DNA of 64,000 nt from a virus, in IMG/VR virus record IMGVR_UViG_3300032046_000021, positions 3,309 to 67,308 of that record; one strand, written 5' to 3'. How positions within the stretch are numbered: position 1 is the first letter of the stretch; each line of letters begins with the position of its first letter. The position numbers were made by a program, and so were the translations under genes. Of the stretch, positions 1 through 64,000 are shown one piece after another. The notes beneath the pieces were generated by a model, which saw only the letters and a list, made by a program, of their open reading frames with translations, had not been told where the DNA came from and searched no databases.

Positions 1-205
1 TGGAAGTTGTCAGTATTTCCAGTTTCACCCATTGATCTCCAGCTTTCTTATACTTTCTCTTTATCTGCGCCCACGCAGCCATACGGGCTTGGTTATCATC
101 GTGGGTCTTTGCGTAGACCGCGTTAAAGACTCTTATGCCCAAAGATTGTGCTCCTTTGGGCAGATTTTTGAGCCAGTTTGGCGGACTGTCTTTCGTATAG
201 GGCAT
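1..205 (-). CDS. ChaB-domain protein, partial (runs off the window; possibly the N-terminus of a prohead protease/scaffold)
   Basis: Not in the ORF track. Translation from ATG at 205 gives MPYTKDSPPNWLKNLPKGAQSLGIRVFNAVYAKTHDDNQARMAAWAQIKRKYKKAGDQWVK, matching the ChaB pattern (LP..AQ...FN...A...AW..+K+.Y.K.G..WV). It lies directly downstream of the portal gene. Confidence 0.75.
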   Translation of the reverse strand, partial: MPYTKDSPPNWLKNLPKGAQSLGIRVFNAVYAKTHDDNQARMAAWAQIKRKYKKAGDQWVKLEILTTS

Positions 206-209
206 TTAA

Positions 210-1649
210 TCACCTTTGAGTTGTTCTCTTTTTTTCAGACGGATAATCGGGCCATACTGTATTACGCGTCTTTTCAGTAGCAATAATAGTGTCCTCGATA
301 CTACTGGTGCCAGGAGCAGTGTTATCTACTGGCTCCATTTCATCAATTTCAGCTTTCTGGTCCTCACTTAATGAAGGCAATCCCCACTCTGCTCTTATTT
401 CCGTCCGAGTGAAACACCGAGACTGCCTCATTATTGCAACTTGACGCATAATCTCTGTTTTGTCCTTCTCCAATATCAACCTGAGCCTGATATTCAAGTT
501 ATTCAAAACTTCATCGTACCGTCTACCAAACTTCACCTGTATACTCTTTCTAAGTACCCCTTCTAGTTGTGTTTTGATGATATCTGCAACTGATAATGCC
601 TGCAAGATAGCAAACGAACCACTCATTAACGCACTCGCATACGAAGTGTTACGTGAGACTGGCGGTAATCCCATAGCATTGGAAATAGCGTCATTGATCT
701 GTGCGATTTTCTGGTTTGGTTGTTGGTAATTGGTAGACTTCGGTTCCACATATTCAATTTCAGTATTCTTATCCGTCACCATACCAACGTCTACTTGCCT
801 ACCTTGAATTCCCTGAGCATAAGTATCAGCCGCTGTTTGTGCAGCTGCTAACGCCTGTCTTTCACGTTCCTCTCTAGTGCCCTGATATTTCTCAGGCGAA
901 AACTGCGACAAATCAATCTTATGCCACTCCCTAGGTACATTTCTATGTGACCATAAGATGTCGTTAATCATGGTATTGACTTTCCACTCTAACGAAGAAA
1001 GTAGAGTTCGAGTCGGCGGTTTTGACCACACGCCATATGTCTTTCTACCCATAATGTCTACTAAGTACGTTGATTTAGCATTAAGTGAACATTTGACACA
1101 TGCAGTAGCATCATATATTTGTTGTTGTGAGGAGTCTTGTTCATTGGAAACATAGAAGTTGGGATTGAATATCTCGGCACTATAGTTTCCTATTTGGTCT
1201 TTTGTTTCGACGGCAGTTAACTGGAATCGAGGCAGAGTTTCGATTTTCGTCACTCCGTTAGCTACATCCCAAACCATGTGCTTAACGACATCACCATATT
1301 TCATGAGGTCGAATGCAGTGGAAAAGAATTCACCTTTGAAGTCTAGCTTGTACGCCATTCTCTTAGCTTCGTCCAGAAGTTCCACTTCATTATCATCCAA
1401 CTGCCTACCAGCCTCAATAGAGATGTCCGAAAACGCCTGTCTACTCATGTGTGCAATTCTGGATAGGTAACCGTATAAATCAGCATCAATGTCTATCATT
1501 GCATCGTATATTCGGTAGAAGTTCCCTTGCTTTGCTTCGGAAAAGAAAGAATATGGCCAGTTCAACGTCTGCACTATAGGTGGTTGCGATTGGGGAGTAG
1601 AGTCGCGAATTGCGCTTAGTTTGGCAGTTATCTTTTTCAGGAAACCCAT
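210..1649 (-). CDS. Portal protein
   Basis: 479 aa, directly downstream of TerL. It has a portal-like 'DLMKYGD' segment, 'ISNAMGLPP' and a C-terminal 'TRTEIRAEWGLP' (T.NE.R...GL.P). Confidence 0.8.
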   Translation of the reverse strand: MGFLKKITAKLSAIRDSTPQSQPPIVQTLNWPYSFFSEAKQGNFYRIYDAMIDIDADLYGYLSRIAHMSRQAFSDISIEAGRQLDDNEVELLDEAKRMAYKLDFKGEFFSTAFDLMKYGDVVKHMVWDVANGVTKIETLPRFQLTAVETKDQIGNYSAEIFNPNFYVSNEQDSSQQQIYDATACVKCSLNAKSTYLVDIMGRKTYGVWSKPPTRTLLSSLEWKVNTMINDILWSHRNVPREWHKIDLSQFSPEKYQGTREERERQALAAAQTAADTYAQGIQGRQVDVGMVTDKNTEIEYVEPKSTNYQQPNQKIAQINDAISNAMGLPPVSRNTSYASALMSGSFAILQALSVADIIKTQLEGVLRKSIQVKFGRRYDEVLNNLNIRLRLILEKDKTEIMRQVAIMRQSRCFTRTEIRAEWGLPSLSEDQKAEIDEMEPVDNTAPGTSSIEDTIIATEKTRNTVWPDYPSEKKRTTQR

Positions 1650-1650
1650 T

Positions 1651-3207
1651 TTACATTCCTCTTATTGTTGGTGCTAAAATTTTCCGATAATACATGGGAT
1701 GAAAAGGAATAGGCTCAACTGGTTTGCCTTTAAGTTCCCATACCAACTGTGCTAGTGCATCAGCGAGATCTTTAGCTCCTTTCCTAGGATGATCCACCTT
1801 TTGGCCCCTGTAAATTTCCAAATTCGTCAACTCATCCTTTAGTGCTTCGTGCTCATAACAGTCAACTTCATGGAGCCGCCAGGCCTCCTTAAGGCGTTCG
1901 TGTTGTTGGAGTTTTACGACGTTGAATTCCACTTGAACTCCTGATTCTCGTATTTCAGCAATCGTTTCTGGGTAGTCCCAACGGTCCACAATGAACTTGC
2001 TGATGTCGAAGCGTTTCTTTAAGGTTCCGATGAAGTACTTGACTTCCGTAGGATCAACTTCAAGTTTTGGAGCGATCTTATGTAGCAGGTCTATGAATAT
2101 GCGGCCATCTTCAGTCAAATGACCTAACGCCAGACCAAAAGACTCAAATTTGGATGCCGGATCGCCTGTTAACACATAATCAAAACTTCTACTGCCCATC
2201 AACCAGTCCGCTATCTCGCCGTCTACTAGTACTGGATTCATTCTTTTCTTATTGAACTCGATTATCGAAACATCTGTATAATACTTTTCGATAGCACGGG
2301 AAGGTTGAGCCCCGTAATCTCGCCAAGCTGCGTCAGGATCCTGTGCAAAGTCGTCCTGCAGCATTGCTTCAGTGATGTTAGGATTCATGTCCCAAGTCGC
2401 GTATTTGTATCCAAGCATAGTTTCGATACGTTTGGATTGTTCGTAAAGTTGATCTATGATGTCGCCTGAGTAGAGTGTTGAGGAAATAGCGACTCGTCTA
2501 GCTTTCAGCGCGGGTACCTTCTTGGTACCACGACCAAGACCATGAAACACCGCCCAACCACTACGTCCACCTTTAGTATCCTGAAATCTACCTAACTCAT
2601 CAAATAATGCAGCTTTAACTGCCCTTCCAACCAATGAGGCACTATTTGACCCACCACACTTTATCGTTACGTGCTTTTGTGGGAAACTGAACTCATTATA
2701 TCTTTCATCTGGATGTAACCATTGGAAGTATGGCGAGTTCTCTATCTTCCCTTTCTCTTGCGCGTATATGGTGTCGTGAGCTTGGTCATCGGAAGTAGCT
2801 ACGTTAAGGACGAAAAATTCCGTACCCGAACCCGCACCGTAAAAGTGTACAGGGTCGTCAAGTGACAAGAGTTCGAATGCCTGCTGGAGTCCGATGCAGG
2901 AAGTGAGGAATGTTTTGCCTGAATTCATTCCAGCTTCTATTATCAAATCGTTATACTGTTGGACGTGAGCTTTAGTGAACTCTTCCATCTTATCGGTACG
3001 TAAAGCATCCTCACGTAACCCTATCCATTCATCAATTGACATAGCCTTTGGGACTCCCCAGATAAATCGTCTGATAACGTCTTTTTCCAAAGGCCACATC
3101 TCCTGTCCCAAAAAGTATGGGTCCTCGCAGAAAAATATAGGATCAAACCTAGCCTGCAGCATCTTATGCATTTGCTCTTCGGGAGCTAGGTCTTCCCAGT
3201 TTTTCAT
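1651..3207 (-). CDS. terL: Terminase large subunit
   Basis: Walker A AGMNSGKT, Walker B ALFDEL, RNase H-like nuclease motifs TGDPA and KVDHP...KDLADALA. Confidence 0.93.
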   Translation of the reverse strand: MKNWEDLAPEEQMHKMLQARFDPIFFCEDPYFLGQEMWPLEKDVIRRFIWGVPKAMSIDEWIGLREDALRTDKMEEFTKAHVQQYNDLIIEAGMNSGKTFLTSCIGLQQAFELLSLDDPVHFYGAGSGTEFFVLNVATSDDQAHDTIYAQEKGKIENSPYFQWLHPDERYNEFSFPQKHVTIKCGGSNSASLVGRAVKAALFDELGRFQDTKGGRSGWAVFHGLGRGTKKVPALKARRVAISSTLYSGDIIDQLYEQSKRIETMLGYKYATWDMNPNITEAMLQDDFAQDPDAAWRDYGAQPSRAIEKYYTDVSIIEFNKKRMNPVLVDGEIADWLMGSRSFDYVLTGDPASKFESFGLALGHLTEDGRIFIDLLHKIAPKLEVDPTEVKYFIGTLKKRFDISKFIVDRWDYPETIAEIRESGVQVEFNVVKLQQHERLKEAWRLHEVDCYEHEALKDELTNLEIYRGQKVDHPRKGAKDLADALAQLVWELKGKPVEPIPFHPMYYRKILAPTIRGM

Positions 3208-3764
3208 TCAGTAACTATCTCCTGCATTTCCACAATTTTAGTTTCCTGCAACTCCCCCAACTTTGCCATTAATCGTGACTGGCAGTGGGGACACAAGACT
3301 CCGTTAACTAACTCAACTAACTTTGTGTATCTTATGTTGAGTTGATTTATTTGAATTGTAGGTGAATTCGTAAGTGAACCTTCGAGTCTACATAGGAACT
3401 CGGCAGTTTGTCGGGCCTCCGACGCTATTGCCCTGATTCTTCCCTCAACAGCCTCTTCTATTGGGAACTCTAGGAGGGCCTCACAGCGAGTTAATAACTT
3501 ACCAAAAATATCCTTCATGCGCCCAACTTGCGTAGAGACGTCTACTACTACTTTCTCAACAGCCGGCGAAACCCTTTCTGCAAGTGGTCGCTGGACATCA
3601 CGTGTAAAATGAATGGAATAGTACGCACTTGAACACTCCAGGCGCTTTGCGGCTTCCTCCTGAGTTATCTTTTTCGCGAAGAACAATAGGTCAACCTCCC
3701 TAACGTTGGGGTGAGCACAACATTTACAGGAATGTCTCTGTAAGCGATAGGTGAGGGGTTCCAT
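3204..3764 (-). CDS. Probable terminase small subunit (Cys/His-rich N-terminus, HTH, coiled coil, C-terminal CPHC)
   Basis: Sits upstream of and overlaps terL. CKCCAHP motif, HTH-like 'TQEEAAKRLECS', oligomerisation helix 'RLEGSL'. Confidence 0.65.
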   Translation of the reverse strand: MEPLTYRLQRHSCKCCAHPNVREVDLLFFAKKITQEEAAKRLECSSAYYSIHFTRDVQRPLAERVSPAVEKVVVDVSTQVGRMKDIFGKLLTRCEALLEFPIEEAVEGRIRAIASEARQTAEFLCRLEGSLTNSPTIQINQLNIRYTKLVELVNGVLCPHCQSRLMAKLGELQETKIVEMQEIVTE

Positions 3765-3933
3765 ATTTCATTAATGTGGGTGGTAAACTATTTAAAATGT
3801 GTTGTTTATATGTTTATTGTAGGAGTTCCCATTCCGCTGTTTTTCCGAGCGGGAAACGGTTAAACGGTTTTACTACCAAGGAAAAAGCCCACTACGTCTA
3901 GTTTATTTATTTATTTAATATAAACGCCTAAAC

Positions 3934-3950
3934 CAAAGAGTTTATATATG
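3934..3950 (+). promoter_or_regulatory. Archaeal BRE/TATA promoter, leaderless transcript
   Basis: CAAAGAG-TTTATATA (TATA 3941-3948) lies about 25 nt upstream of ATG 3974; no SD is present. Confidence 0.7.
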
Positions 3951-3973
3951 CACCTCCCCCATATATACAACTA

Positions 3974-4417
3974 ATGGTGACAACCATGAAAATGATAGGA
4001 GCGTTAGTAACAGAAGAACAACACAAACGATTAAAGCAATGGTGTGGGAGCAATTGTACAACCATCACGAGAGTATTGCAAGATTGTGTGGTAGAATTGT
4101 TGAACTCAGTCGACAGCCTGCCACAGTCTAAGTTGCCAATTAATGCACAGAAAGTTGTAGATGCAGTGTTGCTTGAAAACCAATCGATGCCTACTGGCAA
4201 TCCTAACACCCAAACCACTAAAGAAAACTTCACAGCCAAAAACATTGAAATTCGAGGAATACAATACAAATCCCCCACTCCCTGCCAGATTACCAAAGAT
4301 GCAATAATAGTACCTGAAGACACCTCCGATGACGATATGATGTTATTAGGGGGACTAGGATTAGCTGTTGAATTAAAGACAGGTTGGAAGACTGTTACGC
4401 CACTTACTGTGGTTTAA
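3974..4417 (+). CDS. Ribbon-helix-helix-like DNA-binding protein, paralog of 32936..33316
   Basis: N-terminus 'MIGALVTEEQHKRLKQWC...TITRVLQDCV' is RHH-like. C-terminus IIVPEDTSDDDMMLLG...WKTVTPL matches ITVPNDTAEEDIELIG...WRTDVPL of the paralog. Confidence 0.7.
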   Translation: MVTTMKMIGALVTEEQHKRLKQWCGSNCTTITRVLQDCVVELLNSVDSLPQSKLPINAQKVVDAVLLENQSMPTGNPNTQTTKENFTAKNIEIRGIQYKSPTPCQITKDAIIVPEDTSDDDMMLLGGLGLAVELKTGWKTVTPLTVV

Positions 4418-4547
4418 AATAAATAAATAAATAAATAAACTACTATCTCTTTTTTTAATGTAGTATAACCGTGGAACCGTTTCACAATGGGTGCCATCTA
4501 GCGTTCCCAAAAAAACACTTACAGTCCAAACCGTAAACACTTGAAAC

Positions 4548-4574
4548 TTTACTCTGGGAATTCCGCAGAGTAAA
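4548..4574. repeat. Near-perfect 27-bp palindrome
   Basis: TTTACTCTG-GGAATTCC-G-CAGAGTAAA. Confidence 0.8.
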
Positions 4575-4610
4575 TTCTCGTAGAGATGACATATTCCGTC
4601 ATTTTTATAT

Positions 4611-4770
4611 ATTAAATATTAAGATTCCTTACTTAAGTATTACGACTTAAGATTACGGAGTTTATATTAAGTATTACGACTTATGACGTAAGACTTGAGT
4701 ATTAAGATAAAGGACTGTATATTAAATATTAAGACTTAAGTATTGTTAATTAAGTCTTAAGATTACGGAA
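4611..4770. repeat. Degenerate heptamer array A (TAAGACT/TAAGTCT/TACGACT/TAAGTAT units)
   Basis: e.g. TAAGTAT-TACGACT-TAAGAT, TAAGACT-TAAGTAT, TAAGTCT-TAAGAT. Confidence 0.8.
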
Positions 4771-4920
4771 GTAATATTGTATAGTAAGTAATAGGAGTTA
4801 GGAAAGTATATAAATAAATTAATATTGAATAGTAAGTATTAAGATATAAAAGTTTAAATGGAAATGTAAATTTTAATATTATAAAAAGTTTAAAATTAAG
4901 GAAAGTTTAAATGTAAATGT

Positions 4921-4940
4921 AGAAAAGATTTATATATAAG
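4921..4940 (+). promoter_or_regulatory. BRE/TATA promoter of the C-free operon
   Basis: AGAAAAGA-TTTATATA (TATA 4929-4936); SD-like GGAAAGTGA before ATG 4976. Confidence 0.75.
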
Positions 4941-4975
4941 TTTGTATATTATATAATTAAGGAAAGTGAAAAAAA

Positions 4976-5212
4976 ATGAAAATAAGTGAAAAAGTTTGGG
5001 AAAGTGGAAAAAGTTTGAATGGAAATGAGAAAAAGGAAAAAATATTGGAGGTTTTGGTAAAGGAAGGAATATGTGATATTGAGGAGATAAGGAAAGTAGG
5101 AAAAGAAAAGTGGATATGGGGAAGTTTGAAAAGTTTGGAAGAAGAAGGATTAGTGGAAAGTAGAAAAGTAGGAAAGAAGAAGTTTTATAGGATAAAGGGG
5201 GTGGAAAATTGA
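4976..5212 (+). CDS. Small winged-helix DNA-binding protein (C-free gene 1)
   Basis: Aligns with 6141..6386 and 7909..8151 (WESG...E.ILE.L...EI.K..G.KWI.G.LK.L.E.G.VE.RK.GKK..YRI). Confidence 0.85.
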   Translation: MKISEKVWESGKSLNGNEKKEKILEVLVKEGICDIEEIRKVGKEKWIWGSLKSLEEEGLVESRKVGKKKFYRIKGVEN

Positions 5213-5532
5213 AATTTGAGAATTGGAGTGATAAGAGAATAAAAGAGGAAAATAGGAAAAGAGAAGGAATAAAGGAGGGTATGAAAATGAAAAGTTGGAA
5301 AGAAGTAAAAGAAGAATGTAAGGAAAATGGAGTAGATATGAATAGGTTGAATTGGGTAGATAAAAGAAAAGGAGGAAGAAGAAGGAAAGTTGTAGGAATA
5401 GGAGGAAGTGAGAAAGAAAAAGAGATAATGGAAAGAAATGGATTTAGGAAATATAAAAGTGTGGAAGTAGGAATGAGTAGAGGATATGGATATTGGTGTT
5501 GGGTAAGGTTTGAAAAGGAGGTGGAAAAATGA
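5209..5532 (+). CDS. Hypothetical basic protein (C-free gene 2)
   Basis: TTG start overlaps the previous stop, with SD GGGGGTGG (an alternative ATG lies at 5281). No A/P/T/H/Q residues. Confidence 0.7.
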   Translation: MKFENWSDKRIKEENRKREGIKEGMKMKSWKEVKEECKENGVDMNRLNWVDKRKGGRRRKVVGIGGSEKEKEIMERNGFRKYKSVEVGMSRGYGYWCWVRFEKEVEK

Positions 5533-5732
5533 GTTATAAAAGTTGGGGAGGAAGAAAAATAGTTAGGAGAAAAGATGTGAAAGGAAAATGTGGAGTTTGT
5601 GGAAAAGAGGAAGTGGAAATGATAGAATTGGAAAGGAAAGAAGGAGAAAGTGAGGAAATAGGATTAGTGATGGAAGTTTGTAAGAGTTGTAAGTATGTAA
5701 TAGATTGGGGATTAGGAAAAGAGGATTGGTAG
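5529..5732 (+). CDS. Small Zn-finger protein (C-free gene 3)
   Basis: SD GGAGGTGG, ATGA overlap with the previous gene, CGVC...CKSC. Confidence 0.8.
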   Translation: MSYKSWGGRKIVRRKDVKGKCGVCGKEEVEMIELERKEGESEEIGLVMEVCKSCKYVIDWGLGKEDW

Positions 5733-5752
5733 AAGGATATTAAGTAAGAAAG

Positions 5753-5762
5753 TTTTTTTTTT
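5753..5762 (+). terminator. Oligo-T archaeal terminator
   Basis: T10 run about 20 nt after the stop of the last C-free gene. Confidence 0.7.
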
Positions 5763-5786
5763 GTAAGTTTGGATTTTGGAAATTTA

Positions 5787-6005
5787 GTATCGTAAATCGT
5801 ACGACTTAAGTCTTACTTCTTAATACTTCATACAACTCACCTCACCCTCCCCAAATCTTAAGACTTAAGACTTCAGAAAGTGTCGTAAGTCTTAAGACTC
5901 AAGTCTTAATATACATCTTTCCAAAGTTCCTCTCTGTTTCCATTATAACGGAAAGTTCCAATAATATATAAATACTTTCCCTTGGTATCGTAAGTCTTAC
6001 GACAC
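5787..6005. repeat. Degenerate heptamer array B
   Basis: TACGACT-TAAGTCT-TAC, TAAGACT-TAAGACT, TAAGTCT-TAAGACT-CAAGTCT-TAATAT, TCGTAAGTCTTACGA. Confidence 0.8.
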
Positions 6006-6077
6006 GGAAGTTTACACTTTTATATAAACTTTTAAATGTTTAGGAGTAAGGAAAGTTAAAAAGTTTACACTTTTATG

Positions 6078-6094
6078 TTGACAAAATTTATATA
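6078..6094 (+). promoter_or_regulatory. BRE/TATA promoter
   Basis: TTGACAAAATTTATATA. The same GACAA..TTTATATA pattern occurs at 7047-7061 and 16924-16943. Confidence 0.75.
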
Positions 6095-6140
6095 CTAGAA
6101 AGTATATATTATAAGTGGAAATAAAAGGAGGTGAAAAGGA

Positions 6141-6386
6141 ATGCAAATAAATGCGGAAGAATGGGAAGCGGGAACTGCAGTTTCGGCAAGCGAAAATAAG
6201 GAAGCAATTCTGAAAGCGTTTGCAAAAGTGAAGGGCAAAGGAATGGATATGAAGGAAATTGGAAAGCTAAGCGGACTAAAGTGGCCATATGGAGCAGTAA
6301 AGGCTTTAGTGGAAGATGGAAAGCTGGAACGCAAGCAGTTCGGAAAGAAGTTTGGGTATAGGATGGTAGAAGTTAAGGAGGAATAA
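6141..6386 (+). CDS. Small winged-helix DNA-binding protein
   Basis: SD GGAGGTGA; wHTH pattern ending LVEDGKLERKQFGKKFGYR. Confidence 0.85.
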   Translation: MQINAEEWEAGTAVSASENKEAILKAFAKVKGKGMDMKEIGKLSGLKWPYGAVKALVEDGKLERKQFGKKFGYRMVEVKEE

Positions 6387-6520
6387 ACCTCCTAACTTTC
6401 CATCCTCCAAACTCCAACCTTTGTTTGAAATCCAACCGTGCAAAGTCGGAATTGTAGAACTTTGGCGGCGATGGGGTGAGCCCAACCATATGGCTGCCGG
6501 TAGTGTGGGAACCCGGGGCA

Positions 6521-6600
6521 TGTCGTAAATCCTAAGACTCAAGTCTTACTACTTAAGTCTTAATGTACTCATCTGAACTCCTAAGACTCAAGTAACATAC
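6521..6600. repeat. Degenerate heptamer array C
   Basis: CCTAAGACTCAAGT occurs twice, plus TAAGTCTTAAT. Confidence 0.75.
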
Positions 6601-7100
6601 TTTACGATTACAATTTGCGTACGATCTAGACTCCGTATGACGGGCTTCCGAAAACGTTTCCAACATAAAAACGGTGATACTACTATATGTTTTTTTATGA
6701 GCCGTTTTAACGGTTAACCGTTTCTGGTATCTTAAGATACAATATACTACGCTGTCCACTTCTTACTCCGGGAGTTCGGGACTTAGTCTTTCCACCATTT
6801 CCCTAAGTTCCCATATATAAATAAAGTTTACCTGAGAATGTAAACGTCACTTAGTGAACTAGACATATTATCCTGATGTGGAAATATAATGGGGTTTACA
6901 GCATTAAGTAAACTTCCTTATGTGGCTGAGGCGCATCTTCTTACTTTTAATATGGAGGTTTAATTGAATATGTAAATTTACATTTTTATGTAAACTTTTA
7001 ATATAGTCATATTTTGGACATCAGTGGAAGTTTACAGCAACGTGTAGACAAATTTTATATATTTGAAAAATAATTTTGTTATGTACTTAAGGGACTCAAA

Positions 7101-7862
7101 ATGGAAATAAAAAATAAGCTTCCAGAAACGGAAAAGCAACTTCCGGACCATTTGAGAATTCTAGAACTAAAGGATTGCGTATTCACGTACGATGAAGTAA
7201 CTTCTAGGGGTTTGCAAAATGCATTCCAACTTTATTGTGGACAGAGGTTGATAGTGGAGTACAGCAAGGTAATTAGACAAAGGGTTAAGGTTAGGGGCGT
7301 CGGAATTGCTAAGTTCAAGCAGAAGTATAATGTTCCAAAAGGTACTGCACTTTATACTTTTGTTCGGGACCACGAGACAAAGGAGTATAAGGAATTGGAA
7401 AGGCTTTGGGCTAAGAGGATAGAGTGGATACAAATGGTCGACCGTGTGAATTGTGATAGAGTAGATAGAGTTGTGGAAGATTCACAAAGGGCAACTGAGA
7501 GACACAAAACAAAGAGTATCGATAAGCAGATAGTGGAGGAGGTTGAGTGGTTGAAGGGAACCAAAACGGCACCAAAGTTCAAAGGGCCATTTGTATGCAA
7601 GGAATGCGGAGGTACAACCTATAGAGTTAATAAAGGACAACAGGCATGTACTAGTTGTGGAGTTGGCTTTAATACACAAAGTGCAGGCCCCGGTCCAAGA
7701 GTCATAAAGAGACCAAAAAGGAAACTCAAAAGAGTGGAGTACATTAATGGAGACGTGAAGGTATTAAGTAAGGAGGGACAATTAGTGAAGCCTTTGGAGA
7801 GGAATGGCGTGATGGAAGTTTATGGTCACGAAGGGTGGATGAGTGGCAAGGGAGTAATGTAG
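7101..7862 (+). CDS. Early protein with a TFIIB-type Zn ribbon
   Basis: CKECGGTTYRVNKGQQACTSCG; own TATA box at 7054-7061. Confidence 0.65.
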   Translation: MEIKNKLPETEKQLPDHLRILELKDCVFTYDEVTSRGLQNAFQLYCGQRLIVEYSKVIRQRVKVRGVGIAKFKQKYNVPKGTALYTFVRDHETKEYKELERLWAKRIEWIQMVDRVNCDRVDRVVEDSQRATERHKTKSIDKQIVEEVEWLKGTKTAPKFKGPFVCKECGGTTYRVNKGQQACTSCGVGFNTQSAGPGPRVIKRPKRKLKRVEYINGDVKVLSKEGQLVKPLERNGVMEVYGHEGWMSGKGVM

Positions 7863-7908
7863 TCAGAGTCACTCAGTTATGAAGTGACAGGCGAGGAGGT
7901 GAAAATGA

Positions 7909-8151
7909 ATGCCAATAATTGATGAAGAGGAATGGGAAAGTGGAACCGCTTCTACTTCAGGCGCTACTGAATCAATACTGGAAGCGTTCAAGAACTTAGG
8001 AGCAAACAAGGGCATGGACATGGCGGAAGTCAAGAAGATCACCGGACTCAAATGGATCTTTGGTCCCATGAAGCAGCTGGTTGAGGCCGGCAAGTTGGAG
8101 CGCAAGAAATTCGGCAAGCGGTTCGCGTATAGGCTTGTAGCCCAAGAGTAG
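7909..8151 (+). CDS. Small winged-helix DNA-binding protein
   Basis: SD GGAGGTGA; close paralog of 6141..6386; followed by a T9 run (8159-8167). Confidence 0.85.
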   Translation: MPIIDEEEWESGTASTSGATESILEAFKNLGANKGMDMAEVKKITGLKWIFGPMKQLVEAGKLERKKFGKRFAYRLVAQE

Positions 8152-8290
8152 GCTACAGTTTTTTTTTGTTCGATTAGTACAGAGTAGTAATCTGGTTAAC
8201 AATTACATTATTTGGATAGATTTGAGTTTAAATCGGAATTTGTAAGAAGTTTTTTGTAAACTAATAAACTCGGGATGCGGAGGTGATAAA

Positions 8291-8557
8291 ATGCCGATAA
8301 GTGCAGAAAGGGAAGGAGTAGATGTTAAGAAAGCATTTCCGCCAGGATACACAGAATACCGGAAGCTCCATCAAAAAGTAATGGTAGTTGCGAAGGTCGG
8401 GTACAACAATGACTGGGCTGCTTATTGTGGTCCGGTTGCAGGAATCAAATCTGAAGACGAGTGGCAGGATGTAGCAGATAACGGCGATAAAATCCCTAAA
8501 GGGATAGCTGAATTAATGTTTAGACACCTGGCCAAAATATACACATATAGGGAATAG
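8291..8557 (+). CDS. Hypothetical protein
   Basis: SD GGAGGTGA; DWAAYCG...VADNGDKIP motif. Confidence 0.7.
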   Translation: MPISAEREGVDVKKAFPPGYTEYRKLHQKVMVVAKVGYNNDWAAYCGPVAGIKSEDEWQDVADNGDKIPKGIAELMFRHLAKIYTYRE

Positions 8558-8651
8558 GGATCATGCGAAATGTGCAAGAAAATACACAAAGGAGTATGTG
8601 CCAATTTAGGTTCAAAGTTACCTCTTTGTGAGCAGTGGAGGAGGTGAGAAC

Positions 8652-8714
8652 GTGATAGAAGAAAAGAAAGTAGACGAAGAAGAAGACGAAGATTGGGAAG
8701 ATGAAGAAGAGTAA
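8652..8714 (+). CDS. 20-aa acidic micropeptide MIEEKKVDEEEDEDWEDEEE
   Basis: Strong SD GGAGGAGGTGA 4 nt before a GTG start; below the ORF-track size cutoff. Confidence 0.5.
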   Translation: MIEEKKVDEEEDEDWEDEEE

Positions 8715-8792
8715 GCCCCTAGAGTCTTTGCAAATTAAGACGAAGCGAACTTTTTTCTCGTAGGGCGACATAAGTAACGGAGGTGGAAATGT

Positions 8793-8960
8793 ATGGATAT
8801 ACAGGTAAAGGAATCAAAGAACGTAACGACTCTCATCTTCTATACCACTTCAGATCGACTGGCAAATGCCAAGGCCGCTATCGAAGAGATGAAGCCAATT
8901 CTTGAGAAGCACGGGTTCATAGTTGAGAACGTTCGAGAGAGTCTAACGAAAAGACCTTAG
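8793..8960 (+). CDS. Hypothetical 55-aa protein
   Basis: SD GGAGGTGG; ATG 8793 to TAG 8960. Confidence 0.6.
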   Translation: MDIQVKESKNVTTLIFYTTSDRLANAKAAIEEMKPILEKHGFIVENVRESLTKRP

Positions 8961-8987
8961 TAGTGAGTTCCCTTACAATGTAAGGAG

Positions 8988-10144
8988 GTGAAAAGTATGG
9001 AACCTAAATGTATACATGTTCTTGATGGAATAGTGGAATGGACTGGTTGTCTCACTGGTTACCAACACTGCAGCATTTGCAGTAAGCAAGTGCCTTTTGT
9101 TGTACCAGAAGTACGCTGTAAAAGAAAGGCCAAACACTGCGGATACCGGCTACCGGATGGAGTATGTGTTCCAATTTCCAGGTACGATTACTTGTTTGAG
9201 TGCTCGAAGAAGTGATGGGGAGGTGAAGTAGATGGCAGTTAAACTGAAGTGTACGCAGTTCATTGAACAACATCTGAAGGCTTATCTTAAGGATGGAGAT
9301 TTGTTCAAACTATTGAAGAATATGCTGGCAGATGCTAGGAACTACGGTACAGACACACATCATTATGCACTCATCAAGGAACTCGAGCGTATATGTATTG
9401 AACAGGGAGTGAGTCGGTGAATGCTTTGGAACTGCGTTAAAGCAATGTTAGGTCTTAGAGTTAACGTTCATCTGGCCGACGGTTCGGTTGTTGTGAACGT
9501 GAGAGTAAACAAGTTGGACCGAAACTTCTACGGTAAGCCAATAGTGCAGGTAGATTCCAGGTTTATTCTTCTCAGTAGCATAGCTTATATGGACAAACTT
9601 TCGGAGGTGATGTTAGGTGAAGACTGAAAAAGTTGTTACCATGGTTTGTCCTAGTTGCAAAGCTGAGTTTGAACCGGAGCCAATCATTATGATTCAGAAA
9701 GATGGCAGTACACGCATGGAACTTCATTTGAAGAAAACCTGCAAATACTGTGGCAAAGGATTAGTTCGGAGAGTTGAAAAACATGCCGTGGATAAGGGAC
9801 CGGGAGCTGCACCCTGAGTGGGAACAGCGGTACCAGGAACCTGCCAGGGTAATGCTAATGCTCTGTGGAGCAAAGATATTCATGAATGCTGAGAGAAAGG
9901 ATACGCAGATCGAGGTTTGGCTGAGTTGGATGAAGATGGGGGTTGCAGGGTAGGAGGTGATTTGATGCCATTTAGTTGTGGGAAACCAGAACACGTGGAA
10001 CAAGTACTTGTTCACGCATTGTGCTTATCGAACGTCGACATGGCAAAAGTGAGGACTCTTGATCCCGAAACTGTGCAAGTGAAATGTGAACGCTGCGACG
10101 ATAACGCCCGGTATCACATCGTTCCAATCAAGTTCGGCGAATGA
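8988..10144 (+). CDS. Run of small early genes: 8988..9215 Cys-rich; 9232..9420; 9421..9627 Sm/LSm-like; 9617..9817 Zn ribbon; ~9965..10144 Cys-rich
   Basis: Tightly packed, most preceded by GGAGGTGA; CxxC pairs. 9421 has an Sm-like 'LGLRVNVHLADGSVVVNV'. Confidence 0.65.
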
Positions 10145-10213
10145 GGTTGAAACGGTGAACGAGGTAAACTCATAAACACATTTTTTAAATAATTATTCTG
10201 GCCATTTAGTATT

Positions 10214-10867
10214 ATGCAAGAACTTGGCTGGAGTTCGAAGATACCAACTATCGAACATAGGGAGAAACTGTTCACTGAACAAGTCAAAATGTTTTTTGAG
10301 GGAAAAGGTTTCGAAGTGAAAAGAGGTTACCACAAAGGAAGATCAAGTAACGGTATAGTTATACCGGATTTGATTTTGAATGATAGAATAGCAGTTGAAG
10401 TCAAATATATGAGATGTTCACCGATCAATCAACTAGTAGGAGGGTTGGGACAATGTGTGTATTATTTACTTGAGTACTCAGAGGCATATTTGGTTGTTAA
10501 TGAGCTAGAAGGGTTTTCCTATTTCAATGTTATTGCAATAAAAAAAGCAGTGCCGAATTTGCATTTATGGGTAATAACGAAAGAAAGTGGTTTGGAAGTA
10601 ACTAATAATGTATTGGCAATTCCAAAAACTGACTCAAAACCCACTATTGTACAAAAGATTCTGGAAATTCTAGAAGAAGACAAATATTATACAACAAGGG
10701 AAGTGCAACAGATGTTACCTGATATTAAGAGTTTGACAGTGTATCAGGCATTATATCGTATGGCGTATGGGGGTTTATTAGAACATTCTGCACTTATGGT
10801 AGATAATAGGAGAGTAACAGATAAGAGGAGAGTAACGTATTGGTCAAAACATAGTAAGGGAGAATAG
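10214..10867 (+). CDS. PD-(D/E)XK nuclease with C-terminal wHTH
   Basis: IPDLILNDRIAVEVKY...GLGQCVYY; C-terminal YTTREVQ...ALYRMAYGGLL. Confidence 0.75.
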   Translation: MQELGWSSKIPTIEHREKLFTEQVKMFFEGKGFEVKRGYHKGRSSNGIVIPDLILNDRIAVEVKYMRCSPINQLVGGLGQCVYYLLEYSEAYLVVNELEGFSYFNVIAIKKAVPNLHLWVITKESGLEVTNNVLAIPKTDSKPTIVQKILEILEEDKYYTTREVQQMLPDIKSLTVYQALYRMAYGGLLEHSALMVDNRRVTDKRRVTYWSKHSKGE

Positions 10868-11205
10868 ACTATGGGGGAGCTAGATAAAATTTTGGAACGT
10901 CTCAAGCAAGAGAGTAATATCCAAATTATCGTTACTGGAACTTGTCAACAGGGACTGGTTGAAGTTCCGTGCGTATTAACGTTAACACCTGCTGCTGACG
11001 GAATAAAGTATTATGATAGATGGTGGGTCAGGAGCGGGTATGTTGAGAAAACTACAGTATTAGTGGTGAAAATTGATGAACCTCGGTTTTAAGAAACTAT
11101 ACAAGAGGGTAAATACCTCACGAATAAAGAAGGTTATACTGCAACCTTCAGAAGTTAGAATTGTGAAGTTTCTTCTCGAGTATTATATAACAAAGGAGGG
11201 ATTAG

Positions 11206-12057
11206 ATGGACAGAAAAAGGGTGGGTCCTCGCCAACTAGTGGTCTTGAGGATCTTGAAAGAATACCAAGCACCAATTAGAGGATACCAATTGCATAATGC
11301 AGGCAATGAGGATCCTCTTTATCAAAAAGCGAGGGGTGAAGGTTTCTGGAAAGAAGATTTCTCATCTTTCATGAAAGGAATGGTCAGGAGAGGGCTAGTA
11401 CAGAAAATTGAGTTACCATTGAACCAAGTGTTTTACTCGTTAACAAGGGAAGGATTTAGTACATACTTAGCTCAATGTGAGCCGAAGAGAGCATTAGCGG
11501 TTGAAGTAATGAAAGCGACTCGAATGCTAAAGAGAGCGTTAAGGTATTATCATGGAGACAAAGAATTAGGTGAATTGTTAGCTATTGCTCGTACACTTCC
11601 TGCTGAAAATGTAAGTAAAATGATTATACGTTATGTTGGAAATGAGAAAGGTAGATCCGATTTTCGGAGATCTCAGGATCCAAACTCTGCTTATGCAGCA
11701 GATGAACAAATGAAAGTGGCAAAGATTTACGGTGGCTTGTTGGAACTTTTGGAACCTACACTTGCAGATAAAACTAGAGCGGAAACGACGAAAGTTGCAG
11801 AAGCACAATTTATATACCAACATGAAAAAGACATTGCACACCGTGCAACTATAGTAACCAAGGTTCTAGGATACTGCATATTCTGTGGTGCACAGATACA
11901 TAATGAGGAAGCACATAGGGATGAACAGTTGTTGAAGAAGTACGCAGGTGCGAAGACGGGCATGGTTTGTTGTTCATGTTTTAGGAGCTTGGAGTGGGTT
12001 GAGAAGTATCTAACAGTTAAGGAGGTGATTGATGATGCAAGTGTTGCAACAGCATAA
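11206..12057 (+). CDS. wHTH plus C-terminal Zn-finger protein
   Basis: MVRRGLVQK...FYSLTREG wing motif; CIFC...CCSC. Confidence 0.6.
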   Translation: MDRKRVGPRQLVVLRILKEYQAPIRGYQLHNAGNEDPLYQKARGEGFWKEDFSSFMKGMVRRGLVQKIELPLNQVFYSLTREGFSTYLAQCEPKRALAVEVMKATRMLKRALRYYHGDKELGELLAIARTLPAENVSKMIIRYVGNEKGRSDFRRSQDPNSAYAADEQMKVAKIYGGLLELLEPTLADKTRAETTKVAEAQFIYQHEKDIAHRATIVTKVLGYCIFCGAQIHNEEAHRDEQLLKKYAGAKTGMVCCSCFRSLEWVEKYLTVKEVIDDASVATA

Positions 12058-13069
12058 TCAGCAAGTAGTAGTACTTGAACAGGAAGAGACTTTCAAAATT
12101 CCAACCAACTGCTGGGCATTTGTGGAGGAAAAAGATGGCAAGAGAACGCTAGTGCAGGAGTTGGAAGTAAAGGGCTCCGTAGTTCCAAAGCTAGTGCTAG
12201 TACCTAAGGTAGCTGGTGGTTAGATATGACTAGATATTGTATGTCGGAGAAGGTCAGGTCGGGCAGAGAAGGATGCCACTATTGGAAATGGGGACAGTGT
12301 ACTGCTAACTTTAAGTGCAATCATGCTAGGGTCATGACTCCGGCTGAATATAAGCAAGTGTGTGAGCAGGAAAGGGGGTGACTTGATGAAGGTCGAAATA
12401 TGGCTAGGAAAACTTGTTGACAAAGACACCTATAGTTTAGAATTTGATGACAGTGTTGCAGGTCAACGACATTTAACCGTAGCAGTTCTCCATTATAAGG
12501 AGGGAAAAATAGTTGAACGAACAATACTCGGAATCGTCAATAAGTCCGACGTTGAACGACTTGCCAAAATCGCGTAAGGCCTTTCGGGAAACCGTTTGCG
12601 GCTGCCTCTCCTTTCTCCCCCTTTCCGTAGTAGCTGCACCGTCCCAAAGAGAGGTATGCGGAGGTGAGATAGTGAAACAGATAGTTCTGACAATTAACGT
12701 TTCAGAGGAGCGTTCAAGAGAGGTGCTTGTTGAGATATCGAAGTTTACAGCAGCAATTTCGAACGCGTGTGGAACAATAACGCAGTCAGTAAATAGTATG
12801 TAAGGAGGTGAAGTAACGATGTTTGAGGATAAGAAGTGGAGTGACGCGCTCAAGAAGGCTGCAGAGCAACTCTTTTTGCGCATAACACATTCTGACGATG
12901 TTGCTAAGCTAGTCGAAATGGCAATTGAGGAAGGTCGACAAGAAGTGCTAGACGATCCACGCAAGTTCGATCTTTACAGTGAAGATGATGCGAATGACAG
13001 AGCACGTGAACGAGAGCCACAAAGAGATGAGTCGAGAGATTGAGGAGGTGGAATTAAACCGTCAGATCG

Positions 13070-13135
13070 GAAACGGTGAAACGTTTTTACTACCTATGTA
13101 AAATATATGAGTAGTTAAACCGTTTTTCCGTTTTC
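13070..13135. repeat. Inverted pair of the GAAACGG-N-AAACGG-TTTACTAC motif
   Basis: GAAACGGTGAAACGTTTTTACTAC ... GTAGTTAAACCGTTTTTCCGTTTTC. Same motif as the repeats at 3853 and 4483. Confidence 0.75.
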
Positions 13136-13166
13136 AAGGGCTGTTTACTCGAGGAGGTGAAATCGT

Positions 13167-13541
13167 TTGGTAACTGCGAAAAATAAAAGGGAATTCATAA
13201 CTACATGGAATGAACATATCAACCAGCTAGGCGAATTAGCGTACTCATTACCAGCTGCAAGGGCTAAAGTGTTCTTTGATACACATAAGGAATTACTTCA
13301 ATTCGTGAAAGAGGCTGCAGATTTTACGTTTGTCGATTGTGAGTTCTATAGACTCACGCCTAAGGAGCATCAGTGTGTTGAAGGGGATTGTTACAATGGG
13401 TGCACTGAAGCGACTAAGCTTTTTGGGAACTGTTGCATGAAGTGCCCGAAAGCAATGAAGTGTGATGCTGGTTGCATGAAGACTGAAGAATTGAAGTGTA
13501 GTATTGTGAAGAGGGAGGTGAAGAAGTCAAAATGCCGATAG
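13167..13541 (+). CDS. Hypothetical protein with Cys-rich C-terminus
   Basis: SD GGAGGTGA, TTG start, many cysteines in the C-terminal half. Confidence 0.65.
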   Translation: MVTAKNKREFITTWNEHINQLGELAYSLPAARAKVFFDTHKELLQFVKEAADFTFVDCEFYRLTPKEHQCVEGDCYNGCTEATKLFGNCCMKCPKAMKCDAGCMKTEELKCSIVKREVKKSKCR

Positions 13542-13696
13542 ATTGGGAATCAGGGAAAGATGCCCGCATAAAAGGGCATCCTGCACAGTGCAAGTTGTAC
13601 CCAAGCCATAGTACAGATAAGAAGGGTCGTTGTAAGACCTTTTATAAGTGTAATAGTGCAGGTAAGGCACAGTGCATTGCTAAGGGGGATACTTAG

Positions 13697-15127
13697 TTGG
13701 AGACGAAGAAAATATACGGAGCACCTGGAACTGGCAAGACTTCACAACTAATGCAAGTTGTTGTGAATGAATTGAAATCCGGACTAAGCATCGAAGACAT
13801 CTCGTATATGGGATTCACTAGGGCTGCTTGTACAGAAGCGTTAACTAGAGCGGCAAAGGTTGCAACGTTTCCAGATAAAACGCGGTATTGGTTCAAGACT
13901 ATTCACGCGACGTGTCTGCATTTGCTGATGAAAGCAGGGTTAGGAAACGAACGAACAATTGCGAAGTGGTCGGATCTAAAGACATTCTGTGAAGTCAATG
14001 GACTAGAACCGCCGAATATGAACGATGAGGATACTATAATGGGAGGTCAAGTTTCTACAGGCACTGCATTCTTTTCCACCTACAGTTATCTTTTGAACAC
14101 TTTTAGGAAACCTAATCAATATGAAGAGTGTCCACACGCTGAAGTGTTTGATGGATTGAAGTACGAAGAGCTACATGATGCGTGGGACGAGTATAAGGTT
14201 AAGCATAAGTTGATGGATTTTTCGGACATGCTTGTTGAGACAGTTGAGCATGGTCTGACGGTTCCTACGACTGTCTTAATAGTGGACGAGTTCCAAGATA
14301 TCAGTCCACTACAACTAGCACTGATAAAACAGTTTTCGGTTGGCAAAGAGAGTGTGTATGTTGCTGGAGATGACGACCAGGCATTGTATGGGTTCCAGGG
14401 TGCCGATCCTAGGCTAATGCTCGAATATGATGCAAACACAATTGAGGTATTAGGTAACTCGTATCGATGTCCTGAAGAGGTATGGGAGCCATCAATGCAA
14501 TTGATTAACTTGAACAAGAATAGACAGTTCAAGGATGTTCAATCAAGAGGCTCAGGTGGTTCGTTTAGGGAGATGAGTTTGGGCAGGTATTTCAATCAAC
14601 TTTTGTATCACATCAGGGGTCCTACTTTCCTACTTGCGAGAACGAATCAATTGGTAGGAAAGATAGCGTGGCAACTCGCCTTTAATGGAGTCCTTTTTAA
14701 GTATCTGGACGAAGAGAAAGATAGGGTTTGGGGTTGGAATAAGAAGAGGACTTTGGCGATGAATTGGATTCTTAAGACTGGATACAACAGGTATCGGGCG
14801 TTTGATAAGATTGCAGATAAAGAGAACTGGGCACAGGGAACTCGGACGTTCATGAAGTGCTACCTAAAGCACATACAAATAGTAGATCCTGCTAATATCA
14901 ATGTGAAGATAGGAACTATTCATTCAGCGAAAGGAAGAGAAGCAGATACGGTAATCGTCTTCAATGATTTGACTAAAAGGGTGTCTGTGGCTATGGAAAC
15001 TGAGGAAGGCCTTGAAGCAGAACGTAGAGTTTGGTATGTTGCGATGACTAGAGCAAAGCAGCAGTTGTTTTGGGTTGATGGGTTTTTCAAGACAGGAAAT
15101 GGGTTCATGTTGGGAGGGAATGAGTGA
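13697..15127 (+). CDS. UvrD/Rep-like SF1 helicase
   Basis: GAPGTGKT, VDEFQD, GDDDQALYGFQGA, NSYRCP, TIHSAKGRE, YVAMTRAK. Confidence 0.95.
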   Translation: METKKIYGAPGTGKTSQLMQVVVNELKSGLSIEDISYMGFTRAACTEALTRAAKVATFPDKTRYWFKTIHATCLHLLMKAGLGNERTIAKWSDLKTFCEVNGLEPPNMNDEDTIMGGQVSTGTAFFSTYSYLLNTFRKPNQYEECPHAEVFDGLKYEELHDAWDEYKVKHKLMDFSDMLVETVEHGLTVPTTVLIVDEFQDISPLQLALIKQFSVGKESVYVAGDDDQALYGFQGADPRLMLEYDANTIEVLGNSYRCPEEVWEPSMQLINLNKNRQFKDVQSRGSGGSFREMSLGRYFNQLLYHIRGPTFLLARTNQLVGKIAWQLAFNGVLFKYLDEEKDRVWGWNKKRTLAMNWILKTGYNRYRAFDKIADKENWAQGTRTFMKCYLKHIQIVDPANINVKIGTIHSAKGREADTVIVFNDLTKRVSVAMETEEGLEAERRVWYVAMTRAKQQLFWVDGFFKTGNGFMLGGNE

Positions 15128-15444
15128 TGGTCTTTATACGGAGTAATCTCGAAATTGATATGCTTATTTTGGAAAAGTGTACAAATCGAGCTTTACGATT
15201 GTGTGAGATAATTAAACTCATACGTAGTTCACCTTACCACATTCTAGACCGGATAGTAACTCTTAACAAGAAAGACTTGTTAGAAATTAATGTTCAATCT
15301 CATCAGTATAGGAGTGGCTCGGGAAAAATGTTGTTAACGAAAGATCCAAAAAAGTATCAAAGGAAAATCTATAAGACTACTCCTTCAGGATTAAGACTGG
15401 TTTCTATGTGGAAACAGATAAAGGAGGTGTATGAGTATGGTTAA
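15124..15444 (+). CDS. Winged-helix protein
   Basis: IYKTTPSGLRLV wing motif. Confidence 0.6.
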   Translation: MMVFIRSNLEIDMLILEKCTNRALRLCEIIKLIRSSPYHILDRIVTLNKKDLLEINVQSHQYRSGSGKMLLTKDPKKYQRKIYKTTPSGLRLVSMWKQIKEVYEYG

Positions 15445-15643
15445 AGTTCCAAAGAAAGTTTGGGACGCAATACTTGCTGTTCGAGACTCAGGCAAGACGA
15501 ATATGCTTGATTGGCGAGCTGTGCAGGTTTATTGTAGTGAGAACGAGGAACATGAGGCAGTGGTTTGGATTCAGGATCATCATAAGGAGTGGGGAGAGGT
15601 AATATTGATTGGCCCTGAGGTAGTTGAAGATGAGAAAAAGTGA
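15431..15643 (+). CDS. DUF5049-like protein
   Basis: AILAVRDSGKTNMLDWRAVQ. Confidence 0.65.
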   Translation: MSMVKVPKKVWDAILAVRDSGKTNMLDWRAVQVYCSENEEHEAVVWIQDHHKEWGEVILIGPEVVEDEKK

Positions 15644-16565
15644 ACTAATGCCTATTGAGATGGTCACTATGCTCAACAGGACATATGCGTATACGTTGGA
15701 GGAGATTTCGAAGATTATAAAGGTACCTATACATAAAACGAAAGCATTGGTTGAGGATGCATTAGCTCAGGAGTTATTGGAGTTTCAAGATTTTGAGTTA
15801 GAGAGAGGGTTAACGAAGGATCTAGTGCAAGTGAAGAGAGTACGTTATTATAAACGAATCTTTTGAGGAGGTGTTGTTATGGCAAAGATAGAAATAAGTA
15901 GTGTGGCAGATTTGACTCTATGGATTATAGAGATGGTTGTGAAGTCACGTAACATTGACGAGCTAGTGAAGAATCAACTGCTGATAACGAAGGTTGTCTC
16001 TTACTATAAAGAGACAGTACCAGGTATAGTTCGAAAAAGGATGAAATATCTGGTAGTTGATGATGTTACCAGTAAAATTGAACTGAAATATATTCCATGG
16101 AGTTGATAAAGATGCCATTTGAATGGCCGAAAGGTCCTGAACTAAAAGTGAGTCCAAAACCCCCCAAAATCAACGAAGAGTCTGCCCATCAGTGTGCTGG
16201 CTGTTTCTACAACTACCGACATCCTCACTTTAGAGTAGGAACTGATTGGAATAGCACAACAACTATTGTTTGGGAATGCAACCTCCGACTTATGAGAACA
16301 ACAATGCTTAAAAAGTACGATCATAGAACAAGAGTTGTGTTAGAGTACCATGATTTTTACGAGGAGAGATTCGGAAAAACTCCTTGCCCAGAAAAGAGCA
16401 CTCTAAAGAAGTCAAAGTGGACTGTTGACTTCAAGTCAACCTCATCTCTTAATAGAGCGTCAAGAGAGTTCGAGCAATGGTTACATAGAAATAAACTTGA
16501 GGAGTATCAGAGAAAAAGAGACTTCAACATAACACCAGAACCGAAAGAATAGAAGGAGGAATAAA

Positions 16566-16925
16566 ATGCCTATAAGTAAAGATAAATTCAAGCAGGGGGA
16601 ACTCTACACCATCATGCGTTTAGAAGATGTGATGGAACCCGATCAAGCATACCAAATAAAAGAGATAGCAGTGATGGTCAAGCGTACACCTATGCGAATA
16701 GGGTATAAACTCCGTGAACTCGAAAAAGACGGTAAGGCCGAGTGTAGACGCGTGGAGGGCAAAATTGTTTGGGCGTTGACGGAGAATGCCTATTTTGAGG
16801 GAACTGTTAAGGCAGATAAACAGAAGTTGAGAATTAGAGGAAGGCCAGTTAAGGAGGCTAGAATGAGGGGCAAGAAGGGACAGAAACCCACCTACGTTGG
16901 TAACAAAAAAACTAAACCTACTTGA
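16566..16925 (+). CDS. Winged-helix protein with basic tail
   Basis: MPISKDKFKQG N-terminus; LRELEKDGKAECRRVEGKIVW. Confidence 0.75.
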   Translation: MPISKDKFKQGELYTIMRLEDVMEPDQAYQIKEIAVMVKRTPMRIGYKLRELEKDGKAECRRVEGKIVWALTENAYFEGTVKADKQKLRIRGRPVKEARMRGKKGQKPTYVGNKKTKPT

Positions 16926-16985
16926 CAACTAAATTTTTATATATTTACTCATGGTCATTTGAATGATGACTAAGCTCTAGGGGAG

Positions 16986-17225
16986 GTGAAAATGGAAATG
17001 TGTCCAATAAGTGCCGACGAGTTTGAAAAGGGCAAGAGTGCAACCAAGAAGGACCTCACGGAGGTTCTAGAAGAGGGCAAAGGGTATACCACGAAGGAGG
17101 TAGCAGACCTCATCGGGCGTTCGTGGGGCATAGCAAAGAACATCCTCAAGGCTGCAGCCGACGAAGGCACAATAGAGGTAAAGAAAGTTGGAAGAAGTAT
17201 CTACTGGCGCCTGAAGCCTCAGTAG
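16986..17225 (+). CDS. Small winged-helix protein
   Basis: PISADEFEKG...YTTKEVADLIG...IEVKKVGRSIYW; own TATA at 16936 and SD GGAGGTGA. Confidence 0.85.
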   Translation: MKMEMCPISADEFEKGKSATKKDLTEVLEEGKGYTTKEVADLIGRSWGIAKNILKAAADEGTIEVKKVGRSIYWRLKPQ

Positions 17226-17352
17226 ACTTCCAGGTTTCTTTCCCCTCCTTCTTTCCTCTATTTTTGTTATAAAGTGGAATATGTGGTCAACAGGGAAACT
17301 GCTTGCCACATGTTTTATATATTTATGTACCCATAATTGACCATAAAGCCTT

Positions 17353-17592
17353 TTGGCCATAAAATCTAGAGGGGTGTTTATGGGAGTATCGGAAACGATT
17401 TCAAGCGAAGAGCTGGATAACGAGATAGTTTTTTTTGCACAGATACGAGTTAACAATCAAATCACAATACCAAAAGAGTGTATGGAGGCAAAGAAACTGA
17501 AACCAGGAGACGTGATAGCTATTGCTGTTCTGAAGATAGTTGACGGCACAGTGACTTGGAGTAACATGAAGTCACGACTACAGGGGAGGTGA
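17353..17592 (+). CDS. AbrB/MazE-type DNA-binding protein
   Basis: NNQITIPKECMEAKKLKPGDVI; TATA at 17314. Confidence 0.8.
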   Translation: MAIKSRGVFMGVSETISSEELDNEIVFFAQIRVNNQITIPKECMEAKKLKPGDVIAIAVLKIVDGTVTWSNMKSRLQGR

Positions 17593-18710
17593 AAAGAATG
17601 AGTAAAATGTCAGAATTTACTACCAAGGTTCTTAGTGAGTGGGCAACTCAACTTGGTAGAGAACCAGCCGAGCTTACGAAGATGTATAATGATGCGTATG
17701 AGATTCTAGCAAAGATGGGCAAGCCAGCGGATCAATTAGAAGAGATGGCAAAAACCAGAGTTAGGTCACAGTTGAGAAACGAATTCGCATCACCTGCAGT
17801 TTCATTCCGGGGCCGTATATTAGCGAAGAGCGACGCATTTAACGTAAATGCGAATGCTTGGGAAGAAGCTGCGGAAATGAATAAGAGTCCAGAAAGGCAA
17901 CAGTGGATCGATCAGAGGGCAATCAACGAAGCAGGCCAACCACTCGATATGAGAGAGATTTTCTCGAAATCCAAGAAGAAGAATCCGAACTTCGGAAAGA
18001 TCCTACCCAAAGAGAATTTCCTCGCGAACGTTTTTGGAGTCTTTTTGTCAGCTAAAGGAGACCCGCTTCCAGGCAAAGTAACGTTGAGTGGCAAGAAGGC
18101 GAAGATTGTGGTTCCAGTTGATGTACCAGTGCAGGTTAGGCTAAATGATAAGTCAGAGAAAGGTGCAACCTATCGAACACTTTCGTCAGGTACTCCGACA
18201 GAATTCAAGCCAATACAGGATCCAGACATCCCCGACGCTGAAACGTTGATAACGATGTATTGTGAGCAGTTCTTTACAACCCTAAAGCACTTAGAGTCAG
18301 TACATCAGGCGTTCATTCCAGCAAATGCAACTAAGCCAGATCCTACTAGGATTACAGTCGTAGAGGCAGAATTGATTAGCTTGGATAGTGAGGTTAATCC
18401 AAAATCTCACAACTACAGAATGGTCATAGGCGACGAGAGTTTAGGGTTTACGGAAAAGGAAAGACGTGGTACAACTGTATGGGTTTCAGAAGCCATATAT
18501 CCAGCAGTCAAAGATGCAGGACGGGGTACAAGGATGTACGTGATAGGCCAGACTACACAGCCGCAAACGAGTAGAGACTTTACGACCGGCGAGACAGTGA
18601 ACAAGCCAGGAGACGTAGGCATTAATGCAATGGGCATATTCGTCAAGAAGGGTTGGTTGATGCCAAAGGATGAGCAGCCGTTCGAGGAAACTGCGGAGGT
18701 TGAAGCGTAA
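17589..18710 (+). CDS. Putative ssDNA-binding (RPA/OB-fold-like) protein
   Basis: 373 aa with a helical N-terminus, beta-rich OB-like segments (MVIGDES...TTVWV...MYVIGQT) and an acidic C-terminal tail; lies in the replication module. Confidence 0.45.
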   Translation: MKRMSKMSEFTTKVLSEWATQLGREPAELTKMYNDAYEILAKMGKPADQLEEMAKTRVRSQLRNEFASPAVSFRGRILAKSDAFNVNANAWEEAAEMNKSPERQQWIDQRAINEAGQPLDMREIFSKSKKKNPNFGKILPKENFLANVFGVFLSAKGDPLPGKVTLSGKKAKIVVPVDVPVQVRLNDKSEKGATYRTLSSGTPTEFKPIQDPDIPDAETLITMYCEQFFTTLKHLESVHQAFIPANATKPDPTRITVVEAELISLDSEVNPKSHNYRMVIGDESLGFTEKERRGTTVWVSEAIYPAVKDAGRGTRMYVIGQTTQPQTSRDFTTGETVNKPGDVGINAMGIFVKKGWLMPKDEQPFEETAEVEA

Positions 18711-19066
18711 TGTCAACTCATTTTGAGCAAATAAAATCCCTACTTTCTTTAACGGGTCAAGCCCATATGGAGGAGTTCCCATATGAACAAGTGTATGTGT
18801 ATTCTATAGTTACTCCTGCAGGGGAGCTAGTTATAGGAGCACTTGGCAAGAAAGGAACTCGTGTTGTCGATGTGGCAGTACTTCCTGGCTTTAGGAAGCT
18901 TGGAATTGCTTCCGCATTAATCGATATAGCGGAAGTTGACCACGCATATGTGGTATCTAAGGAAGCTGAAAACTTCTGGAGCCACATAGGATGGCATTAT
19001 GGTCACAAAACAATAGACAAGGGAGTAGTCGTGAAAGTATACTGTGAAGAGGGGAAGATCGTTTGA
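18710..19066 (+). CDS. GNAT-family acetyltransferase
   Basis: Acetyl-CoA motif A VAVLPGFRKLGIASALI; AENFWSHIGW. Confidence 0.85.
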   Translation: MSTHFEQIKSLLSLTGQAHMEEFPYEQVYVYSIVTPAGELVIGALGKKGTRVVDVAVLPGFRKLGIASALIDIAEVDHAYVVSKEAENFWSHIGWHYGHKTIDKGVVVKVYCEEGKIV

Positions 19067-19482
19067 GTAACGTTGAAGGAATAAAAGCTGTTGTCGGAGT
19101 AAGCTATAGGAAGCATATTAGTGAGTACAGTAAGGAGCTTATAGCGATACCGTTCGGATTTCCGGGCAAACGCGAACTAGTGGAGCATGAAACTGATGAG
19201 CTAACATCTGTGTGTCCAGTTACAGGATTACCGGATTTCTATCATATGGTCATCAGTTACTTGCCGAAGGATTTGCTGGTAGAGCTGAAGTCATTAAAGT
19301 TCTACCTCATGCAATTCAGAGACGTTGGCATCTTGCACGAGGATTTGGCGCAGAAGATATTACAAGACTTTGTTGCAGTAGTACATCCGGAAGTTTGTAC
19401 AGTCGACTTGACAGCAGCTTCAAGGGGAGGAATAAGTACGCACGTGGTTGCGAGATATCCTGAACCAGGAGGAGGTGAGTAG
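19063..19482 (+). CDS. queF: preQ0 reductase QueF
   Basis: CPVTGLPDF, QueF motif ELKSLKFY, HE, RGGI. Confidence 0.9.
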   Translation: MSNVEGIKAVVGVSYRKHISEYSKELIAIPFGFPGKRELVEHETDELTSVCPVTGLPDFYHMVISYLPKDLLVELKSLKFYLMQFRDVGILHEDLAQKILQDFVAVVHPEVCTVDLTAASRGGISTHVVARYPEPGGGE

Positions 19483-19483
19483 T

Positions 19484-20269
19484 ATGGCATGGGCAAAGGG
19501 ACCGAATAAAGACAAGCCACCAGCGAAGACTAAGGAACAGTTGTTTACTGATATTCATGAGCTTGCAAAGAAGGCAGGTATAAAAATTGGAGTTCACGGA
19601 GTTGCTGAATCTGGTAAAACTCACTTCTGTTGCTCCTCACCACCGCCAGTCTATATACTAGAGACTGATGATGGAGCTGCACAACTTGCGAACAATTTCC
19701 CATCCAAGAACATTAAGGTACTTAACTGCTATGTAACGACAGGAGACCCGCAGACGGAATGTAAGGCCTCATTAGACATGCTGAAAGAAGCGTTGGTTGC
19801 ATTGAGTGACTTGAATGAGGGAACTATTTGCATTGATAGCGGTACAGATCTTTGGGAGTGGATTGGAGGAACTCTACGTTTGGAGATTCTGAAAGTTGAC
19901 TTGGCAGCTAGAGTAGCTCCCTCTGACTATAAGTGGGCGAATGCGGAGTATCGGTCGATAATCATGAAGTGTCGGGCGATTAATGCTAACTTCGTTATTA
20001 CGGCAATGGATGGGGAAGTATTCAGGGATGCTAAGTTGACGCCCACGAATGTGTATAAGGCAGAGTGGCAGAAGTGGACGCCAAGATGGTTGGATTGCCA
20101 AATACGGTTGATGAAGGAAGAAACAAAGACAGGGTATACATTTAGGGGGTTCATTGAGAAGTTCAGGCATCATCGGTTGACAAATAGGGACTTTTTGAAC
20201 CTAGACTTTGATGCATTATATGCAGTGCTTAAACCGTATCTAGTGAAACCGCCAGAAGGTGCAACGTAA
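19484..20269 (+). CDS. AAA/RecA-like ATPase (Sak4-like single-strand annealing protein)
   Basis: GVAESGKT, ICIDSGT. Start reassigned to ATG 19484 after SD GGAGGTGA. Confidence 0.75.
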   Translation: MAWAKGPNKDKPPAKTKEQLFTDIHELAKKAGIKIGVHGVAESGKTHFCCSSPPPVYILETDDGAAQLANNFPSKNIKVLNCYVTTGDPQTECKASLDMLKEALVALSDLNEGTICIDSGTDLWEWIGGTLRLEILKVDLAARVAPSDYKWANAEYRSIIMKCRAINANFVITAMDGEVFRDAKLTPTNVYKAEWQKWTPRWLDCQIRLMKEETKTGYTFRGFIEKFRHHRLTNRDFLNLDFDALYAVLKPYLVKPPEGAT

Positions 20270-20359
20270 TGTTGAACAACGTACCTAGAAATCTTTGGTC
20301 AGTTGTAACGTTTGGTCTCTTTCATTTTCAAGAAATTGACAGATTGGCAGCAGTAATAT

Positions 20360-20740
20360 ATGGAGTTGGTTACAATGACGAATGATGAGTACGATGAGAA
20401 GTTGGGTATCACAGCAGATGCTATGATGAATTCATTGGCAGCAAAGGCAGTACAAAAGGCTTGTAAAGAGGTACTTATGAAGGTACTTCGAAAGCATAAT
20501 CTGCGTAAGGATAGTTGGCATAGAACAACTAGTGTATTCTCAATGGGAGAGTTAGTGCATAACAAGATGCACCGATTAAAAGAACTGTATCCTAAGATAG
20601 CGTTGGGGGGATTGGAAGTACTGAAAGAAGTCAATGATGAACTAGATGATATCATTGCATACAGTGCATTTCAAAAATACGTCCTGAATGTCGATAAGTT
20701 GAGTAACCCTTACACTACACCGGAGAGTGACACTGTTTAA
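20360..20740 (+). CDS. Nucleotide-modification-associated (Nmad1/DUF1599-like, MazG-fold) protein
   Basis: LRKH...DSW...NKMHRLKEL...DELDDIIAYS. Confidence 0.55.
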   Translation: MELVTMTNDEYDEKLGITADAMMNSLAAKAVQKACKEVLMKVLRKHNLRKDSWHRTTSVFSMGELVHNKMHRLKELYPKIALGGLEVLKEVNDELDDIIAYSAFQKYVLNVDKLSNPYTTPESDTV

Positions 20741-21031
20741 CTCCCGTAGAACGGTTAACTGCTTGATACCGGAGGCAGCATTAAGCAGGTTCGGATTCAC
20801 CTCCTTTCCTGGCTCCTTGGGTATCCTTTAACCCTACAGAGGGATTAGCAGTGGGTTCAGGTCAGGTAGGAAGATATGCATTTCCATCTCGTGCAGATGG
20901 AAAGTGCAAGAAGGGTCATGATTTGGTAGGAATCGTGAGTGTGAAGTTATTTTCGATAGGGAGGGACTGGTTAGTGGGAGGTTATCTTTTCTGTCCAGTT
21001 TGTAAGGTCATTTATCGGAAGGTGCAATCAG

Positions 21032-21445
21032 ATGGTAAAAGAACGAATTAGGATATTAAGTATCGATAGTATCGAGTTCGATGCAGCACATTATATTCCG
21101 GGACATCCCAAATGTGGGTGTATTCATGGTCACACGTTCTTTGTTCGGAACCTAAGAGTATACTGCAACAAGTTTGTGGACTTTGGAAAGATCAAGGAAG
21201 AGATCCGTCATTGGGATCATATACTTGTGATTCCGAAGAAGCATATGGACTTTTGGTACTCAAAAATTAATCCATTATTACATGAAATTGGAATCAACCA
21301 ATGCTTTATGATAGTTGATGGTGAGCCATCAGTCGAAGATATTTCGGATTTGATAGTAGCTCAGCTAAAAACTATTCCTGGAGTTGTTGATGTACACTTC
21401 ACTCTTTGTGAAGGACCACATCAGAGAGTTGAGGGGTTTGAGTAA
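21032..21445 (+). CDS. queD: 6-carboxytetrahydropterin synthase QueD
   Basis: FDAAHYIPGHPKCGCIHGHT, DFGKIK, WDH, PSVE. Confidence 0.92.
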   Translation: MVKERIRILSIDSIEFDAAHYIPGHPKCGCIHGHTFFVRNLRVYCNKFVDFGKIKEEIRHWDHILVIPKKHMDFWYSKINPLLHEIGINQCFMIVDGEPSVEDISDLIVAQLKTIPGVVDVHFTLCEGPHQRVEGFE

Positions 21446-21563
21446 GCCAGCAAAGTGCTGTCCTCATTGTGGTACGGATCTTAGTGACTATACTCTTCCT
21501 TCAGATGAATATTGGAAAACTCGTTGCCCGTATTGCGGAGGTAAGTTAGATGTTAGTAAATGA
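21438..21563 (+). CDS. 41-aa Zn-ribbon protein
   Basis: TTG start, CPHC...CPYC; fills the gap between queD and queE. Confidence 0.55.
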   Translation: MSKPAKCCPHCGTDLSDYTLPSDEYWKTRCPYCGGKLDVSK

Positions 21564-22179
21564 AATCTTCGAATCAATTCAAGGAGAAGGTACATACCTC
21601 GGATACCCCGCACTCTTTATACGTTTGCAGGGATGCAATTTGAAGTGTTGGTTCTGTGACACGAAGTATGCATTAGGAATGTATGAGGACGGAATGGATG
21701 TTAGGCCCGAAAGCTTGGTTGCGTTAATCAGAAACTCACCTTCCTATCACGTTGTGTTTACAGGAGGGGAACCTTTACTTCAACAGAAAGAGATAGGTAA
21801 AGTTATACGTGAGGTTCAGAGAGCCAAGTTCTATGAAGTGGAAACTAACGGGACAATCAAGCCTAATATTGAGTTTTTGGTTCACCTTTTCACAGTATCA
21901 CCTAAGGATGACTTTCAAATTTCACCTAGCTTTTTCGAGATACCGGGAGTGGTTTTTAAGTTCGTGGTTGATAAAGAGGAGGATTTGGAGAAAATCGAGA
22001 ACTTTGTAGACTTACACAACATCACAAGGCCAGTGTACTTGATGCCACAAGCTACTACACTGTTGGAGCATAAGAAGAAGTTACCGATGCTTTTTGAGTT
22101 CGTGAAAGTGCATCAAGGGCACTATAGGATTACGCCTAGGTTGCAGATTTTGGCGTATGGGAAGAGGAAGGGAGTTTGA
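21550..22179 (+). CDS. queE: 7-carboxy-7-deazaguanine synthase QueE (radical SAM)
   Basis: FESIQGEG, CNLKCWFCDT, TGGEPLLQ, ETNGT, SPK. Confidence 0.95.
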   Translation: MLVNEIFESIQGEGTYLGYPALFIRLQGCNLKCWFCDTKYALGMYEDGMDVRPESLVALIRNSPSYHVVFTGGEPLLQQKEIGKVIREVQRAKFYEVETNGTIKPNIEFLVHLFTVSPKDDFQISPSFFEIPGVVFKFVVDKEEDLEKIENFVDLHNITRPVYLMPQATTLLEHKKKLPMLFEFVKVHQGHYRITPRLQILAYGKRKGV

Positions 22180-24053
22180 GGGTGAAAGTATGAAAGGTGA
22201 TGCAGAGTGTGAGGATCATACCTGTGAGTATCTCAGGTATTGTGTATGGCATCCAAATGAATGTTATGGAAAGCCTTGGAAAGTGAAAGAAATGTTAGCG
22301 CCACACACTTACATATTGAGCACTGTTAACTTCATCACGCCAGAAGGCAAAGTGATTCATAGAGACATTATGCAGGAAGTTGTTGACGTTAATGGTAATT
22401 ACTATTGTGTGATATATAAACGGATGTCAAAGCAGCAACAGGAACTCATGGATATACTACAAACTCAGTTTGTAGAGTATTTAGTAGAACCGGAGGCAAA
22501 AGCTTGTACGAGATGTTGAGCAATCTAGGTGCAAACCTTTGCGCAAGGGAAATAAGCAAACAAGTATGGACTGTGTATAAAGAGCAATCCTTCAGTGAGA
22601 CGGAAGGAGACCCAGAGTGCGGTCGTCTTGTACAAGTTGCCATATCCGGTATTAGGAGGTGTTAAAGTTGGTTAAAAAAGAAGCCAGAAAGCAACTTTTT
22701 CTAGAGGCAAACGATACTTTAATAATAAGGAACACAACCGCAAATGTAATGCGGTTAGAAACGGATAAGGACTATGTAGAAATTCCTCCAACCGAAGCGA
22801 TAGTAGTAGTGCGCGAAACTATGTGGGTGAGTTACAGTGAGCACTCTAGCCGGTTATATAAGTTCCTTCGCATGACTTTCTGGCAAAGGTTAAGGTGGGC
22901 ACTTTCAAGAAAGGCAGTTGAGGTGATAGAATGAATCTCCTAAAGAAACTACGTACCCTCATTCGTCGTCCTGCGGTAACCGTAAGGGAACTGCAAGACA
23001 CTGAGGTTGCGCGGGCAGTAAGTCCCGGGCGACATCAGCAAGAAAATGCTGAGTCTCATAAGAGAGATGGCCTAAGTCACGGTCCTAAACTACGTGACTC
23101 AGTGGCCTCGCCTGTAGAGAGAGAAATCAGGGGGATAAGTCCTGCGCCCTCTTTAGTTCAGAAAGGTATCGTTACGGCAGCAAGTGTTCAAGAAGTTCGA
23201 CAGCAATTAGACCGAGAAGCATTTTTTAGGCAACTTAACAAAAGAGATATCCCAGTTATTCGTCGTCCACTTGGCGACATCCGTGCGGTACGCAAGATGA
23301 AGCACGGTCACCAATCACCATATTATCGGAAGAGTGTGAAAGCAAATGTCAAGCCAGAAGAAGAGGAAGAAGCATGAGTGAAGGTTTGAAAGAGAAAACC
23401 AAGAAATGTGGTTGTTACCACTGTTCTTGCTGTAGGTTCTATCATGGTTTTGCGAAGGGTTGCGAGTTGCCTGGGTGTGCCTACGTTTTGGTTTCGGTTG
23501 CACAGCGAGACAAAGAAAATGAATTGTCGAAACAACAAGAAGCTTTCCAGAAACAAGTTGGCTATTTGAAAGAAGACATTAAAAAACTGGAGAGGGAGCG
23601 TGGCTTGCTAAAACAGAAACTACACCAATTTCCCAAGTTGCCTAAAAATCCTAACACGGCAGACAGAATTAATCACTCGATTGAGTGTCTTGAGTGGCTA
23701 GAACAGTTCAGGGAGTTGCTTCGGGAATGAGTCTGAAACAGAAAATCCAAGAAAAAGCCAAAACTATCAATGAATTAGAAAAAATCCTCTACCAAAAATC
23801 AAGGTACGCCTCACGGGAATTCATCTATGAAAAAGACAAACAAGAAACATGGATTACGGTTGATGATGTCACTGCTTTGTTGGGTGAAGCCACAAAATGT
23901 CCTAGATGTGGAGCAAATCTTCAAACTTATTGTCCTAATGCAAAATGTGAAGGCTACATGAGGGATGGGGATAAGGAACAATTCTACGATAAAAAATCTG
24001 GAAAATGGTTGGCTGTTTTGGGTGCGGATGGAAAGGAGAAGGCGAAACCATGA
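22157..24053 (+). CDS. Five hypothetical genes (22157..22519, 22659..22934, 22931..23377, 23374..23730, 23727..24053) interrupting the Que cluster
   Basis: Mostly overlapping start/stop codons with SD motifs; several are Cys-rich. Confidence 0.6.
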
Positions 24054-24736
24054 CACACGACGTTCAAGAAGAACAAGCTGATGATCTAGGAATAATGGCA
24101 GGTATCTCTAACTACAGCATAGTGATAAAGTCCTCTAAGTGGACACTCTTCATTGAGTTGGAAGTGAAGGTTCCGATACTCAATAAACGGGGAGCACATA
24201 TGAGCAGGTTGATATTCCCAGAGACAGTGAAGTGTGAGAGTGTTGAGCAGTTTATTAACGATGCAAAGAAGTTGATAAAGGAAAAAACTGGCGTTTACCC
24301 CTACATCAAAATGGTGTTTAAGTTTCCGTGGAAGGATCAGTTTCCAACTATTATCGTCGAGAACTATATTGCCATAGGAAATGAATACACGTATATTATG
24401 AAAGGGATAACTGCGTGTCCTTGTTCAAAGGAAAGCATAGGTATCGGGCATATGCAGAAGTGTGAGTTGAAGATAAAGATAAATGCTAAACTTCCACACC
24501 CCAAATTTGAGGACATATTTAGGTTGATGGAAAGTTGCTTTTCTGCATCGTTGACGGAGAAGTTGAAGAGAGATGAGGAAGCTGCTAAGATTAAGGAAGC
24601 TCAGGATAATGCAAAATTCGTCGAGGATGTCGTGAGGCACGCGATTATGAATATTCCTAATATTAGGTATGCGAGAGCAGAGTCGGATGAAAGTATTCAC
24701 AGTCATAAGGCGGTAGCGGAGTGGTGGAGGAGGTGA
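24050..24736 (+). CDS. folE2: GTP cyclohydrolase IB (FolE2/MptA family)
   Basis: DVQ, RGAHMSR, TACPCS, HMQ, NAKFVEDVVR, ESIHSH. Start reassigned to ATG 24050. Confidence 0.9.
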   Translation: MTHDVQEEQADDLGIMAGISNYSIVIKSSKWTLFIELEVKVPILNKRGAHMSRLIFPETVKCESVEQFINDAKKLIKEKTGVYPYIKMVFKFPWKDQFPTIIVENYIAIGNEYTYIMKGITACPCSKESIGIGHMQKCELKIKINAKLPHPKFEDIFRLMESCFSASLTEKLKRDEEAAKIKEAQDNAKFVEDVVRHAIMNIPNIRYARAESDESIHSHKAVAEWWRR

Positions 24737-24741
24737 CTTAG

Positions 24742-25464
24742 ATGGAAGTTATGGTTACAAAATCTCAACGTTCGACAGTCGTATCTCCAGCATTTAGTAA
24801 ACCTTCAACAAAGGTTGTAATGTTGTTGAGTGGGGGAGTTGACTCTGCTACCTTAGCATACTATTTGCTGAAACAGCATCAGGAAGTATACGCACTGACT
24901 GTTGATTATGGGCAAAAGCACTTTAAGGAACTCCGAGCAGCCGTAGAAATTGCTCATGCTGCAGGTATAAGTTGGAAAGTTCTTGATTTACGAACGTTAC
25001 AACCTCTGCTTAAAAGTGCATTGACTACTAATGATCCAATCCCAGAAGGCCACTATACTGCAGAGTCTCAGAAGTTAACAGTCGTACCCAACAGAAACGC
25101 TATCCTATTGAACATTGCTGCTGGCTACGCAATTAGCATAGGCGCCAACACTATTGCGTATGCTGCACATAGGAACGATAGGACAATATACCCCGACTGC
25201 AGGCCAGAGTTTGTGGGCGCGTTACAGGCAGCATTGGATGCCGGAACAGATGCAGATTTACTGGTATATGCACCGTTCATTAACATGACGAAGGCGCAAA
25301 TTGTGGAACTAGGTATATCATTGAACGTTCCCTTTGAATTAACCTGGTCATGTTATAAGGGAGGACAAAAGGCGTGTGGCAGGTGTGGAACGTGTGTGGA
25401 ACGATTAGAGGCATTTGCGTTGAATCATGTTAAGGATCCAATTGAGTATGAGGGAGTAATATGA
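24742..25464 (+). CDS. queC: 7-cyano-7-deazaguanine synthase QueC
   Basis: LSGGVDS, VPNRN, YPDCR, TWSCY...CGRCGTC. Confidence 0.96.
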   Translation: MEVMVTKSQRSTVVSPAFSKPSTKVVMLLSGGVDSATLAYYLLKQHQEVYALTVDYGQKHFKELRAAVEIAHAAGISWKVLDLRTLQPLLKSALTTNDPIPEGHYTAESQKLTVVPNRNAILLNIAAGYAISIGANTIAYAAHRNDRTIYPDCRPEFVGALQAALDAGTDADLLVYAPFINMTKAQIVELGISLNVPFELTWSCYKGGQKACGRCGTCVERLEAFALNHVKDPIEYEGVI

Positions 25465-25622
25465 CGCCCACAATATTAATTCATTCAACTTGCATTCGGC
25501 TGGCCGTATCAATTCATTCGACTGGCCAGTTACTCTATTTTGGCCAGTTACTCCATTCGAGGGGTGTTTCGAGTAAATTGGTTTGTTCCGAGTAAATTGG
25601 ATTTCATGGAAGGGATGAAGAA

Positions 25623-26381
25623 GTGAAGTTAGCAATAATCAGTCCAACAGTACACCTAACCGAACTTAGTAGCCTAGGGGACATTCAGTTTGCTCTTGGT
25701 CATGTTAAGGATCTTAAGTACGTTGAGTACTATCGTGAACAAGCAAAACAAACGTACACTATTATGGATAACGGAAGTTATGAACTTGGCAAGAGCGTCA
25801 GTTTTGACGACATATTCGAAGCAGCGGAAGAGATAAAGCCTGACGAAATCGTCGCACCGGATGTGCAGTGGAATCCAGTTGAGTCTCTGAATCTAACTCG
25901 ACACTTCATGAAATATGCGCATGGGCGCGGGTTACGAGATAAGTACAAGATTATGGTTGTTGTCTGGGCGTTTGACCCAGGAGACTTTCCGATGTGGTAC
26001 AAGGAGTACCTCAAGTTGAACCCCGATGTAATTGGTATCGGAAAATGGCTGTCAACGAAATTCCTAGCAAGGCCTAGTGTTGTTCAATTGTTGAAATATG
26101 AGCATATGTGGAAGAGTGATATTGAGCACCATTTTCTGGGATGTGGTTTTCCTGGCGAAGCACTCCAACTGCATGATGAGGGGCGCTCAATGGACACTAG
26201 CGGACCAATCGCCGATGCTATGAATGGGTTGAGATATGTGGAAGGTGAGGAATACTTAAACCTTCATACGAGTTCGTTGAAGAGGAGTTTGGACTTTAAT
26301 GCCCGGTTAACACCTGAGCAACTCGAAATAGCCAAAGCAAACTGTCGGTTAATGTTAACCTATGCACATGGAGGAAAATAA
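25623..26381 (+). CDS. dpdA: DpdA-like DNA guanine transglycosylase (TGT fold)
   Basis: MDNGSYE, VAPD, GIG, HFLG and SMDTS match TGT catalytic motifs; adjacent to queC. Confidence 0.75.
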   Translation: MKLAIISPTVHLTELSSLGDIQFALGHVKDLKYVEYYREQAKQTYTIMDNGSYELGKSVSFDDIFEAAEEIKPDEIVAPDVQWNPVESLNLTRHFMKYAHGRGLRDKYKIMVVVWAFDPGDFPMWYKEYLKLNPDVIGIGKWLSTKFLARPSVVQLLKYEHMWKSDIEHHFLGCGFPGEALQLHDEGRSMDTSGPIADAMNGLRYVEGEEYLNLHTSSLKRSLDFNARLTPEQLEIAKANCRLMLTYAHGGK

Positions 26382-26421
26382 ACGGACCAACTATAGCTTT
26401 ATATATTAATGAAGGGCATAT

Positions 26422-27069
26422 ATGACAGGAGTGACTCAAGTGACCCAAGGTACTAAGTACGATCTATCAACAGAAGATGCAGTTTGGTTAGCGTGTGCCA
26501 TAGATGGGGAAGGTAGTGTAGTTCCACCTCCTTCACAAGCTGTTGCGTGTTATAACTCGTCAATTGAGTTTATAAATAACGCAAAAAGAATACTCGAACT
26601 TTTAGACGTTATTTACAAATTCTCATCTTATGAATACAAAGGACATGAAAAGTACGGATATCAACAGTTAAAACTAATGTACAGCATTAGAGTTTGGAGA
26701 AGAGAAGAAGTAATTAAAATTCTTCCTGTAATAATTCCCTATCTCATAATTCCTAAAAAGAAAGAGGCAGCAGAGAAAGCTTTAACAGAATGTAAAAAGT
26801 CTCTTGAAGAAGAGGAAAAGCGGTTTCAAAATTACAGTAAAATTCTTTCTTTAATAGAACAAGAGCTTCATACTGCACCTGAAATCGAGTCTATAACTCA
26901 CATTCACGCTATTCATAGCAGATTAGATTTTCTTCAAAAGAAAGGGTATACAGTTAAACAACTGATTCCACAATCTCAGTTTATAATTGATAAAGTAGGT
27001 TGGAAACGAACATCAAAGCAAATTGAGCGTAAAGACTTCCAACGACATAAGGAGAGTGTTTTCGCATGA
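26422..27069 (+). CDS. Free-standing LAGLIDADG homing endonuclease
   Basis: WLACAIDGEGSV, ILPVIIPYLIIPKK; own TATA at 26398; inserted between dpdA and polB. Confidence 0.8.
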   Translation: MTGVTQVTQGTKYDLSTEDAVWLACAIDGEGSVVPPPSQAVACYNSSIEFINNAKRILELLDVIYKFSSYEYKGHEKYGYQQLKLMYSIRVWRREEVIKILPVIIPYLIIPKKKEAAEKALTECKKSLEEEEKRFQNYSKILSLIEQELHTAPEIESITHIHAIHSRLDFLQKKGYTVKQLIPQSQFIIDKVGWKRTSKQIERKDFQRHKESVFA

Positions 27070-29543
27070 CGGCCTATGATTTGGTAACGCTAGAGGCCGT
27101 AGATAAAAATGGAAAGTCCGACATCTACCTGTGGGGCCGTGATGAGCAAGGAAACCGCAAACGTTTTGTCGATAGAACATGGAGTCCGTATTTTTACATT
27201 CCCAAAGGAGCTACACTTCTAACTGACTTACTTCACCGTACAGGTGAAATCGTTCCTGATTTATTCGGTGAATGGACAGAAAAAATTACAACCCCCTTAT
27301 CCGGTAATGTTGGACAACTACGTAAACTCTTCACTAAGCACTGGCAAGCTGACATACTTCCCGAAATCGCGTATCTGGTTGAAAAGGGCATTTACGCATC
27401 TTTTGAGGCAATTGAACAGGACGGAAAGTTAAAGATTCAACCTTGTGACCCCGTATACGCTCAGTTAAGGATTTGTTTCATGGACATGGAGGTTGACGCT
27501 ACTGCAGAAAGGTTTCCAGAGGCAAAGGATGCGTTAGAAGCAATCGTGTCAGTTGCAGCGTTCGATACAAAGTTGGAGTTGTGGGTACTATTCTGTTGGC
27601 GACAAGATCAGGAACCTTGTGACGTTTTAGTATCCGATGATACTGTAGTCAGGATTTTTAACAACGAGAAAGACATGATAAAGGCAATTGTCAACTATTA
27701 TGCATCGAGAGGATTCGACTGCTTCATAGGATGGAATACTAATACTTGGGACTGGCCGTATTTGATTAATCGGTGCAGGATTTTGAACGTCGAGTATAAA
27801 ATCATATCGCCAGTATGGTCATTCTTTTACAGAGAGAAATTTGATCTAGAATCGAAACAAATAAAGATTCAGGTAGTTTGCAAAGGTCGAGTGATGTTCG
27901 ACGGACTTGAGACGTATAAAAAGATGACGTCATTTGAAGCAAAGTTGGAGTCATATTCATTAGAATATGTAGTTTGGCATGAGTTGAAGGAAATAAGAAT
28001 CAAGCAAGTGATTCATGACTTATGGCAAACAGATGATATTTTACAGGTAGCTTACTACCCCAAAAAAGATGCGGATTGGGTAGTTAGGATTTTCAAGAAA
28101 CGACAAATCATCGAATACTATTCAATGATTCGTAGGTACACAGGATGTCGATTAGAGGATTCGCATGTTAACTCGAAGATATTGGATTCGTTAATTTTGC
28201 ACCGTGCAAAGGCTGAAGGGTTCGTCCTACCTTCAAAACGTCCTTACGATCCCAACCGTAAACCAAAGAAAGAATCTTCATATAAAGGAGCAATGGTTAG
28301 AGAGCCTAAAGTCGGCCTGCACTGGTGTGTGGGTGTTCTAGACTTTAGAAGTCATTACCCGTACATCATCATAGCGTGTAACATGAGTCCAGAACGTCTA
28401 GACCCCAACGGCGATATCGAGGTTGGTAATGGGGTTAGGTTCGCTAGCACGCCCGAAGGTTTCGTTCCACGAGTAATTCGTGGATTAGTCAATGAACGTG
28501 GCATTATTACGAAAAAGATGGAAGCGTTAGTGATTGATTCTCCAGAATGGAATCTCTTATATCAGCACCAGTTTGCATTGAAGTTCTTAATCACATCATT
28601 TTACGGAGTTTTTGCATACGCCGGATTCAGGTTGTATAGATTGGAAATTGCGTATTCTATCACATATCTCGGAAGAGATTTGATGCAACACGCGATCAAT
28701 GTTGTTGAGAGTGATAAATGGATAAAACGATCAGTTATCTACGGCGACACTGACTCATTATTCAACACAATGAAAGAAGTAAGTTGGGACGAGTTAGTTA
28801 GAGTTAGCGAGATGGTGAACGCCGAACTAAGGCAGTTATGTATTGATAGAAAGTATCTAACGTACGTTTCAATGAAAGCAGAGAGAGTTTACGATGGGAT
28901 CATATTCACGTATTTGAGAGGAGCAACAAAGGTAAAGTTACATAGAAGGAAGAAAAAAACGAAACAAGAGGGAGCAAAGAAGAAGTATTACGGGAGGATT
29001 AAGTGGCAAGATAGTAAGTTCTTATCAATAGATAAGTGGGATAATAAGAACATGGCTGCTAAGAGGTCGGATTCATCTCGGTTTACACACGAGGTTCAGA
29101 CTAAGGTGTTACAGGATCCTATTAACAAAGTCTCTGTTTCAATCGTAGAAGCATACCTTAAAGAGATGAAGGTAGAATTTCGGAAGCGACCGCTAGTCGA
29201 GATAGGCATTCCACGAGGGGTTAAAACCTTTTATGATAACTCTCCCTGGAGTAGAGGTGCATTGTGGACTCGTGATCACTTTGACCCCCTAGTACTACAA
29301 CATTTGAAGCCAAAGTTGCTATATGTGAAACCGTCCGAAATCGGTAAACTAAAGAAGAGAGACGGTAAGTTTTGTACGCCAACTGACGCAGTTTGTTTCG
29401 ATGACCCCACCACACTTCCTGAAGACATACGGAAATGTATTGATTGGGAAAAGATGATCGAGAAGACCATTACTGCCAAGACGGAGGAAATTATTGCCGC
29501 AATATCGGTAAAGAAACAAAAATTACTGGGGGCATTTATGTGA
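27066..29543 (+). CDS. polB: Family B DNA polymerase
   Basis: ExoI DME, ExoII WN...WDWPYL, motif A DFRSHYP, motif B KFLITSFYG, motif C YGDTDS, KKKY. Confidence 0.96.
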   Translation: MTAYDLVTLEAVDKNGKSDIYLWGRDEQGNRKRFVDRTWSPYFYIPKGATLLTDLLHRTGEIVPDLFGEWTEKITTPLSGNVGQLRKLFTKHWQADILPEIAYLVEKGIYASFEAIEQDGKLKIQPCDPVYAQLRICFMDMEVDATAERFPEAKDALEAIVSVAAFDTKLELWVLFCWRQDQEPCDVLVSDDTVVRIFNNEKDMIKAIVNYYASRGFDCFIGWNTNTWDWPYLINRCRILNVEYKIISPVWSFFYREKFDLESKQIKIQVVCKGRVMFDGLETYKKMTSFEAKLESYSLEYVVWHELKEIRIKQVIHDLWQTDDILQVAYYPKKDADWVVRIFKKRQIIEYYSMIRRYTGCRLEDSHVNSKILDSLILHRAKAEGFVLPSKRPYDPNRKPKKESSYKGAMVREPKVGLHWCVGVLDFRSHYPYIIIACNMSPERLDPNGDIEVGNGVRFASTPEGFVPRVIRGLVNERGIITKKMEALVIDSPEWNLLYQHQFALKFLITSFYGVFAYAGFRLYRLEIAYSITYLGRDLMQHAINVVESDKWIKRSVIYGDTDSLFNTMKEVSWDELVRVSEMVNAELRQLCIDRKYLTYVSMKAERVYDGIIFTYLRGATKVKLHRRKKKTKQEGAKKKYYGRIKWQDSKFLSIDKWDNKNMAAKRSDSSRFTHEVQTKVLQDPINKVSVSIVEAYLKEMKVEFRKRPLVEIGIPRGVKTFYDNSPWSRGALWTRDHFDPLVLQHLKPKLLYVKPSEIGKLKKRDGKFCTPTDAVCFDDPTTLPEDIRKCIDWEKMIEKTITAKTEEIIAAISVKKQKLLGAFM

Positions 29544-30310
29544 GTGAAGGGCCTCATGAATTCCGTATTCCAACCGAACCCAAAGACTGGATCACCAAGA
29601 GTCGAATTCAATCCTATAAGACTTGTAAACGACAGTACTATTACTTTGCAATCAAGCAACTTACGTTCACAGCTACAGGTCCCATGCTGGAAGGTAGAAA
29701 ATTCCACTACTCCTCATCTAAATTTTATAGGGTTGTGAACGTAAGGGAAAAGCCAACTTTTGAATACTACCGTTCCCTACTACCACTAGACAAAGACGTT
29801 AATGGATTGTATGATAACTTTGCACGCTTCGAAGTCGATAGGATGTTAGAGATTATCAAGTCTCACCTAGATCCCGCAATATACTTCCTCCCCATACTTA
29901 ACGAAGCAACTATTCGACTCCCTGAGCAAAAGATGAGCGGCCATATCGATAGATGCTGGTTGATGAGAGAGGGACAAGGCTTTAATGCGGTAGTAATGGA
30001 GATTAAGAAGGGCAAGATTACTTCAAAAACGTCGTTGAGACGCGAAACGAGTTTTTACGTGTACCTGATAAGTCAGACGGAACTTAAAGATTACATAGGA
30101 GTTACTCCAGGATACTTAGGAGCGTATTCACCGTTAAACAATGAGTATTGGTTCGAAAAGTTAGCGACCAAAACGTGGAACACCCTATTTACAACCTTAG
30201 ATGAAATGACATTCGACTTGTTAACGTTTGGAGAAGATGAGGAAAAATGGCCGAAGAATCAGTTCGTGGATTGCACCTACTGTCCATACGAACGTTTGTG
30301 TTGGCTATAG
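29540..30310 (+). CDS. Cas4-like/AddB PD-(D/E)XK exonuclease
   Basis: CKRQYY, GHID, EIK, C-terminal CTYCPYERLC. Start reassigned to GTG 29540. Confidence 0.85.
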   Translation: MSEGPHEFRIPTEPKDWITKSRIQSYKTCKRQYYYFAIKQLTFTATGPMLEGRKFHYSSSKFYRVVNVREKPTFEYYRSLLPLDKDVNGLYDNFARFEVDRMLEIIKSHLDPAIYFLPILNEATIRLPEQKMSGHIDRCWLMREGQGFNAVVMEIKKGKITSKTSLRRETSFYVYLISQTELKDYIGVTPGYLGAYSPLNNEYWFEKLATKTWNTLFTTLDEMTFDLLTFGEDEEKWPKNQFVDCTYCPYERLCWL

Positions 30311-30320
30311 GGGTGGTGGA

Positions 30321-30617
30321 ATGAGCAAATCAGAGAGCTTTAAACAAGTATTAGGACCGTTGAAGAATGCCAAATCAGCAACTATCAGAGTTGCGTGCAC
30401 TTCAGAGCAACGAACGCTAGTGGAAAAATACCTAGTCAAGGTTACAGGGTTTCCGTTTGTAGATAAGAGAAAGTATGCTACTACATACTTTTTGCCCAGT
30501 GGTTCGAAGATAATATTATTGCACGAGAAACTCCTTGGTCCACTGTTTAAGAGTAAAGTGGAGTTCGATATACGACAGTGGCCTATAAAGAGGATAGAAG
30601 AGTTCTTCAAGCTTTAA
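30321..30617 (+). CDS. Hypothetical protein
   Basis: ATG 30321 after GGGGTGG. Confidence 0.6.
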   Translation: MSKSESFKQVLGPLKNAKSATIRVACTSEQRTLVEKYLVKVTGFPFVDKRKYATTYFLPSGSKIILLHEKLLGPLFKSKVEFDIRQWPIKRIEEFFKL

Positions 30618-30618
30618 G

Positions 30619-31335
30619 GTGACTAAGATGCCGATAGAGTGGGAACGTAAAGATACTACTATTCAGGTTTGTGGTAGTGGCGAGCTAAAACCTAATGTAC
30701 TCTATGTTGACGTGCATGAACCTGCTACTGTACACAAAGTGTTACAAGATAAAGGGATTCCATTCCAAGTCAAAAGTCTACAACCACTAGGAGACTTTGT
30801 GTACAATAACGCGAGTTGTGAAAGGAAGACTATCTTCGACCTTGCTGCTTCAACCTTAAGTGACCGTATATCAAAACAGTTCGAAAAGGTACCCGAGGGT
30901 TACTATAAGATGTTGATGATAATTCATCCTCTCAGCATGTTGAAGGAAGATTTTCATACTAAAAACATAAACGAAGACTTTGTGTACGGGAGTATTGCGT
31001 CGTTGGCAGTGAGGTATAATGCAAGGATTTTGTGGGGGTACACCGAGAGAGAAACGATACCAGTTATGGTGAAGATGTTGAAGAAGTTTTCAGAGAACAA
31101 GGCGGATGTACCAAGACAACATACAATTGGTAAAGGTGCAGGATCGAGGGTTGGTAATATCATTAGGAATTTCTTACGGGTAGAACCGGGTATCGCGAGT
31201 GCATTGGTTGCTAACTCCACTAGATGTAATAAGGGAGTATTAAAGTATATCATGGAGGCAAAGGACAGTGAGTTAATGTTGATTAGTGGGATGGGTCCAG
31301 TAACTATCAAGAGGATTAGGGAGTTAGTGGGTTAA
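30619..31335 (+). CDS. ERCC4/XPF (Hef-like) structure-specific nuclease
   Basis: VDVHE, GDF...ERKT, C-terminal HhH ISGMGP. Confidence 0.88.
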   Translation: MTKMPIEWERKDTTIQVCGSGELKPNVLYVDVHEPATVHKVLQDKGIPFQVKSLQPLGDFVYNNASCERKTIFDLAASTLSDRISKQFEKVPEGYYKMLMIIHPLSMLKEDFHTKNINEDFVYGSIASLAVRYNARILWGYTERETIPVMVKMLKKFSENKADVPRQHTIGKGAGSRVGNIIRNFLRVEPGIASALVANSTRCNKGVLKYIMEAKDSELMLISGMGPVTIKRIRELVG

Positions 31336-31445
31336 TGTTAGGGCAATATGTTATCTTAAGATTTCAGATTTGGGACGCGACGCGTCTAAGTTTTTTTCGA
31401 AGTCTTAAGACATCAGATAGTTTATCTCAGGCAGTGTGAACTTCC

Positions 31446-32645
31446 ATGAACTCCCCTTACAACCTCTGCATGCGTTCACTCTATGACCGCAAGCTCGCGT
31501 TCGTAGATAAATTCTTTCCCACTTACCTCTGCTCTATCGGTGCACACTTGATAAACGTAGAAAACAAAGCAAGGTTCATCTACTTCGAGCACAAGATACC
31601 TGCCGATCTAAGAGTTCACATGTTTATAGTTGCACCTCCGGGATTCATGAAGTCGTATATTCTATTTCAACTCCTGGATCCAAACTTTGGTGTCCTTGCT
31701 GATTGCCAGGAGCCGGGGTTTGGTACTGAAGCTGATAAATGTGGAGTCGGTATCGGGTTTGAAGGGGCAATGACAGAGGCAGCGTGGACGGGTACTATTA
31801 TTTCAAACGAAGGATCATCAGAAACACAATACGGTGCTGCTTATGAGCATCGAAATAATATAGTTGGTATTGAGGAGTTTTCAGTTATTACCGATGCACT
31901 GAAACAGTCACACTCTTCAACTCTCGGTAACCAGTTACTAACGTCACTAGATAAGGGGTTCCTTAAAAAGAGATTAGGGAGAGGAAAAGTATTTTATCAG
32001 ACCCAAGTAACGTTATGGACTGGTAGTCAACCTGCTAGGTTTGATTTGAGCGCGGGACTTCCACGCCGATTCTATTTCATAGAATTCATTCCAACAAAAG
32101 AAGAGAAAGCGATAATCAGAAATATGAGACGTTCAGGACAAAATGTGAATCCAGACACGAGAGAGAAAATGGAAATCCGCGATTCCTTTATTACACTTTG
32201 CAAGAAATTAAAGAAAGTAAAACGAATACGCTTCGATGAATCAATTCATACATTCTTTGACCAGTTCAAAATGTTACACTTTGAAGAACCCCTCTATGAA
32301 CGCATTGCATTAGGTTACACGATTATGACGAATAATTTTGAAGATGAAATTACCGTTCATATGACACCAGAATTAAAGACTGTTATGTTACAAGGAATGC
32401 AATGGCGACGTTCAATTAAACTAGACTCAGAGATTAATCAAATAATAACGTTGTTAAAAGATGAGGGCGGAAAGATGACAATGCAAGATAGTTTGTTAGC
32501 GTTGGCAGATTTTGGGGTCGATTATATTCGAGGAGTTGACATAATCGACAGAGCGGTTAGAAGTAGAAGAATACTACGAACAGGAGATATGTTGGCGTTG
32601 AAATGGTTTGTGGGGGTGAAGAAGGATGCCAAAAAATTGGAATGA
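31446..32645 (+). CDS. MCM-like AAA+ ATPase/helicase lacking the MCM N-terminal domain
   Basis: HMFIVAPPGFMKS (Walker A variant), TEAAWTG, GIEEF (Walker B), LPRRF arginine finger. Confidence 0.7.
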   Translation: MNSPYNLCMRSLYDRKLAFVDKFFPTYLCSIGAHLINVENKARFIYFEHKIPADLRVHMFIVAPPGFMKSYILFQLLDPNFGVLADCQEPGFGTEADKCGVGIGFEGAMTEAAWTGTIISNEGSSETQYGAAYEHRNNIVGIEEFSVITDALKQSHSSTLGNQLLTSLDKGFLKKRLGRGKVFYQTQVTLWTGSQPARFDLSAGLPRRFYFIEFIPTKEEKAIIRNMRRSGQNVNPDTREKMEIRDSFITLCKKLKKVKRIRFDESIHTFFDQFKMLHFEEPLYERIALGYTIMTNNFEDEITVHMTPELKTVMLQGMQWRRSIKLDSEINQIITLLKDEGGKMTMQDSLLALADFGVDYIRGVDIIDRAVRSRRILRTGDMLALKWFVGVKKDAKKLE

Positions 32646-32935
32646 ACTAGAAGAGAGGGTCAGTAGACCGCGTACCAGTAAACTGCGGCCACCTATGCCG
32701 ACTGAGATACAAATAAACAATATAATCAACAAATTGTGCATACAGCAGTGCGGTAAAATACCAACTCACATCTCTGAGTGTAAGGGATGTACTATTGAGC
32801 ATAGTAGTGCTGGCGTACACTCAATATATACTTGTAAGGTACGATTACTATCCGATAACATCAACTTTGCTCTAGAGATGAGGTGGAGGGATCTTACTAC
32901 TCACTACTATAAGGAATTAAAAGAGGTGATAATAG

Positions 32936-33316
32936 ATGCCGAAAACACTACAAATAATACTTGAAGAGGAGGTTCATAGGAAATTCAAACTCTGGTGCAT
33001 CTCAAAAAATAAAGCGATGTCAGAGTTTGTAAAAGAACTCATACTCAAATGTATCGAGGGTTTCGATCCTAACGAAGTGATAAAACTGACATCAATGATA
33101 GACGCATGCAAACATGTAGAACTAACGACAGCAAGTGGAGCAGTGATACGGTTACCTATTCCAAATCTAGTTGAAAAAGTTGGAAATCAAACAATCATAA
33201 CCGTGCCTAATGACACAGCCGAGGAGGATATAGAGTTGATTGGAACTGTTCCCAACTCTGTCGTAAAGACGAATAAGGAATGGAGAACTGATGTACCTTT
33301 ATCGACATTGGGGTGA
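32936..33316 (+). CDS. RHH-like DNA-binding protein, paralog of 3974..4417
   Basis: LQIILEEEVHRKFKLWC...MSEFVKELI. Confidence 0.75.
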   Translation: MPKTLQIILEEEVHRKFKLWCISKNKAMSEFVKELILKCIEGFDPNEVIKLTSMIDACKHVELTTASGAVIRLPIPNLVEKVGNQTIITVPNDTAEEDIELIGTVPNSVVKTNKEWRTDVPLSTLG

Positions 33317-33320
33317 GAAT

Positions 33321-33644
33321 GTGGAGCTAAGTAAGTTGATAAAAATCTACGCAGTTGCAAATCTACGACATTCCAAATGTACAAATCCTAACCACGACGA
33401 GTTTGGACACTTATGTGAAGAAATGATTGAGTTGAAGGCTGCATGTAACTCTGATGATAGAGTTAAGATTGCAGAGGAGTTAGCGGATGTTGTGATAGTT
33501 GCAGTGATGTTCGCGAATAAGCTTAATATTGACTTGGCAATAGCGTTGGAAGAGAAGACAGCAAAGAATTTCAGGGACGGTAGATTAGGTACCCTGGATG
33601 TCATAGGTACAAGGCAGGGACAGATGCCTCAGTACACAGCTTGA
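33321..33644 (+). CDS. MazG-like NTP pyrophosphohydrolase
   Basis: LCEEMIEL...IAEELADVVI...IDLAIALEEK..KN. Confidence 0.85.
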   Translation: MELSKLIKIYAVANLRHSKCTNPNHDEFGHLCEEMIELKAACNSDDRVKIAEELADVVIVAVMFANKLNIDLAIALEEKTAKNFRDGRLGTLDVIGTRQGQMPQYTA

Positions 33645-33645
33645 T

Positions 33646-34316
33646 ATGGGAGGTGATAAACAAACCATGTCGACTGAGAAACCGAAACATATGGGAACTA
33701 AGTTCCTAGCGCTCTTCTTTGGAATAGTGCTATCAGTGATGTACGCAATTGCGACGTTCTTCGGCTTTGCACCGTTGCTGACTTCCAGCACACTGATGAA
33801 CATTGCGATGGTCACAGCATTTTTTGTGCTGTTCTGGCCTTGGATCATAATGCTAGGAGAAATCTTCTGGCGCTTTGTACACAAATACAGCGAAAAGTTC
33901 CCGGTTGAGTAGGAGGTGAAAACGTGACAGAAAAAGAAATGATACCACAATGGAAGCAAGTACTGAAGGCAGGAGTCATCATTGCAACAGTGATTTTCAC
34001 TGCCCTTGAACTAATGATTGCTAGCGGTATAACGACACTCCAAAACAGTCCATTGCTACCACCGAATCTGCAAACTCAAACGAACTGGTATGATAATCCA
34101 ATCGTTTGGGCAATTGGTGCAGTAATCCTTGTCAACTTTGCTGGATACATTGAGAACACTGTAATCAATAACCAAACCTATGATATTACAAGGTTCGGAG
34201 AAACACTATACAAATACATACCAATGATGATTATAATTTCGCAGTTCCTGCCAAACAACGAAGCAACTGTGTTGTCATTTGTACTCGACTATCTAAAGCG
34301 AACATTCCAGAAATAG
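33646..34316 (+). CDS. Two small membrane proteins (33646..33912, 33924..34316)
   Basis: SD GGAGGTGA; multiple hydrophobic segments. Confidence 0.7.
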
Positions 34317-34327
34317 TTCGCACCCCC

Positions 34328-34350
34328 TTTCTTTTTTTTTTAAAAAAAAG
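34328..34350. terminator. Bidirectional T-run/A-run terminator where the two genome arms converge
   Basis: TTTCTTTTTTTTTT followed by AAAAAAAAG between convergent genes. Confidence 0.75.
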
Positions 34351-34352
34351 GA

Positions 34353-34505
34353 TTACCGGTGAGCTTTTGCCCATTCTTCCGGTGTTCCCAACGGGTACGG
34401 TTTCTGACACCTGTAACACTGCCTTGGAACCTTCTTGGGATCATGTTTTGAAATCGCGAACGTTGAGTGATAATGGCCGCATTGTGGGCAGTTGAATTCG
34501 CCCAT
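34353..34505 (-). CDS. 50-aa Zn-ribbon protein
   Basis: MGEFNCPQCG...CYRCQ; SD GGAGGTGA; TAATG overlap with the upstream gene. Confidence 0.7.
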   Translation of the reverse strand: MGEFNCPQCGHYHSTFAISKHDPKKVPRQCYRCQKPYPLGTPEEWAKAHR

Positions 34506-34795
34506 TATTTCACCTCCGGTTGGAAGTATACAGGCTTATTGCCAGTCCTTGTTGCTAGCCCTCGCATGACTAGATGGTTCAGGTACAAGCATTCTACTGC
34601 TCTTGCACGGTGAGTAATGTTCGCAATGTCTGTTGCAGTTGCTAGTCCCTGTAGTGCCAACGCAAGTGCCGTCTTACGCAAATGATCTGGTAAGCTTAGT
34701 AAGATGTTCCAATCGTATCTCGCTGGTGATTGCTTTTCCTTTCGTTGCAAACGTAGCTCGTCTAGAATCTGTTGCAAAAGCTCTTCGACTGTCAT
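34505..34795 (-). CDS. wHTH regulator (archaeal LLSLPDHLRKT family)
   Basis: LLSLPDHLRKTA...ATATDIA..T.RARAVE..YLN.LV..G. Confidence 0.75.
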   Translation of the reverse strand: MTVEELLQQILDELRLQRKEKQSPARYDWNILLSLPDHLRKTALALALQGLATATDIANITHRARAVECLYLNHLVMRGLATRTGNKPVYFQPEVK

Positions 34796-35241
34796 GATTT
34801 CACTTCCACTGCATTTACATTCATCGTGTAACTGAAGTTGGTGATACCGGTAATAGTTGTCGATACTGCTAATGTTGTAGCAATAGGTATAACGTCAGCT
34901 GGTTTCATCAGTTGTCCTGTGTAGTTCCATGCGACTACTAAGTATATCGGAGCATTAGTAGGAATCCAATCAGTTGTGTTGTAGTTCAATGTTACATTAA
35001 CATTTCCTGAGTTCTTTGCAAAGAAAGTTACTGCAGCCATTTCGCCTGGTGATAGTGTACCCCAATCAATCTGTGTTAGCTTCACTGTGCAAGCACTGTC
35101 GGCAAAAACATCGAACCCGATAGCTCTTATCTTGCCGACGTTAGATATAGGGCGAGTTACCATCAAGGTAACTACAATTGCCGCAAGGATTACAGTCGCA
35201 ATTAAAGCTCCAGCCAAGATTTTTTCATTCTGAGTTGCCAT
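34792..35241 (-). CDS. Secreted/surface beta-sandwich protein resembling a Bathyarchaeia family
   Basis: N-terminal TM, then DSACT...IDWGTLSPG...KNSGN...W.P...WNY...TL.VS..ITGITNFS. Start reassigned to ATG 35241 after SD. Confidence 0.65.
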   Translation of the reverse strand: MATQNEKILAGALIATVILAAIVVTLMVTRPISNVGKIRAIGFDVFADSACTVKLTQIDWGTLSPGEMAAVTFFAKNSGNVNVTLNYNTTDWIPTNAPIYLVVAWNYTGQLMKPADVIPIATTLAVSTTITGITNFSYTMNVNAVEVKS

Positions 35242-35278
35242 ACAATCACCTCCGTTCTTTCTTATCGTAATATTGCCA

Positions 35279-36007
35279 CTAGAACACCCACTTCTTGATG
35301 AACTCAGCTTGTCCGATAGCATAGTTGAAGTTAATGATGACGTTGGTAGCCCAGTTATCATATATAACTGAGTTAGTCGCAAGAATATAGAACGCTATGA
35401 AGACCGATAGAACAAAGCTAGCACCATTGATGAGGTATAGCCATTTGTTGAACTCGAGGCCATGTTTGAAGTATTCTTCCGCATTTGGCGGAGCTACACC
35501 TCGTTCTGCTGCTACAGTAGAGAGTTGTTTGTAATCCCGTAGCTTCTTGATCCATGGTTGGTACATTGAATAGAGAGACCCCGCAAGCAAGATTAGGAAA
35601 GTCATTACGTAGTTGACGTCGATTCCTGCCATTTTCGGTAACAAGTACTTAAGTGACACTGGAATGATGACCGCAATAGCGATGATGACTGCAATTAGCA
35701 TATACTGCATCCGTTTAAGATTCTTTTCAATTGACATACATTCACCCCCTCAAATAGCCTTTCGTTTACGTAGTACTAGACCTACTATGATTCCTGCTAA
35801 GAATCCGCCACCCCACAAAGGCATAATGCCACCAAAGAAGTATGCGTACCAGAATGGCATAGATAAAATAGGAGAATGATATATGAAATACCATATTGCC
35901 GGCTGGTTTGGCACCTGTGTCATCCAATCGAGAGTATTGAATCCGAGAGCCATCATGAAACCTGATAGTATAGCGAATGCAGCAATGACTAATGATCTTG
36001 TTTTCAT
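35279..36007 (-). CDS. Two membrane proteins (35279..35737, 35750..36007)
   Basis: Multiple TM segments; SD motifs. Confidence 0.7.
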
Positions 36008-36034
36008 TCAATCACCTCCAGGAGGTGAAATGAT

Positions 36035-36325
36035 ATGAGATTAGAAACTTTCCTTTCCGTAGTATTAGGTGGTCTTATTATAGTGGATGCAAGTCTTACG
36101 CAGTGGGCAATAAGCAATATTGGTGCTGTTGAACAAAGTCTGTTCGGATTTAATCCGACTGCAATTCTAGCAACCGCTATTTGTCTGGTCTTACTATTCA
36201 TTACATCAAGAAAAGTTCCTGTTGGAATGTTAAAACTACGATCATTAGTGCTAGCAGCGTTTGCTTTTGCTATAGTTATGAGACTATCAGCTATTATCAT
36301 CAATTTGTCTTTCCTCCTTAATTAG
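36035..36325 (+). CDS. Membrane protein (DUF5658-like) oriented against the late operon
   Basis: SD GGAGGTGA at 36021; IVDASLTQWAI..GAVE; three hydrophobic segments. Confidence 0.6.
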   Translation: MRLETFLSVVLGGLIIVDASLTQWAISNIGAVEQSLFGFNPTAILATAICLVLLFITSRKVPVGMLKLRSLVLAAFAFAIVMRLSAIIINLSFLLN

Positions 36326-39300
36326 CGGTGAGTGTGTGGACTGTGCCCCCATACACCAGCTTCTTCTTCTACTGCGATACTGCTTGAGTTTGTATTATAC
36401 ATGTAAATTTGAACCACAGCCGACCAACCTTGTCTATCTTTAGGTACTGTAATTGTCCACATGAAACTATTGTCCCATTTACTCCCTCTAACAATGTATT
36501 TAGGACACTGAGCATCAGTATTCGACGGATAATACTCGTCAGACTCACCTGCTTTTGTTAGTTTTAGTTTGCAACGCAAATACCCTGCATAAGCCGGATT
36601 ATCGAGACACGATAAATTCACCCAGAAAAACAAAATCTCATGCGCCGATGAAGGAACGGTTACACTGGATACTGTATTCCATGCACCACTCGTTAAAGTT
36701 TGTGATGCTGTTCCATATGTACCTCCTACTACTGTTCCTGCTGTTGGCACTGCAGCTCTCATTTCACTTAGGACTATGTTATCAAAGTACAGATCTACGA
36801 CTACATTAGGGCCATAGTTGTATAGTTTAATTAACGCCCATCTAGCAGTTGAAGATGTTGTACCTTCGACTGATAAATGATTCCAGCCTGCAGCTACACT
36901 TGCAGGTAAACCTATGGCACCAACATTCGGATACGATTTAGCGGCATTCCAGAATTCAACAACAGCAACACCATACTCAAATGTTGCAGGAACATCTGCG
37001 TAAATGTCTACGCTAAAGAAATATTTCTTATTAGGCAATACTGGAATCCATATGCAATCGAAAACTATGTATCGTCCTGGAGCACTTCCTAACTTCAAAC
37101 TATGCTGCCCTTTCCAGCTATATGCAGTAGACCATGCATAAGCAGGATTGCCTGCTTCATAGCTCTTTGTCCAGAAATCAGGCATGCCGTCACCGTCTCG
37201 GTCATATTCAAAGCCCTGATTAGGAACCATGTTCTCTGGTGGTGCTTGAGCATCATACAACGGATATTTTGGAATGATAAAAACATCCGATAGACTCGTA
37301 CCTTTTGAAAATCTTAATTGCGGATCGCCAGCGACGTCTTTGCACCAAAGTTTCCCTGCAACATACGTTGGGTCACTTGCCAGAATATCAAATAGTATCT
37401 GCGCAGTATGGACACTTCCGGTGTAAATGTCCCCACCGTCAATCTTTGTAGCATCCGAAGCATGCGGCCATCCTTGGATAGCATCGCTAAGTGCGGACGT
37501 ATCATACATTCTATCTAATGTCTCTGTTGCAAGCTTACTGATAAGGATTTGACTCGCCGCGATTGACGCTGCAAGAATGGTACCAGTAGAAATCACGCCA
37601 CCATCAATCTTGGTAAGATCGCCACCTTTTCGCCAGTTTGAAAGATACACTGCACCATCAATAAGCACTTTATCAGCATTAAGGCTAAGGATTTTGGCAG
37701 TCTTAACAGAACCGTCAGCTAGGATTCTATCCGCTTCAGTTCCAGTAATCGTTCCGGCTTTAATAACACTAGCCTCTAAGTTGTCTGTCTTAATGTCCTG
37801 TGACGTAATCGTTCCAGTTATCAATGTGCCACCATGAATGTAAGTGGCATTCCATAACAGTATTGCAGCTCCGGAACTATTGAAGATAATCATATATCTG
37901 TTTGCGACCCATGCTGGCTTCGTAGCACTTACTGTAAAAGCTGTATTCGGTTTCGTCCAGTAGATATACGCAAGATTAGTGTTCCCTGCAGCTATAGCAT
38001 ACGCGACTCCTTCATAATATAATGTGCATGCGGACCATGCTACATAACCAGCTGACGGTGAGTTATCTGTTAGTACAAGACCTGTTAAGTAGATAGCTGC
38101 TACTGTCAGCTTGTCTGCTGTTACGGCACCGGCTTTTATCTTATCTGCCTCCACGGCATCCGCTTTAATAGCATTCGCAACTATAGCATTCGCAGCTATT
38201 ATATCCGCGTTAATGTTGAGTCCCTTGGCATAGAAGGGAAATATCATAATTTGCTGTGTAGCATCTGTCGAATGTCGGCATAACGCTAATAGCCCTTTAG
38301 TATCTGATTGGGCAAGACTGTACGTCTGTGTTGCTGATAAGGCAGCAGAGCCAACTGTAAAGTAAATGTACCAGATTCCTGTTGCAGCAGCAAGGCTCAA
38401 ATTAGCTCCCGTTATCGCCTGTGTACCACCATCAGCGAATCTAATAGTGCCAGTAGTAAACGTAATTGAATCATGCTCACTTCCAGTTGTAGGAGTAAAC
38501 GTTATATCACTATTGAATGGCTGGACTCCTGATTTGAGCTTTGTAGCCGTAATATTATCGTCAGCAATCTTCGCCTCCGTTACTGCACCAGCAAGAATCT
38601 TATCTGCCTCTACAGCATTCGGTGCAATATCTAGATTAACAATCTGCGTTGGCGTTGCTGAAACAGCCGTACATTTTGCACTTTCATTTCCAACATCATC
38701 GACGGCTGTAATCGCAAAATAGTACAATACATATGTTTCAGTTGTTTTCTTATGCCATGCATAAAAGGGACGTGATATCTGTCCAGCAACCGTTAAAGGC
38801 GGATTTGTTGTTCCATAATATACCCTATAATGTGAGAGGTCAGTTGCTACAGCGGGATTCCACTCCAATAATACCCCATCAACTATAGCAGTAGCTACTA
38901 GTCCAGTAGGTACAGGAGGTGCTGTAGTATTAACAGTCGTTACAATTGTTTGTGTAGTACTCCAAGCTGAAGCTTGACCCTTCTGACTTACTGAGCAAGC
39001 ATGTACATCATAGGATGTATTTGCATTAAGGCTTGGCGTAACGGCAATGGGATTTCCTGATGAAGGTTGTTCCACGTAATAATGTGTCCATTGAGTATCA
39101 ACAGTCCTTTTGTAGCTAACTACGTAGCCACCAGCATCAGTCACCCTTGTAATGGTGACCTGAATCCATGTTCTGAATTCATCTGAAGTATCAACCTCTT
39201 GAGCTAAGCATGTGATAACAGGAACTTCAGGGGTAACATCAGTTACATCTGTAATGACTTCCTTTTGCCCAGTTACAGGACATCCGGTCGCTAGAGCGGA

Positions 39301-40899
39301 CTTTGCACTTTCGTTGCCTATGAAGTCGTAAGATGACACCCAGAAGTAATACGGTGTCACTATGTTGGAATCGACGATAATAACATTAGCACTAGTTTTA
39401 GCAATTTCGGTTGCACTTCCAGGAACGTTTGATGTATGCCTGTATACTTTATACCCTTTCAAATCAGCACTTGTAACAGCTGTCCAGCTAACTTTGATTG
39501 ATCTTACCAAACCAGATGTTATAGCAGTTACACCCGAAGGTACAGCTGGCGCAGAAGTATCTGTAGTTGCGACTTTTGCTACCGAAGTAGTGTACGCCGA
39601 CACTTTCTCATCCATGTTAAAGGATGCTACTTGCAAATCATACGTTGAACCCATTGCTACTGGGGCAGTATAAAGTACGGCATCACCTGATGCTGGCTGT
39701 TCTATATCGACATAATTCCATACAGTCTCTCCCTGTTTATGCCAACGGACTTTGTAACCAGACATCCCAGTAACACGATGTACCGTTACTGCAAATAGTG
39801 TCACGAATGTACCATCTGCATTCTGGATCGATACCGGAACTACATCATCTGTCCCGAATTCACTTGGAGTAACCGGATCGATATCTGGTGCTGTAACTGG
39901 CGCAAAGATTCCTAACGATTCCCATTGTTCGATTTCCTCTAAATAGTCATCCAACAGTAGTTCTGCTTTTTCAACCTCAACCGCCGTATCAATGAGTCTC
40001 TTCGTAACTTTTATGACTCGTACAACAGATGATGAGTAATCCAGCTCTGCACAGTTCAGTATGACATAGTCGCCAGCATGAATATCATATCCTTGCACGT
40101 AAGCCGGTGCCACTATCGGTGACTCTAGCGTAGTCGGAACTATACAACCAGACGCCTCTACATTAAGGTCAGCTAGTTTCTTTGCTGCTAGTGCATTAAT
40201 CGTAGCCTGATTAGTTGCTGTTCTATCAGTAAATACGGCAACTTCTGTTCCGGTACCAGCTTCGCCAACTAAAGGTAACCCGGAAGCATCCAAGCCACGG
40301 ATATAGACTTTGTCCCGCTTCTTTGCCCGATCTTTTCCTCGTTTCGGAACTGTAGTGTACTGCAGTAGCCCCCTACCGGATGGGTAGCCAGTTCCAGCAG
40401 TACCAATGTTAATTCGCGGACTAGCTCCAGAGAAGTCTGGATAAAGGTCCTTACCGAGTACCCATGCAATGAATCGAGCACCATCAAAGCAATAAGCTTT
40501 ATCATACCTGACTGAAAGTGTCGGTGTAGTAGGACAAGCACCCACAAGGACACCAGCACTACTTGCAATAGCTGCTAAAATAACATCTGGCGTGATAGCG
40601 TCGTAATTACCTGTATGAACTTTTCGTTGCATTTGCTCATAACATGTCTGATAGCACTTACATAGTAGTCCGCTCTGTTGAAACTCCGGTGCTCTCAATA
40701 TACCAGTGAACTCTGATGTTGTGGCAGCTCCATCATTATACAGAATCTCAACAGTATGATCAGCATTAACTAACGTTCTGTTAGTTTCATTATTCGGCAA
40801 CGTAAATGCTGCTTCAATATGTCCGTTCAAGTTCTCTTCGATGTGATCGAATACAGCGTCAGTATATTCGATTGTATCGATCTTAATGAGCCAGCCCAT
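36322..40899 (-). CDS. Tail tip/hub and receptor-binding protein (FN3 domains, beta-helical repeats, CBM-like C-terminus)
   Basis: Hub-like N-terminus; FN3 motifs (APAVPSGV...W...YKVYR...YYFWVSSYD..GNES); A(V/I)xADK repeats; NMVPNQGFE carbohydrate-binding-like domain. Confidence 0.8.
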   Translation of the reverse strand: MGWLIKIDTIEYTDAVFDHIEENLNGHIEAAFTLPNNETNRTLVNADHTVEILYNDGAATTSEFTGILRAPEFQQSGLLCKCYQTCYEQMQRKVHTGNYDAITPDVILAAIASSAGVLVGACPTTPTLSVRYDKAYCFDGARFIAWVLGKDLYPDFSGASPRINIGTAGTGYPSGRGLLQYTTVPKRGKDRAKKRDKVYIRGLDASGLPLVGEAGTGTEVAVFTDRTATNQATINALAAKKLADLNVEASGCIVPTTLESPIVAPAYVQGYDIHAGDYVILNCAELDYSSSVVRVIKVTKRLIDTAVEVEKAELLLDDYLEEIEQWESLGIFAPVTAPDIDPVTPSEFGTDDVVPVSIQNADGTFVTLFAVTVHRVTGMSGYKVRWHKQGETVWNYVDIEQPASGDAVLYTAPVAMGSTYDLQVASFNMDEKVSAYTTSVAKVATTDTSAPAVPSGVTAITSGLVRSIKVSWTAVTSADLKGYKVYRHTSNVPGSATEIAKTSANVIIVDSNIVTPYYFWVSSYDFIGNESAKSALATGCPVTGQKEVITDVTDVTPEVPVITCLAQEVDTSDEFRTWIQVTITRVTDAGGYVVSYKRTVDTQWTHYYVEQPSSGNPIAVTPSLNANTSYDVHACSVSQKGQASAWSTTQTIVTTVNTTAPPVPTGLVATAIVDGVLLEWNPAVATDLSHYRVYYGTTNPPLTVAGQISRPFYAWHKKTTETYVLYYFAITAVDDVGNESAKCTAVSATPTQIVNLDIAPNAVEADKILAGAVTEAKIADDNITATKLKSGVQPFNSDITFTPTTGSEHDSITFTTGTIRFADGGTQAITGANLSLAAATGIWYIYFTVGSAALSATQTYSLAQSDTKGLLALCRHSTDATQQIMIFPFYAKGLNINADIIAANAIVANAIKADAVEADKIKAGAVTADKLTVAAIYLTGLVLTDNSPSAGYVAWSACTLYYEGVAYAIAAGNTNLAYIYWTKPNTAFTVSATKPAWVANRYMIIFNSSGAAILLWNATYIHGGTLITGTITSQDIKTDNLEASVIKAGTITGTEADRILADGSVKTAKILSLNADKVLIDGAVYLSNWRKGGDLTKIDGGVISTGTILAASIAASQILISKLATETLDRMYDTSALSDAIQGWPHASDATKIDGGDIYTGSVHTAQILFDILASDPTYVAGKLWCKDVAGDPQLRFSKGTSLSDVFIIPKYPLYDAQAPPENMVPNQGFEYDRDGDGMPDFWTKSYEAGNPAYAWSTAYSWKGQHSLKLGSAPGRYIVFDCIWIPVLPNKKYFFSVDIYADVPATFEYGVAVVEFWNAAKSYPNVGAIGLPASVAAGWNHLSVEGTTSSTARWALIKLYNYGPNVVVDLYFDNIVLSEMRAAVPTAGTVVGGTYGTASQTLTSGAWNTVSSVTVPSSAHEILFFWVNLSCLDNPAYAGYLRCKLKLTKAGESDEYYPSNTDAQCPKYIVRGSKWDNSFMWTITVPKDRQGWSAVVQIYMYNTNSSSIAVEEEAGVWGHSPHTHR

Positions 40900-40900
40900 C

Positions 40901-41506
40901 TTAATACACCTGCATTTGTGAACCTTGACTAAGCTTAATGGTTATCTTGACTACACCAGGCGTTTGTGGCTCAGGATCAAACGAGTCCATTAGATAGCTA
41001 CCGTCATAGAAAGCGTCTACGGAAGTAACTATCACAACAGTATGCGACATTTCTCTAAGTGGAACAATATATGTAGACAACAACACTGCATTTGTAACTC
41101 CTGGCGAAAACAGATAGGCTTCTAGTTCAACTGTCCTCAACCCTTTACCTGGCGAAATCACCAACGGCAACACATTAGAGGATAACGCACGTGCCTTCGT
41201 TTCAGACGGATTCTTTTCCTTGAACTTATGTGGATATTGCGGGAGTGTAACGGTTAGGAATACGTAGGTTACACCTGATACTATTTGCGCCGTGAACGCA
41301 GGCGAAACAGTAAATGTTCCTGTTGATTGCTTCCAGCTCATAACTATACGTTTTTGCCCGTTGCAAGTACCACTAGTAATCTTCAAGACCATACCGGTGA
41401 AGTATCTGTCAGCTTCTGACCTTCCTGTCTGAACTAATGTCGTACCACCTGCATTTCCATTAGCATTGGTCGTTCCAGTAGCAGTTGAGCCTATTACAAA
41501 ACTCAT
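40901..41506 (-). CDS. Distal tail (Dit-like) protein with an N-terminal beta domain
   Basis: Position between the tape measure and tail tip genes; beta-rich sequence. Confidence 0.55.
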   Translation of the reverse strand: MSFVIGSTATGTTNANGNAGGTTLVQTGRSEADRYFTGMVLKITSGTCNGQKRIVMSWKQSTGTFTVSPAFTAQIVSGVTYVFLTVTLPQYPHKFKEKNPSETKARALSSNVLPLVISPGKGLRTVELEAYLFSPGVTNAVLLSTYIVPLREMSHTVVIVTSVDAFYDGSYLMDSFDPEPQTPGVVKITIKLSQGSQMQVY

Positions 41507-44500
41507 GGACGTTTCCTCCTTATTCCTTCAGCAATTTTCTTATTCACAATGTCGCCTAACCTCTCAGCATCCAGCTCAGTACTGAGTGTCCCTATTTCGA
41601 AGTTGTTAGTAATAGAGATGATTTGTGGCGTAGTGGTAACTACATTCGCAACAGTACCTTCTTCAGGTGGACCATAGCCTCGAGTGGGTGTAACTTTCTC
41701 TCCTTTCTCTAGTTGATACTGACCAGTCTTTGGTACCCTCGGAATACCAAACTGCCCGGAAGGTATCTTCTCAAGAGACTTCAGACTCCTTTCAATCACA
41801 GAAGTCTTCAGGTTCTTTTCAATCGTTTCGACTCTGCTTGCAACTTCTTTCTCGAACTTGGATACCTGAGTGAAAACGTTTTCTGAAGTTTTCGTATCCT
41901 TTTCAAGTTTGTGTGTTTTAGATTCTGAAACCCGTTGGATACCGAATTGTCCTCGCGTTGGTTCTTCCCAGATTTTCTCCCAGCCCTGTCTTAGCTTCAC
42001 TATCCGTTCAGCTATTACTTCAACTGGCCCTTCTAGAGGTTGCTTAGCTGCTACTTCAGCTGCTCGAGTTGCCTTAACTTTTTCACCTTTCTCAAGTTTG
42101 TAAATGTCAGTCTTTGGAACACGCGATACACCAAACTGTCCTTTTAGTATGTGTGTTTGGAGCCAATGCTCTTTGATTACTTGTACTTGCCTATCGATTT
42201 CTTTAAACTTGTTAACTAGCTCCTTTTGTTTTGGTACTTTCGTAAGGACTGAGCCTACATTTGCTAATGTCAGCGAAATCATCGTTTCAGGCTCTTCAGT
42301 TATGCCTTTAGCTGATTCAATTGTCTCACCTTTCTCCAGCTTATAAGGCTCAGCTTTTCTTACTCTCTGAACACCGAACTGCCCTTTCTGCATAGTTTGC
42401 AGCCACTCTTTCTCGAACGTCTGTATTTGTTTATCTATGACGCTCACACGCTCACGTAGTTTTTCCGGAACAATCTTTGCAGACCGTTTTGCAAGACCTA
42501 CCGCTAAGCTAGCTGGACCGGATGTTTCTCTCCTTTTTTCTGGAACTATCGGAACTCCAAACTGACCTTCCAGAGCTTGTTCCTCTTTAAGCAGTTCCGT
42601 TCGTTTACTGCTCAGTTGCTTAGAGATGGCTTCTTCCAACCTAACTGTTTCTGCTTCTCTTGACTTAAAGACTTCTTTAAGGACTTCTTTTGATTTAAGA
42701 GCTTCTTCAAAGACTTTCCGTCTAGAGATATCTTCAGTAGTTTTGGTTGCTTCATCTGTAGTAATTCTATGAACTCCAAACTGTCCTTCGGGTAACGTTA
42801 CTGCCTTTAATGTCTTTGCGAAATCCTTACCTGTCTTGCTTAAACGTTGCGTAAGCTTTTTCTTTTCTGGAGATTCCCGAACTTCCCTATAGCGCTTTGT
42901 AAGTGTCGTGATAGATTCTTCTTCGGTTGGTCCGTAAGTTCCCACTGATTTAATCAGTTCACCTTTCTCAAGCTGATATACGTTAGCTTTAGGTGCCTTT
43001 TGTACACCAAACTGACCCCCTGGAGCTTCAATCCTCTCTCTTTTGATTGTCTCCATCTGCTTTGTTACAGTGTTGAAGTTTTGAACGAACTTCTCATTTT
43101 CCAATGACTTCTCCACATATTGCTTTACCAAAGTTATGACAGGTGCTTCCTTGACTGGTCTGTATACTTCTTTTGTAGTGACGTTCTTTTCCACTTGGCC
43201 AGACTCTAGCACTCTTTGAATTCCGAACTGACCGCTAGGAGTTGCTATTGTTGCTAATTGTATTGCTAAATCCTTACCGATTTCACCTATACGCTGTACA
43301 AGTGGAGACTCTATAGGTTCTTCTTCAACTGGTCCGTACGTTCTTGTCGCGATTACTTTCTCGCCTTTCTCAAGCTGATACTTACCGGTCTTCGGTACAC
43401 GCTGGATTCCGAACTGTCCGTGATGCTCTGCTACTTTCGGTTCAAGATAACCCGGTTCTGTGGCAGGTGGAGTAGCAAGACCAAGCCATCTCAAGAAACC
43501 TTCGATGGCACCTTTGATTTCGTTTAATCTTTCCAGGAATGAATCGAAGAAGGAAATTGTGTACTTTTTGCCTGTTAAGTCCTCTAGAAACTGGAAGAAT
43601 AGACTTGTCTGTGTTCCTAAAGCTGTCCATGCAATACCTGCAGTTATAAAGAAACCGCCGAATGCAGCTGCTAAGCTAGGGATAGTTGAGTAAATTATTG
43701 TTTCGCATGCTGTTAGTATGCCATCAATAATTGTATTAACTGTTGTTGCAGGTAACGCTATCTGTGCTATTGACGCTATCAGGTTTGCGAAAGAAACTGC
43801 AGCTACTGCACCCATTACCCAGTTCAGTGCATTCATAGTTGAGTTTACATTACCTAATGATGTATCCAGTCCACCAATTGAATCTGTCAGATTACTAAGA
43901 TTTAAGTTCGCCAGATCTGATATACTCTTATTCACATCACTCACTGAGCCGTCCATACCGTGGAACTTACCAGTAACATCATTAATGGAACCAATCAATT
44001 GATCATTTGTAGTAAAGAGTGAACCGGACATTGAGTCATAGTATCCGATGATATTACCTGTGCTATCTTTTACATCATTAGTAAGGGTATTAATAGTGTA
44101 TATGATATTGCCATTTGCATCAGTAATTGTCCACTCCATCTTTGTAGCAGACGAACCTAGCTTATCGAAGCCCTTCGAAATATCCGTTGCCGATGCCGTT
44201 GCAGTTTGCGAAAGTCCCCACAATATGACTCCAAGTATCGCGAGAGTTGAAATTGTAGTCACAATAGCCAGTTTCAGGTGATGCATTGCAACTGTATTTT
44301 TCACAGTCTGTACTAACCACCACTTCTTGGCTTCTGTAACAAAGTGAATCGTTGATCCAAGTACTGTAAAGATTGGTCCTAAGACTGAACCGACCATTCC
44401 TAGCATTAGCATTACAGATACTAGTGGAATGATGATAGGTAAGAGCGGTCCCAGAGCAGATAATAGTTGTGCAAGAACCGTTACAACCTGAATTATCATT

Positions 44501-45258
44501 GGTGCCATTCCAGCCAATGCGATAAACAGCTGGCCAACTGCTGTTGCCAAATTAGCCAATGCTACTTGTGCTCCTCTGGTAACAAGGAATTCACTAAGTA
44601 CAGCTAATACTTTAGTTAAGGTAGGTATTAATGCAACTGCAAGTGATGTCTGTATGCTAGTCCAAACTGCCTGTAATCCTAACCACAAAGCCTCAACTGC
44701 TGGTCCTCGTGAAACTAATGTATCCATAGTATTAGACAAAAGCTTCTGAGTGTCTGATGTTGCAAGTCCCTGAGTCTCAAGCAACGCTAGCGCATACGCA
44801 ACGTCCATTAATTTATCAGGCCAGTTAGCGGTAGCCTTTACGGCATCAGTGAAGTACTTAACGAACTGTGATAGGGTACGAATTATCCTCTGTAAACTGA
44901 ATGTAACGATGAAACCAGTGAAACCAACTTTTCTACCGAAACCCGATATTGCCTTACCTAGACCTTCCCACTTTTTAACTCCAGCCATTTCTTGCTCTTG
45001 TTGCTTTTCCAACATATCAGTAAACATACTATAAGCTGGAGCTGTTCGTCTTACTGCATTAAGTTTTTCTGCCCAGACTGCACTGGACGCTCTAAAACCC
45101 TTTGTCTCATCGCCTAACGAAGCATTGTATTTACGTAATGCCGTGTCAGCAACCAAATACTGCTTGTAAAGTTTGGCTACTTTCTTTTCCACACCCGCTA
45201 CTACTTCTGGATTATCCTCTACCCACTCCAGAATAATCTGCATTTTGTCTTCAGCCAT
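41503..45258 (-). CDS. Tape measure protein with a TM region and 9 C-terminal GQFG repeats
   Basis: 1251 aa, follows the tail chaperone genes; Ala/Leu-rich helical body with hydrophobic segments. Confidence 0.85.
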   Translation of the reverse strand: MAEDKMQIILEWVEDNPEVVAGVEKKVAKLYKQYLVADTALRKYNASLGDETKGFRASSAVWAEKLNAVRRTAPAYSMFTDMLEKQQEQEMAGVKKWEGLGKAISGFGRKVGFTGFIVTFSLQRIIRTLSQFVKYFTDAVKATANWPDKLMDVAYALALLETQGLATSDTQKLLSNTMDTLVSRGPAVEALWLGLQAVWTSIQTSLAVALIPTLTKVLAVLSEFLVTRGAQVALANLATAVGQLFIALAGMAPMIIQVVTVLAQLLSALGPLLPIIIPLVSVMLMLGMVGSVLGPIFTVLGSTIHFVTEAKKWWLVQTVKNTVAMHHLKLAIVTTISTLAILGVILWGLSQTATASATDISKGFDKLGSSATKMEWTITDANGNIIYTINTLTNDVKDSTGNIIGYYDSMSGSLFTTNDQLIGSINDVTGKFHGMDGSVSDVNKSISDLANLNLSNLTDSIGGLDTSLGNVNSTMNALNWVMGAVAAVSFANLIASIAQIALPATTVNTIIDGILTACETIIYSTIPSLAAAFGGFFITAGIAWTALGTQTSLFFQFLEDLTGKKYTISFFDSFLERLNEIKGAIEGFLRWLGLATPPATEPGYLEPKVAEHHGQFGIQRVPKTGKYQLEKGEKVIATRTYGPVEEEPIESPLVQRIGEIGKDLAIQLATIATPSGQFGIQRVLESGQVEKNVTTKEVYRPVKEAPVITLVKQYVEKSLENEKFVQNFNTVTKQMETIKRERIEAPGGQFGVQKAPKANVYQLEKGELIKSVGTYGPTEEESITTLTKRYREVRESPEKKKLTQRLSKTGKDFAKTLKAVTLPEGQFGVHRITTDEATKTTEDISRRKVFEEALKSKEVLKEVFKSREAETVRLEEAISKQLSSKRTELLKEEQALEGQFGVPIVPEKRRETSGPASLAVGLAKRSAKIVPEKLRERVSVIDKQIQTFEKEWLQTMQKGQFGVQRVRKAEPYKLEKGETIESAKGITEEPETMISLTLANVGSVLTKVPKQKELVNKFKEIDRQVQVIKEHWLQTHILKGQFGVSRVPKTDIYKLEKGEKVKATRAAEVAAKQPLEGPVEVIAERIVKLRQGWEKIWEEPTRGQFGIQRVSESKTHKLEKDTKTSENVFTQVSKFEKEVASRVETIEKNLKTSVIERSLKSLEKIPSGQFGIPRVPKTGQYQLEKGEKVTPTRGYGPPEEGTVANVVTTTPQIISITNNFEIGTLSTELDAERLGDIVNKKIAEGIRRKRP

Positions 45259-45845
45259 ATTCTTCTTCCTCGATCTTATCCCTTACAGATTTAGATTTCT
45301 TCTTCACGGTAGCCCCTAAAACAGCTGCATCAAAGAAAAGTCTCTCTGCAGCCGACCCGTGAACTTCTGCAATATCACAGGGTCGTTGCCCGAGAGTAAC
45401 AGCAATTGCCCCAACCTGCCTACCTATCAGGCTATTCGCGAAAGGTTTCGTTGTCTTTGAGAGCTTCAGTAGAGAAGCCTGAGAAGTCGGTGATGATTCC
45501 GAACAGTTCAAATTGGTCCTCTATTGGAATGTCGTCAACGTTGATTACAGTATCTGATGACGGGTCAGTAGACGATACCTTCGGGTCGATTATACAATTC
45601 GGCAGCGCATCCCGCATTGCGAGAATCAGCTTTTCGGTTTTTATCGGGTCTGAAAGTTGTCCTTTCAGATCCGATTGCATTACATCCATTTCTTTCGATA
45701 TCTTCATGTCGATAGCGTTGAAGAACTTCGCCATAGCAGGCAGTGGCATTTTTCGAATCTTGTATATGTTTCCGGATTTACATGTTACGACTTTTGTGGA
45801 TTTCTTTACCAGCTCACCGGCCGTTGTTGGTTTGTTTTCACTCAC
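45251..45845 (-). CDS. Tail assembly chaperone (45432..45845) with a +1 frameshift extension to 45251
   Basis: ACC-TTT-CGC-GAA-TAG at the end of the ORF; the +1 frame stays open to TGA 45251. Confidence 0.75.
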
Positions 45846-45857
45846 GTTTTCACCTCC

Positions 45858-46853
45858 TCATGCAGTTGCTATTTTGTTGATTAGTGTAGCAGCGAACAGA
45901 TTTGACGAGCCTTCGACAGTTCCTTTGTAACCTTTGAAACTCACTGTCTGCATAATCTTGTCGCGCAGTTCTATGGGAGCGTCAACTGCTGTCAGTACAA
46001 CTTTTGGTGCCTGTATCTTTAGTCGATAGTATGTATATTCTCCAGCTCCTCCAGTTACGTCACCCGCGAAGTTCAAACTTAACGCAACTGCTGCAGGTGC
46101 TTGTATTGGTGCTGCATCGGCCTTGACTCCTGTCCAGAACATTCCTTGTGCATTCCAATCAGAGAACAACAGATCCATCTCACCTTCAAGTGTCCCTTCG
46201 CCAGGTGTAAAGCACTTCAGCAGATAGTCCGTCATAGCATACATGTCGTCCGGAACCTTCCTCGCATAAGTCAAGCTTATGGCGTCAACACTTGCGATTT
46301 CGTCTGACTCTGCCAGATCCCAGTAAATCTTCCCATCTATAGCGAAGAAGGGTCTTACTGTGCTTACCGTACCTAATGCAGTGGCAGTAACCTTAGCGTC
46401 TTTCTGTGCTAGCATACTAAACGTTGCACTCAGTGGATCACCTGTACGTGCTTCAAATCTTCCACTAATTGGTATGCAACTCGTGAACTGATGTGCAGAA
46501 GCTACTACTGCACATACGTCTGGTACTTTGTAGAACGTTCCAAACTTCAGCGTATCACTTGGCAAGAACACGTGCTTGTATCTGCCGCCTGCATCATTGG
46601 TTGTAGTTGGTGTACCCATGAGGTACTTAAGCATCTTGATTAGGTTGTCTGCGGAAGCGTACATCGCAATGTCTCCTACGCACTTATACTGACCCGGAGC
46701 CATATACTGTGGACCAGAATATATCATGCTTGGTGCTGCGATGAACTCACGTTCTGGGTGCAGGCCTATGGAGCGAACGTCAAGAAAAGTAGTGGGTGGT
46801 GTTACTGGCGTACCGAAGACTGTTTCATCAACTATAGCTAGATGTCTTGGCAT
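45858..46853 (-). CDS. Tail tube (major tail) protein, copy 2
   Basis: MPRHLAIVDETVFGTPVTP...YKHVFLPSD; position upstream of the chaperone and tape measure genes. Confidence 0.8.
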   Translation of the reverse strand: MPRHLAIVDETVFGTPVTPPTTFLDVRSIGLHPEREFIAAPSMIYSGPQYMAPGQYKCVGDIAMYASADNLIKMLKYLMGTPTTTNDAGGRYKHVFLPSDTLKFGTFYKVPDVCAVVASAHQFTSCIPISGRFEARTGDPLSATFSMLAQKDAKVTATALGTVSTVRPFFAIDGKIYWDLAESDEIASVDAISLTYARKVPDDMYAMTDYLLKCFTPGEGTLEGEMDLLFSDWNAQGMFWTGVKADAAPIQAPAAVALSLNFAGDVTGGAGEYTYYRLKIQAPKVVLTAVDAPIELRDKIMQTVSFKGYKGTVEGSSNLFAATLINKIATA

Positions 46854-46866
46854 TTAATCACCTCCC

Positions 46867-47871
46867 TTATGGTGCTGTGATCCTGTTCTGTAGCGTTGCA
46901 GACAACAGGTTGGTACTACCCGAAACAGTTCCACGATATCCCTTGAAGCTTACTGTTTGCATGATTTTGTCTCTGAGTTCAATTGGTGCATCAACAGCTG
47001 TTAGAACTATGTTCGGACATAGTATGCGGCATCGGTATTTCAGAAGTACTGCTGGTGTCGGCAAAGCATCACCGTTGAGATCAAGATCCAATGCAACTGG
47101 TACTGGCGCTTGTATTGGTCCTGCACCACTTGAAACACCTGTCCAGAAGTATCCTTGCGCGTCCCAATCTGAGAACAGTAGATCCATTTCGCCTTCCAAT
47201 GTTCCTTCACCTGGCACGAAGCATTTGAGTAGGTAGTCAGTCATAGCATACATATCGTCAGGTATCTTTCTCGTGTAGGTCAGGCTTATAGCGTCAACGT
47301 TCGTTATTTCCGGAGTCTGGCCTGGTTGAGCCCAATAGAGCTTTCCGTCGATTGCGAAGAATGGTCTTACGGTACTTACTGTTCCTAATGCTGTTGCTAC
47401 GACTTTTGCGTCTTTCTGTCCGAGCATACTGAACGTAGCACTGACTGGATCACCTGTACGTGCTTCAATACGCATGCTGATTGGAATGCAGCTAATGAAT
47501 TGATGGGCACTAACGATAGCTGCGCATACATCTGGTACCTTGTAGTATGTTCCGAACTTTAGTGTATCAGAGGGTAAGAAAATGTGCGAATAGTTTCCTG
47601 TAGCTCCATCTTGTGCTGAAGTTGGCGTTCCACCAAATAGGTGCTTGAACAGTTTCATTAAGTTGTCGGCAGAAGCCCACATTGCGATGTCGCCTACACA
47701 TTTGTACTGTCCAGGAGCCATGTATTGCGGACCGGAATAGATCATACTAGGTGCAGCAATGAATTCTCTTTCCGGATGCAGGCCTATTGACCTTACATCA
47801 AGAAACGTGGTCGGCGGCGTCACTGGGGTTCCAAATACGGTCTCGTCTGCTATTGCTAGATGTCTTGGCAA
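46867..47871 (-). CDS. Tail tube (major tail) protein, copy 1
   Basis: Highly similar tandem paralog of 45858..46853; TTG start with SD GGAGGTGA. Confidence 0.8.
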   Translation of the reverse strand: MPRHLAIADETVFGTPVTPPTTFLDVRSIGLHPEREFIAAPSMIYSGPQYMAPGQYKCVGDIAMWASADNLMKLFKHLFGGTPTSAQDGATGNYSHIFLPSDTLKFGTYYKVPDVCAAIVSAHQFISCIPISMRIEARTGDPVSATFSMLGQKDAKVVATALGTVSTVRPFFAIDGKLYWAQPGQTPEITNVDAISLTYTRKIPDDMYAMTDYLLKCFVPGEGTLEGEMDLLFSDWDAQGYFWTGVSSGAGPIQAPVPVALDLDLNGDALPTPAVLLKYRCRILCPNIVLTAVDAPIELRDKIMQTVSFKGYRGTVSGSTNLLSATLQNRITAP

Positions 47872-48031
47872 TTTCTTTCACCTCCTCTACAATTTCAAAC
47901 TGGCCAGATTCGATCAATATTTCAGCTTTTTCTAGGGGTACTTCTTTAACTTCGCCTGGCACGAAGTTAATGCCTTGTGCTTCACCAGCATAGGCCCCGT
48001 TGTATTTCACGAACACTTTGTCTTTCACCAT
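47798..48031 (-). CDS. Small virion-associated protein
   Basis: VKYNG...F.PGEVKEVP.E.AE.LI.SG.F pattern typical of small head/tail accessory proteins. Confidence 0.55.
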   Translation of the reverse strand: MVKDKVFVKYNGAYAGEAQGINFVPGEVKEVPLEKAEILIESGQFEIVEEVKEIAKTSSNSRRDRIWNPSDAADHVS

Positions 48032-48035
48032 TTTC

Positions 48036-48476
48036 TCATGTCCTTATTTTATGGACGATGATACGCAGTCCTATCCAGTGTCCCTCAACACCTTCACCAA
48101 GACCCCTCCAGTTGGGTATTATTTGTTGCGCTTCGAGACCACATGCTGTACTACTGAGGGTTCTATCCGCAATCAACGCGTCGTAGATTTTACCAACCAA
48201 CTCGAGGAGTGTCATATAGCCTTGTTTGGGATCAGGGTCATTAGTTACTATCCCGAAATCAAAAACAAAGTCATTGATATCGGAAAGGAATGTTAGAGGC
48301 TTAATGTTTATTGGTAATGGACAGACGTAGCAACTGGGATAGTTGTCAGGCGGGTATTTTTCGCCGTAAAAGACGTGACTGTTGAAGACTTTGTTTCCAT
48401 CAGTGTCTTTAAGTCCATCAGCTAAGGTGACTAGTGCATCCCAGACTGCAACGTAATCAGCATACCATGTGGTCAT
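48036..48476 (-). CDS. Tail terminator-like protein
   Basis: Size and position; YPSCYV...IYDALIADRTL. Confidence 0.65.
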   Translation of the reverse strand: MTTWYADYVAVWDALVTLADGLKDTDGNKVFNSHVFYGEKYPPDNYPSCYVCPLPINIKPLTFLSDINDFVFDFGIVTNDPDPKQGYMTLLELVGKIYDALIADRTLSSTACGLEAQQIIPNWRGLGEGVEGHWIGLRIIVHKIRT

Positions 48477-49282
48477 GTGTGGAAACCTCGTTTAATTTCA
48501 TCGCGAGTAAACTGAAGCATAATTGGTTTAAGGGAGTCCGCCATTTTTTGACGGAAGTGTTGGGCTTTGATGCCAGGATGAGAACCTATATTCCCTCTTC
48601 TCATACCAGCAGCATAAGCCATTAATTCCGCCTCTCTTTCTTTTTTACTACGCTTCCACGCCTCCCCTTCTTTTGGTGATTTCCCCCAAGGTTCGCCTGA
48701 GCGCCATTGAACCGCGTGAGCAAGCTCGTGTCTTATTACATGCTTTTTTTCTGTACCAGTAAGTTCTTCTGCTATAAATGCAAATCCAGGACCTCTACCT
48801 TTAGTCCCACCTTTCTTTAGTTTGGTCATTGACACTTTAGGTTTAAGTAATCCTCCCGGCACAAACTTTCCTTTTGCTGCTAACATTTCCTCAGGCATTT
48901 CCCCTATAGGAGTAGTTAGAGCTGCACGTGCACCTTCCATATGCCAACTTTTTGCTTCTCTGTAGACTTGTTGACGGGGTCCCAAGTTACCTTTTACCAA
49001 CCTTTTCCCAATTGTTGGCACGTATCGACCCGTACTCTCCTTTGTCCCTTCATCAACAAACTTCGCATACTCCGCCCCCCAATAAAATCTCACCGACCTC
49101 TCCGTCTGCTCACTCCTAAACGATGCCTGGAGTTGTCCGGTTTTACCTTTAGGAACAATCTCAGAGTTGAGCCTATTTGCTTCTTCAACCACTCTATTAA
49201 TCGCATTATTAATGAGTGCACCCGGCTTTACATTCAGCCATCGTACCTTTCCGCTCACGCTGATGGTTAGTCGAGCACTCAT
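48473..49282 (-). CDS. HK97 gp10-like tail-completion protein with an inserted HExxH domain
   Basis: VP..TGQLQAS...AEYAKFVDEGT...HPGIKAQHF, with an internal VIRHELAHAVQ. Confidence 0.7.
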   Translation of the reverse strand: MSARLTISVSGKVRWLNVKPGALINNAINRVVEEANRLNSEIVPKGKTGQLQASFRSEQTERSVRFYWGAEYAKFVDEGTKESTGRYVPTIGKRLVKGNLGPRQQVYREAKSWHMEGARAALTTPIGEMPEEMLAAKGKFVPGGLLKPKVSMTKLKKGGTKGRGPGFAFIAEELTGTEKKHVIRHELAHAVQWRSGEPWGKSPKEGEAWKRSKKEREAELMAYAAGMRRGNIGSHPGIKAQHFRQKMADSLKPIMLQFTRDEIKRGFHT

Positions 49283-49317
49283 GTTGTCGCCTCTTTCTAT
49301 TATGCGTTGATTGCTTA

Positions 49318-49806
49318 TTATATTTTGTTGTTTATCTGTTTAGCTTGTACTTCCTGTAGGGTATTATTAGTTATTATCCAGAACCGTATTTTAGGTAAAA
49401 TTGTTTTCATCCAAGCCATTTCTTCATAAAACCTCTCTGTATCAATAATAAACCACACTTCCTCATATTGACGTAGATATCTAATACATTGTCCAATTCC
49501 GGTAGCGAAACAACTGTAACCATAGACGCCTCTACGTGTGTACTTGACCTCAACAGCTATTTTACTATCAATTATAATATCAGGTCTAGGACCTTTAATA
49601 CTAACATCACTATCATACGAGTACCATTCTGGCACTGCATCGTAACCTTGACTGATTAATTGAATAGTTACTTTACAAACAAGAACATCTTCATCAACAG
49701 CCTCGCAGAGACATTTCGAAAGCTTCCTCGTTTTCACCTGTATCCTGTCAAGTGCACTATTTAAAATAGTATTACATCTTTCTACCTTATTAACAGGTAC
49801 TGGCAT
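49318..49806 (-). CDS. PD-(D/E)XK nuclease, paralog of 10214..10867
   Basis: RPDIIIDSKIAVEVKY...GIGQCIRY. Confidence 0.75.
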   Translation of the reverse strand: MPVPVNKVERCNTILNSALDRIQVKTRKLSKCLCEAVDEDVLVCKVTIQLISQGYDAVPEWYSYDSDVSIKGPRPDIIIDSKIAVEVKYTRRGVYGYSCFATGIGQCIRYLRQYEEVWFIIDTERFYEEMAWMKTILPKIRFWIITNNTLQEVQAKQINNKI

Positions 49807-49825
49807 TTTAGTTACACCTTATAGT

Positions 49826-50206
49826 TTAGACTTCGTAATTCCCGTTCTGAACTTCAGTTATCAATGATATTGCGCTTCCGATTATGGGTCTATTTGCGAC
49901 AGTTCCCCTCATTGCTAAGCCTAGAAAGTACCCTGCAAACCTCTCGTAAATCTGTAAGTTCATTAGTACTGGCGCGGGCAACATTCCTGCAGTTCTCTCA
50001 TACTTAGCTGCATATGCAAGATAGACCTGGTGGCCAGCGATTGCAAGTATAGCGTTATCAACAGATGCAACAGTTGCAACCCCCGACTTCTCCGCATCCA
50101 CTTGTGCAGTTGCTAAATCAATCCATCTCTGAATAACCTCATCATGAACTCTATCATCTGAGAGATTATCCAAATACTCTCTAACTGCCTTGATCTCAAC
50201 AGTCAC
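49826..50206 (-). CDS. Head-tail adaptor-like protein
   Basis: MTVEIKAVREYL...DEVIQRWIDLA...VD helical pattern. Confidence 0.6.
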   Translation of the reverse strand: MTVEIKAVREYLDNLSDDRVHDEVIQRWIDLATAQVDAEKSGVATVASVDNAILAIAGHQVYLAYAAKYERTAGMLPAPVLMNLQIYERFAGYFLGLAMRGTVANRPIIGSAISLITEVQNGNYEV

Positions 50207-50216
50207 ATTATCCCTC

Positions 50217-50528
50217 CTATGCAGTTGGTTCCTTATCTACCACTTGCCAAACAAACTCTAGAGTATGTTCGACAACTCCAGCTTTTTCGAATACGAACAT
50301 TCCATAGTAGGTACCGGGGGTAACGTTAAAGTCCGCAGCGATAGGTACGAAAGTGATTCTAGTGTCTGGACTAATGAAGGTGATTGTACAGCTTTTGCCG
50401 TCGATAATTTTGGTTGTTCTCGCTTTATTCCAAACGTATATTTTTCCAGTGCAATCACTGTAGTTCACATTTTCAACTACCCCGGTGTATCCTCGACCGC
50501 AGTCTCCTTTTACTATTTCGAAACTCAT
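50217..50528 (-). CDS. BppU/Ig-like virion protein
   Basis: IVKGD...ADFNVTPGTYYGMF. Confidence 0.55.
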   Translation of the reverse strand: MSFEIVKGDCGRGYTGVVENVNYSDCTGKIYVWNKARTTKIIDGKSCTITFISPDTRITFVPIAADFNVTPGTYYGMFVFEKAGVVEHTLEFVWQVVDKEPTA

Positions 50529-50530
50529 TT

Positions 50531-53500
50531 TTAATACTTCCTTGCGAATTTGAGAATCTTCTTAACTATCTTCGATTCAATTATCTTATCAGCTAGTTCG
50601 ATAGTTAGCGTTCGGTTAGCTAGTTTAAGTATCTCAATCATCGCAACAATTATCTTTGTAGCAGTACCAACTGTTGCTATGGTCATTGTTGCTGACACCG
50701 CAACGAAGAACTCTAGGAAGAACTTTCTTCCTTTAGCTATAGCTGTAGTGATAATTTGAGCAGTTACTTTTCTAATGCTCTGGAAAGTTCGCTTCGTACT
50801 TCCAGTCAACGTTGCACTGGAGCTTACGATTCTTCGTATCACGAGTCTTCTGATTGTAGCAGCTGTTTGTGCTAATGTCGCAATACTGGTTCTTACAGTC
50901 ATTCGAAGTCGTCCGGAACTACCAATTAGATTCAAGGTTGCAACTTTGGTTCGCTTAAACACTGCAACCCTTTTAATAGTTGCTACCATTGATAATGTTG
51001 TAGCTTTGAATCGTGTTACAACAGCTAACCTTTTGATTACTGCAGCTAAGTTCAATGTCGCTGAGACCAATCTGAAGAAGGCTCTTGCACTCAGAGCAGA
51101 AGCTGACATTGCCATAGAAGCAGCTGCATGTTTAATAAGTGCACCGATCCTATGAGTTGCTGCACTTATTGTAACACTCGCAGAAGTGAATCTAGTTACT
51201 ATTATACCACGAGCTGTATTTCCTACCATTGTTAAAGTTGCCGATGCTACTGCCATAAGTCCGGATAGTATTTCTATAGTTGCATGAAGGGCAACTACTG
51301 CAGAAGCATATCGTGTGATAATTACTGCACGGAAAGTGCTTCCAACAGTAACTATTGTTGCTATAGCATGTCTTATAGCCAAGAGTGTTGGCTTAGTGAT
51401 AGCGATCAATGTCATTCCTGCAATTGCTTTGCGTATTGTGACATACAATCTTGCTGGTACGCCCAATACGCTAACAGCTGCTGTAACTCCTCTTGTAAGT
51501 ATCAACTGCTTTATAGTTGTAGCACTAATTGCTAATGAGCCTGCAATACTCCTGGTTAATGCTGTCAATCGTCGTGGCACTCCAGCTAACCCGATTGAAG
51601 CAGCACTTAACTTGGTTACTATGATCGTTCGCATTGCTGTAGCACTAGCAGTGATACTGGCACTCGCAATTGCATATATTCCACTCAGTACCCTAGTAAG
51701 ACCGATTAGACCGATACTTGCCGATGCAAGTTTTGTTACTATGATACTTCTTAAACTAGCACTAACTACAGTTATTGAGGAAACTGTAGATCGGATTGCA
51801 GCTACAAGGCGTGTAGTTGCTCCAGCAGTAGCTACTGATGCAACTGCCGATCTAACAAAGATCAGAATTCGAGTAGCAGTGCCAGTAATAGTTGTTGTAG
51901 CTGAGACTATTCGAACAAACACGCCACTTTTTGCAGTAGTAGCTATCACGCTAAGTGCGCTTGTTACGAACCGAAGAGCTCCTTTCAATTTGCCTGTAAT
52001 TCCCACTAAACCAATGGTAACTGCACTGAATCTAGTTACTACAATTGTTCTTATTGCTGTAGCTGTTGTGGTGATGTGGGCACTAGCAGTAACTATTAAT
52101 CCTGAAAGTGCCTGAGTGATACCTACAAGTCCAATGCTCGCAGATGCTAACTTTGTTACTATGATACTTCTTAGACTTGTACCTGTTGCAGCTATCGATG
52201 CAACTGCAGATCTTATCAGAATTGAGAGTCGTACAGTTGTACCAGAAAGGGTTGTTGCAGCTGAAGCTACTCTTGTAAATACCTTACTCTTTACGACAAT
52301 TGCTGCTATACTAAGTGTACTAGCAGTAGACCGAACAGCCCCTATAAGTCTACTTGTAACTCCAGCTAGACCAATTGAAGCTGCTTTGAATCTAGTTACT
52401 GTAATTGCCCTTACTGATGTGGCAGTTGCAATGATGCTAGCACTGGCACTTACGATTACTCCAGCCAGCACTTCAACAATACCGATTAAACTGACACTTG
52501 CTGATGCGAATCTTGCTACTATAATACTTCTTAAGCCAGTACCAGTTGTAGTTATTGAGGAGATCACAGACCGAATTGCAGCTAGATATCTTATGGTTGC
52601 TCCGGCAGTAGTTATAGATGCAAATGCTGACCTAATCTTAGTTGAAAGCATTATGGTTGTGCCTATTATAGTTATTGTACTAGACACTTTCTTAATGAGT
52701 GCTACTATTCGTGATGCTGCTTCTGCTATTGTAATTGCAGCAGCTGTAAACCTTGTTGTTACTATTGAACGAACAGCAGATCCGACAGCAGTAATTGATG
52801 CTCCTTTAGCCCGTAAGAATAGGACATTACGAACGGTAGACGCAACTGTTTGTATTCCAGCAGCTACATCTCTGAAGAACGCTCTTGCTCCTAATACGCT
52901 TCCTACTAAGCTAACTCCGGCTGCTGCTACCCTAATCGAAATGATACTTCTGATAGTTGCGCTAGTTGTAGTTATTGACGCTATCACACTTCGTATTTTG
53001 GCTTGAAGTGCTCGGGTAGTTGCTGTTAAGGAAAGTGAACTAGTGATCGAACGAGCTGCTGCTAAGACCTTATTAGTAGTTCCTGCGATAGAAACAGCAG
53101 CCAACGTTATCCTTGCCATAAGAGATCTTCGTAAACTTGTAGCAACAATAGTAATGGTTGCAACTACTATTCTAAAGCTAGCTATTACTTTATGTACTGT
53201 ACCAGTGATTGCTACAGTTACTGCAGCAAATCTTGTCAGAACTGCATGTCGTGTTGTGTTTCCTACCATTGACATAGCAGCTGATGCAATAGCATTGAAG
53301 CCTATTGTGCTAAACGCTTTCTCTAATCCGTATATCCATGCAAGTAGAGAAGTCTTTATTGTTGCCACTGCACTCATTGTTGCAGCAGATAATCTAGTGA
53401 ATAACGATGAGCGTACTGCATTTCCAACAACCGATAAAGTGGCTGTCTTAATACGAGTATGGAATGCGTTTCGGATAGCGTTTCCAACTGCCGTTATTGA

Positions 53501-54892
53501 ACTACTTTGAATCCGAGTAAAGGAAACTAGCCTTTTAGTCATACCCACAACTGATAACGTTACACTTTGAAGTCTGTAAGCAGCTTTAGATCGTACTGTT
53601 GATCCTAAAAGTTCGAGCGTGGCCGTAGCATACCGTAAGAACTCCTTTGTTATCTTGAAGCTAATTGCAATACCTGTTAAAGTGAAAGAACTGCTTGCTT
53701 GTCTAATGCGATTCCGTATCCGAGAAGCCGATACAACTATCGCAATACTACCTGATAAAAGTCTAGACAGTACGGTAGTCCGCATTGTACTTCCAGTTAC
53801 AGAAACTGTTCCAACTACCTTTCGTATGAAGCTTTTTATACTCGCAGTTGCACTGGTGAAATTGAGAGTACTAGAGATAAGTCTGGTAAACACTACCGAT
53901 CGAACTGTACTGCCAATAGTCGTGAAAGTACCAGTAACTGAACGCAACAAGCTAGACAACCGTTTCGTAGCTGCTGCAACATTAATTGTTGCTAGACTGA
54001 ATCGTACGGCATTCCTAATGCGTTCTGTGGAACTAGCCATTCCAATTGCAGAAGCTGTTGTTCTTATGGTATTAATCAGTTTAGCAGACTGTCCGACAAG
54101 ATTAGTTGAAACAGCCTTTGTACGGATTAAAACCTGTAATCTTACCGAACTTGCTACTGCAGAAATTGCTGTACTAGCATGTCTGATTACCTGGCTCAAC
54201 TTGGTTATTGTAGCAACTAAACCTAAGGTAGCAGTTTTGGTTCGCGTAAGCAACCGTACCTTTTTTGGAGAACCAATTAATGAAACACTACCAGTTTTGG
54301 ACCTTGAGTGTGTTCCTAATCTTCTCGAAGTTCCTGCAATTGAAAAGGCTCCAACCTTGGAACGTGACATTTGACTAAGCTTAGTAGTTGCACCAGCTAG
54401 TGCAAATGCTGCAACTTTCGGACGTAATGCTCTTAGTAACCTACTCCTTGTTTCGACAATACCGACTGTAGCAGTTTTGCTTCGAGTTACATACCACACT
54501 CTTTTTGCTGTTGTTGTTGTTGTTAATGTTCCAGTTTTTGTTCGTGTTCCTATCCACCCTCGTTTCGTAATTGAAGCTGTTGCTATATTTGCTATAACAG
54601 TTCGTACTAGTAGTGTGATTTTTACTTGCATTCCCCAAGGATAAGTCGCAGTATTGATTGCGATAGTTTTAGTTGCGCTCATTGACGTAACTTTGATAGT
54701 GTCACCATTATCGCAGCTGCTTGCATACCAGTCCGTACGCGTAATAGTGACGTTGTACTCACCTAGACTGTTCGTCTGAACTGTATGCTCTTGTCCTTTA
54801 GTGTCATTTCGGACAGTTACGTTTTCAGCATCTTGTACGACACCGTCTTTCTTAATTACGCCGTAAATGATGTATGGAGTAGTGAGTGTCAT
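50531..54892 (-). CDS. Giant basic Ala/Ser/Thr/Ile/Arg-rich fibre-like protein with a 20-aa period
   Basis: Start reassigned to ATG 54892 (TAATG overlap). Repeat units such as RTKTGTLTTTTTAKRVWYVT / RSKTATVGIVETRSRLLRAL / RPKVAAFALAGATTKLSQMS. Confidence 0.8.
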   Translation of the reverse strand: MTLTTPYIIYGVIKKDGVVQDAENVTVRNDTKGQEHTVQTNSLGEYNVTITRTDWYASSCDNGDTIKVTSMSATKTIAINTATYPWGMQVKITLLVRTVIANIATASITKRGWIGTRTKTGTLTTTTTAKRVWYVTRSKTATVGIVETRSRLLRALRPKVAAFALAGATTKLSQMSRSKVGAFSIAGTSRRLGTHSRSKTGSVSLIGSPKKVRLLTRTKTATLGLVATITKLSQVIRHASTAISAVASSVRLQVLIRTKAVSTNLVGQSAKLINTIRTTASAIGMASSTERIRNAVRFSLATINVAAATKRLSSLLRSVTGTFTTIGSTVRSVVFTRLISSTLNFTSATASIKSFIRKVVGTVSVTGSTMRTTVLSRLLSGSIAIVVSASRIRNRIRQASSSFTLTGIAISFKITKEFLRYATATLELLGSTVRSKAAYRLQSVTLSVVGMTKRLVSFTRIQSSSITAVGNAIRNAFHTRIKTATLSVVGNAVRSSLFTRLSAATMSAVATIKTSLLAWIYGLEKAFSTIGFNAIASAAMSMVGNTTRHAVLTRFAAVTVAITGTVHKVIASFRIVVATITIVATSLRRSLMARITLAAVSIAGTTNKVLAAARSITSSLSLTATTRALQAKIRSVIASITTTSATIRSIISIRVAAAGVSLVGSVLGARAFFRDVAAGIQTVASTVRNVLFLRAKGASITAVGSAVRSIVTTRFTAAAITIAEAASRIVALIKKVSSTITIIGTTIMLSTKIRSAFASITTAGATIRYLAAIRSVISSITTTGTGLRSIIVARFASASVSLIGIVEVLAGVIVSASASIIATATSVRAITVTRFKAASIGLAGVTSRLIGAVRSTASTLSIAAIVVKSKVFTRVASAATTLSGTTVRLSILIRSAVASIAATGTSLRSIIVTKLASASIGLVGITQALSGLIVTASAHITTTATAIRTIVVTRFSAVTIGLVGITGKLKGALRFVTSALSVIATTAKSGVFVRIVSATTTITGTATRILIFVRSAVASVATAGATTRLVAAIRSTVSSITVVSASLRSIIVTKLASASIGLIGLTRVLSGIYAIASASITASATAMRTIIVTKLSAASIGLAGVPRRLTALTRSIAGSLAISATTIKQLILTRGVTAAVSVLGVPARLYVTIRKAIAGMTLIAITKPTLLAIRHAIATIVTVGSTFRAVIITRYASAVVALHATIEILSGLMAVASATLTMVGNTARGIIVTRFTSASVTISAATHRIGALIKHAAASMAMSASALSARAFFRLVSATLNLAAVIKRLAVVTRFKATTLSMVATIKRVAVFKRTKVATLNLIGSSGRLRMTVRTSIATLAQTAATIRRLVIRRIVSSSATLTGSTKRTFQSIRKVTAQIITTAIAKGRKFFLEFFVAVSATMTIATVGTATKIIVAMIEILKLANRTLTIELADKIIESKIVKKILKFARKY

Positions 54893-57849
54893 TAGTATAT
54901 ATGCCACCATTGATCTGCAACATTGCAGTATATGTAAAGTATATCGCTCGTTGAAGCAATCAGTTTTTCGCTGTTGTAACTTGTTCCATAAATGAGACTC
55001 CACTGTGTACCATTGTTATAGTCGACTGTTATGACAGACCAGTTAATACCTTCAAAATTGAGACTAGCATTCATTTCTCCAAGCGTTCTTCCAACATCCT
55101 CTCCCCACGCTGTGCAATTATTCCATCCAACATTGAGGTTAGTACTAAGTTGCAAATACCGTCTGTCTGGGAGGTTTCCGATCTTTGTGCAGTTCGTTAT
55201 TGCGTTCCAGTTGGTGTTGAAAGTCAATTCGAATAAACCACTATCAGTAAACATCTGAGTTACAACAGTATTGAAAGTGAAGTTCAATGCACCAGCTGCT
55301 CCAACGCTGACGATGACTTTGTGAGTTGTCAATGACATGTTAAAAAGTTGAGCGTCTAGCATACTGTACTGATGCACATACATTAAAGATTCCAGTGGAA
55401 CAGCCAACGTTGTATTTATTGGTGTGACACCCATGAAGAATTGAAGAGCAGTCATTACAACCGTAGCTAGATTGTTTGCCGTAGTACCTGAAACACTTCT
55501 GAACAGTCCCGTAGTTGGGTCGTATAGGTCAGATGTCGTATTATACAAACTTTTCCACGCTGGCAGATACACGCCATAGCCGTTCAGCATGGCTTGAAAG
55601 TTTTGCATTTCTGTTTCATTTAGAAGCATACAAGTAGCGAAAAGCGTAGCCCACCCAGTAATCGTACCTTCCAGAACTCGTTCTCCGTTGTCATAACTGT
55701 GATGCGTAGTGATAGCTGGATAAATGAATAATGGTTCTGATTGGTTGTTGTAAAGTCGAAACGTCCATTGTGGCGTGCTCCAATTGTCAACAATGAAACG
55801 ATTTACTATGTCGGTCATAAGTCTTGAAATGTTTCCGACGCTTGGACTGTCATATTTGAGCCATGCGCTTATCTGCAATAACGAACCTGCCCCAGCGCCC
55901 ACCCATCCCATCCCGTATGTCGAATCAACATCGATATACGCAAAATGCGGAGCGCCATAAGTCGCGTTTGTGCACCACAAGTTGTTGTTTAGATATTCCC
56001 ATTCTGTTTCTGCGTAATTTAACGCTTCGGACACGTTGCATATTTCGTAAAAGATCAGGAAGCACGCCAATGTTTGTGTGCATTCAACGTCGGAACGTGG
56101 GAAGTCTTGACCTTCATAAGGGTCATAGTAGCTGTCTGTGTAGGTTGCGTTAATATACCAACAGAAGCCATGTTCAGTCCAGTTGTATGCGCTTGCGAAG
56201 TTGTTGAACGCTGTGGTAAGATTCCATTTGCTCTGCAAATAGGAAAATTTGTTCGCCCAATAGTAACCGTATAGTTTTCCCCTATCCTTAACAGCAAACG
56301 AACTTAAATCGTGGGGCGTAAGCTCTGTGTAAGGCAGTCCCTCAACCATTGTGGCGTTGTCCAATGCCCATTTGATTTTGGTTTCGTTTTCTATGCCAAA
56401 CTTCATTGCCATTGCGCTCCAAACTAGAACTGTACTCCAGTCTGTCGATGCAGCAATCGCGTTCTGCAAGTCCGTCATGCTCGTCTTGCCAAACATCATT
56501 CCAACATAGATTGTGTCAATGCTTTCTGTCCAGTTGATTTTATTGTCTATCAAGTCCGTAAGTCTTGCGATTAAAGTATCATTGCTGATAGTGGTTAGGT
56601 ATTGCAATGCAGTGGCATTCCAGTTGTTGCTTGTGTCGTTCGCCAAAAATCGCCATTGAATCGTAACGGCTGTGCTGTTCAACGTTTTTGTTTTGTTGCT
56701 CCAATCTGGATTAGCCGTGAACGCCGTCCACGTTTCATTTACTGATGCTCCCGTATTGTTTGTTTCTAAGATGAATCCGCCAGTAGTTGCCAGCCCCGTC
56801 TCATCTGTCCATTTCGTGTAGAAGGTACATGATTGCCCGTCTATAGGCGTGGTTGTGCCAATGTCTGAATAGGTTGGCGGTTCAGTCGTGACTAAGGTTT
56901 GAATTGGCATGGAAACGTTAAAATTGTTGGCAGTGTCATTACAAATCTGATACCATCCAACAACCCTTCCGACAGTGGAATTGAGAGTCAACGTGTAATT
57001 TGCCCATGCTGCAGTCGTGTTTGTCCAAACCAAAGTGACTGTAACGTTGTAAGTCCAAGCGCCAGTGTTGTTGTGACTAACGAAAGCCATGCTAACGTTC
57101 TTGTTGTCATTAAATGCTGTCTGAAATTGACATGGGTATCCAGCACGAGTCGTATTTTTGTTAACGTTTGAGTAGGTCGGCAATGTGACATCGGGAGCAG
57201 CAGTGCCATAAACGTAGAAGCATGTTTCTAGGTCGGCGTCTGCATACCAAACGTTAGTGGTCAGTCTAAAATAGTTGCCTGCATGAGTCAAATAGCCTTG
57301 GTCGCCACCGACCTTGACATAATTAGTTCCGTTTATCAAACCAGAAGTGGGATTCTCAAAATTGATGCAGTATTTTGCGTTGGCACTCATAACGTATGCG
57401 TCGTGAAATGCGAATGTATACCAATCGTATGATGTTGTAAAACCCGATACTCCTAGCCCAACACTCCGAGCCAAAGCCGTCCCAGTGGGTTTACTACTTG
57501 TTCCATACGTGCCAGTGTGAGCATACAATACGGCATAGCTTAATCCCGTTGGGCTGCCGTACTTTTTGAGATAAAACTTGGCTTGTGTTAGAGTATAATC
57601 AACCGTAAGCATTGTGAAACTTTGGCCACAATCACTTGTTCCAGCGGCGGCGTGATACGATGAAAGGGCTTGGTCGTTACAATAGTTTGCTTCGCTGTAG
57701 CTGTCTATAAGATCAGTTGTGCCAGTTGGCGGCGTCGGCGGAAACAGAACTTGAATAGCAACAAATGATGCTAAGAAAACGATTATGATTGTGATAGTTG
57801 CTTCAAGCCACTTCTTAAACTTTGTAAGCTTCGCCTTTACTTTTTCCAT
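54892..57849 (-). CDS. Membrane-anchored, N-glycosylation-sequon-rich surface protein
   Basis: Start reassigned to ATG 57849. N-terminal TM, two Ig-like repeats (PTYS...W...NDT.NN.N), more than 30 NxS/T sequons by eye. Confidence 0.7.
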   Translation of the reverse strand: MEKVKAKLTKFKKWLEATITIIIVFLASFVAIQVLFPPTPPTGTTDLIDSYSEANYCNDQALSSYHAAAGTSDCGQSFTMLTVDYTLTQAKFYLKKYGSPTGLSYAVLYAHTGTYGTSSKPTGTALARSVGLGVSGFTTSYDWYTFAFHDAYVMSANAKYCINFENPTSGLINGTNYVKVGGDQGYLTHAGNYFRLTTNVWYADADLETCFYVYGTAAPDVTLPTYSNVNKNTTRAGYPCQFQTAFNDNKNVSMAFVSHNNTGAWTYNVTVTLVWTNTTAAWANYTLTLNSTVGRVVGWYQICNDTANNFNVSMPIQTLVTTEPPTYSDIGTTTPIDGQSCTFYTKWTDETGLATTGGFILETNNTGASVNETWTAFTANPDWSNKTKTLNSTAVTIQWRFLANDTSNNWNATALQYLTTISNDTLIARLTDLIDNKINWTESIDTIYVGMMFGKTSMTDLQNAIAASTDWSTVLVWSAMAMKFGIENETKIKWALDNATMVEGLPYTELTPHDLSSFAVKDRGKLYGYYWANKFSYLQSKWNLTTAFNNFASAYNWTEHGFCWYINATYTDSYYDPYEGQDFPRSDVECTQTLACFLIFYEICNVSEALNYAETEWEYLNNNLWCTNATYGAPHFAYIDVDSTYGMGWVGAGAGSLLQISAWLKYDSPSVGNISRLMTDIVNRFIVDNWSTPQWTFRLYNNQSEPLFIYPAITTHHSYDNGERVLEGTITGWATLFATCMLLNETEMQNFQAMLNGYGVYLPAWKSLYNTTSDLYDPTTGLFRSVSGTTANNLATVVMTALQFFMGVTPINTTLAVPLESLMYVHQYSMLDAQLFNMSLTTHKVIVSVGAAGALNFTFNTVVTQMFTDSGLFELTFNTNWNAITNCTKIGNLPDRRYLQLSTNLNVGWNNCTAWGEDVGRTLGEMNASLNFEGINWSVITVDYNNGTQWSLIYGTSYNSEKLIASTSDILYIYCNVADQWWHIY

Positions 57850-58349
57850 GAGCGTGCATTCTCCTTTGTCGTATAAGCATGCTTCTGATTGAAGCAGTAC
57901 CATAATTTCCAGTTAGGCGGAATAGTCTTTAATGAAGGATTCGTCCAGTCTAGCACTCTATCACATAATGTAACAAAAACATGATAACTGATACTAGTAT
58001 CGTAGACGTTTACTAAAACGTCGTAATACGGTATGGTTTTTTGCGTCAGAATCATGTTCGCTAGAAGAATTGCACCGTCTTCACAGTCACCGAACTTATC
58101 TGCTAGAGTTTCATCCGGAAAGTTCCAGTAATCTTTATTCCGATCATCTTTATTCCAGTCTGGTTTGTACTGGATGTTTGCAACAATCCACTCCAACAAC
58201 GTCTGGTTTGGTTGTAACTCAACAGACACGCTTTTGTTTAGAAAGTCCACTACATTGACCGGTTCACGCCGTTTAGTACGCTCGATTATTTGAACTTGTA
58301 CAAGTCCAAGCTTACGCATCTTCAACCATTCATTGAACCAATTGCACAT
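57837..58349 (-). CDS. Transglutaminase-like cysteine protease
   Basis: DYWNFPDETL...GDCEDGAILLA...YHVFV...LD (Cys-His-Asp triad). Confidence 0.8.
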   Translation of the reverse strand: MCNWFNEWLKMRKLGLVQVQIIERTKRREPVNVVDFLNKSVSVELQPNQTLLEWIVANIQYKPDWNKDDRNKDYWNFPDETLADKFGDCEDGAILLANMILTQKTIPYYDVLVNVYDTSISYHVFVTLCDRVLDWTNPSLKTIPPNWKLWYCFNQKHAYTTKENARSWKK

Positions 58350-58360
58350 ACTTACCCCTC

Positions 58361-59767
58361 CTATACTATTGCCTTGGCTCTGAAGAAATATTCGGTTTTA
58401 GCATCTAGGTTCTCAACAGTATGCTCAAAGTTTCCTGGCTCAAAACTTCCTTCCTCAGACCAATCATGAGAATATCCTCCACTTACTGAACCCCAATCAA
58501 ATCCCCTAGTTGAATGATGTATAGTTATATTACCATGAAGTACTACTGTGGTTTGACTTATCTCAGTAGCGTCTAGTGTAGTTATGAAAGCTCCCAAAAT
58601 AGCATTTGCCAATACCATGCTAGCTGCTGCAATTCTTCGTGTAAGGTTCAATTGTTTTATATTTGTAGCCGTTGCAGTAATTGCTGAAACCTTCGATCGC
58701 GTTGCCAATAGTGATCTTTTCTTTGCCCCTACCACTGAAAGACTTGCTGAAACAGTAGCAGAATAACTACCCACTGCTGGTTTGAAGTAACCAACGTATT
58801 GGAAGTAATCATAAGTTATGTTATCACAATAGAGGTTAATAACTCCGCCTGTATCTGTTTCCACATTAAGATGGAAGCCTGTGTAAAGGTTAGCTTCTGG
58901 CTCGTGTTCTAGTATGTAACGGGCTAATGAACTGCCATTCTTTCTTGCTCCCAAATTGTGTTCATTGTTAACGTCGCTCTGCATACATAGAATAGTTACT
59001 ACTCTTCCGTCTTGGTCTAGATAGCTAGTTAAATCCTTTGAAGTCCATCCTGTAACCGTAAGGTCTAATGCAACTAATACACTTTCAACATAATTTATGG
59101 TATTATCAAAGTAACCTAAGATAACGAAGTCGCCATCAGCATTAGTACTTGAGTATAGCTCGACTATTCCTGTATCTGCAGTAGTCTTAACATAGTAGGT
59201 GATACTATTTACTTGACCGTTTGCTGCTACACCTTCACATTCATGGATGGAGACACTTCTGTTCAAAGCACTGCCATCTATTCTTGCACCCATGATAGTT
59301 GCAGCAGCTTGGTTTTTATTGCAAAGGCACACTTGGACTACCCTTCCTTTTGGAATACCATAGTCTGTGTACCAGTCAGCATTATTCCAAGAACCACTTA
59401 CTCCTGCTGTGTCAGTATAAAAGGTTTCTGTGAAGTCAACACCCGTCCAATAGCCTACAAGATAAAATGTGACGCCTGTGGTAGCGTTGCAATAGATTTC
59501 TATCAACCCTGTCGTAACATCAACTTTGACAAGCATTTCTATTGTTGTTACTCCGCCACCTTCAGCTTCGTGAATTCGTTTGTAACGGGCTAAAGCACTA
59601 CCATCTGTACGTACTCCAACAATAGCGTCTAAAGCTAAATTTGAGTTTGCTATTACTATTTCCGCAATAGCACCTTTAGGAACACCTTTATTGGTGAAGA
59701 TGTCATAATTTTGCCAACCTGTTGCAGTAGGTACGAATGAAGTGAATAGTTCAGTATATGCTATCAT
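58361..59767 (-). CDS. Virion protein with three tandem beta repeats, a short R-rich 20-aa segment and an FN3-like C-terminus
   Basis: The G.R.DGS.L.R...HE.E motif occurs three times; C-terminal LDAKTEYFFRAKA. Confidence 0.7.
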   Translation of the reverse strand: MIAYTELFTSFVPTATGWQNYDIFTNKGVPKGAIAEIVIANSNLALDAIVGVRTDGSALARYKRIHEAEGGGVTTIEMLVKVDVTTGLIEIYCNATTGVTFYLVGYWTGVDFTETFYTDTAGVSGSWNNADWYTDYGIPKGRVVQVCLCNKNQAAATIMGARIDGSALNRSVSIHECEGVAANGQVNSITYYVKTTADTGIVELYSSTNADGDFVILGYFDNTINYVESVLVALDLTVTGWTSKDLTSYLDQDGRVVTILCMQSDVNNEHNLGARKNGSSLARYILEHEPEANLYTGFHLNVETDTGGVINLYCDNITYDYFQYVGYFKPAVGSYSATVSASLSVVGAKKRSLLATRSKVSAITATATNIKQLNLTRRIAAASMVLANAILGAFITTLDATEISQTTVVLHGNITIHHSTRGFDWGSVSGGYSHDWSEEGSFEPGNFEHTVENLDAKTEYFFRAKAIV

Positions 59768-61039
59768 TTACTGTGCCACCATCCATGCGTACCGGTTGTA
59801 CGCATCCTTTGTATCGTCTTGAAGGTCAAAGATTGTGTGACCTTTGAAGAACTCAGCTGCTTGCGCCCGATATTCTGCAAAGTGCATATCGTCCAATATG
59901 ATTACTTTACTATTAAGTGACGGAAACAGCGGTGCACGATCCTTTTCAGCAAGTCCGAGGTCAAGGAGCGTTAAATCGTACTGCATGTTTCCAACTGCCA
60001 CTTCATCGAGTAGAAACATTCTATCAGTAGATAGCTTATGCTGAGTTAGAAACTGCCTAGTTTTCTCTAACCATGCAGGATCAGTATCTACTGTTGTAAC
60101 TTCAGCCCCTGATTGTCTGAAAAGAAAGGACGAGAATCCGGAACCGAGATCCAGAATCTTCTTCGGCTTCAGTGACCTTAACAACTTATCCAGATATACG
60201 CATAGTTCCCACGAAATAGTCCATACTGGATCTGAGACCCCTTTAATATACTCCAGGTACGCTTCTTTCAACCCTTCCGGAGGTTTGTAACCTATAGTGT
60301 CCCTAGCCATCCTGAGTTGATATTCAGGAATACCGGCTAGTTGCAACTCTTCAGGTGTCAAGTTCATCTCTTTCATCAGTAGCTCTCTGAAATGGTCTAA
60401 TCTACCTTCACTACGGAACCTCTTAACTACGTTCCAGAGTACATTCATCTCATAGGTTTCGTTGGTGACTACATATGGGGTCGCAATATGTCCAAGGTTG
60501 AGACCGGTATCAACGTATACTTGGAAATCGAACTTCTTAGCCTTTAAGCAAAAGTAGATATCTTCCTGTGCATTACCTTTTTCATAGCACTGAAACCACG
60601 GTCGAGGTACTTTCTCGAATACTTCTCGCTTGATGAGCATGAAGCCGGTTCCAACCATATCAACCGGCATGATTTGATTATAGGGGAACGGTAATGGTGT
60701 CCTGTAAATACGTCGTTCGGGTACCCAAAAACCAAAACAGGGGACGTGATCTCCACCTTTCTTGTAGACAGTCGCGCCTATGATGGGCTTGTCAGCTTTC
60801 AGCAACTTCTCTATTGCACCAGGAACACCAATGGTATCAGAGTCCCAAAAGAGTAAATGTGTACAGTCGGTTGCCAGGAACTTCTCTACACACTTGTTTC
60901 GTTTCTCATCAATCGGTATAGTGTATCCTGATTCTACATGTATGTTAGTGATGTGTTCCCCAGAGGTTTGGAGTATCGACTCTAGCACTAACGGATGCAT
61001 TTCCCTAAGAATAGGGATGGCTAGGAAGACAGAAGGCAT
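59768..61039 (-). CDS. GT2 glycosyltransferase fused to a class I SAM methyltransferase
   Basis: WDSD, GTGFMLIKREVF, EDIYFC, then ILDLGSGFSS. Start reassigned to ATG 61039. Confidence 0.85.
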   Translation of the reverse strand: MPSVFLAIPILREMHPLVLESILQTSGEHITNIHVESGYTIPIDEKRNKCVEKFLATDCTHLLFWDSDTIGVPGAIEKLLKADKPIIGATVYKKGGDHVPCFGFWVPERRIYRTPLPFPYNQIMPVDMVGTGFMLIKREVFEKVPRPWFQCYEKGNAQEDIYFCLKAKKFDFQVYVDTGLNLGHIATPYVVTNETYEMNVLWNVVKRFRSEGRLDHFRELLMKEMNLTPEELQLAGIPEYQLRMARDTIGYKPPEGLKEAYLEYIKGVSDPVWTISWELCVYLDKLLRSLKPKKILDLGSGFSSFLFRQSGAEVTTVDTDPAWLEKTRQFLTQHKLSTDRMFLLDEVAVGNMQYDLTLLDLGLAEKDRAPLFPSLNSKVIILDDMHFAEYRAQAAEFFKGHTIFDLQDDTKDAYNRYAWMVAQ

Positions 61040-61053
61040 AAAAAACCTTCCGT

Positions 61054-61629
61054 CTAGCTCAGCGAAATCTTGTCCCACTTTGCTGTCAGCTGGTCGTCTG
61101 ATTCGAGGGCTACAGGCGTGAATGTTGCTTCGAAGTACATGTCACCGGCGGAAGCTGCATCAAACAATGCCATTAGTTGTGCAGCAGCGACAGTTGCAGT
61201 TGCTGTGAAAGTCTTCGATAGTATACACTGCCCAGTGCTACAGTCTACAACACTATAGGTTCCTTCTGCTCGTGCAAGACCTGAAAGTGTGATTTCTGCA
61301 GCTAATAGGGTGTGTGTTGCATTTGGTGCCCCAGCACTTTCAGACAGGGCAATATACTTCGCTACGGTCTGCGTAGTTGCAGTATTGAACAGACGATCTT
61401 TCGCAGCTTCCAAACCTGTATTATTGGTAACGTTGTGATTCTCATAGACTTCAACTTCTTCGTTGTAGATTACTTTTCCGTCCTCATCTCTCAATGCAAT
61501 ACGTGTCTTCGGATCTCGTTTTGCTCTGCGAACTTCAAGGACAACTCTGTTTGGACCGATGTGCATTTGTGGTTGCTGAGATTTCCTAGCTCCTCCTAAT
61601 AGACCAAATATGTTTCTCATTCTTTCCAC
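61054..61629 (-). CDS. Virion structural (fibre-attachment-like) protein
   Basis: NVTNNTG...YIALS...T.L.AE....R...F....LFDAASAG motif seen in phage collar/fibre proteins. Confidence 0.65.
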   Translation of the reverse strand: MERMRNIFGLLGGARKSQQPQMHIGPNRVVLEVRRAKRDPKTRIALRDEDGKVIYNEEVEVYENHNVTNNTGLEAAKDRLFNTATTQTVAKYIALSESAGAPNATHTLLAAEITLSGLARAEGTYSVVDCSTGQCILSKTFTATATVAAAQLMALFDAASAGDMYFEATFTPVALESDDQLTAKWDKISLS

Positions 61630-61688
61630 TCCTTTTATGTTCTTACGGCTTCTCGGACTGCCAGTTTAAGCTGTGCTGTCTCGAGCCG

Positions 61689-61940
61689 TTAGAGTCTATC
61701 TATACCACATTTGATTAATACACCCAACAGGGTAAGTCCGAAACTGACTGCAGCTAATTTCCACTTGTCAAACTTTGCCTCTTTTTTCTCTCGTGTATTC
61801 TCCGCCAAGTTATTTGCTTGCACTATATCGTTAAACTTAGCGTCAAGGTCTGCGATCTTTTTTACTAACCCACTACTGAGATCAGGGCCGATAATAGCAT
61901 TTTCTATCCTACTCAGTGAAGTTTGTATGGGCGTCATCAC
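61689..61940 (-). CDS. Coiled-coil plus C-terminal TM protein (holin/XhlA-like)
   Basis: LSRIE..I.G...GLV; C-terminal hydrophobic helix. The start may lie further upstream. Confidence 0.55.
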   Translation of the reverse strand: MMTPIQTSLSRIENAIIGPDLSSGLVKKIADLDAKFNDIVQANNLAENTREKKEAKFDKWKLAAVSFGLTLLGVLIKCGIDRL

Positions 61941-62001
61941 TGCCGAGCATTCTGTATGGGTTACGAATCCGCCATCCTTTTTGCTCGTGTACTCAATCCC
62001 C

Positions 62002-63321
62002 CTAAATTAGCCTTGCGTATTTCACCCTTGCACTTAGATTTGAAACTGTACCACCTGTGATTTCAGCTTCGATCTTGATGCTTCTGCCTTCAAGCAGGAA
62101 AGCTCGGTACGCATCTAGTAGGGGAGTAGCCAAGATGAATCCTGCGTCAGTCGCAACATTTTGCACGGAATAGGGAGTGGTAGAAACGGGGCTTGTAAAA
62201 TTGCATGTCAGGGCTATACCATCAATTGTTATGTGAATCTCTAATGGTGCAGGTTGAACTGTCCAAGTGACCCAAACGGCAATTGAGATGATCCTAGCGT
62301 TCTTCACTGTGTCTAAAACCGTGTATTTAGTACCGCTCACAGGATTCGCTTGCGATATGGCTGCATCTACTTGATGAGTCATTACCCTTTTTTCATCTAA
62401 GCTCAAAGTGTACCACCCACAATGTTGACGGTGATAGTTCCATGCACACCCGCTGCTGCTGGCTTAACTTGAACTCTCATGTAGTTCCAAATCTCCGTTA
62501 AGGTTTCTGCTACAGGAGTCGCAACAGTAAGTGCTTGATCAGTTACCTTGTTTACCCAGATGATGTTGTCGTTGGAGACATCGATAGAATAGACGAGTGC
62601 TTGGGTTGCTGCGGACAGTTGTATTACTTTAGACTTGAGTCCTCTCATGTAAAAGTAAAGGGTACCGACAACTATCTCAGGGACCACTACATACGTGTCA
62701 ACAGTAGTAAGTTTAGAACCAATCCAGGCTCTTAGCTTCGGTTTAACAAAATGTTCCATGTTTTTTCACTCCTTATTGGGGAATATCAGTGGAATATAAT
62801 GCCTCCACTACGGCCGAGTGAACTTAAAAATGGCGTCACTCAAACCTAAAGGATTATTAGAGGGCTGCGTTTACACCTGCAGCGACGACTTTTCCGTCAG
62901 ACGAGATTGGGAACCACAGACAGTAGAATTTGATAGTTCCAGTATCGATTGCAGCTGTCTTGACTTCGTAGCCAATATCGACGTCCTGGATAATGGCATA
63001 AAGCAACGTTGTGAGCAATTTTGCTGTTGCGGGAGTTGCATCTGAGAGAAGCTCACCGACATCGATGGTAGTGGCTGTAGTTGTCAGGATGAATAGATCA
63101 GTGTCATCAGAGACACCACATTCGATAGTTGCAGTAGCGCCTGTTAGATCGACGGAGCAAACTCCAAAGATTGCAGCAATAACTGTTCCGGTAACAGTGA
63201 ATAGCTCTTTTTTGGCAACAGCACCAGTAGTTGTAGTAAGGAATATTACTTCCTTTTCAACTATCCGAAACTGTTGTTTCTTGAACACCTTCGCAATGTC
63301 CATATATGTTGGTGTTGGCAT
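62002..63321 (-). CDS. Three small beta-rich virion proteins (62002..62406, 62403..62759, 62857..63321; decoration-like)
   Basis: Directly downstream of the capsid gene; beta-sandwich-like composition. Confidence 0.6.
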
Positions 63322-63335
63322 TGCTATTACTCCAT

Positions 63336-64000
63336 TTAGCAGACGTTCGCGATCTTGGCTATCAATCTACTAGTTGCATCGGTTGAACTATATGGTTGTA
63401 TCTTTGCTTTGAAGTATCTCGTGAAGAGAAACTCGTCGCCTACACCGAACTGTCTACGCTCTTCAGTTAGAGGAATGTTCATTCCGCCTTGTGGTTCAAA
63501 GCTGCCTATAATGCCAGCATCGTCAGTATTTACGACTATGTAAGCATCGTCACTTATGCCTGCTGCCTTGCCTGAAATAGCATCAGTGTATCGGGTTGGA
63601 TATATGCCTAATCCATAGACGGACTTGAAGTAGTCGAGAAGTTTCTGTTGAACGTTGCCTATGAGTCGTAGTTTCTTCAACTCACCATATACTGGTGCAG
63701 GAACAACCATGTTTATGTTTGCAATGTCTTCGAGGTTGACGTTACTGTTGGATAGAATGTTATTAATAGCGTTACCGACGTTCGAGTCTATGTCAACGTC
63801 TGCACCACCAGAATTCCACTCATCTCCGGCAGCAACAGTTACAGTATTGGTAGCGTACGGACCAGCGATTATCATGTCGAGAATGTGGGAATCCATCTGA
63901 ACTGCCATTGCCTCTGAAGCTCTCTTTAGACCCATCTGACGTTGGTAGTTCTCCAACTGCCTGGCCTTTGCTTCGTCCGTTATCAAGTAATGCACGTGGC
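63336..64000 (-). CDS. Major capsid protein (HK97 fold), C-terminal part
   Basis: ITDEA...RQ...A...MA..MD..IL helix and MVVPAPVY..L; first gene of the late arm; frame is open to the window edge. Confidence 0.75.
   Translation of the reverse strand, partial: HVHYLITDEAKARQLENYQRQMGLKRASEAMAVQMDSHILDMIIAGPYATNTVTVAAGDEWNSGGADVDIDSNVGNAINNILSNSNVNLEDIANINMVVPAPVYGELKKLRLIGNVQQKLLDYFKSVYGLGIYPTRYTDAISGKAAGISDDAYIVVNTDDAGIIGSFEPQGGMNIPLTEERRQFGVGDEFLFTRYFKAKIQPYSSTDATSRLIAKIANVC

What the first reader, a model, noticed from the sequence alone, without database searches (positions are those of the whole stretch)
4767..5790. A 1024-nt cytosine-free transcription unit (G-free template strand) in a guanine-hypermodifying virus
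Seen: there is no C on the + strand from 4767 to 5790. Even at only 10% C this has a chance of about 1e-47. The block covers about 160 nt upstream of the TATA box, the promoter, three coupled genes and a T10 terminator, and C reappears about 30 nt after the terminator. The proteins use a 15-amino-acid alphabet (no A, P, T, H, Q; Ser only AGT, Arg only AGR, Leu only TTR). Gene 1 is still a recognisable wHTH paralog of the normal genes at 6141 and 7909, which points to selection rather than decay. Known: FolE2/QueD/QueE/QueC/QueF/DpdA produce 7-deazaguanine-modified viral DNA. Inference: this is an immediate-early 'bootstrap' cassette whose template strand has no modifiable G, so host TBP/TFB/RNAP can read it before viral factors exist. 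Alternatives: (a) a C-free strand cannot contain any G/C-containing palindrome, so it escapes such restriction sites; (b) the strand is exposed as ssDNA and purged of deaminable C; (c) the mRNA avoids CTP limitation, C-specific RNases or certain tRNAs. The extension beyond the transcript favours a DNA-level cause. I know of no described equivalent.
Basis: partly seen in the sequence, partly recalled or inferred. Interest (0 to 1): 0.97.

Follow-up and report, generated by a model that had tools for sequence, protein, structure and literature searches.

The report
Virus early genes written without cytosine
A tailed, probably archaeal virus keeps its first three regulatory genes, with their promoters and spacers, completely free of the DNA letter C on the coding strand; related viruses do the same, natural selection maintains it, and the cause is still open.

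Summary
The + strand has no C from 4767 to 5790 (1024 nt); the next-longest C-free run in the window is 48 nt. Contigs from two other sequencing runs reproduce the sequence.

It is selected, not decay. Five diverged metagenome relatives carry C-free tracts of 953 to 2206 nt at the same place. Between the window and one relative, 0 of 106 differences in the island genes involve C, against 133 of 287 in flanking genes. Homologous proteins down to different 50%-identity clusters still lack Ala, Pro, Thr, His and Gln.

The causal link to guanine modification is not shown:
- 0 of 3 cultured phages with fully replaced G has a kb-scale island; one has a single near-C-free gene.
- In relatives the island holds two transcription units.
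- Synonymous T is also avoided, which a template-G rule does not predict.

My best reading (about 40%) is selection on the first transcripts at the RNA level. The modification link is the main rival (about 30%).

Other agents of this scan noted C-free early genes in other viruses. Four paper searches found no description in print.

The parts
4767..5790 (+). Cytosine-free island (sense strand A/G/T only; the opposite strand has no G)
   Evidence: 0 C in 1024 nt; relatives have C-free tracts of 953-2206 nt at the syntenic place.
4849..4956 (+). Promoter region. A TATA-like TTTATATA at 4929-4936 lies 47 nt before the ATG. 4849-4903 is a 67%-identical upstream duplicate of 4902-4956. Further TATA-like A/T blocks sit at about 4806, 4843 and 4876. 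No transcription start site has been mapped.
   Evidence: repeat family D3, which also matches the promoter of gene 6141 at 6060-6114. Reading these as promoters is inference.
4976..5212 (+). Gene 1: 78-aa winged-helix-type DNA-binding protein, a C-free paralog of the genes at 6141 and 7909
   Evidence: 38-39% identity to the paralogs. (Pfam TrmB E 0.0015, 18.8 bits, below the cut-off of 25.6). (6 of 6 non-self homologs lack A, P, T, H, Q).
5281..5532 (+). Gene 2: small basic protein of unknown fold family. The ORF is open from TTG 5209, but homologs start at MKSWKEV, so the likely start is ATG 5281 or 5287.
   Evidence: AlphaFold model with pLDDT 71, order H-E-E-H-E-E. No PDB match at E <= 1e-3.
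5529..5732 (+). Gene 3: 67-aa CxxC...CxxC zinc-ribbon protein; its start overlaps the stop of gene 2 (ATGA)
   Evidence: Only a weak Pfam DUF5679 hit (E 0.01). Relatives L009 and L011 have a zinc-ribbon gene behind its own promoter.
5753..5762 (+). T10 run without a hairpin, a probable archaeal-type terminator; C reappears 29 nt later
   Evidence: One search found 0 hairpin terminators. The same T-run plus about 30 C-free nt is seen in L008.
4600..4766 (.). Upstream array of CTTAAGA/CTTAAGT-type repeats that contain C; the island starts where the array ends
   Evidence: families D1, D2, D6; inverted pairs with the downstream array.
5791..5910 (.). Downstream array of the same repeats, enclosing a 51-nt G-free pyrimidine tract (5811-5861) that contains CACCTC
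   Evidence: Equivalent tracts in L008 and L011.
6141..6386 (+). Next early gene: a normal-alphabet wHTH paralog with its own promoter (C 10%)
1651..3207 (-). Terminase large subunit. The packaging and structural arm starts about 1 kb left of the island and runs the other way.
   Evidence: phrog_17415, E 5e-17.
18710..19482 (+). GNAT acetyltransferase-like gene followed by QueF (context for the modification rival)
   Evidence: PF13508 E 4.3e-5, below cut-off; PF14489 QueF E 5.4e-23.
21032..25464 (+). QueD-like (21032-21445), radical-SAM QueE-like (21550-22179), FolE2 (24005-24736) and QueC (24742-25464), interleaved with unassigned ORFs
25623..26381 (+). TGT-fold, DpdA3-like candidate DNA guanine transglycosylase
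   Evidence: BLASTP to phiST CGPG_00065, 24% identity, E 7e-9. (tblastn hit to the annotated transglycosylase of immuto_2-6A, E 1e-3). (pLDDT 82.9; top PDB matches all TGT). The Pfam TGT and DUF6610 models find nothing.

Best explanation
The tract is the immediate-early control cassette of a tailed, probably archaeal virus. It holds its own promoter(s), three small genes (a winged-helix regulator, a basic protein of unknown fold and a zinc-ribbon protein) and a T-run terminator. It lies between the packaging/structural arm and the early/replication arm.

Shown: purifying selection removes every C from the sense strand of this cassette. It has done so while the proteins diverged past 50% identity and while genes inside the cassette were exchanged.

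Also shown: the cassette is purine-loaded (79% purine in its genes), avoids T at synonymous sites, and gives an RNA with almost no secondary structure.

Inferred: the selection acts through transcription and, most likely, on the RNA. The first messages, made by unaided host polymerase, would be built so that nothing which needs a C (and, less strictly, U) in nascent single-stranded RNA can stop or cut them. My preferred candidate is factor-dependent termination and cleavage by the aCPSF1/FttA nuclease, the archaeal counterpart of Rho. Other C-directed agents fit equally: chain-terminating CTP analogues, C-specific RNases, CTP shortage.

The effect would be that the three regulators are made under any condition, and they then set up the rest of the programme.
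For: Selection:
- 5 of 5 diverged relatives keep C-free tracts of 953-2206 nt at the same syntenic place.
- 0 of 106 nucleotide differences in genes 1 and 2 between the window and L009 involve C, against 133 of 287 in three flanking genes.
- 6 of 6 gene-1 homologs and 4 of 5 gene-2 homologs lack A, P, T, H, Q.
- 5 of 14 fetched representatives of other 50%-identity clusters also lack them.
- L008 carries a different second gene that is also C-free.

RNA-level signs:
- T-ending codons among Gly GGN, Val GTN and Ile ATH are 31 of 177 in island genes, against 370 of 855 in other + arm genes (Fisher p 3.5e-11).
- Leaders, spacers and the 3' end up to and just past the terminator are C-free.
- Sense-strand C rises along the presumed temporal order: 0 in the island, 0.145 at 6-16 kb, 0.172 at 16-34 kb, 0.198 in the structural arm.
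- The transcript folds at -21.7 kcal/mol, against -194 for an equally long neighbour.

Published basis for the candidate factor:
- P. abyssi aCPSF1 cuts single-stranded RNA preferentially at CA, and a C-to-U change abolishes a site (PMC3553952, passages).
- FttA is that family's termination factor. It loads on nascent RNA like Rho and prefers U-rich RNA (PMC13681488, passages).
- In bacteria, purine bias of sense strands is driven by Rho avoidance (PMC13323073, abstract).
Against: - There are no RNA data, so transcript ends are unknown (one search listed no RNA holder).
- At least about 40-160 nt of C-free DNA lies upstream of the recognisable TATA boxes. In relatives about 1 kb of repeat array is C-free too. 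This fits an RNA-level cause only if these parts are transcribed.
- CA is not depleted in the virus's other genes (odds ratio 1.13-1.20). The CA-specific form of the FttA idea therefore has no genome-wide support.
- The idea does not explain why the virus, and reportedly other viruses with C-free early genes, carries a DpdA3-like G-replacement gene set.
- In phage immuto's near-C-free gene, T is not avoided (15 T-ending against 13 purine-ending codons).
- The host is unknown.
Confidence: 0.4

Rival explanations
1. Template-strand G avoidance linked to DNA modification. The virion DNA would carry a bulky preQ1-derived base in place of G. The cassette's template strand has no G, so unaided host polymerase reads it at full speed from the incoming genome before any viral factor exists.
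For: - The virus has FolE2, QueD-like, QueE-like, QueC and QueF genes, a GNAT-like gene next to QueF, and a TGT-fold DpdA3-like protein.
- DpdA3 is the subfamily tied to complete G replacement (Cui 2023, PMC10516641, passages).
- Relatives with the island seem to carry the DpdA3-like gene too. Homologs sit on contigs of 67,352 and 65,617 nt, the same lengths as the contigs of the C-free wHTH homologs. That they are the same contigs is inference.
- The cultured phage immuto_2-6A (DpdA3 + QueF + formyltransferase; G fully replaced) has one near-C-free gene: gp143, 5 C in 357 nt.
- The two fully replaced phages without QueF, whose bases carry no or a small 7-substituent, have none. This fits in-vitro data that unsubstituted 7-deazaG is transcribed well while bulkier 7-substituents inhibit (PMC4838386).
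- Unchecked notes of other agents report the same co-occurrence in immuto-like phages and in another archaeal virus.
- The early-to-late rise in sense-strand C also fits this idea.
Against: - 0 of 3 fully G-replaced cultured phages has a kb-scale island.
- In immuto, only gp143 of the 26 small genes tallied at 66.8-76.1 kb is near C-free; the others have 5.5-33% C. Template G is therefore tolerated.
- A 53-kb viral contig with a distant DpdA3-like gene (83% complete) has no tract longer than 56 nt.
- The in-vitro inhibition was at initiation, not elongation, and the island's promoters keep G on the + strand.
- Synonymous T avoidance is not predicted.
- The next early genes have template G, yet must also be read.
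- No modification has been measured for this virus.
Confidence: 0.3
2. A DNA-level cause unrelated to RNA content. The + strand of this region would be repeatedly single-stranded, either as a replication-origin R-loop or displaced strand, or as the genome end next to the packaging genes. C would then be lost by deamination or counter-selected.
For: - The island sits at the switch of gene orientation and GC skew.
- It lies about 1 kb from the terminase genes.
- It is flanked by iteron-like repeat arrays.
- C-free DNA extends beyond the recognisable promoter, and in relatives over a 1-kb repeat array.
- Purine-rich RNA on a pyrimidine-rich template favours R-loops (my own knowledge).
- Notes of other agents describe C-free arms beside packaging sites of SPbeta-like phages (unchecked).
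Against: - Deamination turns C into T, yet T is depleted, not enriched, at synonymous sites: 17.5% against 43%.
- Reading frames, ribosome-binding sites and overlapping stop-start signals are intact, so this is not decay.
- Neither R-loop stability nor origin function needs total absence of C.
- The source is a sediment metagenome, which gives no sign of a high-temperature habitat. Habitat temperature was not established.
Confidence: 0.12
3. Avoidance of restriction sites, PAMs or cytosine methylation. A strand without C cannot carry any palindrome that contains G or C.
For: It follows by construction that no G/C-containing palindrome is possible in 1 kb. Leading-region site avoidance is known in phages such as T7 and T5 (my own knowledge).
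Against: - It needs far less than total exclusion of one base on one strand.
- Non-palindromic sites remain possible.
- It does not explain the link to transcription direction, the purine loading or the synonymous T avoidance.
- The virus appears to have a general anti-restriction base modification.
Confidence: 0.04
4. Artefact, chance or a low-complexity repeat.
For: In relatives, part of the extra length is a degenerate 12-nt tandem array whose unit has no C.
Against: - Independent contigs from two other runs are identical.
- The core is unique coding sequence with intact, conserved, diverging genes.
- The chance probability is about 1e-98 (from the counts).
Confidence: 0.01

Closest known systems
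Purine loading of sense strands, explained in bacteria as avoidance of the terminator Rho (Dierksheide et al. 2026, PMC13323073; abstract read)
   Same: The bias is strand-specific and follows the direction of transcription. There is purine excess and C shortage on the sense strand. It shapes codon use. A graded version is seen in this virus's other genes.
   Different: Here the exclusion is absolute over 1-2 kb, includes promoters and spacers, and removes five amino acids from the proteins. The host is probably archaeal and would have FttA rather than Rho (my own knowledge). No factor has been tested.
Engineered C-less / G-less cassettes for in-vitro transcription (my own knowledge, no paper read)
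   Same: A transcribed stretch that lacks one base, so the RNA can be made without one nucleotide.
   Different: Those are synthetic, non-coding tools. This is natural, encodes three conserved proteins and is kept by selection.
Viral 7-deazaguanine DNA modification with DpdA3-type complete G replacement (Hutinet 2019, search listing only; Cui 2023, PMC10516641, passages read)
   Same: The virus has the preQ1 pathway and a TGT-fold DpdA3-like protein. Phage immuto_2-6A, with a comparable gene set, has one near-C-free gene.
   Different: The papers describe the chemistry and anti-restriction role. In the passages I read (the term 'transcription' occurs 0 times in Cui 2023) there is nothing on G-free template strands. 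CP220 and phiST have no such tract.
aCPSF1/FttA-dependent termination and RNA cleavage in archaea (PMC3553952 and PMC13681488; passages read)
   Same: A universal archaeal factor that loads on nascent RNA, prefers U-rich RNA and cuts at single-stranded CA. A C-free, U-poor RNA offers none of this.
   Different: No paper read links it to viral sequence composition. CA is not depleted elsewhere in this genome.
Motif avoidance in the first-entering DNA of phages (T7 and T5 leading regions; my own knowledge)
   Same: Early genes lie next to the packaging region, and their sequence composition seems to be shaped by what the incoming DNA meets first.
   Different: Those cases avoid specific sites on both strands. 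Here one base is absent from one strand. Which end enters first is not known for this virus.

Membership tests
Viral 7-deazaguanine DNA-modification system (preQ pathway + DpdA) | GTP cyclohydrolase I (FolE or FolE2) | tested here: met
   PF02649 FolE2, E 3.6e-29, 102.5 bits (cut-off 25), at 24005-24733.
Viral 7-deazaguanine DNA-modification system (preQ pathway + DpdA) | QueD, QueE and QueC | tested here: met
   QueC: PF06508, E 1.4e-66. QueE-like: radical SAM + Fer4_12, 209 aa (superfamily level only). QueD: TIGR03367, E 2.3e-9 but 37.5 bits, below the cut-off of 89.
Viral 7-deazaguanine DNA-modification system (preQ pathway + DpdA) | QueF (preQ0 to preQ1) | tested here: met
   PF14489, E 5.4e-23, 81.5 bits (cut-off 27.3).
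Viral 7-deazaguanine DNA-modification system (preQ pathway + DpdA) | DpdA-family DNA guanine transglycosylase | tested here: met
   For the 252-aa protein at 25623-26378: BLASTP to phiST DpdA3, E 7e-9 over the full length. tblastn hits to immuto's annotated transglycosylase (E 1e-3) and to Campylobacter phages. Model with pLDDT 82.9; the listed top PDB matches (ranks 1-50) are all TGT, E 1.4e-8, TM 0.62-0.64. Against: the Pfam TGT and DUF6610 HMMs find nothing in the genome, and there is no PDB sequence hit. Catalytic residues were not checked.
Viral 7-deazaguanine DNA-modification system (preQ pathway + DpdA) | Modified guanine actually present in virion DNA, and at what level | not testable with these tools
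   Needs LC-MS or nanopore sequencing of virions. The record is an uncultured metagenomic genome.
Purine loading / terminator-avoiding sense-strand bias | Purine excess and C shortage on the sense strand, following the direction of transcription | tested here: met
   purine fraction is 0.788 in island genes, 0.600 and 0.573 in the + arm, and 0.545 in the structural arm. Sense-strand C is 0, 0.145, 0.172 and 0.198.
Purine loading / terminator-avoiding sense-strand bias | Dependence on a termination factor that reads C/U in nascent RNA (Rho, or FttA in archaea) | not testable with these tools
   The host is unknown and no RNA data exist. Indirect check: CA is not depleted in the other genes (odds ratio 1.13-1.20), which does not support a CA-specific pressure genome-wide.
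Mutational strand skew by deamination (for example GRINS, known to me only from another agent's note) | C replaced by T on the exposed strand | tested here: not met
   T-ending synonymous codons are 17.5% in island genes against 43% in other + arm genes; fourfold sites are 62-81% A.
Winged-helix regulators of the TrmB/ArsR/PadR kind (gene 1) | Match to a curated wHTH family model | tested here: inconclusive
   TrmB E 0.0015, 18.8 bits, below the cut-off of 25.6; several other wHTH families at E 0.04-0.07. JGI names two homologs 'predicted transcriptional regulator' and one 'ArsR family'.

The most novel reading that the evidence does not exclude
Viruses that replace every guanine of their DNA with a bulky preQ1-derived base keep the template strand of their very first genes free of G. 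The cassette would be the only part of the incoming genome that unaided host RNA polymerase can read at full rate, and its three small proteins would then adapt transcription to modified DNA. This would be a new functional coupling between DNA hypermodification and gene-sequence alphabet, shared by archaeal viruses and immuto-like bacteriophages.
Probability: 0.3. Interest if true: 0.95.

Novelty: categorically new. Interest (0 to 1): 0.88.

Why it matters
Natural protein-coding genes written with three of the four bases, and therefore with 15 amino acids, are not described in any paper my searches reached.

Here the state is absolute, about 1-2 kb long, and conserved through deep divergence and gene turnover. 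Some agent in the infected cell must therefore penalise single cytosines in the first viral messages, or single guanines in the strand that is copied. Finding that agent would reveal one of three things:
- a host activity against early viral RNA;
- a cost of DNA hypermodification for transcription;
- a new rule of genome-end biology.

The cassette also offers ready-made, evolved examples of functional reduced-alphabet proteins, including a winged-helix domain with normal-alphabet paralogs in the same genome. It is also a natural C-less transcription unit for archaeal biochemistry.

Because the rivals make different predictions for simple in-vitro transcription assays, the question is directly testable.

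Tried and rejected
Led nowhere or uninformative:
- The nearest relative (IMG/VR contig of 66,891 nt) has the identical block. Identity is complete from about 4672 to 6500, while the flanks differ by 3-5%. This is a shared mosaic segment and says nothing about selection on C.
- The look-up of sequencing runs listed no RNA holder, so nothing can be said on expression.
- Read laying used Logan contigs only, so no transcript ends or raw-read check were possible.
- Rfam gave only a sub-threshold miRNA-family hit on the - strand at 5825-5897.
- The sigma-70 and hairpin-terminator scan is not meaningful for archaeal signals.
- The model of gene 2 had no convincing PDB match.
- PDB sequence searches for two candidate transglycosylases found nothing useful.
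- The Pfam TGT and DUF6610 models found nothing in the genome.
- Three distant DpdA3-like viral contigs were fragments or 83% complete. None has a base-free tract longer than 56 nt in what I held. This is weak evidence either way.
- One search used wrong reading frames for two relatives' genes. Its codon table is void and is replaced.

Considered and rejected:
- Deamination-driven decay (T is depleted).
- Chance, or an AT-rich promoter effect.
- A single transcription unit as the general unit of the island.
- Necessity of G-free templates in all fully G-replaced phages.
- A genome-wide CA-avoidance signature.

Literature:
- No description of natural cytosine-free genes turned up. Nothing on transcription of such tracts turned up.
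- These searches cover only the held library and exact words.
Supplementary Data S1 of Cui 2023, which lists viruses with DpdA3 or DpdA4, could bear on the co-occurrence claim.
Full report
**1. The observation**

The + strand of the window has no cytosine from 4767 to 5790. The counts are A 469, G 300, T 255, C 0. The next-longest C-free runs in the 64 kb are 48, 48 and 46 nt. No other base is missing for more than 51 nt. The window has 19.8% C overall, so the chance of such a run is about 1e-98 (my arithmetic).

The window is bases 3309-67308 of a 67,308-nt IMG/VR virus record that CheckV rates as complete. The whole record holds no second tract of this kind.

The tract is not an assembly artefact. 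Logan contigs from two other runs reproduce it without a single difference over 4796-6400, 4900-5317 and 5618-5762. These are contigs, not raw reads.

**2. Anatomy**

- The tract starts where an array of C-containing CTTAAGA-type repeats ends (4600-4766).
- About 200 nt of A/T-rich DNA follows, with several TATA-like blocks. The last, TTTATATA at 4929, lies 47 nt before the first ATG. This is the same layout as at the neighbouring gene 6141.
- 4849-4903 is a partial duplicate of this promoter region.
- Three genes follow:
  - 4976-5212: 78 aa, winged-helix type, 38-39% identical to the normal-alphabet paralogs at 6141 and 7909.
  - 5281-5532: the frame is open from 5209, but homologs start at MKSWKEV.
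  - 5529-5732: 67 aa, CxxC...CxxC.
- A T10 run at 5753-5762 has no hairpin. C returns at 5791, where the repeat array resumes.
- Directly behind lies a 51-nt G-free pyrimidine tract (5811-5861).
- The 335 non-coding bases of the tract have no C, against 16.9% C in 3,200 nt of other intergenic DNA of the same arm.

**3. Genomic setting**

- To the left, on the other strand, lies the packaging and structural arm. The 517-aa protein at 1651-3204 is a terminase large subunit.
- To the right, on the + strand, lie small early genes, then a UvrD-type helicase, PolB, ERCC4 nuclease, MazG and the queuosine-precursor genes.
- Gene orientation and GC skew switch at the island.
- I infer an archaeal host from the promoter and terminator style and from FolE2, ERCC4 and the TrmB-like regulators. 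This is not shown.

**4. Selection**

The nearest relative (66,891 nt) has the identical block. However, identity is complete over about 2 kb that includes normal DNA, so it is uninformative.

*Protein homologs.*
- For gene 1, 7 proteins passed E <= 0.01 among 12 candidates. All 6 non-self ones (76-87% identity) lack Ala, Pro, Thr, His and Gln.
- For gene 2, 6 proteins passed among 11 candidates. Of the 5 non-self ones (59-82% identity), 4 lack these residues and one has 3 of them.

*Metagenome loci.* A pattern scan of metagenome contigs returned 6 loci. One is the close relative again. The other 5 all carry a C-free tract: 953, 2108, 2206, 1672 and at least 1733 nt. They sit in the same gene order.

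*Substitutions.* Between the window and L009, genes 1 and 2 differ at 106 of 438 aligned sites, and none of these differences involves C. In three flanking genes, 133 of 287 differences do.

*Deeper divergence.*
- A profile search of 1.84 billion cluster representatives gave 16 hits at E <= 1e-3.
- I fetched 14, leaving out two long multi-stretch hits. Five of the 14 have none of the five residues.
- I built a tree of 22 rows, leaving out the two-domain P0033.
- All 12 residue-free proteins fall on one side of the deepest split (support 83/87). One protein with six such residues is nested among them. The 9 normal ones, including both window paralogs, fall on the other side.
- Shared composition may inflate that grouping.

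**5. What relatives add**

- The content of the island changes but the rule stays.
- L009-L012 have about 1 kb of a degenerate 12-nt tandem array inside the island, upstream of the promoters. Because the repeat unit itself has no C, this extra length is weaker evidence than the unique core.
- L009 and L011 have a T10 terminator after gene 2 and a second promoter before the zinc-ribbon gene. The island is therefore not one transcription unit.
- L008 has a different second gene, also C-free.

**6. The modification premise**

- Pfam and NCBIfam confirm FolE2, QueC and QueF. They also find a QueE-like radical-SAM protein, a weak QueD, and a GNAT-like protein next to QueF.
- The Pfam TGT and DUF6610 models find no transglycosylase.
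- The 252-aa protein at 25623-26378 aligns over its full length with phiST CGPG_00065 (E 7e-9). Cui et al. 2023 name that protein DpdA3 (PMC10516641, passages).
- The same protein also hits the annotated DNA guanine transglycosylase of phage immuto_2-6A and Campylobacter phages.
- Its AlphaFold model (pLDDT 82.9) matches tRNA-guanine transglycosylases best (E 1.4e-8).
- So the virus very probably modifies its G. Whether replacement is complete, and with what base, is unknown.

**7. Test of the link**

Cui et al. state that DpdA3 completely modifies CP220, phiST and immuto_2-6A. I read all three genomes.

| Phage | Genome (nt) | Longest C-free run | Longest G-free run |
|---|---|---|---|
| CP220 | 177,534 | 78 | 111 |
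| phiST | 79,114 | 63 | 83 |
| immuto_2-6A | 160,410 | 158 | 59 |

- Immuto has one near-C-free segment. It is gene gp143, with 5 C in 357 nt. The 25 neighbouring small genes have 5.5-33% C.
- So 0 of 3 has a kb-scale island and 1 of 3 has one such gene.
- The one positive is the phage with QueF and an acyl-transferase, like this virus. This keeps a narrower form of the idea alive, in which only bulky preQ1 derivatives matter.
- In-vitro data point the same way. Unsubstituted 7-deazaG templates are transcribed well and bulkier 7-substituents inhibit. However, the effect was at initiation, and the enzymes were bacterial (PMC4838386).
- Homologs of the DpdA3-like protein sit on contigs of the same lengths as those that carry C-free wHTH homologs. 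That is co-inheritance within one lineage, not independent support.

**8. Signs that point to the RNA**

- At codons where A, G and T are all allowed without changing the protein (Gly GGN, Val GTN, Ile ATH), island genes use T in 31 of 177 cases. Other + arm genes use it in 370 of 855, and structural genes in 575 of 1269 (p 3.5e-11).
- C has thus been replaced by purines, mostly A, and U is disfavoured too.
- This argues against deamination, and a rule about template G does not predict it.
- Sense-strand C rises in steps from the island (0) through the early (0.145) and middle (0.172) genes to the structural arm (0.198).
- The RNA is almost structure-free: -21.7 kcal/mol for 808 nt, against -194 for a neighbour.
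- A published candidate agent exists. aCPSF1 cuts single-stranded CA (PMC3553952). As FttA, it terminates transcription on nascent RNA with a preference for U-rich RNA, in analogy to Rho (PMC13681488). In bacteria, Rho drives purine bias (PMC13323073, abstract).
- Against the specific form: CA is not depleted elsewhere in this genome, and in immuto gp143 T is not avoided.

**9. Verdict**

- The feature is real, conserved and maintained by selection.
- I rate a transcription-linked, RNA-level cause as most likely (about 0.4).
- The modification-linked template reading comes next (about 0.3).
- A DNA-level cause tied to the origin or genome end is about 0.12.
- Site avoidance is about 0.04, and artefact about 0.01.
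- The remainder is unassigned.

**10. Novelty**

- Searches for several wordings of 'cytosine-free' found no description. The 7-deazaguanine papers I read do not mention it.
- Other agents of this scan have noted C-free early genes in T4-like flavobacterial phages, other archaeal tailed viruses and a methanogen provirus.
- Those are unchecked notes. Of them I verified only the immuto gene.
- No look-alike of this window was in the scan.

Noticed in passing
window 5811-5861; L008 3137-3187; L011 4029-4073: Directly behind the island, every variant has a G-free, C/T-rich tract of about 45-51 nt. It contains CACCTC-type words, which are complementary to the GGAGGTG ribosome-binding sites inside the island and resemble the 3' end of 16S rRNA (the rRNA resemblance is from memory). 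Function unknown.
   Followed up: no
L009 8780-9790; L010 about 60-1200; L011 2400-2760: A degenerate 12-nt tandem array (AATTGA plus six variable bases) of up to about 1 kb lies inside the C-free island of relatives, upstream of the promoters. One frame stays open as a (D-Y-V-I)n peptide of 91-113 aa. It is probably a protein-binding array; the window lacks it.
   Followed up: partly
window 3818-6560 against L005: The two near-identical viruses differ by 3-5% in general, yet are identical over about 4672-6500. They are unalignable over 3818-4545, which holds the RHH gene. This is a recombination mosaic around the control region.
   Followed up: partly
window 18710-19482: A GNAT-like gene abuts queF. 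In phage immuto_2-6A a formyltransferase lies two genes downstream of DpdA and two genes upstream of QueF. An N-acylated preQ1 base is a reasonable guess for this virus.
   Followed up: no
L027 18330-18686 (NC_055915.1 68330-68686): [quoted passage not shown] The neighbouring small genes have 5.5-33% C. It is the only such segment in the 160-kb genome.
   Followed up: yes
window, all genes: Sense-strand C content rises stepwise with the presumed order of expression: island 0, genes at 6-16 kb 0.145, genes at 16-34 kb 0.172, structural arm 0.198. Purine content falls from 0.79 to 0.55.
   Followed up: partly
P0012 (homolog of gene 2): One homolog of gene 2 has a 45-residue C-terminal extension that also lacks Ala, Pro, Thr, His and Gln. 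The rule holds for added sequence as well.
   Followed up: no
window 4413-4459: A 47-nt G-free tract with (AAAT)n lies behind the RHH gene, upstream of the repeat array. The same (AAAT)n block follows the RHH gene in L008, L009 and L011.
   Followed up: no
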